Source: Cirrosporium novae-zelandiae
Taxonomy: Eukaryota
Direction of reading: 5' to 3'
DNA length: 64,000 nt
NCBI GenBank assembly: GCA_026023565.1
Contig: JAPETS010000003.1
Location: 1,178,001-1,242,000 of the forward strand
Notes under the pieces: model-generated
Seen by the model: only the letters and a program-made list of their open reading frames with translations
Told to the model about the DNA's origin: nothing
Databases searched by the model: none
Shown: piece after piece, positions 1 through 64,000 of the stretch
How positions within the stretch are numbered: position 1 is the stretch's first letter
Layout: each line of letters starts with the position of its first letter
Made by a program: the position numbers and the translations under genes

Positions 1-751
1 GACGAGGCATCTGAATAAGCGCAAGTCAAGCGAATCACAGCCCAAACAACCTCCTCTACAGCCTGCCCCTCAATTAAAGATAGAAAGTAATCCAGGGACG
101 CCTCGCCTCCTTCCACATCCCATATCCACGGGGAATCCTCTTCACTCTGGCCCATTAAGTGCACACGGGCATCAACCTTCCACAAGTGGCTATCCATATG
201 ACTCCCATTTTGCCACAGCTTCTCCACACACTTCGGGTCCACCATCCGCTTTTCTTAGTAGCCACCCGAGTCTCGGATCCCCAAATTCTGCACAGTCACC
301 TTCTATGCTTCCACATGGATCTCTAATGTTCGGCTCATCTGCCTTCCAACAGTCTGGGGGAGCTGGGCCTTCAGATTCCTACCTCCAGTCTTTAGATCAA
401 GAAGACTCGATTCGCGAGCATAGAGATGCTGGGAGTAGTCAGGATAACGAGAATCTGGACCAAATGTTTGTGGACCTTACAAATCAAGATGAAAGCACGC
501 AAGAACAAGAAATGCCCGAGGAAAATCATGCTAGTGAAGCATTAGACGCGATGACTGGTGCTAATGTTAGTGTGCTTGATAGTAGCGCCAATGACAGTGC
601 GCAAGATGAGATGAATGAAGATAGTGCTAATGGTGCGAATCATAGTCCGAATGAGAGCGGTGTGAGGTCTCCCCGCAGTTCTAGTTTAAGCGACCACAAA
701 GGCAACGAAGAAAGCTATGAAGACGCCTGGCCATCACGGGCTTTAAGCTAA
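1..751 (+). CDS. 3' end of an unidentified protein-coding gene (low-complexity P/S/H-rich then acidic tail; possibly a transcription factor)
   Basis: The frame of ORF 305..751 is open back to the window edge (TRHLNKRKSSESQPKQ...) and stops at TAA 749-751. No recognisable domain is visible. Confidence 0.6.
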   Translation, partial: TRHLNKRKSSESQPKQPPLQPAPQLKIESNPGTPRLLPHPISTGNPLHSGPLSAHGHQPSTSGYPYDSHFATASPHTSGPPSAFLSSHPSLGSPNSAQSPSMLPHGSLMFGSSAFQQSGGAGPSDSYLQSLDQEDSIREHRDAGSSQDNENLDQMFVDLTNQDESTQEQEMPEENHASEALDAMTGANVSVLDSSANDSAQDEMNEDSANGANHSPNESGVRSPRSSSLSDHKGNEESYEDAWPSRALS

Positions 752-1560
752 GCACGATTCGGTTCTAAACCTGGCGAAGATGACGATGATGATTAATGTT
801 GGCGGGTTTTCCTTTGCTTCGCAGATGGATGGCGCAAGAGCTCCAGCAAGAACTATCACTATCAACGGTGTTATGGTTATGGAAAGGATGGTGCATACTC
901 TACATTGCATTATTGGTGTTTTCTTTTCTTTTTTTCGCAGAGGTTTTTATTTTGCCTTTCGTTGTATCATTATATTTTCCCTCAGCTTTTTATTTACTTT
1001 TTCTTTTATTATGCACCGCCTGTATTATAGATGTTTAGAAAGTAATGTGCTTGATCTTTGTTCCTCGGTGCTTTCATGGCCGTGGCAGAGGTCTAGCTCA
1101 GGCTTTCGAGGATGTACAAGAGTGTCAGGTAGCTGAGAAGTTGGTTCTGTATGCAATGGATTAAATTCTCCCTCTCTCATTGTTTCAGTAGGATAAGAAG
1201 TCGATTCAGTTTGGTAATTGTCAAGCCACAATGTCGATAGATGTGTGGTGGAGAGTCGTAAGTACCATGAAAGGATACAGTAAGTGCGTGACGAGGGACT
1301 ACCCCGCAGATCCAGCAATTACATACCTAGATACTTATAGGGATTGCACTCCTCCCCAACTTGAATCTATCTAGTATTCATAGAAGAGAGGTTAGCGAAA
1401 ATCGGGCTTGTAAATAAGTAAATATATAACATCTTTGCAAAAAATGTTATCTAGATCCGATGTGTGTGATCGTTTTGTCTGTGTTGGTATATCATTAATC
1501 TGACCCAGTTTCCGGGCCTGTTATTTCATTCCTATCATGTTAGTTGGAGGATTTACTCAT

Positions 1561-1593
1561 ATGTATATGTATATATGTATATATGTATATATA
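1561..1593. repeat. (ATATGT)n/(AT)n microsatellite
   Basis: atgtatatgtatatatgtatatatgtatatata lies between convergent 3' ends. Confidence 0.8.
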
Positions 1594-1738
1594 ATCATGA
1601 TGGCGATGTTAAGTCGAATAGTCGACACACATGTCACTGGAGAATCTCTCTCTCTCTAGTTTAGATTTTTCTAATCGGAATAGTTAGTCGACAACACTGA
1701 CCCAGAAACCCCCATCTTTCTAATAGTCTATCCCATCT

Positions 1739-3162
1739 TTATGGTCCATTCCCATCCATATACTTCCTCAACAACGGGGCCACCTGTTTTCGACTCGCAG
1801 TCAGCTCCCTCTGTTGCCACATTTTCATTTTGCCTCCTGCGGTTGCATCTATCTCTCCATCCCTTTTCTCTAATCTAAGCTTCTGGCCCCCCACCCCCTG
1901 AAAGCGCATAAGCACTTCCTCCCCATGCTCATTCATGGGCAATAAAGCCAGCTCTCTTTCAAATTCCCCCTCTTGGTTCGTGAACGCCGTCATGATTGCA
2001 TAGATGCTCAGATCTTTCTTCTGCGCGAACTGGCGGAGCACGTGCTCAAATTCATCGCTCTTGGTTTCGTCTCTGCTCTTCTTTTGTAGAAATGAGAGGG
2101 GTTTTACGGCAGCGGAGACACCTAGTCTGAGTCCGTTGCCCTCGGTCCACTGTTTGTAATCTTTTACGAGTATTTCGTTGAGGGAGAGGTACTCAATTGA
2201 AGATTTGGCTTGTGTCACTTGCTTGAAGTAGGATGTCCGGTCGTACCCTGAAGAGGGAGGGAGTCTGGCTTCCAGGAACTCTACGGCTTCAATGTCAACG
2301 AGCTTTGTCTTTCCTGCTGAGGGAGAGAGGTTTGATGTATCAATGAGTATTGCGGAGAGGGCCAACAGGATGAGCTCGGAGTCGCTGTCAGATTTGCTGC
2401 CTTCTACTATTTCTGAAGGAAGTGCATTCCATGTATCCCTCATCTCCCTAACTACAAGGCTTGTGCAACTCCCACATTTCTCAACAACCCATTTCTCCTC
2501 GGGGTTTGAAGGGACTTCTGTCTCGAGTTCGTGGTGATCTATGCAGCCGACGACCTGGTCTCCGTATATAGCACTTAGGGGACCGGTCATTTTGTTGTGA
2601 TCGACAAGTATCCATTTTGTTCGATTGGGGGGAAGAGAGTCGGAATGATTGGGGGAGAGAGGTATGTCGTCGAGGGTAAGGAGGGAGGAGGGAGGGACCT
2701 GGGAGGCATGCGAAAGAGCGAAAGTGAATTCAGGACGTAGTCGTAGGTAAGAATTGCGGATGGGGAGGAGGGGAATATGTATGTTGGCCGTGGAGCACGA
2801 GGAATAGGTTCCGAGGTAGGCGAGCAGGACCGAGCAGGAGAGGGAATCAAGATCTATTATCATATAGTTCAAGTTAATTATGATTGTTGAGCAGTTAGAT
2901 TTAACGTTGATCTCATAAATCCAACCAGTCTGCAAACGATCAAGTAATACTACCAACCAGCTGATTCATTTCCCAACACAAAAGTCAGGTTCTGAGCAGA
3001 TCCTTTTCCCAAAGCTTCCTGGAGTGTTGAACGGGCAGATGAAATGAAAGTGGAAAGAGAAGTGTAGTGCAGCGAAGACGCCATGGCACTTGTTCTATAA
3101 TTGACCCGTTGTATCTGGAAAGAAGATAACAGCCTGAATGGTTTAATTAAGAGCCATCTCAT
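1739..3162 (-). CDS. PPX1: Exopolyphosphatase (DHH/DHHA2 family), 2 exons
   Basis: Exon 1 ends ...LGNESA; a GT..TAG intron (~2958-2856) joins it to DLDS. Motifs LVDHN, IDHH, GSCTSLV, AILIDT, KDYKQW and SRKQVAPLLR are present. In-frame ATGs at 3162 and 3084. Confidence 0.92.
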
Positions 3163-3508
3163 TGATGTACGGAAAGTGTTGCTTCTATTTCAATATTTCC
3201 AAACCCACCACACAGTATCTTATCTTGACAGTTGAACTTTTGAAGTTTTGACAGGAAGTCTTGACTGAGGCATCATGTCATTCTGCAGCTTTCGGCCGAG
3301 TCATAGTACTTACTATCCACGTGCTATCTAATCTACAGCAACTCGCCATCATCATTGTTCTCCCACAATACCCACGAACGCCTGATAATTCTTGTAATTT
3401 AATAAGTCAATTAGACTAGATATAATAAAATTGTAGAAAGTAGCTATACGTAATGTTTTCATAGTTAGGTTCAATCCCAAAGTAATTTAAAAGCTAAGCA
3501 AGAATGTA

Positions 3509-3903
3509 CATGTCGGCCTACCACCCGTTTAGCTCGGGCGACCTGAGGCACGGGCCACAAAACTCGGGCGACCTTTTGATTTTTTTATCGCATCAGTAAT
3601 TACTTAACCATAAGTTTTATAAAAAACCTCATGCAAACTAAATTTTTAAATTAAAAAAATGTAATTATTTATTTTTTATTATAAATAACTACATTCAATT
3701 ATATAAGTTTACTGCGTTTATAAAATATTTATTCGGAATCAATTAGGAATTAATCCAGAATTAATTATATCTTACGTGCTAGACTATAGTATTGTATTTT
3801 AAACTATTGGTGTGGGATGTAATTCGGTAATTTATTGGGATCAGATGTCCATATGAAAAACACCCAGTGGTCGCCCGAGCTAACCGAATGGTAGCCTGAC
3901 CTG
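3509..3903. mobile_element. MITE-like non-autonomous DNA transposon (Tc1/mariner-pogo type, TA target)
   Basis: 35-bp terminal inverted repeats at 3509-3543 and 3869-3903 (29/35 identical) with TA on both flanks. An internal repeat of CTCGGGCGACC sits at 3563-3573, and the interior is very AT-rich and non-coding. Confidence 0.8.
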
Positions 3904-4080
3904 TACGCTCACTAAGCAGCGGTAGCTACTGGTCGGCTATTTACCCTCCGACTTTCGGGCTCCACACCACGCTATCCCCTCCCCCATCCGCCAATCCTAT
4001 CCCCATCTCCACTCCGTCCCACCAACTCAAGCAATAAAACACGCAATACCACTACTGCTTTCATCAACGGAAAGTCACGG

Positions 4081-4178
4081 GATAAGGTGGCCGAGCGGTT
4101 AAGGCGTTCGCCTGCTACAAAATAGCACTTTGAAAGCGAATCTCTTCGGAGGCGTGTGTTCGAATCACATCCTTATCG
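4081..4178 (+). tRNA. tRNA-Ser(GCT) with 17-nt intron (4118-4134)
   Basis: Acceptor stem GATAAGG/CCTTATC with G discriminator; D arm TGGCCGAGCGGTTAAGG; anticodon stem TTCGC/GCGAA with GCT at 4114-4116. The intron follows position 37 and contains TAGCA, complementary to the anticodon loop. Long variable arm, GTTCGAATC T-loop and a downstream T-run. Confidence 0.95.
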
Positions 4179-4719
4179 ATTTCATTTTTGATGTTTTTTG
4201 GTGGGTGGTGTGGTGCTTACTGTATGAGTGTGGGTGATATGGACTGTGTGGACATAAATAACAGGGCTAAGCAGCTACGATTATACTAACGCTTGGGTGT
4301 GTTGATTTTTACATAAAAGGAAGGCACTATATACATCAGGCTAAACAGATGAGAGGAATGGATGGGATTGTTTGGTTCTCATTTTTGACTGATTACCCAG
4401 GTACTTAGGTACTTTAGCACTTTAGCATTTTATCTTTCAGGTTCTCTGGCTGGGGATTAATACTTTAATGGTCGATATGGTCGATATCCTACTAACTATA
4501 AATATGGATAGGATTATTTGGAAATATTGAGCTGTGTATGCTTCCTTCCTAATTCCATGATAGTCTGAATATCCTTCCGATTTTACTTCTTAAATCGACA
4601 GAACGCTGCCTAATCGTTTTTAGGCACACAGATATAGCAAGCACATTTCTTTCACCTACAACACACCATCGCTCAAAGCCTCCAGCCACCAATTCCGTGC
4701 AACTAGATTTCAAAAGATC

Positions 4720-6391
4720 TCAAAGCTCGTCCTTTCCCCCTGATTTCACATTCACACCCTCCTTATGTTTGACCATTGCCGCCAAAATATCTATAATCAT
4801 ATCCGCCGCCGCAATGCAGGTCGTCTCGGCCTGCGTATCATATGGTGGACTGACTTCGACGATATCCATACCCACAAGATTTACTCCCTCAAGACCTTTG
4901 ATGAAGCGTTTGAGCTCACGTGTTGTCCAACCGCCAGACTCGGGGGTTCCGGTTGCAGGAGCGATGCTGGGGTCAAGGACTATGAATGCAATGTCAGAAA
5001 AGTACAGTTCAGAATCGAGGATTATAAGCACCGTCGATGTCAATGGAAAGGTAGGTTGGCGTATCTTTGACTGTTTCTCTGACTCTTCGGATAATATCAG
5101 GCATCCCGACCTCATCGATCTCGTGGGCTTCGATGAGTGTAAATCCCACATCTCTGTCGATCTCATAGTCTTTTGGACTCTATAATCCACATCGGTGGTC
5201 AGTCGATTTATACTACTTCCGGATGCAACGCAAAGGACTGAACGAGACTTACAAACAACTTTGTCCTTAATCCTCCATGGACGCTTGTGCCTTTGCTGAT
5301 ACATCCCTCCCGACTAGCATGCCAGAAAAAAGTGCCATGCGTAATAGCTGACTGGTTCGAGGCGATGCCCGTATAGCCTTGATAAGGATCCCATCTACCA
5401 GAAATATGTTAACTTTTCCGGTTCTTCTTGTATTCTCATGATGGCAGGTACGGTTCATCCACATACGTATCAAGATGCGAGTCCAAATGGATAACGGAAA
5501 TCGGTCCATACACCGTTTTCAAGGATCGAAGAATTGGAAGCACAATCGAATGGTCACCCCCTAAAGAAACAATTCGAGGATGTTGCCATTTTCCTGTTTG
5601 CGAGATTAAATATCAATTCTTTTTTTGAGAGTGGTTCATGATAAAGAGTAATATTCTCACCTGAAGCTTCACTCGTCTTATGATATAAAATCTGTCGATA
5701 TCCTTGTTCCATCTGCTTGAACGCATGCGCGGCATCGAATGGTGTAATAGGAATATCTCCACAGTCAACCTACACATTGCATCAGTCAGCCCCAATTCCT
5801 ATCTAAATGCCTCTCTCCTTTTTCGATCTTGCATTCGAGTTCAGATCTCAGACCCGAACTCCGGAGCGTCACGTACTATACTAAGTCCTTGTTCAAAGGG
5901 ATCAACTCCCCAGACTGTATTATAACTTCTCCCTTTTTTCTCCCTTGAGCTTCCGGACCTGATACCGCGAGGCCCAAAGCGTGCGCCTGGTCGATAAGAA
6001 GTGGATGTGTCGTATGGAAAGCCAAGGACTGCAATGTCAAGGGGCTATATGCATTGCTCGCGGTGCACCGGCATATTGCAATGCATTGTTGTCAGCTAGT
6101 GCCAAAAAAATTAACAGGGAGTGAAAATTACAGAATCGTGCCCTACAGCGAGACAACGCTGCCATTCCAGATGGGCAAATGTTACGGGCTGAGAGAAGGG
6201 TAGATCCAGGTTGAGATCTTGGAGTCTTGTTAGCCATACTTAGCTCTTGCTAATTTGTGGACTGGGATTTGCACTGCACCTTCAATTTTATGAGGATAAT
6301 CTGGTCCGACATTTATTTTCACATCTGCGGTAATGGCAAATGATTGAAGCGCCAAAAGCGACATCAATTGGGAGGATTTTTTGAAGAGCAT
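4720..6391 (-). CDS. Agmatinase/ureohydrolase (arginase family), multi-exon, predicted N-terminal signal peptide
   Basis: Spliced translation gives [79 protein letters not shown] and [10 protein letters not shown]. Boundaries of introns 1-2 are uncertain. Confidence 0.88.
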
Positions 6392-7445
6392 TTTAGGCTT
6401 GAGGTCTTTATTGGTCACTCTGTTTTTCGATACACACGACAGCCTAGAGCAATAGACTTTTATATACCTAGGTACTTTATACAAGAAGTAGGGAAAAATG
6501 AATTAGCACAATGGTAAGCATCTTATATATTTATTCAGGCGTGCATGCATACATGATGAGTGGGATGCTCCAACACCTAAGCCAAGGATTCCCTCCCCAC
6601 CTTAGGAAAGCGATAACAGACAATTGCGCTAAGATAAGGATATTTTCACCTCATGACATATTTCCATCACTTCATCACTGCACACGACCATTTTCATGTT
6701 GATAAGAGCTGAACTTTTCCCCCAAATTCATCCATACTTTACTCGTGTGAGACAAAGTATAAAAAAATGTAAATGTGTTGATTATACTATCTTAAAATAC
6801 GATTAAAATGATGTATTCTATACTCTCATCACAAAACTGCTATGTGAAGCCGTAGATGTCTCGGCTTTTCTTTTTAACCTCAAGTCTGGGATCCAAAAAT
6901 TCTATACTATGTCTGAGTGTTTTTTTTTATATGTTCTTCTTTGAGTATGATTCCGACGTTCGATTGGGCCTAAGTTACTGCCATTACTGTTAACTACAGA
7001 GAACCTGCCATGCTCAACTTGATCGGTCACCTTAAGAACAGTTTCCATAGTCAACATCTACGCGGATCCAAGCAAGATGGTAAATTATGTGCTAGGAAGA
7101 ATTCCACACTAATCCCAATGAAGCCCCTTCAAAACTTCTTCTACTAATATTCTTTTAAAATTCCAGAAATGTGAAAATAGAGTACATACCAACTATGAAT
7201 TCCCGAGCCTGCCCCTCTCCAGTGACACCCTCGAGAGTATGCGCAGTGAATCTCTTCCTACCTCCTGACAAGCAGTACTAAAATCTCTGAACTCACAGCA
7301 TGCAGATATCCTACATACATTACACCATGATAATGATCGTGCTATAAGATAGCTCACTAAGGCTATCTAGGTGCTAACAGACACAGTATTAAAACCCTGT
7401 TCCTCTTAATCTTCTTTACTAGGTATACCGAATCTCAGTGACAAT

Positions 7446-9939
7446 ATGGGAATTATAGTAATCCTATATCTTGTCATTTTCGCTCTTGCTCTCCCATTTA
7501 CAACTGCAAAGGTAGTATATTCACTAGCACGTCCTCCTGCAGTCCCTCTGGCTGTCCGCTCTCCTTACACTAATGTCTGGCCTTCAACCTCTCACGATGG
7601 AACCCTGAACACCGCTGATACTATCTTCTGGCCTGGTCAGAAACTCGGCTGGGAAGGCCTTGTGACTGTTGATGGCGTGTCCTACGAGTACCTCGGCCCC
7701 TCTTTCGAATTGTCCTCCGGCGTTCAAAATGTGTTAAAGGCAAAACCTTTAGGCATTGTCTATGACAGCCAGTATTCGAATTTCACTTTTGCTGCAGGTC
7801 CTGTGACTATTGAAGCGAGCTTTTTCAATCCTATTATCCCAAAAGATCTCTGCCGGACGAGCGTCCCGCTAAGTTACTTGAAGACGTCGGTCACGTCTAG
7901 AGATAGCTATATTCATGACGTAAAGTTCTATAGCGATGTTAATGCACAATGGATAACAGCTCAGTCAAATAGAACCGTCGAATGGAGTCTCCGTACGATC
8001 AAGTTAATGGAAAACACAGAGTCACGCAAATGGAAAACACCAGAGTCAAATTCATCCTCCGAAATTTCCTCCTGGCTTGTGAAACTTCAGCAACCCTCCG
8101 AATTTTCCGAGAATCATGACCTTCCTCTATGGGGGACCTTCATGTATTCGTCCAGTCTGGGCCAGGCTTTAAACTTCACCTATGGAAGTAATTCCTCAAT
8201 CAACCAACACCAATCCTATTTGAAAGATAACCAACTTTCCGATAATGTGGATACTAATTTTCGCGGTGCTGACGATAATGAGCCCGTTTTTGGGTTCGCA
8301 CACGATTTTGGGTTAGTAACGGAGGCGAGTGTACTGTATACTGTTGGTGTAATACAGGAAAAGGTCATCCAGTACACGTTGTGTGGACGCAATGAGCCCC
8401 TGTTACCGTGGTGGATGAGATGCTATGGGAGCATGGAACAGATGATAGCTAAACACTACAATGACTACACTGCCAGTGCTGCACTAGGAGTGCAGTTCGA
8501 GAACCGACTGAAGAACAATGTCAGTGCATATTATAGCACGAATGCTAGAGATGATAAGTTCAGGAGCGCCCATGGTGATGCTAATGCAGAAGTTCCACTG
8601 CTCTATCCTTCCGATGATACTTCCGATAAGAATCTTGGATGCGGAGAACTAAACCAAACAAACCTCTATAGCTTCGCTATCCCCGGAGTCAACGAACAAG
8701 AAGCCTACTACTCGATCGTCGCCCTTGCAGCTCGCCAAATCATGGGTGCGTGGGTTCTAGCCATCTCTCCCGATGTCGCTTGCCATAACGTCACGGTCGA
8801 CTCCTCGCAGCCTCTAATGTTTCAGAAAGAAATTTCCTCCAACGGCAACGTGAACACGGTCGATGTCATCTATCCAGCATTACCCTTCTTAGTCTGGGCT
8901 AACCCAAAGCTCCTAAAATATCTCCTGGATCCCCTGCTCCAGAATCAAGAGAGCGGCACCTATCCTAAGGGCTCCGCCGTACATGACCTGGGTGCACATT
9001 TCCCGAACGCAACGGGACATCCGGATGGGGATGATGAAGCGATGCCCGTGGAAGCGAGCGGTGATATGATATTAATGGCATATGCGTATTATAAATACTC
9101 GGGCGACGAAGGATTCCTACGACAGCATTTCAAGAAACTAGATCAATGGTCGCAGTATCTTGTAAAATATAGCGAAATACCTAAGAACCAACTTAGCACA
9201 GGTTCGTGCCAACCTTCCCCCCCCAATCGCTTCAATTCGTGTTTATGAAAAAAAAAGAAAAGAAAATGAAATTTAAATAAAGCATCCTTTCTTCCCCTTG
9301 CTAAAGACTTACCCAGATGACTTCGCCGGCTCCCTTTCCAACCAAACTAACCTCGCCATCAAAGGCATCATAGCCCTAGAGGCCATGTCCCTTATCGCAC
9401 ACATCGCCGGCTCTAGCTCCACCACCACAAAGACCCTCTACGATACAGCCCTCTCTTATTACAACACCTGGAAAACGTTCGTCCTCGACCCCTACCACGA
9501 CACCAACACCCACACCCCCCTGGCCTACCAATGCTCCCCATCCGCCTCATGGGGCCTCCTCTACAACATCTACCCTTCCAAACTCCTCTCCCTCAACCTC
9601 ATAGAACAGCACATCTACGATATGCAATGCGCCTTCTACCCATCCGTGAGCAATCTCTACGGCATCCCCCTCGACAGCCGCTCCACACGCACAAAAAGCG
9701 ACTGGCAGATGTGGACGGCTGCCACATGCGATCACACCAACACAGACACCAGGGCACTAATCGTCACGCGGATGGAGAAGTGGATCAATGAAACGAGTAC
9801 GGATAGGGCGTTTGGGGATCTCTATGAGACTGTTGGAGATGGGGGGTATCCGAGGGACGGCGCAAGGTTTATTGCGAGACCGGTTCAGGGAGGGCTGTTT
9901 TCGCTTTTGGCGTTGAGGGTTAAGGCCCTAGGGGCGTGA
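7446..9939 (+). CDS. gtaA: Secreted glutaminase A (GtaA-like), 2 exons
   Basis: Signal peptide, PPAVPLAVRSPY, FQKEISSNGNVNTVDVIYP, HDLGAHFPNATGH and MPVE. Intron 9202-9317 joins QLST to DDFAGSLSNQTNLAIKGII; later PLDSR..TKSDW and FIARPV. Confidence 0.9.
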
Positions 9940-10773
9940 TCGTGATCGGGGGGGGATAGAGGGGATAGTGCGTGGAGTTTTTGTATTGTGTTAGGAATCG
10001 AAAGCAAGTCGGTAGTGTCGGTATCAGATAAATGGGTAGATACTCACCCCGTATTACATGGATTTGATATAACATTGACCCCCATCCCCCCTCCCCCCTC
10101 CCTCTTTCTTACAAGAGTCAAGAACTAAGTAAGCAATAAGATACTTTCATTTCATTTTTCATTTCCTTTCATAGTGAGTGAGCTAGCGTTATTGTTGGAC
10201 GCATTTGTCTATTCCCTATCCCTATCCTTATCCTATCCTATCCTATCCTATCAACGACAAAATCCTCTTCCTCTTTAAGTTATCCATCCGTTTCATTTCC
10301 ACACAGGCACACACACAGGCACACCACATCCTCCTCTCTCTGTCTATCTATCCCCTCCCACCCTCCCACCCTTCCACCAAAACAAAGTAAAATAAAGTAA
10401 ATAAAACACACTCCCAGTTCATCAATCCACCAATCTAAACCCCCTCCTGCTTCCAAAACCCGACAAGTGAAATCTATCTACCTACTCACTTACTTACTGT
10501 ACCCACTGTATCGAAGAAGGGTATGGTATCAATAAAATGCAATGCAATGCCATGTATATAGCACTCGCTCGTATCGCGCTCATTTGTACTCCGTATGTAT
10601 GGTATAGTCCTTCTAGTGTTTTCATCAATATTGTAATAGAAGGGTTGGTGGGGTTAATAGGACTATCTCTGCAGGGTAGGGGAGATTTCCAAGGAATGAA
10701 GGAAGAAAAAATAACTTGAACCTCCCTACCTTTACTGTCATATCCCCTATTGATTGATCGATTGATTGTCGGG

Positions 10774-12246
10774 TTATATACCCGTCTTTCCCAATTGTTC
10801 AGCCAATTCATCAACATTGATATCTTTCTTCTGGGAAATAGGCTGTGCTTGCGCCTTATCCGCATTCTCTAGCAACTTTTCTGCTTTCTTGTCTTTGACT
10901 TCCTGTTTTTCTTCCTCCTCCTCCTCCTCCTCCTCCTCCTCCTCCTCTTCTTCTTCACCTTCGCTCTCTTCTTCCAAATCATCCAATTCGTCAATCCCCC
11001 AGAAATCATCATGTTCCTCACCCGTCTTCCCCGCCTCACCCCTCCGGCCACTCAAAAGTTCCCTTAAGGCGTCAAGATTGGAATCCTCATCGTTGAATTT
11101 ATTACCGTTGAGTTCGATTCTTTGCAGCTTGGGAAGAGCATCCTTAGCGGCATGATTAAATATCTTTATGGCGTCGGCTTCGATCTCGTTGTATTGCAGT
11201 CGGAGGGTCTCCAGAGATTTGTTTTCGCCTTTGAGGAGCGCTTCTGCAAGGATAACGCCTCCACGTTTGCTGAGAAGACAGTCACCTACGCCAAGTTCGC
11301 GGAGCGATTTCCAGCTGCTCACGACATCCGCGAGGGTGCGCGACGCTAGTACTGTGAACGTGTTGTCTTGGACGTCGAGGGACTCAAGGGAAGAGCATTG
11401 TGAGAGACCCGTCTTTAGCAAGAGTGTCATGCCCTCCTGCCTAATGCCGTTTTGCTTCATTTCTACCGACTTCATGCCTGGGTGTAGCGAGTATGCTTTT
11501 GCCCATGCCGCCATGCTTCCATTTTCTAACCTATTTCTTCCACACACAACGGTCTCTAGTTCAGGCGCATCCTTTCCTTCCTTCCGAGCTAAATCTTTCT
11601 TTCCGGCAAGTAGGGAGAGAGCGTCCGCAATTTGGGCTCCAGCAATAGGGCCCATTCCATTATTGTTGAGGATGAGGTGTTGGAGAGGAGTGTGGGCGGA
11701 GAGGAAGTCGACGAGGGGCTTGACGGTATTGAGGCCGAAGGCGTTGTCGCTAAGATTGACGGTGTTTAGGCGGGGAAGTGTGAGAAGGGAATTTAAAAGA
11801 GAAGCGAGGGCAGTGGGGATTTCCGAGAGGAGGCGCGATGTGAAGATGTCGGCGAGATTCGCTACCTGAGCGAGAGAACTAGTCAGTAAAAGAATCAAAT
11901 TGTAGATTCCATGAAAGCCGAGTCCAGGTGAAACCTAGCCAGAATAGAAGCTGTACATCCAAGATGGTAGACCCTGAAGTACTCAAGGAAGATAAGATTT
12001 AGGTTGACTTGTTACAGGTAATAATGTTGGATGAAAAGCAGGGTAGTAACGTACTCGCAAGGATTTCTGAGTTTCCAAGACCTTAGCAAGTGACTCAGAC
12101 GCCTCTATACCTAAGGTATTTCCCCCCAGCTTTATTTCTTCCCAGTCCTGGTTTTCTTGTAGAACCTTGATGTGGGGCTCGACATCTGCGGCGGTATCAA
12201 GTTTCAGGCCCTTTCCTTCAAGAGAAAAGGTCTTGAAAGGCGCCAT
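10774..12246 (-). CDS. RNA1: Ran GTPase-activating protein 1 (LRR plus acidic tail)
   Basis: LKLDTAAD, LGGNTLG, intron 12054-11866, ADIFTSRL, LSDNAFG, CGRNRLENG, QNGIRQEG, QDNTFT and a poly-Glu C-terminus encoded by (GAG)n. Confidence 0.95.
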
Positions 12247-12411
12247 AGCTTTGCGACCGAAAGAATAGTGGATTCAGAGCAGTATGAAGAATAGAAGTGA
12301 AGTTATGACAATTTATATGTGTGGGGTATAAAGTTCTATTATGTGGTGAGTAAATGTTGGGGAAGAAAATGTTTATCTAGCAATGAGGGTAAGAGTGTGA
12401 TGGAGGGGTCC

Positions 12412-12453
12412 TGCAAACAGTGTGCAAACAGTGTGCAAACAATGTGCAAACAG
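12412..12453. repeat. Tandem 11-bp repeat (TGCAAACAGTG) x~3.5 in the RanGAP/COX17 divergent promoter
   Basis: tgcaaacagtg tgcaaacagtg tgcaaacaatg tgcaaacag read directly from the sequence. Confidence 0.8.
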
Positions 12454-12677
12454 CTACCTAGGTACCTTCAGCTCTACCGAACCCCAATCCTCGAACCACC
12501 GATTCCGATCCCGATTTCCGTTACCTGACAAATCTAAAAGTTTTCTGTCATACTTTATACAAATTCCAGAACTTCGTCTCAAATAATCTCTCTCTCGTTA
12601 CTTCATTCAATACTTCACTCAATTCTCTTTCTACCCTTCAGATAGCCTCTATTTTTGGGGCATCCCTACTCTTTATA

Positions 12678-13042
12678 ATGGGTCAAGGACAATCTACCCC
12701 CGCTGCACAACCCATGTCTTGTCCAGGCAAGCTCATCCCTCATTCCCGCATCTCCGCCCATGGTTTACTAACCTTATATCCGTAGTTCCCGCCGCTGGTA
12801 ATCAAGCGAAGCCCGTTGATGATGCAGCATCAAAGCCAAGGGTTAGCAACACGTCGCCTCCAGCTTCCGATATATAACTGACATTTTTGGGCGTCCGGTA
12901 GCCATGCTGCGTATGCAAAGATGAGAAAGCTTCCCGAGACGAGTGTATGCTGTTTGCGAAAACCGATTCAGCTCAGGAAGAATGCCAGAGCTTGGTAGAA
13001 AAATACAAAGTTTGCATGGCAGGCTATGGCTTCAAGATATAG
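12678..13042 (+). CDS. COX17: Cytochrome c oxidase copper chaperone, 81 aa, 3 exons (12678-12726, 12786-12841, 12902-13042); absent from ORF track
   Basis: Spliced product MGQGQSTP...KPRPCCVCKDEKASRDECMLF...EECQSLVEKYKVCMAGYGFKI has the CCxC and twin Cx9C signature. Exon lengths sum in frame (49+56+141 nt). Confidence 0.93.
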
Positions 13043-13326
13043 CTGTATAAAAGAAAAGGCATTGCTCCTGCCGGCTTTGCAAGGCGATATTGGCATTCTA
13101 CGGCATTTCACGGCGTATAGTTGATACCATGGAATCAGGACATGACCACAAAGATGTACATTAGTCTACGACAAGTCTTGGTCAATTGAACTTCTCCACT
13201 CAAACGATATAATATGTATTCTAAATCCATAAGCATTGAATGCCACCTACTTTTGGGGGTATCGCGGTCAACTAAAAGTAAGAAAAACGAAACTGCTCTG
13301 ATCCCAGGCCCATGAACCGACCATAC

Positions 13327-15204
13327 CTAAGCCGTCTTCGCTTTGTCCTTTTTAGGCGAACCCTTTTTCCCCGTAGTAGTTGTGATCAATCCCCAGGTAC
13401 ACCATAGATAACATAACCCAAAACCACCAGCCCCTATCAAAACATTCAAAACGACCCATAGGTCGGGCTTTCCTTCTGGTGTCTGAACAAAACCTTCGAG
13501 GACATGCCATGCAACCATCACAATATAGAATCCTAGATGTATGAGTTTCGTCAGAATCCTCATACCTTGCCCCGCCGGCTGGGTGCCAAAATAGGCAGAG
13601 AAAGAAGTAGGAGGTAAGCCCATAAGGTAGGTCCACAACAATAGCAAGACAAAATATGGAACTCTAAGCTCATCACGTTTTAATAGCGGAAACATTGTCC
13701 AGGTTCCTAGGGCATTTGCGAAACCTACCCAGGCCCGCTTCGGTGCATTCAAACCGTGATGGCTGGCCAGGAGGAGGGTCATCGGTAAAAGTGGCAATAA
13801 AACACTCTTTTCGTGGACCTGGAATGAAAAAAGGAAGAAGCCCCAAGCAGTACTAGAGAATGCCCATGGGAGTACCTCCTTACGGGGACAGAAAAGAGTT
13901 ATGAGGAGGGAAGGAGTAATTGACGCGAGAGTTGCTAAAAGCGAATATCGCTGCAACATTGCAACTGGATATCGATGGAGTTTATGAAAAGTGTGGATAG
14001 CACACCAGAAATTGGCCACTTTATCTTCAAAGAGACCACGAGCAAACGGAAAGATTCGATGGATTGATTGGCTCATCTCCAAGATAAGAGGATAAGACCA
14101 GTTATCTTTGGGGATTTCGTATGGTATTGCGTCCAGAAAAGACGGAGCCGAAAAATCGAAGGAAATGCCACGAGATTCGTCATATAGGACACCGAGAATG
14201 AACGGTGCATAGATGATGGCGAATGAAAGCACCGTAATCAGTGAAATCAGAACAAGGCTGAATGGCCTTGGCCTTGGGAAAAGACAACTCCCAAGCAAGT
14301 AAGCGAATATTGCTGGAGCGTAGTATAATGCCATTTGTTTGAAGCCAAGAGCACCCACAAAGAATGCACATGCCCAAAGTCGTCGATCCGCAAATATACT
14401 GGAAAGACATGCAACAATGAGACCAAGCATCACCGTATTATATTGAAAGTGAGCATGGTCAATAAGCATCGTAGCCGGCTGCATGAGAATTGCTACAAGG
14501 GCAATGGTACCCTCCCAGAGGTTAACAGATTGGTTTCTAGCATAACGGCGGAGGAATATGACCACGGATGGAATATAAATAAGATACTCGGAGATGAGGA
14601 CGGTGGCCCGCATGTAAACCTTTAGGTGAGGCGTTTCTATGGCACGGGAGTTATCTAATTCGAACCAGATAGGATCAATTATCGAGCCTCTAAGTATTTA
14701 TTAGTTAGCAAGCAATCCTGTGCAACATATTAAATAGAGAGCGTAATATACATTTTGCCCAGAATCCAGCTATGGTATGCAGTGAGGGGAGGATAGTCTA
14801 GACCCCACCACTCCAAGTCATAAAAATACCACTGTGCCACGGGCAATTTCGTTGTGATCTCCATCCAATGCCTTTGGGCTTCAAAGTCTCCATGCATAGG
14901 CGGCGATTGGAAACCTAGAACTAATTAGCAAGGTCCAAGGAGAAGAGAAAGAGGGTATACCAGAAAATCCCCAAAGACCGACCGCCCACCTGAAAAGCCC
15001 CACTACCATGAGAATGAGAGGTAAAGTCACCCATTGCGAAGTGCTTTTCCTTGCTGGCCATAGGAAGGATACCAAAGGAAAGGCTGGTTGGGGTAAGCTC
15101 GAGGCCGAATGGGCAAAAACCGCTTCATGATTTCCAGTAGATGGCAAGACAGTGCCAATCTTTCTTCGCTTCCTAGGGCGATGGAGGGAAGAAGGTGGAG
15201 GCAT
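13327..15204 (-). CDS. ALG6: Dol-P-Glc:Man9GlcNAc2-PP-Dol alpha-1,3-glucosyltransferase
   Basis: Spliced exons give [64 protein letters not shown] and [11 protein letters not shown]. Confidence 0.95.
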
Positions 15205-15746
15205 TTTTATTTATTTATTACAATTGAATATAAATATGATTGAACTTAAACACTGTTAGCATCTTCAATTTGGAATGAACGACCTGGCTAGAAAGTAAGT
15301 AAAGGGAAAAAGTCCAACCGTTAAGAAGGGTGGGATTTGTGATTAATATCAATCAATATTGGTGATGAAAAGCCAGCTGTTGATTATACTTACTCGAGTA
15401 AGTGGGACCTATGGAGGGACCTGAAGCTTGGATGCCTGGCACCGGAGCTTGGCTTTCTTGAAAGCCGAATGCAACAAATCTAAGGGTTTTAATTACTACT
15501 GTGTATCAAAGAAGCTAGCACTGATACACATAGGTAATTTCTCAACCATTATCAATAACAACGAAACGAATTCAAACAAAAATATATCAATTACAAACAA
15601 CCAAAATGCTAAACAGACTTTTAAAAAGATTCATACCTTCTTAAACCAAATATTCTACAAGTGAAGAATCGAAAAGTACTATTTGGACCTTGCAGTATTG
15701 TGTATTGTAAGCACGGCAGAATTAAACTTCAATGCGACGCTAGGAG

Positions 15747-15795
15747 GCGGTGAGAAAATTTCCCTCCAAGTGCCAAAGCGAAAAAAAAAAGTTTC
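15747..15795 (+). promoter_or_regulatory. PAC/RRPE-like and poly(dA) elements upstream of NSR1
   Basis: GCGGTGAG-AAAATTT at 15747-15761 resembles PAC (GCGATGAG) and RRPE (AAAWTTT), followed by GCG-A10-GTTT. Such motifs are typical of ribosome-biogenesis promoters. Confidence 0.4.
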
Positions 15796-15901
15796 CTAGA
15801 GCTACTCCAGCCATTTCTTTTCCTCTATTTATTCAACATCTGGCTGCTACTCTCTTTTACGAAAGCATCAACCATATTTTTTCTCTTACAGACTTCTGCC
15901 T

Positions 15902-16312
15902 GTGAGACCTCATTATCAACTGTTTCTTTGTGGGGTATTGACTTAACTACTGTGGGCTTTGACTCGAGGATATTCATAGACATTGCTTGTCGTGTCTGTA
16001 TCTAACCTGTGGGCTTGAAGAGCTTACTGTGGGTTGTCCGTCATCAGAGGGATCTTGACTTGAACTTTTGACCGTAGTGTATTACTACTATCGTGAGGTT
16101 TTCCTGTCCGATTTGTGGGATAACACAGAGGGCTTAGAGGGGTCACTGTCCGCTTTTGAGATCTACATAAATTATCAATATCTGTGGGGTAACTACTATC
16201 CCCTTCATCTTCTCATCCCTTTCGAGTTATCACCTAACCGATACCTCAAGCCCCACAGTTATCTTCTCTCAGGCTGGATGAAGAAAAGTTCGCTAACCCA
16301 TCGTTTTCATAG
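15902..16312 (+). other. Putative long 5'-UTR intron of NSR1
   Basis: GTGAGA donor at 15902, GCTAAC branch point 16292-16297 and CATAG acceptor ending 16312, 24 nt before the ATG at 16337. The donor position is inferred. Confidence 0.6.
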
Positions 16313-16336
16313 TGTTACCAATAAAGTTAATTCAAA

Positions 16337-18049
16337 ATGGGAAAGACAAAGGTAGCAAAGGGCAAGTCCAGCCATGGATCCGCCGTTCCTGAGTCTAAGA
16401 AGCATCAAAAGGCCGATGTGAAGGCTGCTGGGGGTATTGTGAAGCCATCTCACTCTGTTAAGACCAAGAGCAAGGAGGTCGCTAAGAAGGTTGCCGAAAA
16501 GGCAGATAAACATGTGAAGAAACATAAGAAGTCCAAGAAAGAGCCAACACCTGAACCTAGCTCCGAGAGCGAGGCTTCAGATGCTAAGATGGGAGATGGT
16601 TCTGCTACTAGTGACAGCTCTTCTGACTCTGAGGTTGAGGTGAAGAAGGTTGCTCCTAAAGCAAACGGCAAGGTAAGTGGAAAAACCAATGGCAAGACCA
16701 ATGGAAAGGCCAAGAAGGAAAGCGAATCTGAATCTTCGGAATCATCTTCATCAGAATCTGAGTCTGAAGTCGAAGCCAAGAAACCAGAGGTGAAAACAAA
16801 TGGAACTGTGAAAGCAAAGAAGGAGGAGTCTTCTGATTCCGATTCCGACTCAGAATCCGAGAAGGAAACAGCTAAGCCCAAGGGAGCTACCAAGAAAGCA
16901 GAGCCCAAGAAGGCTGATGCAAAGAAGGCTGACTCGTCCGACGAAGACTCCAGTGAGTCCGAGGAGTCCGAAGATGAGAAACCAAAGAAGGATACTGCAA
17001 CAAAGTCGGCTAAGAAGGTATGCTCTAAATAGACATTCATCCATCCTTAATCCAAGCTAACTTTGCATCAAGGACTCTGCTTCTTCTGATGAAGATGAGG
17101 ATTCGGACAGCTCCTCTAATAGTGATTCCGATGCCTCAGAATCAGGAAGCGAGAAGGAGGCTGCACCAAAGAAGCGTAAGGCGGAGGAAGCCCCCGAGCC
17201 AACTTCCAAGAAAGCCAAGACCGAGACCGCTGTTGAAGATACTGGAGCAAAGAACTTATTCGTTGGCAATCTCTCATGGAATATTGATGAGGAATGGTTA
17301 GCTCGTGAGTTTGAAGAATTTGGTGAACTTACTGGGACCCGCATCATCACAGACAGGGCCAGTGGCCGATCAAAAGGGTCAGTCACGTGCTTCCGCCGTT
17401 TTAGGGCTTTAACTAACAGGCACTTAGTTTTGGATATGTTGAATTTGCCAACTCTGCTGATGCTGCTAAGGCTCTTGCGGCCAAGAAGGGCACCGATATT
17501 GACGGGCGTCCAGTGAACCTTGACTTCTCTACTCCTAAGCAAGACAATGGTGGGAGAGAACGCACCAATTCTCGTGCTAACCAATTCGGTGATCAAACCA
17601 GTCCCGAGAGTGATACCCTCTTCCTTGGAAATCTATCGTTCGAGGCTACAGAGGATATGGTCAGCGAACAGTTTGGTCAATATGGAAGCGTTGTTGGTAT
17701 TAGGTTGCCTACAGATAGAGAGACCGGCCAACCTAAGGGTTTCGGTTACGTTCAATTCTCGTCGATAGATGAAGCAAAGGAGGCCTTGAACAATTTGAGA
17801 GGAGCTACCATCGGTGGTCGTCCAGTCCGACTTGACTTTTCAACCCCTCGCCAGAACCAAGACGGTGGCGACGGAGGTCATGGTGGTCGTGGAGGTGGAC
17901 GTGGCGGCCGTGGTGGGCGCGGTGGGCGCGGCGGGTTTGGAAGCTTCGGCGGACGAGGCGGCGGCCGCGGTGGAGCTCGTGGTGGCCGTGGAGGCTCTAC
18001 CAACCGTGGAGGCTTTGGTGACTTCAAGGGAAAGAAGATCACCTTTTAG
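16337..18049 (+). CDS. NSR1: Nucleolin homologue (Nsr1/gar2): K/S/E-rich N-terminus, two RRMs, RGG tail; 3 coding exons
   Basis: RRM1 has NLFVGNLSW and RSKG|FGYVEF; RRM2 has LFLGNLSF and PKGFGYVQF; C-terminal RGG repeats end in FKGKKITF. Introns 17018-17072 and ~17378-17428. Confidence 0.95.
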
Positions 18050-20020
18050 ATGTTCAAAACACAGTGAGTTAGTCGAGGTTTGTGCCGTGGAGTCGTTCTC
18101 GCTTGATAATGCTGTAGCATAATGGGAGGAGGCGAGATTTTTCAAGAAAGTCTATGCTATCACCTGCTTGGCTAGTGTATTGGCGTTTGCTACGACGATA
18201 ATGATACGGTCTAACAAAAGTTATTTTCTTGTTTTCCTGTTCAGCTCTAGGCTAACCATTGTATGATACGAGATGAACCATTAAGGGTCTCGAGTTTATC
18301 AGTATTTTCCTCGTTATGAATCAAACGTGCTATCAACTCTACTACTTTTCTAGACTTGTTCTATTGGAATTATACATTAAAACCGCATAACCTCCTTGAT
18401 ATGATGAGTGTTGATGGAATAGATAAAGAGGAATAGCATCTCTTAACGTGAGCTTGATGGGTGGAAGGAGAGTAACTAGGTGGGAGTCACGTGGGAGTTA
18501 ATCATATATTTGTTAACTTAAAGTATTCTGGGGCTTGCCTTCGGTGAGCCTTTCTCTGCGAGTAGATCCTAGGTCGGATTTCCTCGTGCCGATTATGGAG
18601 GAGCTTTCACGTAACAAACTTGAAGTAGATGGATATAAAAATTATATTCAAAGTCTTGACTTATAGTTTAGGTAGATTCAACAATGTAGAACGCTTGTTA
18701 ATGGTTTAGAGTATTGTTTCAGCAATGTTCCAGTACGATATGACTAGATTTTGGTTTCGATAAAAGTATCCACAATTGTAACCTCCGGTAATGCGGTAGA
18801 CGAATAGAAAAGAGCTCAGACAACAAACAGGAAAGCTTGGCTAAAGTAAACGGGAATTAATGGAAGTGTAGATGATTGCGTGAGAGATGGTATCAGCAGA
18901 CAGGCTGACAGGTAGAACAGGATATCAGGCACCATAGGGGGATAATCGGGACCATTATATTGGGTAAATAGAAGAGATACTGGGATGGAATACTTCGAAT
19001 GTAGAAGAAAGTGGATATTTGTATCAGACAAACAAAGGGCAAGAGGATACACCGGCTGTGTCGATGGAGTGACTATGATATAACTGTAGAGTATCAAGTA
19101 CACAGTGACTACGAGACAATCTAGACTTGGCTTAAAACAAGGGAGACTTGGGTTTATTTGGCATTGTTTGGCTACCGATTTTAGGCGGAAGGTACCGATA
19201 AAGTGCCGAGTGAAGCGCTTCAATGGTTGAGGATTGAGGGGGGTGGGGGGCAAGCTCGGGGGGGGCTTCGGTGGGCTGCTGTAGGCTTTGGCGGGTGGGC
19301 GGTTGGTGACAGCTGCGAGGTTCAGACAGTACCTAGGTAGTTAGTCGTTGCGTAATATTAAAACAAGCAAGGAGTCATCATCGTTCATGGTTAGTATTTG
19401 AATTTAATATGAATTTACCCAAGGAGCTCCTCTTGGTTTGGTGGTTTAAGATGACGTTTGACCCCTTTAGTCATTTCACTGATCATCGAGTGGATGTTTT
19501 TGATGATCAACTCATCTGACCCCCAATCCTATCCTTACACTAAAATCTACTCCAACTACAAAATATCCAATCTACCTTTAGGGTACTTTAGACATCCAAA
19601 TTCATCATCGCCATTAATTACTCTCAATCCTCCTCTTTCCTTACCTTTGAAACCTCAAAACCATCCTCGAGGTCTAGTCACAGCTCCGCCGCCTTCCTCT
19701 GATCTTCTCCATCCTTTAGTAGTCAGGTCCCCCAGTTTGCTGCCTGCCAACATATCCTCAAATCAATTCCTCGTTCAAGCTCCCAAAACGACCCACTTCA
19801 ATAATCAATACCCCTCCTGTTGCTGTCTCATTCGCCTTTCTCGCCCGATTTTGCCATATATCGTTTGAAGAGACTGGGATTTATTTCCATTATCTACCCC
19901 TTTATCGCAACCAGAGTAGCTCATCCATAGTTTAACATCATGCAACCAACACCTGGGGCCTATGATCCAACAAGGGAAAACAGATCGCAGAACTTTCATC
20001 AGCGATCACAAGGTCAAAAT

Positions 20021-21345
20021 ATGATAAACCGAACTGCAGCCGACCCCGCCAGGGGGAGATCAGATGGTATGCTCCCACCATATCGCTGAATGTCATTATA
20101 CTCGGTTCCCCGCGCCTGTACCTCTATCTCTCATTCATCATCTTTCTTAGTCTATTGAAAATGTACTCATTTTTTCATTTATTTACAGATTCTTGGGTCG
20201 AAGTATCTTCGCGACCGTCATCTTCATCGCTCTCGTCAGCTTATACCGACGAAATTGTTACAACCGGTCTAACAGTCCAACATGATTCCAACGCGCGACG
20301 AAAGAGACGACCTCGAAATAACATACAGGCACGGCGTCGAAGGCATAGTTTTACAAGCAGTAGCCAGGAAGAATATGACGAAAGCGAAAGCGAATCTGAT
20401 CGAGTTCTAACCAGCTCAACGGAAGGACTTCTATCTCGAAATGGTGCAAGTCCAACTCTTGCACTATCTCCACCGTCGGACGATGGGTCTTACGAAGAAG
20501 ACGATGAAGATGATGATGGCTCTACGGCCTTAGGCATTCGATCTCCCACGCCAGCAGCATTTACACCTCAGCCCAATGCCTTCTCCCACCCTCCCTCGTC
20601 CCAGACTCAAAGAGCCGTATCCAGTGCTCCTGGTTCTCAGCTTAATCTACCCACATCTCGTCAAACAACCACAGTTCAACAACACCATCAAAGGGCTGGC
20701 TCTTATCCTCCACGCCAACAACACACTCCCTACAACATAATTGCTCCAAACCACCAAGTCGATCACGACGCCGCACTGCGTGCCAGCCTCTCAACCCTTC
20801 TTTCTTGTGCTGCTGCAGCCCGAGGCCTTCCAAAATCAGCCCAGCCGCAATCTTCTCGTATGAATGTACCGGGCTCCAATAGAATAGAGCCTACAACGCT
20901 CCAGATGGTCCCCGAATCAGTTTTGTTAGGCGAAGAGCCCTCAACCCGGCGTAAGCCTTCCCTCAAAAATACGCCCTCAACTAGCAGTGTTCCTTCATCC
21001 CATCTATCCCGTAACTCAGATGACAAACACAAACGCAAAGCCTCATCCAGTAAGGATCGTTCGCGTGCGTCCAAGAAAACAAGACGTGGCGTGTTGCTTG
21101 GATCTGATGTAGCAGAAACTGTCAGCCCCACACTTATGACATGGATCCTTTCAGCAGGTGTTGTTGTGTTGTTTAGTGCTATCAGCTTCTCGGCTGGTTA
21201 CGTTATGGGAAAAGAGGTTGGGAAAGCAGAAGCCGAGGCAATGGGTTTGGGGGGTGCAGCCGATGGAGGGGTGAGTTGCGGACGAGACAGCGTAAGAAGG
21301 TTGAGGTTTGGGAATGGGAGAGGCGTTGCTGGTGTTGTTGGTTAA
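20021..21345 (+). CDS. Tail-anchored, largely disordered fungal protein with an N-terminal AIM/LIR-like motif (SWVEV); exons 20021-20066 and 20189-21345
   Basis: ATG 20021, GTATGC donor at 20067 and TTACAG acceptor at 20188 give MINRTAADPARGRSDDSWVEVSS... A single hydrophobic segment TWILSAGVVVLFSAISFSAGYVMG lies near the C-terminus. Confidence 0.82.
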
Positions 21346-21762
21346 GTCGAGATTACCTAAAAACGTATTCACCGTTTAACAGAGCTGGTGAGGTGATGCA
21401 TAGGGGGAACAGAGCAGAAGATAATTCTTCAATAATGGTGCGGCAACGCATTTTTCTATTTAAAGCAGGTGATACACCACATCCGACCGAGCTATGATTC
21501 GAATGCTGAACGAAAATCCTGGCCTATTTTCTTCTTCTGGGGGCCCTGAAGGCCGGCGATCAAGAACTCAAGGGATAAGGCAACTGTCAACGAGGGCAAG
21601 ATAAAGGATAGACCACCCAAAAAACGAAAGAGCAAAGCCCATCAGGAACCGGATTATGGAACCACAGAAATGGAAAAAACATTCCTTACATCTATCTCTC
21701 TATCTGGAAATGGGCTATCTAGGTTGGAGTTTGAGGGTCTACTACTGTTCTTCGTTACTTAC

Positions 21763-23150
21763 GACCAGAGCTAGAGCCAAATTGGCGACATATCAGCTAT
21801 TCTATTCTGAAACCCACGTCACTTCCGTTTGAATCTTAGGCCAAAGTCTTATTTGCATTGGGCTCAAACCGGAAGTAGACTGCTGAACTATTTTTGGGTC
21901 ATGTTTTCCTTTTCCTTTTTCTTTCTATCTTCCAAGGGTGTTTTGATTGTTTGGGAGGAGGGGGGGAGAATTCATTCTTATAATCTTCTTCTAAAGAAAT
22001 AGAAGGAAGGAAAACAGAAACAGAAACAGAAACCAAGCATATCTCCAACCAAACAAACTGCATCTATGTGTTTGCTCAGTCGGTTCACTTTGGTGTTCAT
22101 CCATCCTTTTTGCATTTGAATATAGATGGGCGCTGGAAGAACTATTCTTATGATGGTGGGTCTTTTGATGGTGATTTGTAGCTTTTTAGAGATCCTAGGG
22201 AGGGGGAGGGAGAGACCTCGAGGTCGGTTTGATTAGTTACGGATTAGGGGAGTAGGGAATACGATTGACACACTTGCTACTCAGCTACAACAAACATATA
22301 TATATATATATAGAAATGTGAAAACCATGGGGGTTTTTAAATTCCGGGTTCCCTTTTTTGTCGTGTCGTAGTGTAGTTACTTTATTTTGGACTTGGTTAT
22401 TTTATTGGATATATCTAATTAGTAGGAGCAACCGTATGCTAGGATTCAAAACGGGCAGCCTTGAATAATAAATATCCATGTTGATAATTACACAAGCCAT
22501 GAAGCCAAAGAGCTATCTATTATGAAGAATGTGAAATGGGGTTAAAGTATACATCCTCTTTTGAGCTATTTCACCCCCTGACCCTCCCTTGCTTTGTTCT
22601 GATGTATACATGCATGCATGCAGGTTTTTCCCATTTTTTATCCCCAGGAGTATGTTCTGCACACAGCAGCGTGGATGCTATGTATGCATACAACATGCCA
22701 GTATCAAACTTTAATTTATATCCCCTATGAGGCAAGTAAGTACTGTAAAGAATTTTATGTCTGGTCTGTCCCCCCGAGTTTCGACTACAGTAGAGGTGGG
22801 TTACTTGCTTGGGAATAGTATAGATATGTACATGTACAATGTATGCATGCATCCACAGTAGTATGGCTACACCAAGGGTCGCATTATACATACTCGAGTA
22901 TATACATTTATTATAACACATACATACTATTATACATGCATAAATAAATCCTCTACTCATAAAACCCCACTACACACGCACGCAACGCATAAAAAACAAG
23001 GGCACGAACCGCAAGTTTGGGAATTTAGGGTTTTCGGTGGGGGCCGGATCCCGCTTTCGGATTCATCGGTCGGAGAGGGTACCTTCCAGGGACCCTTTCG
23101 TGGACTTGTGGAACCGCGCGGATCGGATTAGATGATTGATGGGTTGAAGA
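21763..23150 (-). ncRNA. Candidate telomerase RNA (TER); 5' end approximate
   Basis: Template-like AAAACCCTAAA (23034-23024); P1-like helix 23044-23036 with 22583-22573; pseudoknot-compatible pairings 23002-22989/22641-22630 and 22984-22961/22629-22611. Long hairpin arms, Sm-like AATTTGG (21783-21777) and GTAAGT (21762-21757). No credible ORF. CR4/5 was not assigned. Confidence 0.6.
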
Positions 23151-23200
23151 ATGGGGTTTTTGAGTTTTGCGTGCGTGTGTGCGCGCTTGTTGGGGGGGGG

Positions 23201-23250
23201 CTGTGCTATGCTGTGCTATGCTGTGCTATGCTGTGCTATGCTGTGCTATA
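23201..23250. repeat. (CTGTGCTATG)x5 tandem repeat, followed by GGGATT and GTTGT short repeats
   Basis: Read directly from the sequence; immediately upstream of the candidate TER on the minus strand. Confidence 0.85.
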
Positions 23251-23759
23251 GGGGAGAATTGTTGGGATTGGGATTGGTGTGTTGTGCTGTGTTGTGTTGT
23301 GTGGTGTTTTCTCCGATTTTTTGTCCGTGGAGATGTTCGCTGGAGTGAGGGTTTCTTGGTAAAGATGGATGGATGGCAACAGTTTCTTTTTTTGGTCGTG
23401 GCGATGGAGAAAAAATGGTTGCTTGTTGGGTTTGGGAATGAGGAAATGTGCTTCGAATTGCATCTTTTGTCTTTATGGGATGATTTAACTAGCAGTGTGT
23501 TTTTTTCCTCACTGAGACTGGGACTGGGGTTTGGGTTGATCATATCTTGGATGGATAATTGGTTACTGCGTTCAGTTCTAATACGTATATCTAAATCCTT
23601 CCTATTTTAACAAGTTTCGTTGGTTTCACCGTCCCATCAATGATACTGCTTTTCCTGAATGGCGATATATTTATTCACTGATATAGGATCTTGACGTACC
23701 TTTCCTTCAGTCACATATCCAGTCATCCTCCTTGCCCTCCTATTCGCAATTATGAACCA

Positions 23760-25322
23760 AACCGTGAAAGCTGCAACGAATCCAAGTATCAGGATATGTG
23801 ATCTGATAGAAACTTAAATCGCAGTAATGTATTTCGGTGCCTCGACCTGTCTGACAATGAAACTTCCTGCGACGCCGCCGAGGCCGTTGCACGCGGTGAC
23901 GGCGCGATGGTATTGTCTGTGTTCGGATTGGTATTGAAATCTTGAAATATTCGAGCATAAAATCATAAACTCACCCAACAACATTGTTAGCAATGTAAGC
24001 ATTAAATGCCGCCCAGTTGCTTACATATGCGCCGGTAGCTAAGAATGTGCCCGCGTATCGTAATCCATCGCTGCTACAGAATCCTAGCATGCAGAAACCT
24101 ACTATTAGACAGGTCGCGTTGAAAGATATTATAAGGCCGCGCTGCCAGTATTTGTCACCTAGACGAGAGGAAATTAGGGCAGGGATCACGGCGAAATAGT
24201 GTGGAGGCGTCGAAAGGAAAATCGCTTGGTTGGGACTGAAACCCATGCCGCCTTGGAGGCTGAAGGGAAATAGAAATAAGTGATGTTAGCGAAAAAGAGA
24301 ACTGAAGAGAGACGTACATTATAGGGAGGAAGTAGGATAGGGAGACAGTTACGAGGTTCTGCGCGCAATATCAGTATAGGCGATTCATGTCCACTGTTGT
24401 AACCTTGGGTGAGCTCACAAGTAAAAAAATACATGCAGCAAAATCCATAGAGCTTCTAGTCTTTGAACTGCTTCAAGACCTCAATAAACGAAAACCTTTC
24501 TATCCGCACATCAGCTCTATCATCTTGAATCCTAGTCACTGCTATCTTTCTCTCCTGATCCGTTAGAAACCAGAAGCTTCGATTTTCGTTCTCGGGAAAA
24601 TCAACAATCCACCAGTACGTTATGATTCCTATTATGCATGCTAGGAGGCCTTAGACTAGAAACATCCATCGCCAACCTTGGAGATCTCCCCAACCATTAA
24701 GGTGATTCAAGCCATAGTTGACGATGCCGCCCGTTGCAAGGATGACGGTTTGGCTGGACTGCATGAATGCGAAACAGAGTTGCTGTTCATCGCGGGTGTA
24801 CAAAGTACTAACTAGATAAGTGAGACCTGGATAGATGCCGCTCATTGTGATATCTAACAGGACTCGAAGTCCGATCATAGCCCTCCATGACTGGATAAAA
24901 GCGGTGCAAAAAGTGAGGGTGCCAAAGGTAAAGGTGATGAAGGGAAAGAAGAGGCGGGGACCAAAGAAACGGACGGCGAGGGTGGAAGGTAATTGGAAGG
25001 CCACAGAAGCTATAGTGAAAATAATGATAGAGATGGAATAGCGATTTCCGACTAAGAGGTCAAGATTTGTGAGCATGGAGGTTACAGAAGTAAAATAAAT
25101 GACAAGAGAATCCAGGAGATCGAGGCTGCAGAGAATTCCAGCGATAGTGCAGAGACGGAGGTCCACTTTGCGACGGATTCTCTTTTCGATATTCTTAGAG
25201 ATGGGATCAATTAGATGTTCATCCTCGGATGGAGAATTGCTTGGATCCCGGAAGTCCCTTTCGGATACAATGGCCTGAGATTCGACATGTCCAATTGATG
25301 TGGTTGTGTCTGCAAAGTCCAT
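23760..25322 (-). pseudogene. MFS transporter (anion:cation symporter / allantoate-nicotinate permease type), disrupted
   Basis: RRKVDLRL, GWRWMFLV*GLL..YWWIVDFPE (in-frame TAA 24653-24651), KD*KLY (TAG 24458-24456), an apparent +1 frameshift in a T7 run at ~24423-24429, and a frame break and decay at the 3' end. Confidence 0.8.
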
Positions 25323-26440
25323 TTTGATATGACAAAAATAATAGAAGAAAGTGCAGGACTTGCAACAGAATTGAGATTTTGACTTTTGGGTGACGCGGTG
25401 CCTTTTTCTAATTTTCTTGTAGGCAAATGGTGCTTATCTACAGATATCTGAACCGAAAAAGAAAATACGTGCAACCTAGATACAGAGCGTACCTCCAATC
25501 CATAATGAAATGGGGTCAGCTAAATGGAATGTAGATGTTGGATTTTGTGGTTAGGTGGCTTGTTTGTGTATTGATATGGTTGGTGTTCACGTGGTGTTGT
25601 AATACAGATGTGACTGGCACTACTCAAGGGATTAGATAACCTTTTATCGAAACGTCATGAGTACATAAGGTGGCGAACCCCTTAGGGAGAGTGATGAAGG
25701 TGAAGCTCCAAAGTAAACTTTCAGCTTTGAAGAATTGGTGATTCGGGGATTCGGGCTTGATCTATTATTCTTGGACCTCAACTTAGTCGGTTCATTTCGG
25801 GCTTGATTGGCTCCATTTCCCTTCATTTGCTCCATGTTACCTGGGTTGTAACCCTAATCTTCCCTTAATTGTCCGATCTTTTCCTCGAAAACAACAGAGA
25901 CCATCTTTCATCCTCCGAAATAAAAAATATATAACAATCTTGAAGCAAACATTTGTTTTTGTTGATATTTGATTCCACAGAATCAAGTTGGCGATGATGA
26001 TGATGATGATGAATGATACTGCAGCTGACGCATACAAGGAACCTAGCTTGCTATCTGTTATGCTCACCCACAGCCCCGCCCATCAGTCGTTCGGTCAAAT
26101 GGAGTCAACTGGACGAATGGACCAATGTCCAACAGAATCACTACTACCTTTCCTACCAAATGCTCAACAACTTTTGATCCTCCAAATACTGACCTTCTTG
26201 CTACTTTATATCTCACCTCCTAGTTCCTTCCTAGATCCTGCTTTGTTTATCAACCAGCAAACTTCCCGCTTTGACACACCAACGCTGAATCAGCCACCAA
26301 AATTTCCGATAAAACTAATATCATCTTTGATAAAGCATCGTTTGAATTGTTCGACTTGAATAAAAACAGAATAATATCACAAAGATCAGAATATCAATAA
26401 AAACCAATATAGCTCAGCTATATCTATTAATTCTTTCAGC

Positions 26441-27646
26441 ATGGTCGAATTCATTCCTCCTCCAGACCCTCGAGCTCTACTTTCCCCTCTTTTAGCTTGT
26501 CTTGCTACCGCATTCGCCTCTAACCGCCCACCACCAGCTCTTCTTCCACTTCTCTCCCCCGTCCTCCGACAAAGAGTTCAGCTTCTCTCTGATGCCTCGA
26601 CTTCAGAATCATGGCTACCACTTTTATCTTGGAAGGGAGCGGAAGGAAGCAAGTTAATGGGCATCGTCGAACATGGCGACTTCGAACCGCATCCTTCCTC
26701 TGGAGAATTTGAAATCGAAGATATTGGACCGATAAGGTACAAGAGGCAAGATGAAGAGACTTTAAAAGCGCGCATCTCTGTTACACTCCAAGGACTAGTT
26801 GCTCACTATCTCTGGTGTGTTAATGATGAACAAGGTGGAGGAAACGGGTGGAGGATGGCTGAATTACTGCCTCTCGACTCCACTGATAACGACCTTGATA
26901 GCTGGTCTTCAACGATATCGGAAGCAGACGAGAAACACAAGGATATTTGGATGCAAGAAGCCCTTCAACGGGCTATCAACGACGCCCCTCAACATTCCTC
27001 GCTTAATGTGTCCCAATCCCACTATTTCACGTCCCATCATCAAGAATCCAATAACCAAGAAGATGATGATGACGACTACTGGGCGATGTATGATCGTACC
27101 CCTGGTCGTGGTCCTACACCTGCCATAAAAAAGTCCCCAGATCCAACCTCTCTTCGCGGACGAGGTACCTCTGAAGCCGACTACTACGCTCAATATGCCT
27201 CAGTACAGCCAGCTATGGATAATCACGACCCCTCCGAGCAAACCGAGGATTTTGGTAACTCCTCTCTCCAAAGCGACACTGTCTTTGGGCAGCGAAAATT
27301 TGAGACACCACCTACACTTTCTGCTGCCCCTATCCCTCCTCCACTCCAGACACATTCAGCGGAAATCCTTACACCTTCTAAATCGGAACCTGCTACAGCC
27401 CTCATACATCCACATCCCCGCTCCGCTTCTAGTGCTTCCTCTTCGCGCGCTTCGGAGGCTGTATCGCGATTAGAGCAGGAGGCAGAACGACACAGTCCAG
27501 TTGACCTCGGCATAAAACAGCATATTTCCACAAGTATCAAAAGCTTATTCCGGTTAGCAAAGGGCTCGGGAATGAAGCGGGCTGATTTCGAGGAGTTGGT
27601 TAATAGGGAGTTGGAAGTGTTGAATTTTATAGACGATGATGATTGA
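26441..27646 (+). CDS. Conserved hypothetical fungal protein, single exon, 401 aa
   Basis: Long intact ORF with folded-looking N-terminus (LLPLLSPVLRQRVQLL), acidic DDDDYWAMYD and EADYYAQY motifs, and a helical C-terminus HISTSIKSLFRLAK. Confidence 0.8.
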   Translation: MVEFIPPPDPRALLSPLLACLATAFASNRPPPALLPLLSPVLRQRVQLLSDASTSESWLPLLSWKGAEGSKLMGIVEHGDFEPHPSSGEFEIEDIGPIRYKRQDEETLKARISVTLQGLVAHYLWCVNDEQGGGNGWRMAELLPLDSTDNDLDSWSSTISEADEKHKDIWMQEALQRAINDAPQHSSLNVSQSHYFTSHHQESNNQEDDDDDYWAMYDRTPGRGPTPAIKKSPDPTSLRGRGTSEADYYAQYASVQPAMDNHDPSEQTEDFGNSSLQSDTVFGQRKFETPPTLSAAPIPPPLQTHSAEILTPSKSEPATALIHPHPRSASSASSSRASEAVSRLEQEAERHSPVDLGIKQHISTSIKSLFRLAKGSGMKRADFEELVNRELEVLNFIDDDD

Positions 27647-28202
27647 TTTCACTCGTTCGTTCTAATTAGTACGGAGTAGGGAAGAATGTATGATAGGCGC
27701 AAATCCCTTTTGGCTAACTAACTGGAAATGGATGTTTTCCGTGCGTGGGTTGAGCATGGGTTTAAATTCGCGCGGGCGCTAAAATGGAATAGATCGTTCA
27801 TGGATAAACTGAACATGTATTTGTCGACAGTGTTCGAGCTCGCGTCGTTAAGTCACTTGAGACGACCTGAATGGAATAAATATAATAATAATAGTCAATA
27901 ATTATCTTATCCCGGACGTGATTTCTTGTTGCAGATTTGTGATACAAAATTCTTTCCTCAGAATCGTAAGTACTGTACAGAGAAAGCCCCAAGTATCAAA
28001 ACTGCAAATAGATATAGGGCGCATACCACATATGGGGGTGATCTTGGGTTTCATATTATGTGCAAGTCATGCAGATTCCCAGTAATATATCCTTCCCCTT
28101 CTCCTTTACTATCGCAGATATCACACCCACCGCATCCATTTTCTCTCCCCTCCTCCAAATGCACACATACGCTTCCCGCACCAGCACGAGCACCAACGAG
28201 CC

Positions 28203-29052
28203 CTATCTCATCCCCCTCAAATAATTAGCCTCCCTAATCCCACTCCGCCTCCGCTGTCTCATCGCTTTGGTCAATTCCTCCCGACTCTGCTGGGCATCCA
28301 ACGCCCCCTCCAGACTCCCGTCTCCGCCGGGAAGATCAACTGATTGTTCGGTGAGGGGGATTTTCGGCTGCAGGGACTCCGGATTTGTTTCTGCGAGCTT
28401 GCGGAGGCGTTTCGCGGCTACGCGGCGTTGCTTTTTGGATTTTGCTGTGGTGGGATCAAGAGTGATTAGTAAGTGTGAGCCATGGACGCTGGGATGTGGT
28501 GTAGGAGTGTTTCGAAAAATCCATGGGGAGGGGTGGGTGATGGAGGATATAGAAAACAGAATTTCATGCCTCCCAGCATCACATCACACCAAGACATATA
28601 GAACAATAGCAGCAAGCAGTGAATAATGAAAAAAAAAACTCACAAAACAAATCCCCCCCCGCCGCCTCCGCTTCATTATCCTTCTTTCCAGAATCTAAAC
28701 ACCCCCACAGCCAGCTCGGGTATTCCTCCTCCGCCTGCGCTATAATATCCTTTCCATGTTTTAAATACTGAAGGCCCTTCATGAATGTACCCTCAGGGCA
28801 CTCGCTTTTCGGGACCGCGGATGCTTTTGCGGCAGATTTGGAGAGGGGTTTTGGGGATGTTATTGCTTTGGGGTTTAGGGGCGCTGTGAAGAGTTGCGCG
28901 GCGGATGTGGAGGTCGCAATAGTGGTGGAGGGGCTGCTTTCGGTTTGGTAGTGGGTGGTGGAGGTGAAGGCCCGGGTTGAGGCAGTGGTGGTGGGGGGGG
29001 TAGGACGGATGAGGGAGCGGGCGCTCCTGAGGAGACAGCGGCGGCAAATCAT
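28203..29052 (-). CDS. MRPL37: Mitochondrial large-subunit ribosomal protein mL54/L37, 2 exons
   Basis: Presequence MICRRCLLR, then CPEGTFMKGLQYLK..EEEYPSWLW. A GTGAGT..CAG intron joins DLF to SKSKKQRR..KIPLTEQSVDLP..IREANYLRGMR* (stop 28205-28203). Confidence 0.88.
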
Positions 29053-29229
29053 TATTAAGGCGAGCGAGCAAGGTGATGGCCGGTTGGAGTGGAGTGCTAA
29101 GTGGTGACGGTGAGTTCAATTGAAGTTTGGGGTTGTTTTTTTGGAGAAAGTTGATACCTAGGAAAGCTTTGTGTTATATCAGCGAAAAGTATTGCACGTG
29201 ACTAAAAATATTTGGTACTTATATCTATA

Positions 29230-29642
29230 CAAGCGGTCGATAGAAAAAGGCGGACTCATAAATTTGATTCCTGTCAGGGGACCCTAGGTCATGCAATGCC
29301 TAAGGTTCTGATTTGGGTGATATCTAGGTTGGTTGGTTGTCTAGGCTAGGGAGGAGGCTCACCTTATAAGGTGAGCCTAGGGTCTATACCCTAATAGTCT
29401 AACCTAAAAGGGAACCGTAACAATTCCCCAGATATTTATGACTTCACAATTTTTCAGGATAATTATAACAACGACATATGGTACTTTAATAGTAGCTTAT
29501 CAATCTACCATCGTTAATTATAATTATCTATTATTGTGTTGTGGTTAAATTCTTATATATATTAATTACATTGTTCTGTGAGGACTAGTGGGGACACTAG
29601 GAAGAACAATTTGTGAGTCCGCCTTTTTCTGTCGACCGCTTG
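29230..29642. mobile_element. Second MITE-like element (Tc1/mariner-like ends)
   Basis: 35-bp TIRs CAAGCGGTCGAYAGAAAAAGGCGGACTCAYAAATT at 29230-29264 and 29608-29642 (33/35 identical). TA on the left flank, CTA on the right; non-coding interior. Confidence 0.85.
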
Positions 29643-29827
29643 CTACAATAGACTTAGAAGGGACAAGTTTATAGAGAAGTAAAATAAATATTTACTGATG
29701 CTTAGTGATCAAATAATTCATCATATAGTTGACTATCAAGCACATTTCAGTACACATAGGTGCTAAAAAAGATAGACAAGGCAACCAAAAAACCTCTCCA
29801 AACCCGGCTCTAACTCCTTGTATTTTA

Positions 29828-32317
29828 TTATTCTAGCTCCATCCTCTTCTTTTCATCATACATATATGTCTCGTTACCTAGGTCATTCGTAGCATCTTCG
29901 CTTGCGATCCTTCCTAATCCTCCCACACCCCCACTTTGTCTTCTGCCAATATCATCTGGACTATCTAGGGGTGAAATCATACTGGAATGATCTGTCGATG
30001 ACCGATTTCGTAAGTGCGAAGGACGCGAAGATTTGGTGATTGAATTCAAAGATGAGAGGGTGGTGGAGAATGGCGAGGGAGTCATAAGGGGTGAAACAAA
30101 ATTTGAGAACGAGCTGGGGGTGGTAGGGGAGCTGTGAGATGATGAATTCATGTTATATGAAGTAGGCAGTTCAATTGGAATTGGTCCTGCTTGCATCTCA
30201 TGCAACATCTCCCCTGCCGCCTCACAAGCTAGCGGATTTGGAGACTCCCTCTGTGGAATCATTACCGTTTCGCTGTCCCTGAAAGTGGTCAAGGTGTTTG
30301 TCAACGAAGTCTTTCGCGACCAATGAGGTGTCCCATGCATCCAATACAATATCCACTTGTTCGTTCCTCCTATAAGGGTTGTTGAATCAGTAGCAGTGCT
30401 CTGGCGTCGAAGGCAGAGCCGACGGCGATAATAGAAACTGCACAGGAGTATAATACTAATAATTACGAGACCAACAACTACCCCAAGGACTGGGGGAACC
30501 CATTCCGGCAAGGTAGAGGAAGTGCGCAAGATTGACAGCGTGGGGGTTGGGGAGCTAGTGGAAGAGTTGTATGGATACCAAGTAGTAATTGTCTTTGTGT
30601 ACTTGGATTTGAACAGCGATGACAGGGAGTCGTTAGCCCAGCTCGATGGCGCAACGACTGTAGCACCACCATTTGAGCTAGATAAGTAAGAAACTGAATC
30701 GGAGTAAAAATTGATGATAGACTTACTCTCCGCCAATTTTCGCTGTCACAACATCTGGTACACGATATTCACTCCACGCCTTTGGATCGTACTTATTTTG
30801 AAAGGCGAGGGTATTCAAATTAAACACCTGAATGATACCTCCCTCAACGCAGTTCGTTGTATTTAAATATTGACCTCCAAGCACAAAAATCTGATCTGGA
30901 TACACCTTCACACATTTGTGACCACTTCGGCCATGTTTAACATCTCCAGAATATGCTCTAATCCAGATAAACGATGGGAGCGAAAGAATATAAACATCAT
31001 CGAAGGGCTCATCATCCGCATTTAGACCATCATATCCTCCATAAATGTAAATATTGAAGGAAGAATTATCGGGCGCAGTTGCAAGAACGGAACAAAATGC
31101 AGTTAGTTGAGTTGGAATATCTCCTGACGTATTTTGCATATACCAGCGCTCATTAGCTATATCATAGACAGGCACGGTCTGCATGAAAGCGGGACCAACT
31201 TTGCGCTGATGACAAGTCAGCTCTATTTGAATGTAATAAATCGCTGTTGGCATGGCCTTACGCTTTCTGCTTGCTGATCTACCGACAACCCCCCTGGCCA
31301 AATGACTTCGGGGTATATCACTCCTCCAATTGCCACTAGAAGACCCGACGTGGAGACCGGCATCCAGAGGAGCTCAGCATTCGCCCTCCCAGGAACATTG
31401 CTAGGCAATGTATTATTATGCAATATTTCATCCCTCATTATACTTATATTAGCAATAATCAACGTTTTTGCTAAAATATTCGCTGATGCATCTGTAGCCT
31501 CGATAGCATCCCAATTTGTTCCTCGCATCCCACTGAAATAGAAACCAAGGTTCTCACTAGGAACAGAAACTCCGGCACCATTCGTAGTATACCGTGTTAC
31601 TCCTGAGTTAAGATGTTGTTCGATAAATCCTGGTGTCCAAGATGCCCGATATGGTCCCCACTGGAAACGCTCATAACCCAGGTAATCATCTGCGCCCGGA
31701 GCACTTGAGCTATTGGTGAGTGGAACCAGACCACTAAGCAGGTTAGTCTTTATAATGCATAATTTAGATTTCTCATGTATCATATACCCATATAAATAGA
31801 ATGCATCGTCGTTCGTAAGCATAGTACCATCGATAGTATTAGGGGCAATGTTATTAGCTGCACCTCCGGCTTTACCCATTTCAGTAAATAGTGCCGTCAT
31901 GTTCGTAGTCTGCGTGTCAAATGCTTCGGAGAAGCTGAGAGAGTAAAGAGTAGCAGAAGGATCCCCTGGAAGGAAATTAGTGAGCTGAGTTTAACTGAGT
32001 GGGGGAACTTTCCATCATTTTTGGGGGTGCCCAAAGTCCCATTAGACATCACCCTGGTATTGGTGGTTAAGACATATATGATTTCAAATAAGAGAAAACA
32101 TACGGCTGCCACCATAGTGAACCGCCATCGAGATAGACAATGTCTCGTATTACGCCAACTAGGATAAATTAATACACGTTCCGTGGTTAGTAAATAGCAG
32201 TCTCTCACCTCTTAGCCAGGCCCAGTTGCACATGTATGTGCTGACGGCGCTTTGAGAATGTACATATCTTACCAACGTCCATAAAAAAAATGTAGCTGAA
32301 GTTGGATATCGTAACAT
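29828..32317 (-). CDS. Kelch-repeat single-pass membrane / cell-surface protein, multi-exon
   Basis: Spliced: signal MLRYPTSATFFLW, CNWAWLR..IRDIVYLDGG, LVAIGG, VYDIANERWYMQ, NIYIYGGYDG, VYILSLPSFIW, GRSGHKC, TM VLGVVVGLVIISIILL followed by RRR, and an S/P-rich cytosolic tail. Confidence 0.82.
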
Positions 32318-34583
32318 CATAACAAGACAATAGATATAAAGTGAAGAATGTCAAAAAAATAGGATTTGATACTTGTTGGAATGGCGTGATAATACAGTAA
32401 AATCCTTTCATCAAGCTCAAGCATTAAAAATTCTCATTGTCCATGGTGGCGTTCTTTCCAGAGGTTGTCTTGAACAATCTAGATATACCCTATGAAGATC
32501 GTATGAACTTCGAGTTATTGAATGGGAGACAATTAGTCGACCACTTGACCGCTAGATGGCCGATCTCATAGCCTTACCCCTTGCACTGACTTAGACAGGT
32601 TTGCTTCGTTCGATGATAGATGCATATCATAGTGGTTGCCCCAAAGAGAATATGATCTGCATCCAATGAACCCGGTGCAAGCCTGGTCTGCTGGTCATAC
32701 CACTTCTATACAGCAAACATCGGAACGTTAAGGATCCTTAAGTATAAACTGGTGTCCAATAGGTAAAATTTTTTGATTCCTATTGCTTGAAATGTTCAAA
32801 ACTTCCTTGAATTATTGCTGTAGGTTTCACCCGAGAAGTAACCGGGATTGCCGTAGACAAAGCATTATGTTCGACGGATGGGACCGTCATCGAAAACAAA
32901 AATGCATCCACCCGATGAGTAGACTAGATTGTCATAGGATCATCCCTCAAAGGCTGAAAAGGCCAATAAAAATATTCATGCGGACGATCAGAAGAACTCC
33001 CATGTGTTGAGGGTAGGGTATAAACCCTAACCCCGCACAGACCACCGTAATTCTCCCACTATAGATAGAATCTTAGATAGAAGAATAGAACACCAGGTCA
33101 ACAGCCTCAACACCATGGACCCACATAGATAGGAGGAACCTGTCAAAATTGTAGAGGCGGGTCCGATAGGGATAACCACTCGACCGAGTAGCTACGGGGA
33201 AACATGATTTAATAACTAGACGTTGGAAATATAAACAGACAATGTAAAGAAAAGCAATGGAAAAGATGAAAGAACTTGAAACCTTTGGTAAGGAGAAACA
33301 TACAGTATACTAAAATAATCGTAACTTGTAAAGGAGCTCTTATAGTTTTGATTTCTGGTAATTGGACTCAAAGGTACAGAAACATGTACTAAAGTATCAG
33401 TAGTTCGTGCAACCCTAAGGGACAGATCTGGGGATATTCGATAAACGATGTTGTGGGAGAGCGACTAATTACATGTACAGTAATGATCTCCTGGATTGGC
33501 CACCAATAGCTATCGCTAGTAAGGATGTTAATGTAGGGGGTCTGATTGACCCAATGACAAGATCCTGAGGCTCAATATGATTCAGCAAAAAGGTTGATGC
33601 CTGAGCCTGCCTGAAAATATGATCTGACCTATCATAATCCCTACATAACATTCCTACTAGCGATAGCCATTGGTGGCTGGTCTAGGAGATATGGAAATAC
33701 TTCGGAGGGTGACCCAAATTGGTATTAGTCTCGATACCTTGTGTAACCTTAAGTCTAACTTCACCTGCATCTACTGTTCATCTTCACCTCACACCCATTG
33801 TTTATTTAATAATATTAGTCCTCGAATATTTCATAAGTGAACTATTACTCTTTAACTATCTATTTCTTGATAACTAATGAGCCATCTCTACTTCTCAATT
33901 GTTCTCTTACCTCGGCATCTTTTGTTCATACATGCTGGGTTATTGCTTCACCACGTTTCTTTAGGCATACAGAGCCCGAATACCTACATGACTTCCCAAC
34001 GGAAGCTTTTCCGATTGTCTCAGACATCTCAATCAGTTACAGTATACTGTCATTGTGCGGGTGGCAACCCGACAAGGGCTCCAATCGTTATACCTGTATC
34101 ATTGGCTATATTCCAACATCATCGAGCCTTGGCCCAGAGATTTGGAAATCGAGGCACCAGAATACGATACCATGGTGTTAATTGAGCTTTGTTTCTCTCT
34201 CTTTTTTTTGGAAGAGTAACAATGTGATGCAACATGCACCTAAAAGGGCAGAATGCCGAAAAATTGCAGTGGCAAAGTTTCGCACTGCCATAAGTTTGTT
34301 TAATAGCTGTTCAAGTTGTTTCCATAATGTCAATAATGTTGCGAGCTCAGGAATTCTTAGTCTGTCTCATACTTATGATCGTTAAAGAGCTCTTTAGACA
34401 GCACTTTTCTACGTTTATTATCTCTCTTCAATTTGAGATATCTTGCAATTCTCTGAATTCCGCTATTTCCTGTTTTCACCATTAATGTCATTCCTCCTCG
34501 TCTCGATTGTGAACCAATTCTAACGACCAATACCTATTCTTGACATCTAATCCCTTATCCGGTTTTCGTGAAAATAACATACC

Positions 34584-37500
34584 ATGATTCTGCACACCGC
34601 TATTTTCTTTCCAGGGTTAGCATGGCCATCCATCTCTAGTGAGGCTGTATATCAAGGCCATTCAAGTTACTTGAATAGCACTTTAGCCTCCAATTCGAGA
34701 ATCTCACTATCTGTGACTGGGAGCCAGGAGACAGCTTTAGGAGTTAACCGATTAGTTAGTTTTATATGGGTCACTATAAGAACAACGATAGGCGTGGAGC
34801 ATAATTTTTGTTCAGTAACGGCTTCGTGGCCTTCAATCACAACAGCATCTTGCACAAGAGGCAGTATGACCACCAACACAACAACTCAAGCTTGCGTTCC
34901 AGTGAGTGACAATTTCCGGAATTTATCTCGACTAACAATGGCCTGCCTCTCCCTTATCCGATATGGCTATAGCACATATCGAATCAGCCGTGGAAGTCAA
35001 CTAACTTTTTTTCAAGTCCGAAATTGCGTCTGAACTCCCTAGGCAGCAGCAACAACTTCCAATCTGTGATATTGGGGTTTCTGGGTCGAATACAGCAAGC
35101 CATAATTATTCGACAACTACTTTGACGAGTCCTGTCGACTCTACCATCTTGAGTTGTCCTACAAGAATCGTAATAAAGCTGTATAATACCACGCAGATGA
35201 TTTATTTGTCGAGGACTCAGTCCGTGTCCAACGCCTCGGCAATGTGGCAAACCCCCCAGCCAGCAATAATAACAAAGTTAGTCAATACCACCAAAACCGA
35301 GACGAGGTTTTGGCCAACAACTATAACACGCTACAATATTTCCACTCATACAACCACTGTAACGAAGGTGTATAATATCACTGAAATCGATACATTTCCT
35401 CCCCATACCCTTACAGTCTTTAACGTATCAACGAAATGGCAGACACAAACATTAGCATCGCATAATATAACTAAATTTCAAACTGTCTATGCTCCAACAA
35501 CCTGGACGATTTTCAATACTTTAACAATCCAGAAAATTCAGTGGACGACATTAACACGGCTACAGAAAACCACAGAATTCCGAACGATTTATGACATTAA
35601 GATTAGGACTATATTCAATGATATAGCTAGATGGCGAACAGAAACCGATTTTATGATAATAACAACTACCATTATTAAGTCGAAGCCGCATTCTCAGACC
35701 TGCTAGCCTATTCTTAATACAAAAGCTGATACGTCAACATTCTTGAATCGCTCAACCCCTGATGTATACTATACTATTGCTATATCTATTGTGTAAGCCC
35801 CCATCCTATATATTTTGTTTTAATTAACATTTTCTTTTATCTCCATTACTTGGAAAAAACCTACTGCTAGTGCTTCATGTTATTCTTATTAATGGTTTAT
35901 TCCACTCTTTTAACTTGGGAGCTTTCTCTAAAGCTTTCTCTTTCACGTCTATAACCAAAAGCCCTTGTAGTTCAATAGTATAGTAACTTAGGTTTTGATA
36001 ATCTAGAAGCTAACAGGGCTTAATGTGCTCCAGTTCAATCGAGACAATTACAAGTACAAAGAGCGACATCTCATACATAACCTCATATATTAGTTCATCG
36101 TGCGGCATTCCTTTTGTCACGTTATCTACATTGTCAATCTCGCCACGTATTAGCCTTTCTTTATCAAAACTTCCTAATATGGCAATCTCTCCGAGCCAAA
36201 CAGTTTCTTCCATTGTGAGATCAACTACAGAGGGAGCATCTACCGTTTTAAGCTCTCCTCGTATCAGGACCCTCTATACAACTACAGTTACTTCTCTGAT
36301 GGTATCTACCCTTCCAATCATGACGACACAAAGCTTTACTGTCAGAGTTACAATCACTAGATTTTCCTCCGTCACCTCTGGCACTTTCATCTCATCGATA
36401 AACCCAGAGGAGCCAACTTCATCTCCAAGTAAACTAAGAACGACTACGCTATTCGTGATAAAATTGACCATAGCTACTTCAACGATAACAACCTCATTTA
36501 CAACCACATTAGTCTCGACTATCTTAACTATAAGCATATCAACAAGAACGCCGGTATCAAATAACTCCCTAAGTGTTATGCCAAACATTTTATCAGGGGT
36601 TTCAGGTTCTTCTGATCAATCTAGTTCTCAACCAACCTCCTCGGAGACGATTATTTCGGCTCCATTTCCGCCTCCGTTAATTACAACAACGGTATACATA
36701 ACGCAACCAGCGTCGACCGTGATTATTATATCCACTTTGTCAATTCCTACAACTACGATTACACCAGTAGAGCCAGCCTTGACCATCTTGACGACGGTTT
36801 CTATAGGAGCGCATGGCTCAATTACCACAATATTCGCCACCCTTCCACCATCTACTATCACCGCCACCAAGACTTTAATAATTACAGCCACATCACGCAT
36901 CACATTACAAAGTTCCCATCACAGTGAGCTAGGAATTCCTTCTGCTTTTACTCCTGCGAGCAACAAAGCTATAAATTCATTCCCCCTAACTTCACGGCCG
37001 ATATTGACCGAGATCCCAAGTGTAACAAGTAGTGTCTTCACAAGTGGTTTAATAAATGCTGCCTCGTCTAAGAGTATTTCCGTTTCCAATACAGCTTCTA
37101 TATCGGCCAGTTCTTCTTTGCCCATTGTCCGAACAATGAGTACAATTAGTACGACCAATAAGGCTTCAGCTTCCTCTACACTCCTATCAGCAAGTGTCAT
37201 ATTTCATTCCGCTCTCACGACATCATTTATTCCTATTTCAGAACCAGGAGGTAAATCCTAACCATCAGTCTCAACAGGTGCTACTACCAAAATTTCATCC
37301 ACGTTTACTACTCAATCAACGACCATAGTGCCAATAAGTGAAACCTCTAGCTCAGTTAAAATCACGACTTCGGAAGGAAATAATTCAGCGTTACCTCCTA
37401 CAAGCCAAATCTTATTTCATGATCCCTCTATTTATAGTCTCGCATCTCCTTCCTCGGAATATTTAACTGCCTTTCCTAATCAGCCAACCAACAAATATGG

Positions 37501-38665
37501 TAAGACACATTTCCTAGATTTTGATATCATATAATTCAAATTTACTTAAAGGACTTCATATTACACTTCACTAAAGAACTATGCTGAAGGAAAACATCGA
37601 AATTAAGACGCTAACTTCAAATCTAGCCCAAGGGACTCCTAAGAGCTTAGGTTCGTCTTTTGTATCAGATTCGACCACAGGCTCCGTAAGGCCTATATCT
37701 TCGTTCACAACAGCAACACCTTTGCTCCTAGTAACGACAACATCCGTGCTTACTATATGCTCAAGTCGTATCACCAACCCAACGTACACTACCTCAACTC
37801 CCTTTCCAACCGATTACACGTGGGGCTGTCATCCCGGTTACCTCTGCTCGCCCCAAAACAGTCCCTCAGACACTCCCTGCAACTTCGAAGCCGGCCCTCC
37901 AGCAGATACATACTACTGCAATCCCTTGGAATGCATTTCAACTCCTCCCCTCTTACCCGACCAGTCGTGGGGCACTGACCCTATCACCTCCAACGCCACC
38001 GGCACCTTCCTTATCCCACCCTACTACTTCAACCTCAACCCCACGGACTTCAACCTTGACTACGCCATCTTCGTCCCGCCCTCTGTGCCGCTAACTCGGC
38101 TTTCAAAACTACGCTCTCTTTCTGTGAGGCCTGCATCAGCTATCATTCACCCAAGGGAGGCAATGACTTCGCGCAGACGGTGCAGCCGCAGTTCCAGCAG
38201 TTTTTAGATTATTGTCAAGATATAGAACTTGCGCTTGAGATAAGTTCGTCAACGATGGCTGGTAGTAGTAGTGCGATTGGAGGAAGTAAATCGACTATTG
38301 TAGCTGCTGCTAGTAGCAAGGGCTCAATTGGGTCGCAGGCGGCTACAGCGGTAGTGGAGAGCAAGACAAGTGAGGCAGTTCCTGCAACGGCAACACCATT
38401 TTCCAACCCAGCTACAGGTTCTAAGAGCTCGAAAACGACCCCAGGAAATAGCAAGGGGTCTAGGTTCTCATCATCGAAGACTAGTGTAGTAACAGCAACA
38501 ACAACTAAGCAGACTAGGGTTAAGACTAGTATGATGACAAACACAAGAGCCACAACCGCAACCTCGTCATTCTCTAATGCCACTGCCGCCAATAAAGGAA
38601 ATATAGCATCCCTTACTTTGGCAATTACGACGTTGAGTTCAATAATCCTATTGTGCGTTCTATGA
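34584..38665 (+). pseudogene. Fragmented Ser/Thr-rich, probably GPI-anchored cell-surface glycoprotein gene
   Basis: Signal-like start at 34584, T-rich fragments, and an in-frame TAA at 37259-37261 with the frame continuing. Cys domain PTDYTWGCHPGYLCSP..CNFEAGPPADTYYC; frame break near 38072-38075 into ALCAANSAF..CEAC..PQFQQFLDYC; hydrophobic GPI-like tail. Confidence 0.65.
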
Positions 38666-39136
38666 TTTAGGGTTTCTGAGCGTTATGATGATGAATATTC
38701 CTTTACGAGTTACTTGCTTTAATGAGAGATATTAGAACTATATTAATGAATAACGAGCACGTGAAACTAGATGATAGCCTACTGTGTGTTGCGCACAATC
38801 TTAACATGAACAAGTCCCAGCTTTTTTAAGAAAAAACTTCTATATTTTAATTGCCTATCTAAGGTATTGTCTTGGTAAGGACCAGCTGCCGTAAGACCCA
38901 GAACAGGAATAGGGGAAATAATAAAAGGAGCAAGCACATCCAAGGATAGATGTCTGCAAAGTACACAGCATGCAAAGTCAAAGAGAACCATTCCCACATA
39001 AGATTTGTCAAATACCATTTTGGGGTATCATCCGTGCGCAACGCTAATCATGCCTCATAAATCATTAGAGATATCAAGAAGCAGAAGCGTTTCGTCTCTT
39101 CTTAGTTGGCCTACATTGAACAGGACTCTTTTTGAG

Positions 39137-40724
39137 TTAAAACTCAATAAAGTCTTGCTGTTGGGAGAATTCGCGTGTCTCTGGTTCGTCAACTTCCATC
39201 ACATTTTCCATGTCATCAGAGTCGATATCGTCACTATCGATCTCATCATATTCATCATCACTTGATATATCCTCCTCATTATCTCCTTTGGGGCTTCCTG
39301 GGCTGTTAGTTGCATTTTTGCGCATCATACCAGCTCTGTCGACATGGGGTAGACGGCATTTCTGCTTAGGGCAGCTACCTTTATTGGCGTAATCGGGGCA
39401 TTCGAATATATGTCGTTCGTCACAGGCAGACCCTTTGTCACAATAGCCAAGAATGGCGAATGAGCGACAAACAGGAGCTCCGGGATTCACACGTACATGA
39501 GCATACCTGCATTCTTGGTTCGAGCATCTCCCACGAAGAAAATGCAGACAGGCCGGCGTACGCTCAGGGGTTGGATCATGTGATAAATCACAGGCCTCAC
39601 CTACTGGACAAGAACCAGTCTTCAGGAATGTTTTGCAGATTGCCACCTTGGAAGAATCGTGGACGTATTTACAGGCAGGGCCTTGATAGCAGGAACCTAA
39701 GTCACATAAAAATTGTGGTCAGTCTCTCTCTTGGAAATCCCTCTGAACGAACAGAAACCCTCGCGGAGCTAAGTTAAAGTGTTGAGGTATGCGGAAAGAA
39801 GTTGGATACCGGTATTCGTAAATCGGGCGCAAGGCGCAGACCTTTTCCGAGGGGTGGCACGGTTCCTATTTTGTTCATAACGGTTTCTTCGTCAGTTCAG
39901 TCCAAGTACAAATGTTCACTATCACTACATCTCCCTAAAACCCACCTCTTTTGATCGACCACTTGTGCTCGGTATAAGTTACCGTTCTTGCTTCTAACAA
40001 ATCGTACCCCACCAACAACTGCGCTCTTGGGAGTACGCTTTGCTGAAGCTTCGTCTTCTGTTGAGGGTGAGCTTTTCAAAAAACTACGCAAAACATATTG
40101 TCTAGACGCACTCGATACTCTGACTATCTTTCTTCCCCCCTTTGTCACTCGGAATGGTATGTCTTCAATGTAGAACTGGTTGGGGGGCGTCGTGGTTTGG
40201 GGACTATTGCTATTCTCAATAGAATGGTTCCGAATGTAAGTATTGAGTTTGAGTTTTTCCCTCTCTTCGCGATATAGAGCTTTTGCTTTCCTAGTCTCCT
40301 CCATCGCTTTAGCTCTAGCTTGTGTCTCTTGGTCGTATATAGCTGGGTTGATGAGTTGCACGGCAGTGTTACGCTTTGTCGCAATCCAATTTCCAGATTT
40401 AGGAGTGTGTGACCCACTCTGACCGTTTTGGTCGGCATTGACCTCAGAGTCATTTTCGGGTGAGTTATTGGTGGCGATAGTGTTGTCGATAACAAGGGTG
40501 TGGTTTCGATGGCTTGGATAATATTGTCTACCTCCACGACCTCTTATTCTTGAACTCCCTCGCCTATAACCTGTATTGACGGAGGATTGAGATGGCGGAG
40601 GATAGGGTGAGTATTTACGCTGGTTAATTTGGCCTACAAATGTTAGTCGAAATACACAAGAGCTGAGGAAAGCCTGACCTGCAAGTTGACCGATTCTAGC
40701 AAGAAGATCTTGATCTTCTGACAT
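39137..40724 (-). CDS. Multi-CCCH zinc-finger protein (ZC3H3/Red5-like)
   Basis: MSEDQDLLARIGQLAG, FVRSKNGNLYR, tandem C-x7/8-C-x4/5-C-x3-H fingers (CKTFLKTGSCPVGEACDLSH, CLHFLRGRCSNQECRYAH, ...) and an acidic tail; several introns. Confidence 0.85.
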
Positions 40725-41058
40725 GGCGAAAGTCGATCTTACCTATATCTAAGAGGGGGATTGAGAATATTAGTATTCAATACTGGGTATCTGGAAATTT
40801 AAAGAAAATCAATGTCGAATTGGGAGATAAAGAACAGTTGCGAAGTTGATTTCAAACGAAGTTGCATGTTTAGAAGATGCGACACGATCATGGCCGAAAA
40901 TGGCTAATAACATCTAAGCTAGACCGGAAGAGGTTAGACACTTACATAATAAATATTTCTCGTCTTATTAATCCAGCCAGAGATAGACTATGGTGACACG
41001 GGAGAGTTTACATAGATACAACTCTTACCATTTATTATTACCTAAGACTTTGAATTAT

Positions 41059-43161
41059 CTAACTTCTTTTCACATCCTTCTTTTCTAGAAGTTGGTCCTT
41101 TGGCTTTCCCGGTCCTCTTCCAAGCAGGCTCCTAACGCTGAAGCTTGGAAGCCAAATTTCTTGTCCATGATAATTTGTCTGATCAGCATATTGTGACGAA
41201 CCCGCAACAGACTGGTGGTCTTCTACTACACTTGCATTAACGGCGAGAACATGGCGATGGTAAAGCTCTATCTCTGTCTCAGGAGAATCCATATATGCGC
41301 CCTTAAATGTGAAATCCTGCTCTGTGGTACCGGAGCTGGTAGAACCATTTGCAGTTGCTTGGTATGTCCCAGTTCCGTTCTGAGTGGTACTCAGTAGAGC
41401 GCCACCGAAATAAGGAAGGTCCGCCGGAACTTTGACTTGAAGGAATTTAGAACCGAGCGAGACGTTGACAGGGCTTGTCATATTGAAAGTTTGTATACCA
41501 GAGGGAAAGACCGATGGTCCATATATATCAAGGTCTAAACTGCGATTAACGTTGGCCCACAGATGAAGATGGTCATCTGTGTCATAAGAATAGGTGCTGT
41601 TGATAAACTGTGGGTAAGCATAAACCCTTGAATAGCCGCTTGCGGAAGCATCGGTGCCGTTAGTACTCTGAGTATTCCATTGAACCTCCCCCTCATCAAC
41701 TAATACCCCAGAATTCAAAAAGGAAAGCTTCTGCGTCCAATATACCGTTTCATTGCCTGCAGATGTTTTGATGGTCGATGAGATGGAGATTTCTCTGGTG
41801 ACCTCAACGTCATATGTGATGGACGTATTCGTCCCATTTGAAGTCTGTGTAAGGGTCGATGAAACACTAATTTCTAGGGCTGGCAAGCTTAAAGTCGGTT
41901 GCGTTCCAGCAGTTATTGAACTGTTTGAGTCGCTGAATAAGAATATTGTCCCTGTGACGAGCCAATACGACCCAACCGTATCCGTCACCCAGGCATTTCC
42001 ACTCCCATCATCGTTCAACCCAGCAACTCGAATTTCAAACGTATGATTAGTTCCATCACTCAAAAGGCCTAGCCAAGGGGTGATGTCGATTTCATGTTGT
42101 CTAAGATCATAGGCATCAATACCAGCAATTGGTCTCCAAAGACCTGGTACAACGCCTCCAGTGAATATTATTGGAAAGGGCCAGCATACACCTGCCAGCA
42201 TACCATCAATGAGAAGTTGCACTTCTCGAAATGGTGAGTACCCGTATAATGTACCAGTTGTATCAGAAAATGTGTCTACTTGCGAGGAAAGCACATTTCC
42301 AGACCAAAATTCCTCGGCAGACTGACCACAAGCTGAAAGAGATACAACAGCGCGCTTTAGATTTCTCGGAAATATGTAAGTGACGGAAGCATTGTCACTA
42401 GGCACCGTGAATACACTTGCTGAATCCGAAGAAGATGAACGAGATGAAATTGGTAGAATTTTGTCAGCACGTGATCTGGAGTCTGGAATGGTAAAGAAAG
42501 TTGCTGTTAATGTTGTATTCCATTTTCCAGTGTATACGCTATTCACAATGTTGCCAAGATCAAATATCAACTTCTGGGGTTCATTCCATAAAGCATTATA
42601 TTGATCCATCTCCTTGATATAGGTCCAGATTATGCCATTTGTTGTAGGCTCGCTTGTAGAGGTTCGAAAAACTTCAATATCGCCAAGATACATGATTCCA
42701 AGGCGATCATATTGTCTACCGCTAGAGGTCACTGTAAGATTAATCGTGACTCTATGGAAGTCACAGGTCGGGGGGGTATAATTTCCTACAGCACAGGATT
42801 AACATTGTCACAAAATATAGAGCTGGGATGAAGGTAGTCCAAACTTACCAACGTATGGATTTCCATAACTATAAGCAAAGGTATGTTCCATTAGTGTTTT
42901 TGTTTCAACACAGCCATATGAATTGCTGGTGCCTTGTGGAGTAAACACCGGTTCTGACACCTGGAAATCCACGAGACGAGGAGAGCTAGTTGTGCGCTTT
43001 ATTTGAGGTTGCATGGAATATTGAGACCAACGATGATGAGAAGCCTCAGAGACAGAGCACATGAAAGCAAGGATTAACGGTAGCATAATAGACCAAGAGA
43101 GTGTGCTAATGGGAGAGTTTTCAAACCTCGTATATAAGGCATATGGTTTTAATAGCCGCAT
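41059..43161 (-). CDS. Peptide-N4-(N-acetyl-beta-glucosaminyl)asparagine amidase A (acidic PNGase A family), secreted
   Basis: LMEHTFAYSYGNPYVG, intron ~42848-42789, GRQYDRL, FRTSTSEP, AEEFW, PFREVQLLIDG and WPFPIIFTGGVVPGLWRPIAGIDAYDL. Start is 43161 or 43086. Confidence 0.92.
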
Positions 43162-44176
43162 CTTGAATGTTTTGCGACAAAACAGACCAATGAAGAATGC
43201 ATGCAATAAAATGAATGTAGAGGAAATCAATGAATGCAATGAGTGATTGCACAAATTAAATATCCAAAAAACACGTTGGCAATGCAAACTCTTGCCTATA
43301 TATATATCTCTCTCATTGACATAAAGGGTTCCTCCCCGATAAGAACGAGAGCCTGTGTGTACTTTCTATGCGACTTTCTTTCCCCAGCCAGCAGGTGTCA
43401 TGGGAAGATGATCATTGATGGCAAAAGAGGATAACTGTGGGGATGGGATAAATTAATTGATAACTAGGATTATGATAAGGGAAAAAACCTGGTGATCAAA
43501 TGAATCAATGAATCAATCATCATTTGATCGGCTCCAGCAGATCTGGAAGTTCGCAAGGTTCTCTAAAGCCAAGAAAATTGTGTTAAGCTACCCGTTCAGG
43601 GGCACATTGGCCGCTTGGTGATCCGACCCATACATTCAAAAGAAAGAAAGAAAAAAACAATGCCATTCAAAGATACTTGATTAAGTACCTAGGTAAGTCA
43701 TCATAATTTTCTCGGTAGCCGTGTCCATAGTAAATACTGGGGAACTTGGGGTTTGTTCCTGCCAAGTAAAGCCACTGCAAGCCAAGACCGGTAAGATTAA
43801 GTTCGGCTGTGTAAGAGATGACCACCAGATCCACTAGAACCACGCCAGAGCCGTTTCTCAACAACTTTCCTCAAGTCTTAAGTGAATTCTGTACCATATA
43901 TCATTGTCAGTCCTTATAGAATCTCGGTTTCTTCTTGCTATGAGCAGTACTCTATTCCTTTGGATATGCTCGTATAATCCAAATGCCTAAACTTCTTGTT
44001 TCTCTTGTCGACTCTCGCTTACATCTGTAAGTAATTAGGTCCGATAAGCTACTTAGCTGTTCTTTTAGGTTGGATTCCCAAATTTCTTCATAAATATATC
44101 ATGTTCCACCAATTGAAATTGACACATTTGCCTTCCACTAGATACTGGTAGATACTGCCAGAGATCGCCATTTGTC

Positions 44177-45561
44177 ATGTCAAATCAACCTGCTGAACCC
44201 CTACCATTGGCTGAAATGAACGGAAAGATCGTTGAAAACAATACCCAGGAACACAAGGGCATAGCTTTTAAGACCGATGGCTCTATATCACAGAATGAAC
44301 CTTCATTTGCAAGCGCTGCCTCCCAGGTTACCCTGCCAGCATGGCTTAATATTGGAATAATGATATCATTGATCTTTGGAGGATGTTGTTCGAATGTCAG
44401 TCAACTCCGTGCTGGGCTCCCAACATGAAATCTGATATGCCGTGGGTCTACAGGTGTTTGCTTTGGAAGCTATTGTAAAGTATGTCTATCTAAGAAATTT
44501 TAGATTTACATTGTTCACTAATCATCCTACATTAGAGACGAACCTGAAAGTGGCATCTTGATAACATTCGTCCAATTCTTCCTCACGACCGCGCTCACTT
44601 ACCCAGACTTCATTTCCCTCCGCAACCCACCCTTCTTCATCAAACCTAGTGCTATACCCATGGGACGCATGCTCAAATATATAGTCCTATTTTTCTCTGT
44701 CAATGCCCTCAATAATTTTGCATTCGGTTGCAAGATCTCCGTCCCCGTGCATATTATACTGAGAAGTGGGGGCAGTATCACGACTGTAGTCGTAGGATGG
44801 ATTTCGGGGAAAAGGTATTCGCCGAGGCAGATACTGGGAGTTGGCATTCTGACATTTGGGGTCATATTGGCGGCATTGAGCGATGTGCAAGCAAAGGTGC
44901 GCCTCACCTCCACTTTATCAAGTACATCCTAACACCCACTTAGGGCAAAATGGACTCCCCAACCCCCATCCCTGAAACTACCTCATCATCAGCCACCAAC
45001 TCCTTTGGCCTCGGTCTCTTCATCCTCCTCTTCGCCCAGACCCTCTCAGCAGTAATGGGGGTCTATACTGAAAACACCTACGCAAAGCACGGGAAACATT
45101 GGCGAGACACAATGTTCTTCTCGCATCTTCTCTCGCTCCCTTTGTTCCTCCCCTTCATCCCCTCTCTGATCTCACAATACCAAATTCTTACAACTTCTCC
45201 ACCTCTCACCTCTTATATAACAGCCTATTCCCCAACAACGTTTGTCAAGTTCTTGCCTCTCAGTGCAGCTTCAATACCCATCAAAGTGTTCATGCTCCTT
45301 CTCAACGCATCCACACAATACGCCTGTATCCGCGGCGTAAACATGCTTGCAGCAAATACTACTAGCCTTGGTGTGACCATCGTGCTAAACATCCGAAAGC
45401 TCGTCAGCCTACTACTAAGTATATGGCTCTTCGATAATAAGCTGGCGCCAGGGGTACTGGTTGGTGCAGCATTTGTTTTCGCAGGTGGAAGTGTGTACAC
45501 TTCAGACAACCACAGATCTAGAGAAAAGTCGAAAAAGCAGGAGGGCAAGAGATTACAGTAA
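44177..45561 (+). CDS. YEA4: UDP-N-acetylglucosamine transporter (UAA / SLC35B4 family), 4 exons
   Basis: LIFGGCCSN|VFALEAI, LITFVQF, ISVPVHIILRSGGS, TQYACIRGVN and VLNIRKLVSLLLSI. Confidence 0.92.
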
Positions 45562-47858
45562 AGAAATGGGAATCAGAAGCACAAGCACATCTGCATATGC
45601 ATTTAGACCGTTGGATAGATCATTTCTTGCATTTACCTCGCCTCCATTGGATAGAAAATATGAGTTTAGAAGGTAAAGAAATAACTTTCAGTTATTTCAC
45701 TAGGTTACCCTTTCTACTAACTCCCCGTTCCTCGCCCTGTTGTAGAATTCCCATTCATCTTCTTCTGGGGCTATTTTCGAACTTATGTAGCCAACTACCC
45801 CAAATCCAAAAAATGTAAAACAGTAAACCCGGACTAAAAGCACATCCAAATTGTTTTTCCACCTGTAATTTCCCAGCTAACTTACCGCTTCCGATCCTCC
45901 TGGTCCATTGGTCTCTAAACACCCATTTATCTCAGTATCTAACATCGGAGCAACAACATTTTGTCAACATCAGTATCAGCACCATCATTTCAAACATCCA
46001 TCACTCATACTCACTGACTACTATAACACCTACCTACATCTTAACGTGACATTTCGCTGTCCCCTGAATAAATCGGAATTAAACGGACAACTACCCTCCT
46101 CCTCCTCCTCCTCATCACACCATACATGTATGACGTGGCAAAAATAATTAAAAAAAGTAGTAGAAGAAAAAAAAAATTCGAAACACGAACAACGAAAAAC
46201 ACCAACAAATAATAACAAACGAACGAACAAAACACATCACTCACTCACCTCTACTCCTCCCTGCCCAATGGACTCCGCGGACTTCCAGACCAATGATTAG
46301 TACATTCGATTCTCCATAGCTATGATTTATAATACAAAAGAGGGAAAACAACAACAAAGCCCATTCTGGAGTTCTGGACATGTGTTTTATGTATGTGTTG
46401 TGTTGTGTTGAAATAGCCCAACCAACCTCTGACGTTTTGAAACATGCTTGTTGGCTTTTTTTTTCCTTGCTACTTCTGGTCTGATGATGACGATGAAGGA
46501 ATCGAGACCCGTTAGTTATTGATATCGGCATCGGGTATTCCAACATTTTATCCTCTACTGAGCTTGGCTCGGGCTTTGGGAGGGCTCGGGATTATATACA
46601 GTATTTATTATCTCTCTCTCTCGGAGTCAGTGGGTGAGTTGAGTCTTGACTCCTACCTACCGTATCCATCTTATATTTATTGATCGGTTACTCATTCTAC
46701 TATGTACTACATTTAATTGAAAAAGGGAAAAAAATAATTTACTCTGTATTCACTGTAACTGTAACATATAGTTATAATCAAAATTCATCTATTCATTTAT
46801 CTATTTAATTCGTCCCTTACTATACCCATGTCTGAATACCAAAAACCAAAAACCAAAAAAAAACCCTTCACAACCAACTAGCTAGCTCATTGCAACAGAG
46901 AAAGAGAAAACGTCACTCGATCGAGCCCCTATTTACCAAAACTTCTTCAAGCTATCTAGTATTTAATAGTTAATTTTGATAGAACTTTAGATGCCCGCCC
47001 CTTTGTACCATCTCATCTCATCTCATCTCTCCTATTTGTGTTCTAGGAGGATTTGAGATCAGACAACTAGATAGCTAGCTCCATATCATGCTATACAATA
47101 GATAGAAATAGAACCAACATAAGGGAGGGAGGGGATAGATATGGGGCAGGCAGTCAAGATAAAAAAATTCTATACCTATGCATACATACATCAATCACAT
47201 CTGGGGCGCTAGCTAGCTACAAGCAACCACACACACAGCCACCGCATAATAACCATAAATAACATAAGTAGTAACATAAGTGACGTAAAATAGCATGAAT
47301 ATAGCCGCCGTGTAGGGAACGTTATCATTCATATCCGTAGATTGTTGGGATTCTGGGAGAGTAGTGCAAGGTAACCAACTTTAAAGAGTTTGAAACAAAA
47401 AAGGGCGAATAATATCATATCTTTGATGCCAGATAACCGAAGGTGGCCCTAACTCCCCGTCTCCTATGTGCGTCTTGTGTGTGCATTTTCATCTTTTATT
47501 TTAAATAATTGGTTAGAAGCCTTCCCCCCTTCTTCTTCTTTTCACACCCAGGGTCTTTTCAAGGGGGGGTCGGGCACGATGCTGGGGCTCCTTGAGGATA
47601 CACCAACAGATCTTTCAAAAGATTTTGTTATTTCGAAGAAAGAACGAGTATAAATGTGCCCAAGGGTCGGTGTTTGTCCAATCCAGAATCCCTGTACCCG
47701 ACTCCTCCTTCCTTCAAGTGTACCGTAGTAGTCTCCATCAACCCATAAACACAGAAGCAATGCCGATAGCGTACAGCGGCAATCTATACCCCTATCCCCC
47801 AAAAAGGAAGCCATCCTCACCTAGTCTCTTATATATAAACCATCTATCCAGCCAAAAC

Positions 47859-50583
47859 CTACAACACTTCTCCCACGATCTTCGCTGCCTCTCTGTACGT
47901 CTTCAACAACCTCTCGCATTTTTCCCTTTCTTGCCTCACGCCCTCATCTTCGTAGAGTAATTCTCCAAACATATCTTCTCTGTATAGTGAACTTACTAAC
48001 TGGTTCTGCACCGCATCTTTCGAAAAATTTACTAGAAGGTGCATGACAGCCTTGGGAACTTGATCAGCAATCGTTTCGCGCACAATATTGAAGTATGAAG
48101 AGATGAGGCGGCGGATAAGCTCAGTCTCGAGAGCCTCGCGTTCGGTCAGTTGAGGAGCATCGTAGTCAAGAGCAGCTAAGGGGTGAGTGGAGGTGGTAGG
48201 AGAAACGGGGTGTTGCTATTAATTACACATAAAGGTTAGCAAACATCACAACATATAGAGAACCACTTAGAGATAAGGGGGCTTACAAAAGGTGGTGCTA
48301 AGTCAAATTCCTTGTTGGCCCTTCCCGTAGCTTCGTATTCATCGGCTACTGAATATGCACTCTGGCTTGGCCTTCTGGCCCTGCCATTCTCTGTTGGGCG
48401 AATACTGCCCGAAAAACTTGGCTCCATCGTCTGGCCCATATGTCTAGCATTCAGACTAGGATTTGCACTGTGCATCCCTCCAATAGTGGCATTTGCACCT
48501 ATTGAAGCGCCATTGCCATCTTTGCCCTCCTTGCCAAAGAAATAGTTGAGGAAGGTGTTGCTTCCACTGGGATCGCGTTGCAGGTGTGGTGATGCAGATC
48601 GTGAGCCATTAATGGCAGCAATTCCATTTTCAGTGGTACGAGCGCTGAGAGCGGATCCTGGGCGACCAGATTTCGCGGTTCGCACGGCGAGGGTCTGCAG
48701 TTTTTGTGTTTGTTGCTGAGTATCGTCAATAACAGATTCTCCGTCTTCTTCAGGTGTTTCGACACCGTTGACTGCACCATTATTGAGATCTTTCATGCGC
48801 CTGTTACGTTTTCGTCGCTCCTCAAGTGCAGCAGCTTGTGCAGCCTTTTGTTCCTTCTCCTTTTTATCTTGTACAACAGAGGACATAGCAGCAGCTGCAC
48901 CAAGGAAATTAGGATGGTTCGTGTTGATGTAGGCTCGTTGAATGGCAATAAGAGACTCAACGTATGACGAACAGGGACCAAGGCGCTCACGGAGAAGCTC
49001 AGAGACAACTTCGATGAGCTTGGCTTGGAGGCGGGGGAAACGTGCCAGTTCATTGGAGCCACATGTGTGGCCAATCTTTATGAGTTCCTCGTATACAAGT
49101 TCGACACATCGCTGACTTGGAACTTCTAGTAATTTGATTTGGGGTCTGACAAGGAGATCAAATGCCAGCTCCGGGACGAAGAGACTAGGTCGTGGTCCAG
49201 TCGAGTTTCGTATTGCAGTCCGAATGTCCATAATGGAGAGATTGGTGTTTGGGTCAATTGTTTCGAGGGAATTACCGAAAACCGAGTTAAAGATATAATA
49301 TATTCGTGCACCACCACAAAGCTCTTTTGTGGAGATCTCAGAAGAGGTACCATCGATGGAAGAAATGAATGATGAGGCATATCGAGTCATCAACTGTAGA
49401 ATTAAAGAGCCTCGATGTTCCTTTCCGCTGAACTGTGCAACGTCTCCATAGCTCGCGAGCTCTTGCTGGGTCTGGCCCATGAGAGTATTTAGCCGTGCCT
49501 TGATATCGGGAAGACGGTCCCTAATGTGAGCCATAAGGGTCGTATTCAGACTCTTAGCCAAGAAATGGGTTCCACATCTATTGGCCATATTCCGGTATGC
49601 GGGATGGTGTCTGAAAAACTCCTCCTCCGCCCTTAAAGCTTCAGCCAAAGGTTTGTGGGTTTGAATGTCTTGTTGCGACCGATTTACAATGCCGATAAAG
49701 CCCAACTTAAGGGGATATACACGACCTGAAAGGATATCCATTGCGTTCGTCCCATGGTCCATAAGGTCTAGCTTCGTCAGCACACCAATAGTTCTTTTGC
49801 CAGCCGGGTCAACCTGTCGTGCGAGCTTCAGCGCTTCCGAATTTACAATATCCACATTGGCTGGCGACACTGCAAGTATGATGCTATTTGGTTTTGCGAT
49901 ATATTCTGAAATAAGAGATCTTGTCTGCCGTTCGATATCTGAAGGTTGATCTCCAATGGGTACTTTCGTCAAACCAGGTAAATCCACCAACGTTAAATTC
50001 AGGACATGAGGGGAGTAAATCTTCAAGTTTATGGGTTGTCGGTTGATCCCCTTGTTATTCCCTGCTATTCTTGCTGTCTCATTCTCGATTTCCTGTCTCA
50101 CCTCATCGAAGTCGTAGAATTTGCGCCCTGGCATATGATGGAACTCAGCCCATTCACCTTGGCCTGCTACGCTTGCAGCAGTATGGGGAATATGTACTTC
50201 ATCATCTTCAGGTCTATCCTCTCGTTCGCTTGGAACGTTGATCAGTTGAAGAATCAAAGGGCGTCGTGTTACAATTCCACTACCCCGAGGAAGGAAATCT
50301 CTGCCAACGATATTCTCAAGAACGGATGATTTTCCAGATGATTGGGAACCGACGACCACCTGAATAACAAAGTATAGTTAGCAAATGGTGATCCCTATAG
50401 GTTCGCTGTAGAATCGAATTCATCAATTTCAAAATGGATCGGAAAGTCTGGAGAAAGTGGAGGGCGGAGGAGGAGGGGAGGTACAATCTGTGGGAGATCA
50501 AGAGAATCATTGCCGATAGTATTGAAGACTAAATCCTGCAACTTGTTGACTGTTCCGAGCAAATCATCCCCTAATGAAGCCAT
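47859..50583 (-). CDS. DNM1: Dynamin-related mitochondrial fission GTPase
   Basis: LDLPQI|VVVGSQSSGKSS, PRGSGIVTRRP, DLPG, TKLD, ELCGGARIYYIF, insert B and GED (ADQVPKAVMHLLVN). Confidence 0.96.
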
Positions 50584-51350
50584 GATGGTTGATGTCTAGG
50601 GGCGAATTGCCCGTCACGGGGGAGCTCGGGACCTTGGTTATGAGAAAGTATTTAGTTCGGATGAAGTCGTTGAGTTGGCTTTTCTTTCCTTTGCAACCAA
50701 ATACTGCCACCGATGGAGAGTTATTGAGTTATTTAGAGGGGAGAGGTGGCTAGCAAGGGACAATAAAATATTTGGGGGAGGTGAAAGACTTTTTGGCAGT
50801 TGACTAAGGTCAGGCGGGAAAAGGAAGAGAGGAAAGTCTTCTTGGTTATTCAAAATCCGTTTTCCTATTGTTTTGGTTTTCGCCGACAGCAGGATTGACC
50901 GACCGAGGAACTAAGGAAGTAACTCGTTGTGCTTCAATGATTGGCTCCTTAGCTCCTTGGGCTCCGTGGGCTTTTTTTCTTAAGGCTCTCTAAGGCTCTC
51001 GTTGTGGGCTCCCATGGCCCCAGTGCTCCAGTGCCCCATAACCCGGGTCAAATAATTTTCCATCTAATTACTGTGTACGTTGTAGTTACTGTACCGTTAA
51101 TTCAAGTTGTCTGTCAGCCTCTTCTCCTTCTTTTTCTTCTAGAAAGTAACAGTAACCACCTTCCCGCTGTATTCATTGTGACGTCGAACATTTCAGACCC
51201 ATGGACCATCATATGAGGGGTATTCGTACAACGTAGTCTAGATCTATCAATTATCTATTTATCTCTATTTTTATCGCTTCTATCCATCCTGTAGGCAATT
51301 CACCCAACAAATCACTACCCTTACAACTAAAATTACTACTAACCATCAAA

Positions 51351-52444
51351 ATGGTTATTCTAAAACCTCCTCTCCTCATCCTCTTACTCACTCTTCAGTT
51401 CTTCGTTTACGGTCTGGTCATTGATCGACAACAACAGCAGCAACAGTCTATACATGAAGAGAAGAACTCGCGTGCTATTATGATCCTTCAAGCGTGAGAA
51501 TCTCCTAAGCATTTACTATCAATTGCTCTGGAAATAAAAGCTTGTAATCGAGAGGTGGATTGAATTTGTCCTCACCGCTCCCTCGATTCTCTTATAGTGG
51601 TGGCTTACTTTCACATGAAACATATTCTTCTTATCTTTTCTCAACTAACATCTAGCAGTCTAAGGGCCGCCCGTATCATTCCAGATGTTCTACCAACCTC
51701 TTTTGTTCCCTCCCACTCCGTTGTCCTTACCTATCCTCAATGGCACAACGACGTGGACCTTGGGAGGCGACTCCACCCCAAACATCTCCAGGAACCCCCG
51801 GCTTTCGTGATCATTCCCTTTAACAGTGCCAATGACACGGTGGATAAAATATACACACTCATCCTCACCGATCCAGATGCTCCGAGCAGGAGTAACCCTA
51901 AGTGGAGTGAGATATGCCATTGGATAGCTACCAACATTACTGTCGCAGGATTGCCTGAATTTCAAGATGGCGACATGAGGATTCTGGGTGTAGATCTAGA
52001 ACCCACCATAGGCCAATTGATTGATTATATGCCTCCATCCCCACCACCAAACACGGGGTTTCATAGATATGTGTTTGTATTACTGGAGGGAAGCATAGAT
52101 CAAGTACTCAAGGCTCCTCAGGAAAGGAAACATTGGGGGTATGGAAAGAAGAGGCATGGAGTCAGAGATTGGGCTAAGGATAATGAGCTTAAACCTGTTG
52201 GTAAGTGGACTCCATTGATTTAAACTGAAAACTTCTACACGGTCATACTATTCCCGGCTCAGCAGCCTAGCGAGGTGAACGGGAACTTGGGGCTCTGAAT
52301 GCAAACCCACTAAATCCACTCGAGACTTTCCTAGCGTACTGAATGCAAAAGTTAGTTGAAGAATAGTAGACATGCTGATAATGGATTCTTCTAGGAGCAA
52401 ACTTCTTCTATGCACGAAACGAGGAGTACTACATTACCAATTAA
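51351..52444 (+). CDS. PEBP-family protein (Tfs1/CPY-inhibitor-like) with signal peptide; 3 exons
   Basis: Exon 1 MVILKPPLLILLLTLQFFVYG (51351-51493); exon 2 has IIPDVL, LTDPDAPSR, CHWI, YMPPSPP..GFHRYVFVL; exon 3 52395-52444 is GANFFYARN..*. Confidence 0.88.
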
Positions 52445-52703
52445 TAGTTCGCCTTTTTATTTATTCAAATCAAAACAAAACAAAACAAAACAAAACAGGG
52501 CATTGAAATTATATGGACGAATTAGCCATCGTTTTGTATTGCTTAGGTTGCTAGGGATTGATTCTATGTGCATGAAAGCCCAAATCCGAGGTCTGAGAAC
52601 AAGGACCAACTTTTCTCCATCAGGGCCTACGCTATCATCGGGAATAGGGAGGAACGAGAAAATACACATCCACCAACAACAAAAGTTAGGAAATTTGATA
52701 CGT

Positions 52704-55374
52704 TTATTCATCCAGTTGCACATAATTGGCAGGGAATAACCCTGTTTTTCCTTCGTATTCACCGAACCACCAGTCCTCATCCGGGAATTCCTGTATTTTG
52801 AGTCAATTTAAGATGAACGTCAAGTAAAGGTAATAGTTGAACTTACAACATTGAGAATCTTTGCACCTTCAGGGAAGGAAAGCTCGTTCTCCTCTGCAGC
52901 ATCATAATCATAAAGGGATGTTGCAGTAGGTCCTTGGGCTTCAGTACCTTCAGGAGCTGGGGGGCCGGCCGGAGGGGCAGATTCTGCAGCTGGAGCTGGA
53001 GGTTGCTCTTCTTCATCCGCCACCAGCTCGACATAATTGCTAGGGAAGAGGCCTGTCTCGCCCTGTGCGTTCGTACCCATCCACCAATCCTCGTCAACCA
53101 TGTCGATGTTGGTCACATATTCGCCTTCTTTTAATTCGATCTCATTGTCTTCGGCTTTCTCGTAGTCGTATTGGACAAGAGCATTTTTGTTACCAGCCGG
53201 GACTTGGGATTCAATGGTTTCCTCTGGTTCGTCGTGAAGTGCAACAGCAGCAGCAGCACCAACAGCAACCCCTCCCAAAGCAGCAGCCCCTATCGCGGCT
53301 GCACGGCCAGGATCTGGACCGGCTTCAGACTCATCTGATACCGTCTCATGGGGAATAGCTCGCGCGATTGATTGCGTTGGTATGGGTGGTGGAGGCGAAT
53401 ATTGTTCTTCATGGGCGTCCTCAACGGGAGCAGATGCTGAAACGGGATGAGCGATACGAATTGGAGAGCTTGGTTGTATTTCGGGTGTCGGTGGAGTAGG
53501 ACTCCTCGGTACTTGCGGAGGTGTAGGGATTCTAGGAGGTTCCTCTTCTTCCTGTGGTACAGCAGGGCGGGTAGGAAGGCCAGGCATGGGAATACCTCGG
53601 CCAGCATTCGGTTTGCTTGACGTGTCAAGTGCAGGAGGCTCTGGTACCGAAGGAGCAGCATGTGTAATAGGAGCGGTAGCACCCATTGGCGGCTGACCAG
53701 CAAATCGATCACGAATAGATGAGATACCTCCAGCTGGGGAAGCTGGAGCCTCTCGCTCCTCTTCTTGTGGACCCGTCCTCTGTTGTTCGACGCTGCTTGT
53801 ACCAGATTTTCCAGTATGAGTTATTTGGACGGGTGCCCAGCTCTTTCCTGTATAGCCACTTTTCCACTCGCCACTTGGCTGGGCCTTGATAGGAGAAGCT
53901 TGCGCACCAGAAGAAGTAGGTGACTGGGCTGATCCACTCATTCCACGTTCACGAGCCTTCTTTTCTGCCCAAATTTGAGCAGGAGTTTTTCCACCTTGAT
54001 CAGCAAAAGTTCGGCTTGCCGCTCCAACAGGCGCTGCTACAGGGGGGGGCTTAGCAGAGAAACCTCCTGGTGTAGGAGCTTTGGTACCAGTAAATGCATT
54101 AGCTCCAGACCCGAATTTATGTGCTACCTTCGGCTTTGGAAGAGTGGTCAAACGCTCCGAAGCATTGAACGCAACTGATCTTTCAGCGAGGGATCTAGAA
54201 GGCTCTTCTGTGCTACGGCTCGAACTTCCAGTTGCTGTTGATAGCATAGGAGAAGGTTCCTCTGAAGGTTTTTGGGCTCGCGCTCGAATTGCAGCAATGT
54301 CAACTTTACCAACTGGTTCATATGCACCTTTCACAATCACTGGCCGATCATCATGGACTGCGCCTGATTCTTTGGCCTGCCTCCTAATGGCCCCAATGTC
54401 CACTTTCCCGATCGGTTGGTAGCCCCCTTTTACTACATCGTTCTGGCCATTGTTCTCGTTTTCTCTGCTGCTGAATCTCGCAGGCTCCTGCTTCTGTGAT
54501 GTAAGTTCCCTCATGTTAACTTTCGTTGGCTTATATGCCGGTTGCACTTTCTCTAGCTGGGTCCGAGTGACAGGAGGTGCATCTTCACCCCAACCATCTC
54601 CATCTACCTTTGTATTAGATGCTGCAAAATTCCTTGCTCCCCCGAGCGGTTTAAAACCACCTACACCTCCAGTACTTCTTGTTGGGGTGAACACAGGCTT
54701 AGATGTAACTGGTGGAGTTGGACCAGGTCTACTTGATACTGGGGCGGCAGTGCCTGCAGAGTATTTTGCCCCAGAAGCATCGGCCACTTTTTGTACAATA
54801 CCCTCAGGAGTAAGGTCGCTATCAGAGCGAGCAGTAATCTGGACATGGTAACCCTAGTTTACCCGTAAGTTTTTGTTTAGTAGGTTTAGTAGGCAGCATA
54901 GCGCCAAGAGTTCGTACATGAAGTGTTTTCGAGACGGCAGCAAGATGGCTGGTAAAATAGCCCTTTGTTCGTTCAGGAACACCTTCTCCGCACCATCCTA
55001 TGAGTACATTCTTAGGCAGACCAGTATTTGGGTCTTTGACTTTGACGTATCCGAATTGTATTCTACCATCCGAAAACTCGTCAATCAGATCAACCAATTC
55101 GCCTTCTGTTTAAGGTAGAAGAATGGTTAATATTGGTTTCTGAAGGGAAAAGGAGTATAGGCTTACCACCAGTGCTTTGCACTTTGAGAACGCTTTCCTT
55201 ATTGCCTGCATCCTGCTGGAATGCAGTGACTAAAGGAGCGGAGACAGAGAACACAGCCCAATTCCCATATGTAGGAGATTGTGCAGCAGGACCGGCAGGA
55301 GGCGGAGAATTAACGACAGCCTGATAGCTTTTGGAGATCAAAGGCCCGTTGGTTGAAAGATTCAATGTTGACAT
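52704..55374 (-). CDS. ABP1: Actin-binding protein Abp1 (ADF-H domain plus two SH3)
   Basis: ADF-H (FSDGRIQFGYVKV..IGWCGEGVPERTKG), KGGYQPIGKVDI repeats, SH3 ALVQYDYEKAEDNE..GLFPSNYV, and a second SH3 completed by the last exon EFPDEDWW..GLFPANYVQLDE*. Confidence 0.95.
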
Positions 55375-55669
55375 CGCTCCCTCAGAACCCGACGGAGAGT
55401 GGTGACGGTGGTAGTGAATAGATTGGAAACAATTTAGATAATAAAACTTTGAGAGAGATTGGTATCCAAAGCGCTTTCATGCAGCCCTAGACCTCAGATA
55501 TGGAAAGAAAATATGGAAGTCAGAACAGGACCTTCTATTTCGGAAGCGGTCGAAGTTCTCGTAGAAGGTGCCTGGAATACCATACATTTACTTGATGCCA
55601 CTGCTGAGTTAGCATTGGAGGGACGTAATACGAACACGTGATTTACTATTTGTTACCCAAAAACCAGTG

Positions 55670-55719
55670 TGGGGCTGTACGTACAGTGTAAAATATACGG
55701 TGGACTGTGTACAGCCCCA
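55670..55719. repeat. Short inverted repeat / hairpin
   Basis: TGGGGCTGTAC and GTACAGCCCCA form 11 perfect pairs, extended by ACAGT/ACTGT. Confidence 0.7.
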
Positions 55720-57060
55720 ATGATGGCAAGCTTACTCTTTTTCACTAATTACTCATTAATCCTACTTGTAGTAAGATTATTTAAATAAACCTATTTTAAC
55801 CATAGTAGAGCCTTGGTATTTTAACGGCATTTTCGATTATTGTTATTAGTCTAGCACGCTCGATAATTATATACTGTAAAAATGGTAAAACCGTTGAAAC
55901 GAATGACGCAGAATACACCAAATGAAGCTAGTCTTAATTAGTCATCATAATTGACTCCGAGATGAAGAAGTACGGAGTGTACGGATACCGACAGGGACAC
56001 GTAGTCTAACATTTGAACAAGTAATGAATGTATTCTAATACCTAATACCAACTTCCCTCACAATACGACCATCAACTCTTACAGTTCTATACATACTTTA
56101 TATACTATGAGACATTATCAAATGTAGTGAAACCCTCGACTAAATCCAAAGTATTTTGAAAAATAAAATAAAAAATAAAATGAAAGATTTCTTGATATTT
56201 GCTTCTTTTATGACTAGTTCGTTGTCATTTAACTATTAGGGTCCAGTGACCTAAGGAACCACCGAAAGACAAGGGATGAAGCTTTTAGGCCTCAAGATCA
56301 AAGGGTCAAAACACCATTCATTGCAAAAAAATCAAATCGTAAGGCACCTTGGACCCATCAATGCTGCATAGCAACATGGTCATAGAGCCAATGATGGGGA
56401 AAGCAAGATCAGGGCGAACTAGCGAAAAGAAACGGCAATGGCCGCTTCAAAGGTGGTCGAGAAAGAGGGACCACTGGAACCCCCAGAAACTCAAGGGCCG
56501 AAGGGATCACATGCTGTGAAGGTAAAAAGAACTGGCTGGCCCATGGCTCTCTTTGGAACACCTTAACATCCTTTTCTCTGTTACTTGAAAAAACCTCTCC
56601 CCCAAACCTCTTTTCCTCTCCTATCTCCCATTTTCCATTCCAACTCTCTTCATCAACGCTTATGCCAGGACTTATCTACTCACCAGCAAAAAAAACTTGG
56701 CGCATTTCCGCAATCTAACCTTCGCGCACCTTATCGCCATTATCCATTCGCCTTCAACTGCTGAAGTTTCATCGTCTAGCTGGATACTTCGCTCGAGAAG
56801 TCTCGAGAACCCCCTTCACTTTCCTTCGACGAAGTGAGATCTCGACTTTCGCAAGGCTTGATCTTCTTCGCCGTCTGACCTTATTTCCCGTCTTGTACTT
56901 CTGTTTCCTTCTCTCACACTTTGTGCGACATTTTCCATGTTCGCTGGTTTGTCCATAGTTTACTGATGCTGGAGGCCCAACCCGTTTGATTAGGATTTTC
57001 CAGAGGTTTCCGGCTTCCGATTTCCTCCATCAAAATTCCAGCTAGTTTTTTTTGGTCGAC

Positions 57061-60000
57061 ATGCATAGTCCTCCTGATTCTCCGGCTAGCCATGGATCAT
57101 CCTCTTCTAACTTTTACGGCGCATCAGAGAACAACGATGGAAACCAAGGATTTTCCACAACTACGGATAACGCACCTTGTGGTACAGGACAAGTTTCAAT
57201 TCTAGGAAGAGATAGCATTGGTGATGCCAATCGAAGAACCTCCCTTTCCACGAATGATGCCTATGCTGCAGCCTTTAGTCCAAGTCCTAGGAACACTGAG
57301 ATGGAGATGAGTGAGAGAACCGCAACAGCCTCTCCCGATACAAGTGGAACGAATAAACAGGTTGGTGCCGACAGTTCAGACCAAACAAGAAAGCGCAAAC
57401 GTATTGAGTCGCGTGATGATACATCTTCCCAAAATACGCTCTTGGAAGGCTCGTCGCCAGATGAGGCAAGCTATAGGCAAGCCTTTCCAGGCCATGACCA
57501 GCTTGGTGAGGGACAAGATACTATACAGAAGCGACTCAAGGTTGAACAGCCACTTGAGCGCACATCCTTGATGCAGACTACCCCACATCCGCTTCCGGTG
57601 AACAGATCTGAACTTCCAATGGAGATCTGGCAGTTCATATTTACCTTTGTTCCACCTGTGTTCCTTGGTCGTCTGTTACGTGTCAACCGGGCTTTTAACA
57701 AATGTCTATCGTTGAGGTTGGATGAACAATCCAATCATTCATCTCATTCTTCTGGTGCTCTTAAGCTCCGTGACTCTGAGTCTATTTGGAAAGCTTCCCG
57801 CTCTCTTTGGTGTCCTGGGATGCCCAAACCGCTTTCTCATCTAAAAGAGATCGACATCTGGCGGTTAGTATGTGGGCGAAGTTGCCAATTCTGTGGGAAA
57901 ACCGGGCTTCCCCCGGTCCCTTCTGTTTCTATATCGCCTTGGACGGCAGGTCCTGGTGAGAGTGATGTACGAGTTATCTGGCCTTTTAGTGTCCGCAGCT
58001 GTGGCCCGTGTCTCATGGAACGAGCACAGAAGGTAAGTCATGGGTCCCATTTATTCACGTAGCCAACATTCGAACCTGACTTCATATTAGGATCTTGATG
58101 CCCTGCTTTCCCCGACCACCCCTTCTTTTCTTCTCCCAGCCTTGCCTTTCGCCTTAATAACACCAGCCATGCATGTCGTCTCTCCAGAAACAATCCGCAG
58201 CTCAGATACACCGTCGGACGTGGTCATGACAAAATATTACTTAAAAGAACACATCGATGATGTTAAGAAGGAGTTGGAAGAGGTCAAGGGTATGGGTACT
58301 GGAACAGCTGAAGAATTTATGAAGGGGTTAGAGCAGAGGGGAAAAGACAAGATGACTGATGCTGCTCGCTGGGAACAATGGGAATCTAATGGTGGTTTAC
58401 GTACTATCAATTCTAGGCAAAATGCCAAACGCCCTGCTGGAGGTTCATTAAGTATAAAGTCAGCTGCAAGCATGCCTACGGATGATCGCTCAGGTCAATC
58501 AACTCCAGCTTCTAGTGACCCCTTTGTCGGGAGAATGACTCAAGCCGGAAGTCCTACTGGCAGTCAGGGATACACAGGGTCCTCCGCCCCTAGCCAAAGC
58601 AATGGTATGTATAATGTTCATTTGATACAATATAGCCCAGAACCCTCGGTTACTGATTCTTAATATTAGGATTCGGTCTCCCTCCCCGTCCTTCAAATTC
58701 GCCCACCCAGCCAGCCTTTCAACATCAGTCTCATAGCTCCTTCCAACAACGCTCTGAACGGACTCTTCGCGATGTCAATGAGGCAAAAGCCAACCGCAGA
58801 GCAGAAATCGAGAGAAGGTGTATGGAGCTCGACCCTCCGCTTGCACCTAGCCTGCTTAACCATATGGAGTCGTTTCAGGCTGCAATGTTGATCGGGACAC
58901 CCCTCACTGACTCGGCGTGGGAGGTATTGAAACCTAGGCTATTGGCCCAAAGGGAGGTAGCTGAACGTCGCGAGAATGAACGTCTTTTACAAACTCAACT
59001 TCTCCAAGCTAAGACCGAAGAACGACGCCAACAAGAAGCTCAAATCAAAGAAGCCAAGGAAGCATTGGACCGAGAGTGGGAGGAAATGCAAAAACCTGTT
59101 CGAGATCGTATTGCCCTTTATGCTGATGAAATCATTCGTGACCAGTGGCAAGAAGGCAAGCTTGTTACAAAAGAAACAAGTCCCAAATTTGCAGCAGATG
59201 TATTAATGTATGTTCGCCAAAAATTCTATACTGACGTGGCCCGCGAGGGTTCTCAGGCTCAGTCGACTGGAGACTCGGTGCATGATGAAATTCTTTCTGG
59301 ACATCCAGTCCGGAAGCTGGTATTAGAAAACATGAAATGGATCTTTGATACCAAAATCAAGCCCATAACAGAGCAATTCCAGAAGGAACTTTTCCTTTGC
59401 AACGGTTGTGAGAATATCATCAAGTTCTATGGGTTTGAGGGAGTTGTCCAGCATTATGCCGCAAAGCATACAAACATCCTAAGTCTAGGTAGTGTTGTTG
59501 TCCATTGGCGCGCTGAATGGCCGGAAGTTACTCCATTTCATCCCAATCCCAGCGCGGCTAAGGCGATGTTTTATAGGGTTCCAACTCCTGCCCAAGGCCA
59601 AGCTAGCTATCCCCTTCAGCCTCCGGCTCCTTATGGTGGTTATGGACGTGGACCTGAATCTGGTCCGTCACTCATGCATCCTGGGCCATCGGGGTATCCA
59701 CCTAGCCAGAATTCCTTCAATGGTCCACCCTATAACAATATGTTTCCGCGGCAGTCAGCATCATATGAACCGCCAAGTCCACTCATGTACCAAAGCCCAA
59801 TCCCTTCCTACAATCAGCTCCCAACAAACCCATACCCACTTCAAGGGACCCAAAATTCTTATGGATACCCAGGCCCTACTCCGGGATTCAATGGACCAAA
59901 CAATAATTATGATGCCTATCGAGCGCCGCCGCCGCAGCATCCTGTATGGGGTTCACCATATCCTGCTCATTATCAATTACCTGTTGCTCCCCAGCATGGA

Positions 60001-62385
60001 CCCCCTAATGCTTATCCATCACAAGTTCCTTACGGTCAACCTCTAGCCCCACCTCAAGTCCAACAAAACCCTTATATCTCACAACACCCTCCTGCTCCAG
60101 TGCCACTTGGAATCCAGAGTCAAGGAATTGGTCCTCAGCCTAGAGGGATATATCAATTCCATTTGGATGAGGTAACAAAGAATGCCAGAGATGTTTGGCA
60201 TGCTATTTCCGGCATCAAGGATTTACCCGGTAGTATTCGAATTTATGTGGTTATTCACCATATGGCTCTCCGCTTCAAGACCAAGTTAATGATTGAACCG
60301 AGCTTGGCAATATTTACTGATGGACTCAACAATAATCCCTTAATGAAGCCAATCAGGAATCTCCATGGATTGGCTTGTAAAGCCTGCGTGACTAATGGCA
60401 ACAGTTTATCTATCCCAGTTCCTTCTATTTCAAATGGCATTACAGGTGACAGGAAACTGTACACTCTTCCTTCTCTTCTTAGCCATTTTCAGTCAGTTCA
60501 TATTGAGCATGCCAAACCCCCTGTTGTTCCACAGAGTGGCATCGAAACCCCAAGACTTGACTGGAAAGTTGACATGATAGAACTACCAGAGGAGCAGTTT
60601 ATAGCCAATTTGGTCAATGCGCCAGGAATGGATGATGAAAAATTGCGTCTTATCGCAACCGTTTTCCCCCGGGTCTTTCCAAATCCTTTGCCAAAAGTCA
60701 ACCTTAGTAGCCATTCTGGGCCTGTACCAATCCTTAAAGAAGAAGAACCCGAGCAACCCTTAGTCAAAGCTTTACCTTCCGCCATAGGCTCTGTTACCCA
60801 TGTCAATTCTCCTCACCGGTCCAGGAGCAGAGTACCTGAATCTATACAGTCCCGTCCGCATACTACTCGAGGACAACGTGCAGAGATATCCATTGAAGGA
60901 TTTCCACGCTTCATCGATTCCCCTTATGATAGGAGCGGACCAGCATCTGAGCCTGGTGAGGATGAATATGATCCCCATAGACCAGCATACATTGAACCCG
61001 TCCGAGATCGCAATGGACAAGTCCAAATTCACCACTTACCTTCAGAACGGATACCTAATCGTTATAGTGAGAGGCCTTCGATCATATCTCGGAAGCAGAA
61101 CGATCGTCTAAGGGCGACTCCGGTACGCACTAACCCCCCCTTCTTTAGTCCCCATTCTGGTGCTGATGACGGTTAATTCATTTAGCCTTTAATATCCTCA
61201 AAACGCCCAGCTTCATCTCAAACACGGAGAAGCTTCCAAACAACTGAGCAAAGCGTGATCTTAAGTGGAGAACCATTAGAAAAGAAGCAACTCAAATCTC
61301 CTATCAAGAAGGACCTCTCAACAAGTCATCAAAATGTTTCAGAAGATGGCGAAGTTGGCGAGAGCTCACCAGAGACTAAGCCCAGGGCCGAGCCGGGTTC
61401 CCCTCCGCCTGAACTAAGTGATGCCGAGAAGTTCCTGAATGATTTTGCTCCGGTTCAAAACATAGAAGAGTATCAGAAGCCTATACCAGCCGAAGGTCAG
61501 AGGGAGGATTCTAGGGCTGAGATTCGCTTCAGGCGGGTTGGTCCTCAAGTTGACCGCGAGATGAGCGAACGACGAAGGATGACACCTGGAGAATCACGAG
61601 AACAAAATGCGGGTGGCCGGAACTTTTCTGGTAGTTTTGGTGAGAACACTCGGGCTGGTGTTATTCACCTAGAACCTCAGAATGGTTATTCAGGTCGAGG
61701 CAGAAACTCGGCCCCTGTCCACATATATGACCAACATGGTGACGATAGGTATGAACGTGTTTATCAGGCGCCTACAAGAGCAGGTGAACAGTCACCTGAA
61801 CCAATCACCATACGCAATGGTTCTGGATATATCGATGAACCTCGTGGTCGAGAACAAGCCACTGGGCGACAACAGCATGGTAGACGTGATAGATACGGGT
61901 CACAGCGGTTTCAAGAATATTCAAGTCGCTCAAGATCCCCGACGTCACGAAATGCGCAACCTGAGGGAGGAACCTTTTATCGCGATAGGAGTCCTTCTAC
62001 GATACCGACTCGTGCTCCAGTTTATCGACAGCTTTCTCCAGAAGCTACTTCTCGCCGACATGCAGAAGAATCTATTACATACACACGTGGCCCTCCACCA
62101 CCCGAATATGGATATGTCGATGACGCCAGATATTATGACACTTATGGCAGACAGATCGAATATGTGCGATATGCTCCTCACGATCCGCAGCCTCCAGGAA
62201 CCTATGTCATTGAACGTCGGTTACCTCAGGATGCCCCCGCAGAGTACGTTACTTATGAAGATGGGTTCAGCAGAGAACGCATTTACGAGCACAACGGCCA
62301 ATACTACAAAGCTGAACCAAGATATTATGACGAAAGAGATCCACGATATGCCCCACCATCGGGCAGGCAGGTCAGGTACCAATAG
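57061..62385 (+). CDS. Large F-box-like protein with Cys/His zinc-binding motifs and a disordered tail, 4 exons
   Basis: F-box-like LPMEIWQFIFTFVPPVFLGRLLRV; CQFC..CGPC; CNGC..QHYAAKH; CKAC..SHFQSVH. Introns ~58033-58090, ~58605-58670 and ~61123-61186. Confidence 0.8.
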
Positions 62386-63532
62386 GCGGAGGTTTTCACG
62401 ACTTCTTTCTTTCTGTGACAGCGAAAAGCTGCACCGTTTTGGCTATTGTGTATGAACTTCAGGGCTTTGTATCAAAGTCAAAGGAATCAAGTGTTTCATG
62501 TTGTGGCTTGGTTTCGCCATTGCATTATTTCTGGCATATATGACTGACGCTCGGAGCTTTGCTTTGTGCAATACCTTTTTGTTTCATCGATCTCATTTTT
62601 TGCCGAGGGCCACCTTAATTACTAGATGGCTTGTCTCTATTAAAAGTTTTATTTATTTCTTTACTTTTTTTTCAATTTTATTCCAAACGGAGGCTTAGGT
62701 CTGCTCTGGCTCTGAAGGCTCAGAGTAAATACCCCCGGTTTGATAAAAAAAAAAGGGGGGGTGTTGGGGAACGTTGGCCTGCATCAGAATTTTTTGTACA
62801 ACAACTCTCTTGTACACTAGGTTGAATTATATGCCAGAAAGGAGAAGGTCCGTGGGATCATAATCTCAATTTGAAGAAGCTCTATGCCGTACCTCATGAA
62901 ACGTTAAAAGGAGTAGAAGGTTTTCATGGGTTAAAAGCAAGCGGCAATGTCTGTAGCGAAAAATGGAGTCGAATGGGGAGGAGTCTTTGTGAAAGTATCT
63001 AGGTAATGCTGCTTTGGAATAGTCTAGATAATGAATGATTTCAGTTTCGTACAAAACAGGCAAAGTGAAAAAAATACGTAGGGTCGAGATAAGGTCAAGC
63101 GAGTTTTGACCTGTCGAGAATTTTTGGAATTTTTTGCTTCGGTAGCTGTTGTCTGTTGTGCAAACTGAGGGTGGCTCGTAAATGGCCATATATTGCTTTT
63201 TGCAACATGTCTGTACAACGAGTTCACCAATATCTATTTAGGTAATGAATGAAACAGTTCAGGTGATAGGGCAATAACTATAAGAAAATAATTTCTTTAA
63301 TAGGCTTGAAAACCCAACCTCGTAATTAGCACTCAACTCTCTTCATCATTACTCACAGCCCAAAGCCCAACAATATTTGCTTAATTGACTCACACAGGTT
63401 TTTAATATTCCCACTCCTTGATTCTATTGTGTCTCATGTGTCTTTCTTAACCCATATTGCTTCGATCAGAGATAGCAAGGCGCCACACACAAAAGCCCAA
63501 AATCCTGATCACACTTAAACAATCAAATCACA

Positions 63533-64000
63533 ATGGCTGGTTGGTGTATAATTTCCTCCAATGTTGGCTCCATTGGCAGATTGATGACCACTTAATCATG
63601 AGGATTTGCTAACGTTTCTCAATGCTTAAGGTGCCGTCACACTTGGCTTAGACTCTACAACACAATCTCCGGAGCTTGGGGCCTCGCGATTCCAGCACGA
63701 CCCGCTCTCAGAAGACGATGGCGACCTGCATGAAGACAGAGATGAGAGGTCGTCTTCTGAGTCACAAACTCAAAATGAAATACCCCCGAATCGACTTGAT
63801 GATACAGACAACCTCAGTGGCAACCAAGAAATAGCAAATGATAGCTCACCTGAAGGCCCTCTTGCTAGAGACAAACAGAGGAAGACTGCATATTATGACT
63901 ACGCATCTGAGAAATCTTTAAGTCATGCTGAGGCCAGACTATTCTACCAGAGGCACCAGATGGAATCGAGAGCTTCTGAATCTGGATCATACAGTCCTTC
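63533..64000 (+). CDS. 5' end of a gene, probably AMP deaminase (partial)
   Basis: ATG GCT G|GTTGGT, GCTAAC branch point and AAG acceptor at 63630. The frame stays open to the window end with RKTAYYDYASEKSLSHAEARLFYQRHQ, which I recall from filamentous-fungal AMP deaminase N-termini. The catalytic domain is outside the window. Confidence 0.6.

Follow-up and report, generated by a model that had tools for sequence, protein, structure and literature searches.

Introduction

In the mRNA of poly(A)-binding protein, an A-rich sequence of the 5′ UTR is autoregulatory, its occupancy lowering output, and in S. pombe clusters of the Mmi1 DSR hexamer on meiotic transcripts recruit a protein that decides the fate of the transcript. 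The locus analysed here, the NSR1 gene of Cirrosporium novae-zelandiae, resembles the poly(A)-binding protein mRNA in having several copies of a preferred word in the gene's own leader, the NSR1 binder being putative; it differs in the word, GWGGGCUU, and in that the array also occurs in the 3′ UTR or between splice sites. As with the Mmi1 DSR, the short-word cluster is independent of position (intron, 5′ or 3′ region). The DSR marks many genes, whereas the NSR1 array marks one, which makes self-regulation the leading idea.

Three further systems are known to us from excerpts of the sources cited. In S. cerevisiae NRD1, clusters of Nrd1/Nab3 sites cause premature termination and autoregulation (Arigo et al. 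2006, via PMC12810187). As far as these excerpts go, both genes encode an RNA-binding protein whose own transcript bears clustered short RNA words in its 5′ part, which in NRD1 are read co-transcriptionally; the NSR1 words are different, and full-length contigs with a spliced coding sequence keep the NSR1 array. Motifs in ribosomal-protein pre-mRNAs (RPL30 etc.) form feedback loops that often act via splicing (excerpts of PMC8216456). The NSR1 element is likewise linked in cis to a ribosome-biogenesis gene, has an intron or leader location and shows conservation across fungi, but it consists of one word in multiple copies, with small hairpins only, unlike the single structured rRNA-site mimics described in those excerpts. 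Finally, the presence of G-tract-rich RNA within an RGG protein's mRNA recalls both autogenous RGG–rG4 binding (PMC11789052) and the binding of G4 by Nsr1/nucleolin (PMC7768239, PMC5504353); compared with the RGG–rG4 case as excerpted, the NSR1 tracts are non-coding and mostly too widely spaced for canonical quadruplexes, and their flanks are conserved.

Nucleolin/Nsr1 is a central and abundant ribosome-assembly factor, and the setting of its level is poorly understood. Full-text literature searches found no description of an NSR1 array. NSR1/nucleolin is absent from the main text of two screens for structured RNAs in fungi (PMC5640933, PMC8216456) and of a UTR map of A. fumigatus (PMC12810187), the supplements of which could list the region. 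The main new result, obtained by sequence comparison, is the conservation of the array: it stays with NSR1 across several fungal classes, at either end of the transcript.

Results and discussion

The NSR1 locus

The DNA analysed, referred to as the window, is a stretch of 64,000 nt from contig JAPETS010000003.1. Positions are those of the window and the features are collected in Table 1. The encoded protein has an acidic/Ser-rich N-terminal part followed by two RRMs and an RGG tail (RRM_1 match, 1.3e-28), and its 974 homologues are named nucleolin or Nsr1. An intron between KG and FGYVEF is common to the window and the relatives. The start codon was placed at 16337–16339, a small correction to an earlier sequence-only reading of the window; the exact 26-mer of the start of the coding sequence had no match in the metagenome contigs.

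Table 1. Features of the NSR1 locus in the window.
Feature	Position	Strand	Remarks
Palindromic word GAAAATTTC	15754..15762		Promoter mark 5′ of repeats
ATG-free leader	15735..16277	+	ATGs at 15732 and 16278, gap 546 nt
Donor GTGAGA	15902..15907	+	Sole consensus-like 5′ splice site (G at +5) near array
Nine N-G-[T/A]-G-G-G words	15929..16192	+	15929, 15951, 16008, 16028, 16046, 16114, 16127, 16136, 16183
Three AGAGGG words	16046, 16127, 16136	+	
Three TGTCCG words	16035, 16105, 16147 (span 16035..16152)	+	
TGTGGGTTGTCCG...TCTTGACTTGA block	16028..16064	+	Locally similar to L004, L018 (GAGGTTGTCCGAGAATTGTGACTTGAG)
Proximal acceptor set	16233..16272	+	Predicted; branch-like CCTAAC 16233–16238; CAG ends 16258, 16272
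Single reverse complement of the repeat, TCAAGCCCCACAGTTA / TCAAGCCCCACAGT(TA)	16246..16261	+	Overlaps CAG 16256–16258
uORF	16278..16355	+	25 codons, out of frame, overlaps NSR1 start; weak context, T at −3
Distal acceptor set	16291..16312	+	Predicted; branch GCTAAC 16291–16296; TAG 16310–16312
NSR1/gar2-type nucleolin gene	16337..18049	+	Exons 16337–17017, 17073–17377, 17428–18049

A 5′ UTR intron is predicted, for which donor, branch and acceptor are all present (GTGAGA 15902, GCTAAC 16291, TAG 16312). The donor lies 27 nt 5′ of the first repeat and the distal TAG 24 nt from the NSR1 ATG. Donors were found at a similar place in the nearest relatives L001 (GTACGT), L004 (GTATGT) and L018 (GTACGG), and a CTRAY branch with a YAG at most 60 nt from the ATG is present in 21 of the 23 loci with a 5′ array. 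The splice-site architecture differs from lineage to lineage, so that one mechanism may not apply to all of them.

The word TGTGGG occurs on the + strand at 15929, 15951, 16008, 16028, 16114 and 16183, i.e. 6 of its 20 + copies in the window lie here, and the Poisson probability of at least six copies in 260 nt is ~5e-11 per window. The broader word N-G-[U/A]-G-G-G is found nine times in the sense and once in the antisense direction in the 411 nt between donor and distal acceptor; the remaining window holds 127 + 149 copies in 60.8 kb, from which ~0.9 would be expected per strand in 411 nt. The repeats of the window leader are not due to chance. A separate TGTGGG pair at 57871/57892, considered as a further instance, is unrelated to the leader array and lies inside coding sequence (Cys-Gly codons).

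The array beside NSR1 in relatives

The comparison set consisted of 80 NSR1-relative loci from metagenome contigs, of which 74 remained after the removal of six near-duplicates. A GUGGGCUU-type word recurs on the RNA-sense strand next to NSR1 in many other filamentous fungi, where arrays of 5–12 copies of Y-H-G-W-G-G-G-C-U-U adjoin the gene on the sense strand only. At least five copies per 400 nt were found in 33–34 of the 74 loci in the sense direction and in 1/74 in the antisense direction. NGWGGGCTT occurs 86 times in sense and once in antisense in the NSR1 flanks (36,058 nt); the background DNA (87,733 nt) contains 2 + 3 copies (5 in total). The array is kept with the gene and is missing from the DNA around it. 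Several copies of one short word, in sense only, are present in the transcript of NSR1 itself.

The same logo was obtained from 231 sites in 5′ arrays and from 93 sites in 3′ arrays, the positions kept around GGG being −1 (never G), +5 (C) and +6/+7 (U). The relative arrays contain ~8–16 GGG tracts each, with a median spacing of 26 nt, and 0–5 CCC tracts. No 5′ array was found within 800 nt in L006, and the Lipomyces-like and other distant NSR1 loci have no array.

Judged by its words, the segment 15929–16192 is the Cirrosporium copy of the conserved Y-H-G-[U/A]-G-G-G-C-U-U array. It is a weak copy: the full consensus GWGGGCTT is reached by three of the nine words (15951, 16008 and 16127), six fall short of it, and the GCCGCAC box itself is absent from the window array. 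The last TGTCCG (16147) is located at the site of the relatives' GCCGCACA box (GAGGGGTCACTGTCCGCTTTTGAG in the window versus GAGGGCTCGCCGCACAATTTTGAC in L001), and the best collinear similarity between window and relatives is the block at 16028..16064. Two profiles built from 5′-type relative arrays did not detect the window region. With the 3′-type profile, the only nhmmer matches in the window were 16006–16062 (E = 0.03) and 15933–15968 (E = 0.24). The likeness between window and relatives is one of words and architecture only. No match of the 3′-type profile to the 5′-type loci was obtained at E ≤ 1e-3, so that alignment gives no support for a common descent of the two types.

Placement of the array and the ATG-free leader

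Among the 80 loci, the array lies either in the 5′ leader or just past the stop codon, never in both places at one locus. The 5′-leader placement is that of the Dothideo-, Eurotio- and Lecanoromycete-like loci and of the window, and the post-stop placement that of the Leotiomycete-like loci, in which the element ends in a conserved GGTGAGTA or GGTAAGT word. This provides a natural experiment, with one regulatory module in a 5′ leader and in a 3′ UTR.

In five of six pairs of loci (L038/L044, L032/L063, L080/L079, L028/L013 and L039/L010), a short contig of ~2 kb lacks intron-sized coding stretches of its genomic relative, the missing stretches being mostly of the form GT..branch..AG; the pair L059/L079 has no gap of at least 30 nt. 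These spliced, mRNA-like contigs retain the array. The 3′ ends of L032, L059 and L080 coincide approximately. The relatives' transcripts begin 5′ of the repeats, which answers the objection, raised with the sequence-only reading, that transcription might start downstream of them.

The gap of 546 nt between ATGs in the window leader is the longest of all + strand gaps in the 64 kb, and the ATG at 16278 is the only one in 15902–16312. The complete lack of ATG in the 376 nt 15902–16277 was reproduced in 0.23% of first-order Markov simulations. In the 5′ arrays (n = 23), no other trinucleotide of the 64 is as strongly depleted as ATG, with 50 observed versus 154.7 expected (O/E 0.32; CAT, 230); in the 3′ arrays (n = 10) ATG is not depleted (O/E 0.82). 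Such avoidance indicates that the leader region is scanned by ribosomes. The presence of the array in contigs with a spliced coding sequence, together with the depletion of ATG, points to an RNA-level element in a scanned leader rather than a mere discarded intron. Both observations argue against constitutive removal of the leader region, and the label 'intron' for the window region is therefore uncertain. For annotation this calls for caution, as what is taken for a long 'first intron' in NSR1 genes of fungi may stay in the mRNA as a translated leader.

Alternative explanations

All of the features on which the sequence-only reading was built (the repeats, the complement, the acceptor sets, the donor and the 25-codon ORF) were present on checking the sequence, and its interpretation is partly supported. 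What holds up is the view of the G-rich repeats as a real feature: they are conserved, confined to the sense strand and linked to NSR1, in keeping with an array on which a protein docks for autoregulation. The reading further proposed a switch in which pairing of the repeats with 16246–16261 hides the proximal CAG (16258/16272) until protein bound to the repeats frees it, so that the uATG at 16278 and its inhibitory uORF are included. The pieces of such a switch all exist in the window, where the complement pairs with several repeats (85–100% over 8–14 nt) and the out-of-frame uORF runs across the main start. An imperfect complement, the GCCGCAC box, is found in 8/23 of the 5′ arrays and 7/10 of the 3′ arrays, and in the 3′ type RNAalifold predicts pairing between this box and a UGUGGGC word. 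The two-acceptor arrangement, however, is not kept as a mechanism, the nearest relatives L001, L004 and L018 having just one branch and one acceptor, with no uATG close to the latter; uATGs elsewhere are in varied places and are lacking in 7 of the 23 arrays (L001, L018, L019, L028, L038, L044 and L052). A complement over the acceptor was found in the window only, with one perfect complement in the 36 kb of relatives' flanks, and the GCCGCAC box, where present, is 100–250 nt from the acceptor or, in 3′ arrays, directly past the stop codon. Every box–repeat pair is invariant, which leaves the pairing unproven. The fold energy is ordinary (mean for the 411-nt region no better than that of shuffles, z = 0.38), and CTRAY words are common, three of them lying in the intron. 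We regard the masking switch as a long shot.

Vertebrate nucleolin introns host snoRNAs, and NSR1 could merely be the host gene of a processed non-coding RNA (a snoRNA, or a stable RNA derived from the intron or UTR). Intron-like regions and 3′ UTRs, in which the element lies, are settings of hosted RNAs; the element also contains conserved small hairpins, and in the 3′ type it is closed by the conserved word given above. A search of Rfam with window positions 15400–18400 (E ≤ 10) nevertheless returned chance-level matches only, such as sR39 at 16272–16306 (15 bits versus a gathering score of 50), and nothing relevant was returned for seven relatives at E ≤ 1. C boxes (TGATGA) and D boxes (CTGA) are absent from the + strand of 15902–16312, so that by Rfam and box search no snoRNA was found, a result in favour of the sequence-only reading. 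ACA and ANANNA words exist, but a non-systematic look found no conserved two-hairpin H/ACA frame. The element is moreover unlike guide RNAs in being 300–500 nt long, poorly alignable and built of one repeated word, and the avoidance of ATG and the array in spliced mRNA-like contigs point to a function within the mRNA; a hosted RNA is accordingly quite unlikely. The clustering of the repeats close to a promoter with an RRPE-like word (see below) would suit a DNA element, with transcription-factor sites that form an enhancer of a ribosome-biogenesis gene, within the intron or downstream. Against this stand the near-absolute strand bias (86 to 1), the placement past the stop codon in Leotiomycete-like loci, the avoidance of ATG only where the array precedes the start codon, and compensatory changes in hairpins, and we consider it very improbable. 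These changes are CCGC/GCGG to CUGC/GCAG or UCGC/GCGA in the 5′ core hairpin, and in the 3′ type they affect a hairpin (columns 175–200) and a stem (columns 398–467). The covariation of the 5′ core is small (7/33 pairs, ten sequences), and the structural support for the array element is modest. Folding of the GGG tracts into RNA G-quadruplexes read by the RGG tail, with the exact word secondary, is rather unlikely. The excess of GGG (8–16) over CCC (0–5) tracts per array favours it, as does the binding of G-quadruplexes by nucleolin and Nsr1 described in excerpts of PMC11789052, PMC7768239 and PMC5504353. Four GGG tracts with loops of at most 7 nt, however, occur in 3/23 of the 5′ arrays and 1/10 of the 3′ arrays, and with loops of at most 12 nt in 8/23 and 2/10, respectively; the window has no such set even at 12 nt. 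The conserved flanks of GGG would be needless for a bare quadruplex. The scan of tracts and loops thus rejects a canonical G-quadruplex as a general feature of the array.

Proposed function

We favour, with slightly better than even confidence, the reading of the array as a multivalent platform to which an RNA-binding protein docks, giving feedback control; the protein is most likely Nsr1 itself, and the array is probably the site at which the level of a key ribosome-assembly protein is controlled. It provides a concrete candidate recognition sequence for Nsr1 and a concrete candidate feedback circuit. Surplus free Nsr1 would load onto its own (pre-)mRNA via the two RRMs and the RGG tail, and this loading would reduce NSR1 output, the presumed sign being that of negative feedback. 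A word of 9–10 nt would suit two RRMs. Excerpts of PMC11789052 report the RGG motif to be essential for the binding of G-quadruplexes by a group of proteins that includes nucleolin, and binding of G4 DNA by yeast Nsr1 is described in excerpts of PMC7768239. The binder could also be a protein other than Nsr1.

In the window the array lies between the putative donor GTGAGA (15902) and the putative acceptor TAG (16312). Its removal would leave a short leader, and its retention a long, ATG-free leader that could be loaded with protein. The candidate controlled steps are the choice of splicing, which occupancy of the array may sway, and/or, for the form that retains the array, its translation or its stability.

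A more specific version, which is possible but which we hold only tentatively, is that the array mimics the pre-rRNA sites of Nsr1 and forms a homeostat by diversion of the transcript, as a module that moved between the ends of the gene in filamentous ascomycetes. Nsr1 left unabsorbed by nucleolar pre-rRNA would coat the ~10 words on its own transcript and so divert it. In 5′-type fungi this might act through a choice between donors flanking the array or by blocked scanning of the long ATG-free leader, and in 3′-type fungi through 3′-end formation or stability beside the conserved word GGUGAGUA. The shift of this one module from one gene end to the other would have taken place during the radiation of the filamentous ascomycetes.

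The promoter word

The palindromic word GAAAATTTC resembles the RRPE motif of ribosome-biogenesis promoters. A similar word is present 41–206 nt upstream of the first repeat in 9 of the 16 assessable 5′-type loci, the window included, and in seven of these nine the distance is 114–175 nt.

Gene context and features of the NSR1 leader

The gene downstream of the array encodes a nucleolin/Nsr1/gar2-type protein whose N-terminal region is acidic and rich in Ser, and which has two RRMs (Pfam RRM_1, 1.3e-28) and an RGG tail. Homologues at E <= 1e-20 numbered 974, the best being from Pezizomycotina with 60-67% identity across the RRM part. The divergent upstream neighbour, an ALG6/ALG8-family glucosyltransferase gene on the minus strand (13327-15210; Pfam 6e-91), is separated from the NSR1 leader by a gap of about 700 nt. 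All features listed in the sequence-only reading were recovered in place; the NSR1 start codon was located at 16337, not 16338.

Features of the NSR1 locus in the window
Feature	Position	Remark
Donor GTGAGA	15902	
TGTGGG, six copies	15929-16188	+ strand
TGTCCG, three copies		
AGAGGG, three copies		
Reverse-complement copy of the repeat, single	16246-16261	
Branch-like CCTAAC, then CAG	CAG ends 16258, 16272	
Single ATG, 25-codon uORF	ATG 16278, end 16355	
Branch-like GCTAAC, then TAG	TAG ends 16312	
NSR1 exons	16337-17017, 17073-17377, 17428-18049	

TGTGGG is present in 20 copies on the plus strand of the 64-kb window; a Poisson model gives six or more copies in 260 nt a probability of about 5e-11 per window. 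The degenerate word N-G-[T/A]-G-G-G was counted nine times in sense and once in antisense in 411 nt, against 127 + 149 per 60.8 kb in the remaining window. An array-like word with TAGGG replacing GWGGG, TTAGGGCTT, was noted at 17401-17409 within the second NSR1 coding intron.

Comparative analysis of the array

The comparative set consisted of 80 NSR1-relative loci from metagenome contigs (L001-L080), all oriented with the gene on the plus strand. TGTGGG clusters were found in many of them, on the sense strand only, and inspection gave the fuller word Y-H-G-[U/A]-G-G-G-C-U-U with a median spacing of 26 nt. Identical logos were obtained from 231 sites in 5' arrays (before the NSR1 ATG) and 93 sites in 3' arrays (after the stop codon). 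In loci with mapped start and stop, NGWGGGCTT was found 86 times in sense and once in antisense within 36,058 nt flanking NSR1, the background in more distant DNA being 2 and 3 in 87,733 nt. After removal of six near-duplicate loci, at least five copies per 400 nt were present on the sense strand of 33-34 of 74 loci and on the antisense strand of one. The array-less remainder was mostly made up of short contigs in which the relevant flank is missing and of distant relatives (Lipomyces-like and further). Conservation of the repeats, proposed as a check in the sequence-only reading, was confirmed as sense-strand word arrays beside NSR1 in relatives.

With taxon labels taken as best-hit hints only, the array precedes the ATG in Dothideomycete-, Eurotiomycete-, Lecanoromycete- and Candelina-like loci as well as in the window, whereas it directly follows the stop codon in Leotiomycete-like loci and a few more distant ones. 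L012, an array-after-stop locus, matched a named Rhexocercosporidium protein with 100% identity over 261 residues of the C-terminal RRM region. No locus of the fetched set carried both arrays.

A GCCGCAC box, the second element, occurred singly in 8 of the 23 5' arrays and in 7 of the 10 3' arrays; it lay on the sense strand every time and was not found in the window. Profiles built from the relatives' arrays missed the window region or matched it only marginally, so that relatedness rests on word, strand, copy number, gene linkage and the short local similarity of 16028-16064 to L004 and L018. The 3'-type profile did not match the 5'-type loci. Full-text literature searches and term look-ups in the main text of relevant papers returned no description of the array.

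In Dothideomycete-like loci an invariant TGTGGGAACAC, absent from the window, was observed once per array in a small hairpin loop (L013, L017, L019, L028, L029, L031, L032, L034, L035, L059, L063, L079 and L080); the surrounding hairpin (CUUC..GGC / GCC..GAAG) shows one compensatory change.

Evidence at the RNA level

The sequence comparisons indicate that the array acts as RNA. The sense/antisense bias of its word is near absolute. In five of six pairs, intron-sized coding-region stretches, mostly with GT..branch..AG boundaries, were missing from a contig of about 2 kb relative to a longer genomic relative; one, at KG|FGYVEF, matched the position of window intron 17378-17427. The L059/L079 pair showed no gap of at least 30 nt. 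Because these stretches are absent, we infer that the short contigs are spliced mRNA. The whole array is kept in such contigs, in the 5' leader of L028, L032, L038 and L080 and in the 3' UTR of L039, and three of the mRNA-like contigs share an approximate 3' end position.

ATG was observed 50 times in the 23 5' arrays (10,909 nt) against 154.7 expected from a first-order model and was the most depleted of the 64 trinucleotides; its complement CAT was undepleted (230 observed), and ATG in the ten 3' arrays was near expectation (O/E 0.82). The longest ATG-free plus-strand gap of the window runs from the ATG at 15732 to that at 16278, and an ATG-free stretch of 376 nt arose in just 0.23% of simulations. 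A DNA-level enhancer is at odds with the strand bias, with the 3' placement of some arrays and with an ATG avoidance that depends on array position.

Compensatory changes were found in the 5' core hairpin (CCGC/GCGG to CUGC/GCAG or UCGC/GCGA), and the 3' type showed several double changes in one hairpin and one long stem. Structural support is modest, and the array is conserved mainly as words.

Near the window array, GTGAGA is the sole donor that has G at +5; it lies 27 nt before the first word, and its use with the GCTAAC/TAG set would plausibly give a predicted 411-nt intron. Donors also lie upstream of the array in L001, L004 and L018, the loci closest to the window. Consensus donors between array and acceptor were present in L004, L018, L020, L043 and L052; if these were used, the array would stay in exon 1 and splicing would take out only a short conventional intron. 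In Pleosporales-like loci a good donor was found neither upstream of the array nor between array and acceptor. When present, uATGs often fall within the last 40-150 nt before the start codon, a zone that is the short intron in several relatives and that includes the window uATG at -59. Donor and uATG placement, ATG avoidance and the retention of arrays in spliced contigs argue that the array belongs, at least often, to an mRNA leader that is scanned.

Proposed mechanism and alternatives

In the leading explanation, the array is a putative multivalent platform to which an RNA-binding protein would dock. Nsr1 itself is the likeliest binder, and its docking would exert negative feedback. An array that tracks one RNA-binding-protein gene at any transcript position is the usual signature of self-regulation, which is favoured here because the array accompanies one such gene whatever its place in the transcript. 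Binding of G-rich nucleic acids by nucleolin and Nsr1 is known (PMC11789052, PMC7768239, PMC5504353). Recognition of an RNA G-quadruplex is less favoured than sequence-specific recognition, as canonical quadruplexes are not general across arrays and the flanks around GGG are conserved; nor is the NSR1 leader likely to host a snoRNA.

The sequence-only reading had proposed NSR1 feedback by a switch in which pairing of the repeats with their complement masks the proximal acceptor and protein docking exposes it, bringing an inhibitory uORF into the mRNA. The general idea of feedback through docking on G-rich repeats fits the data, but the specific parts are not general: the nearest relatives lack both the second acceptor set and a uATG lying between two sets, and a perfect copy of the complement is essentially absent from relatives. 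There is a slim chance that the switch operates in Cirrosporium novae-zelandiae. RNAalifold pairs the GCCGCAC box, an imperfect complement, with a UGUGGGC word; however, the box is invariant, so this pairing is only predicted, the box is far from the acceptor and the fold energy of the window region is ordinary.

Additional splice-like words and repeats

A strongly conserved ATACTGATAC-N4-GTAGATCTAG, resembling a branch site and acceptor, occurs 20-45 nt before the ATG in L028, L032, L059, L063, L079 and L080; the spliced mRNA-like contigs nevertheless keep it, and upstream of it no good donor was found. The 3'-type arrays of L010, L012, L024, L039, L073 and L078 are closed, about 430-620 nt past the stop codon, by GGTGAGTA or GGTAAGT followed by (A)TACCC. 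This conserved 5' splice-site-like word, beyond which mRNA-like contigs extend 50-135 nt, might bind U1, control the 3' end or belong to a genuine intron in the 3' UTR.

In the window, a 40-nt direct repeat (70% identity) links a presumed first exon or promoter-proximal region (15775-15814) with the first NSR1 codons (16336-16375); its final 9 nt, TCCAGCCAT, are identical in both copies, and the repeat may be due to chance. A consensus donor, GTGAGT, 15 nt past the NSR1 stop codon, with a TAG 54 nt on and a poor branch site (CTTGAT), could delimit a small 3' UTR intron (18064-18117).
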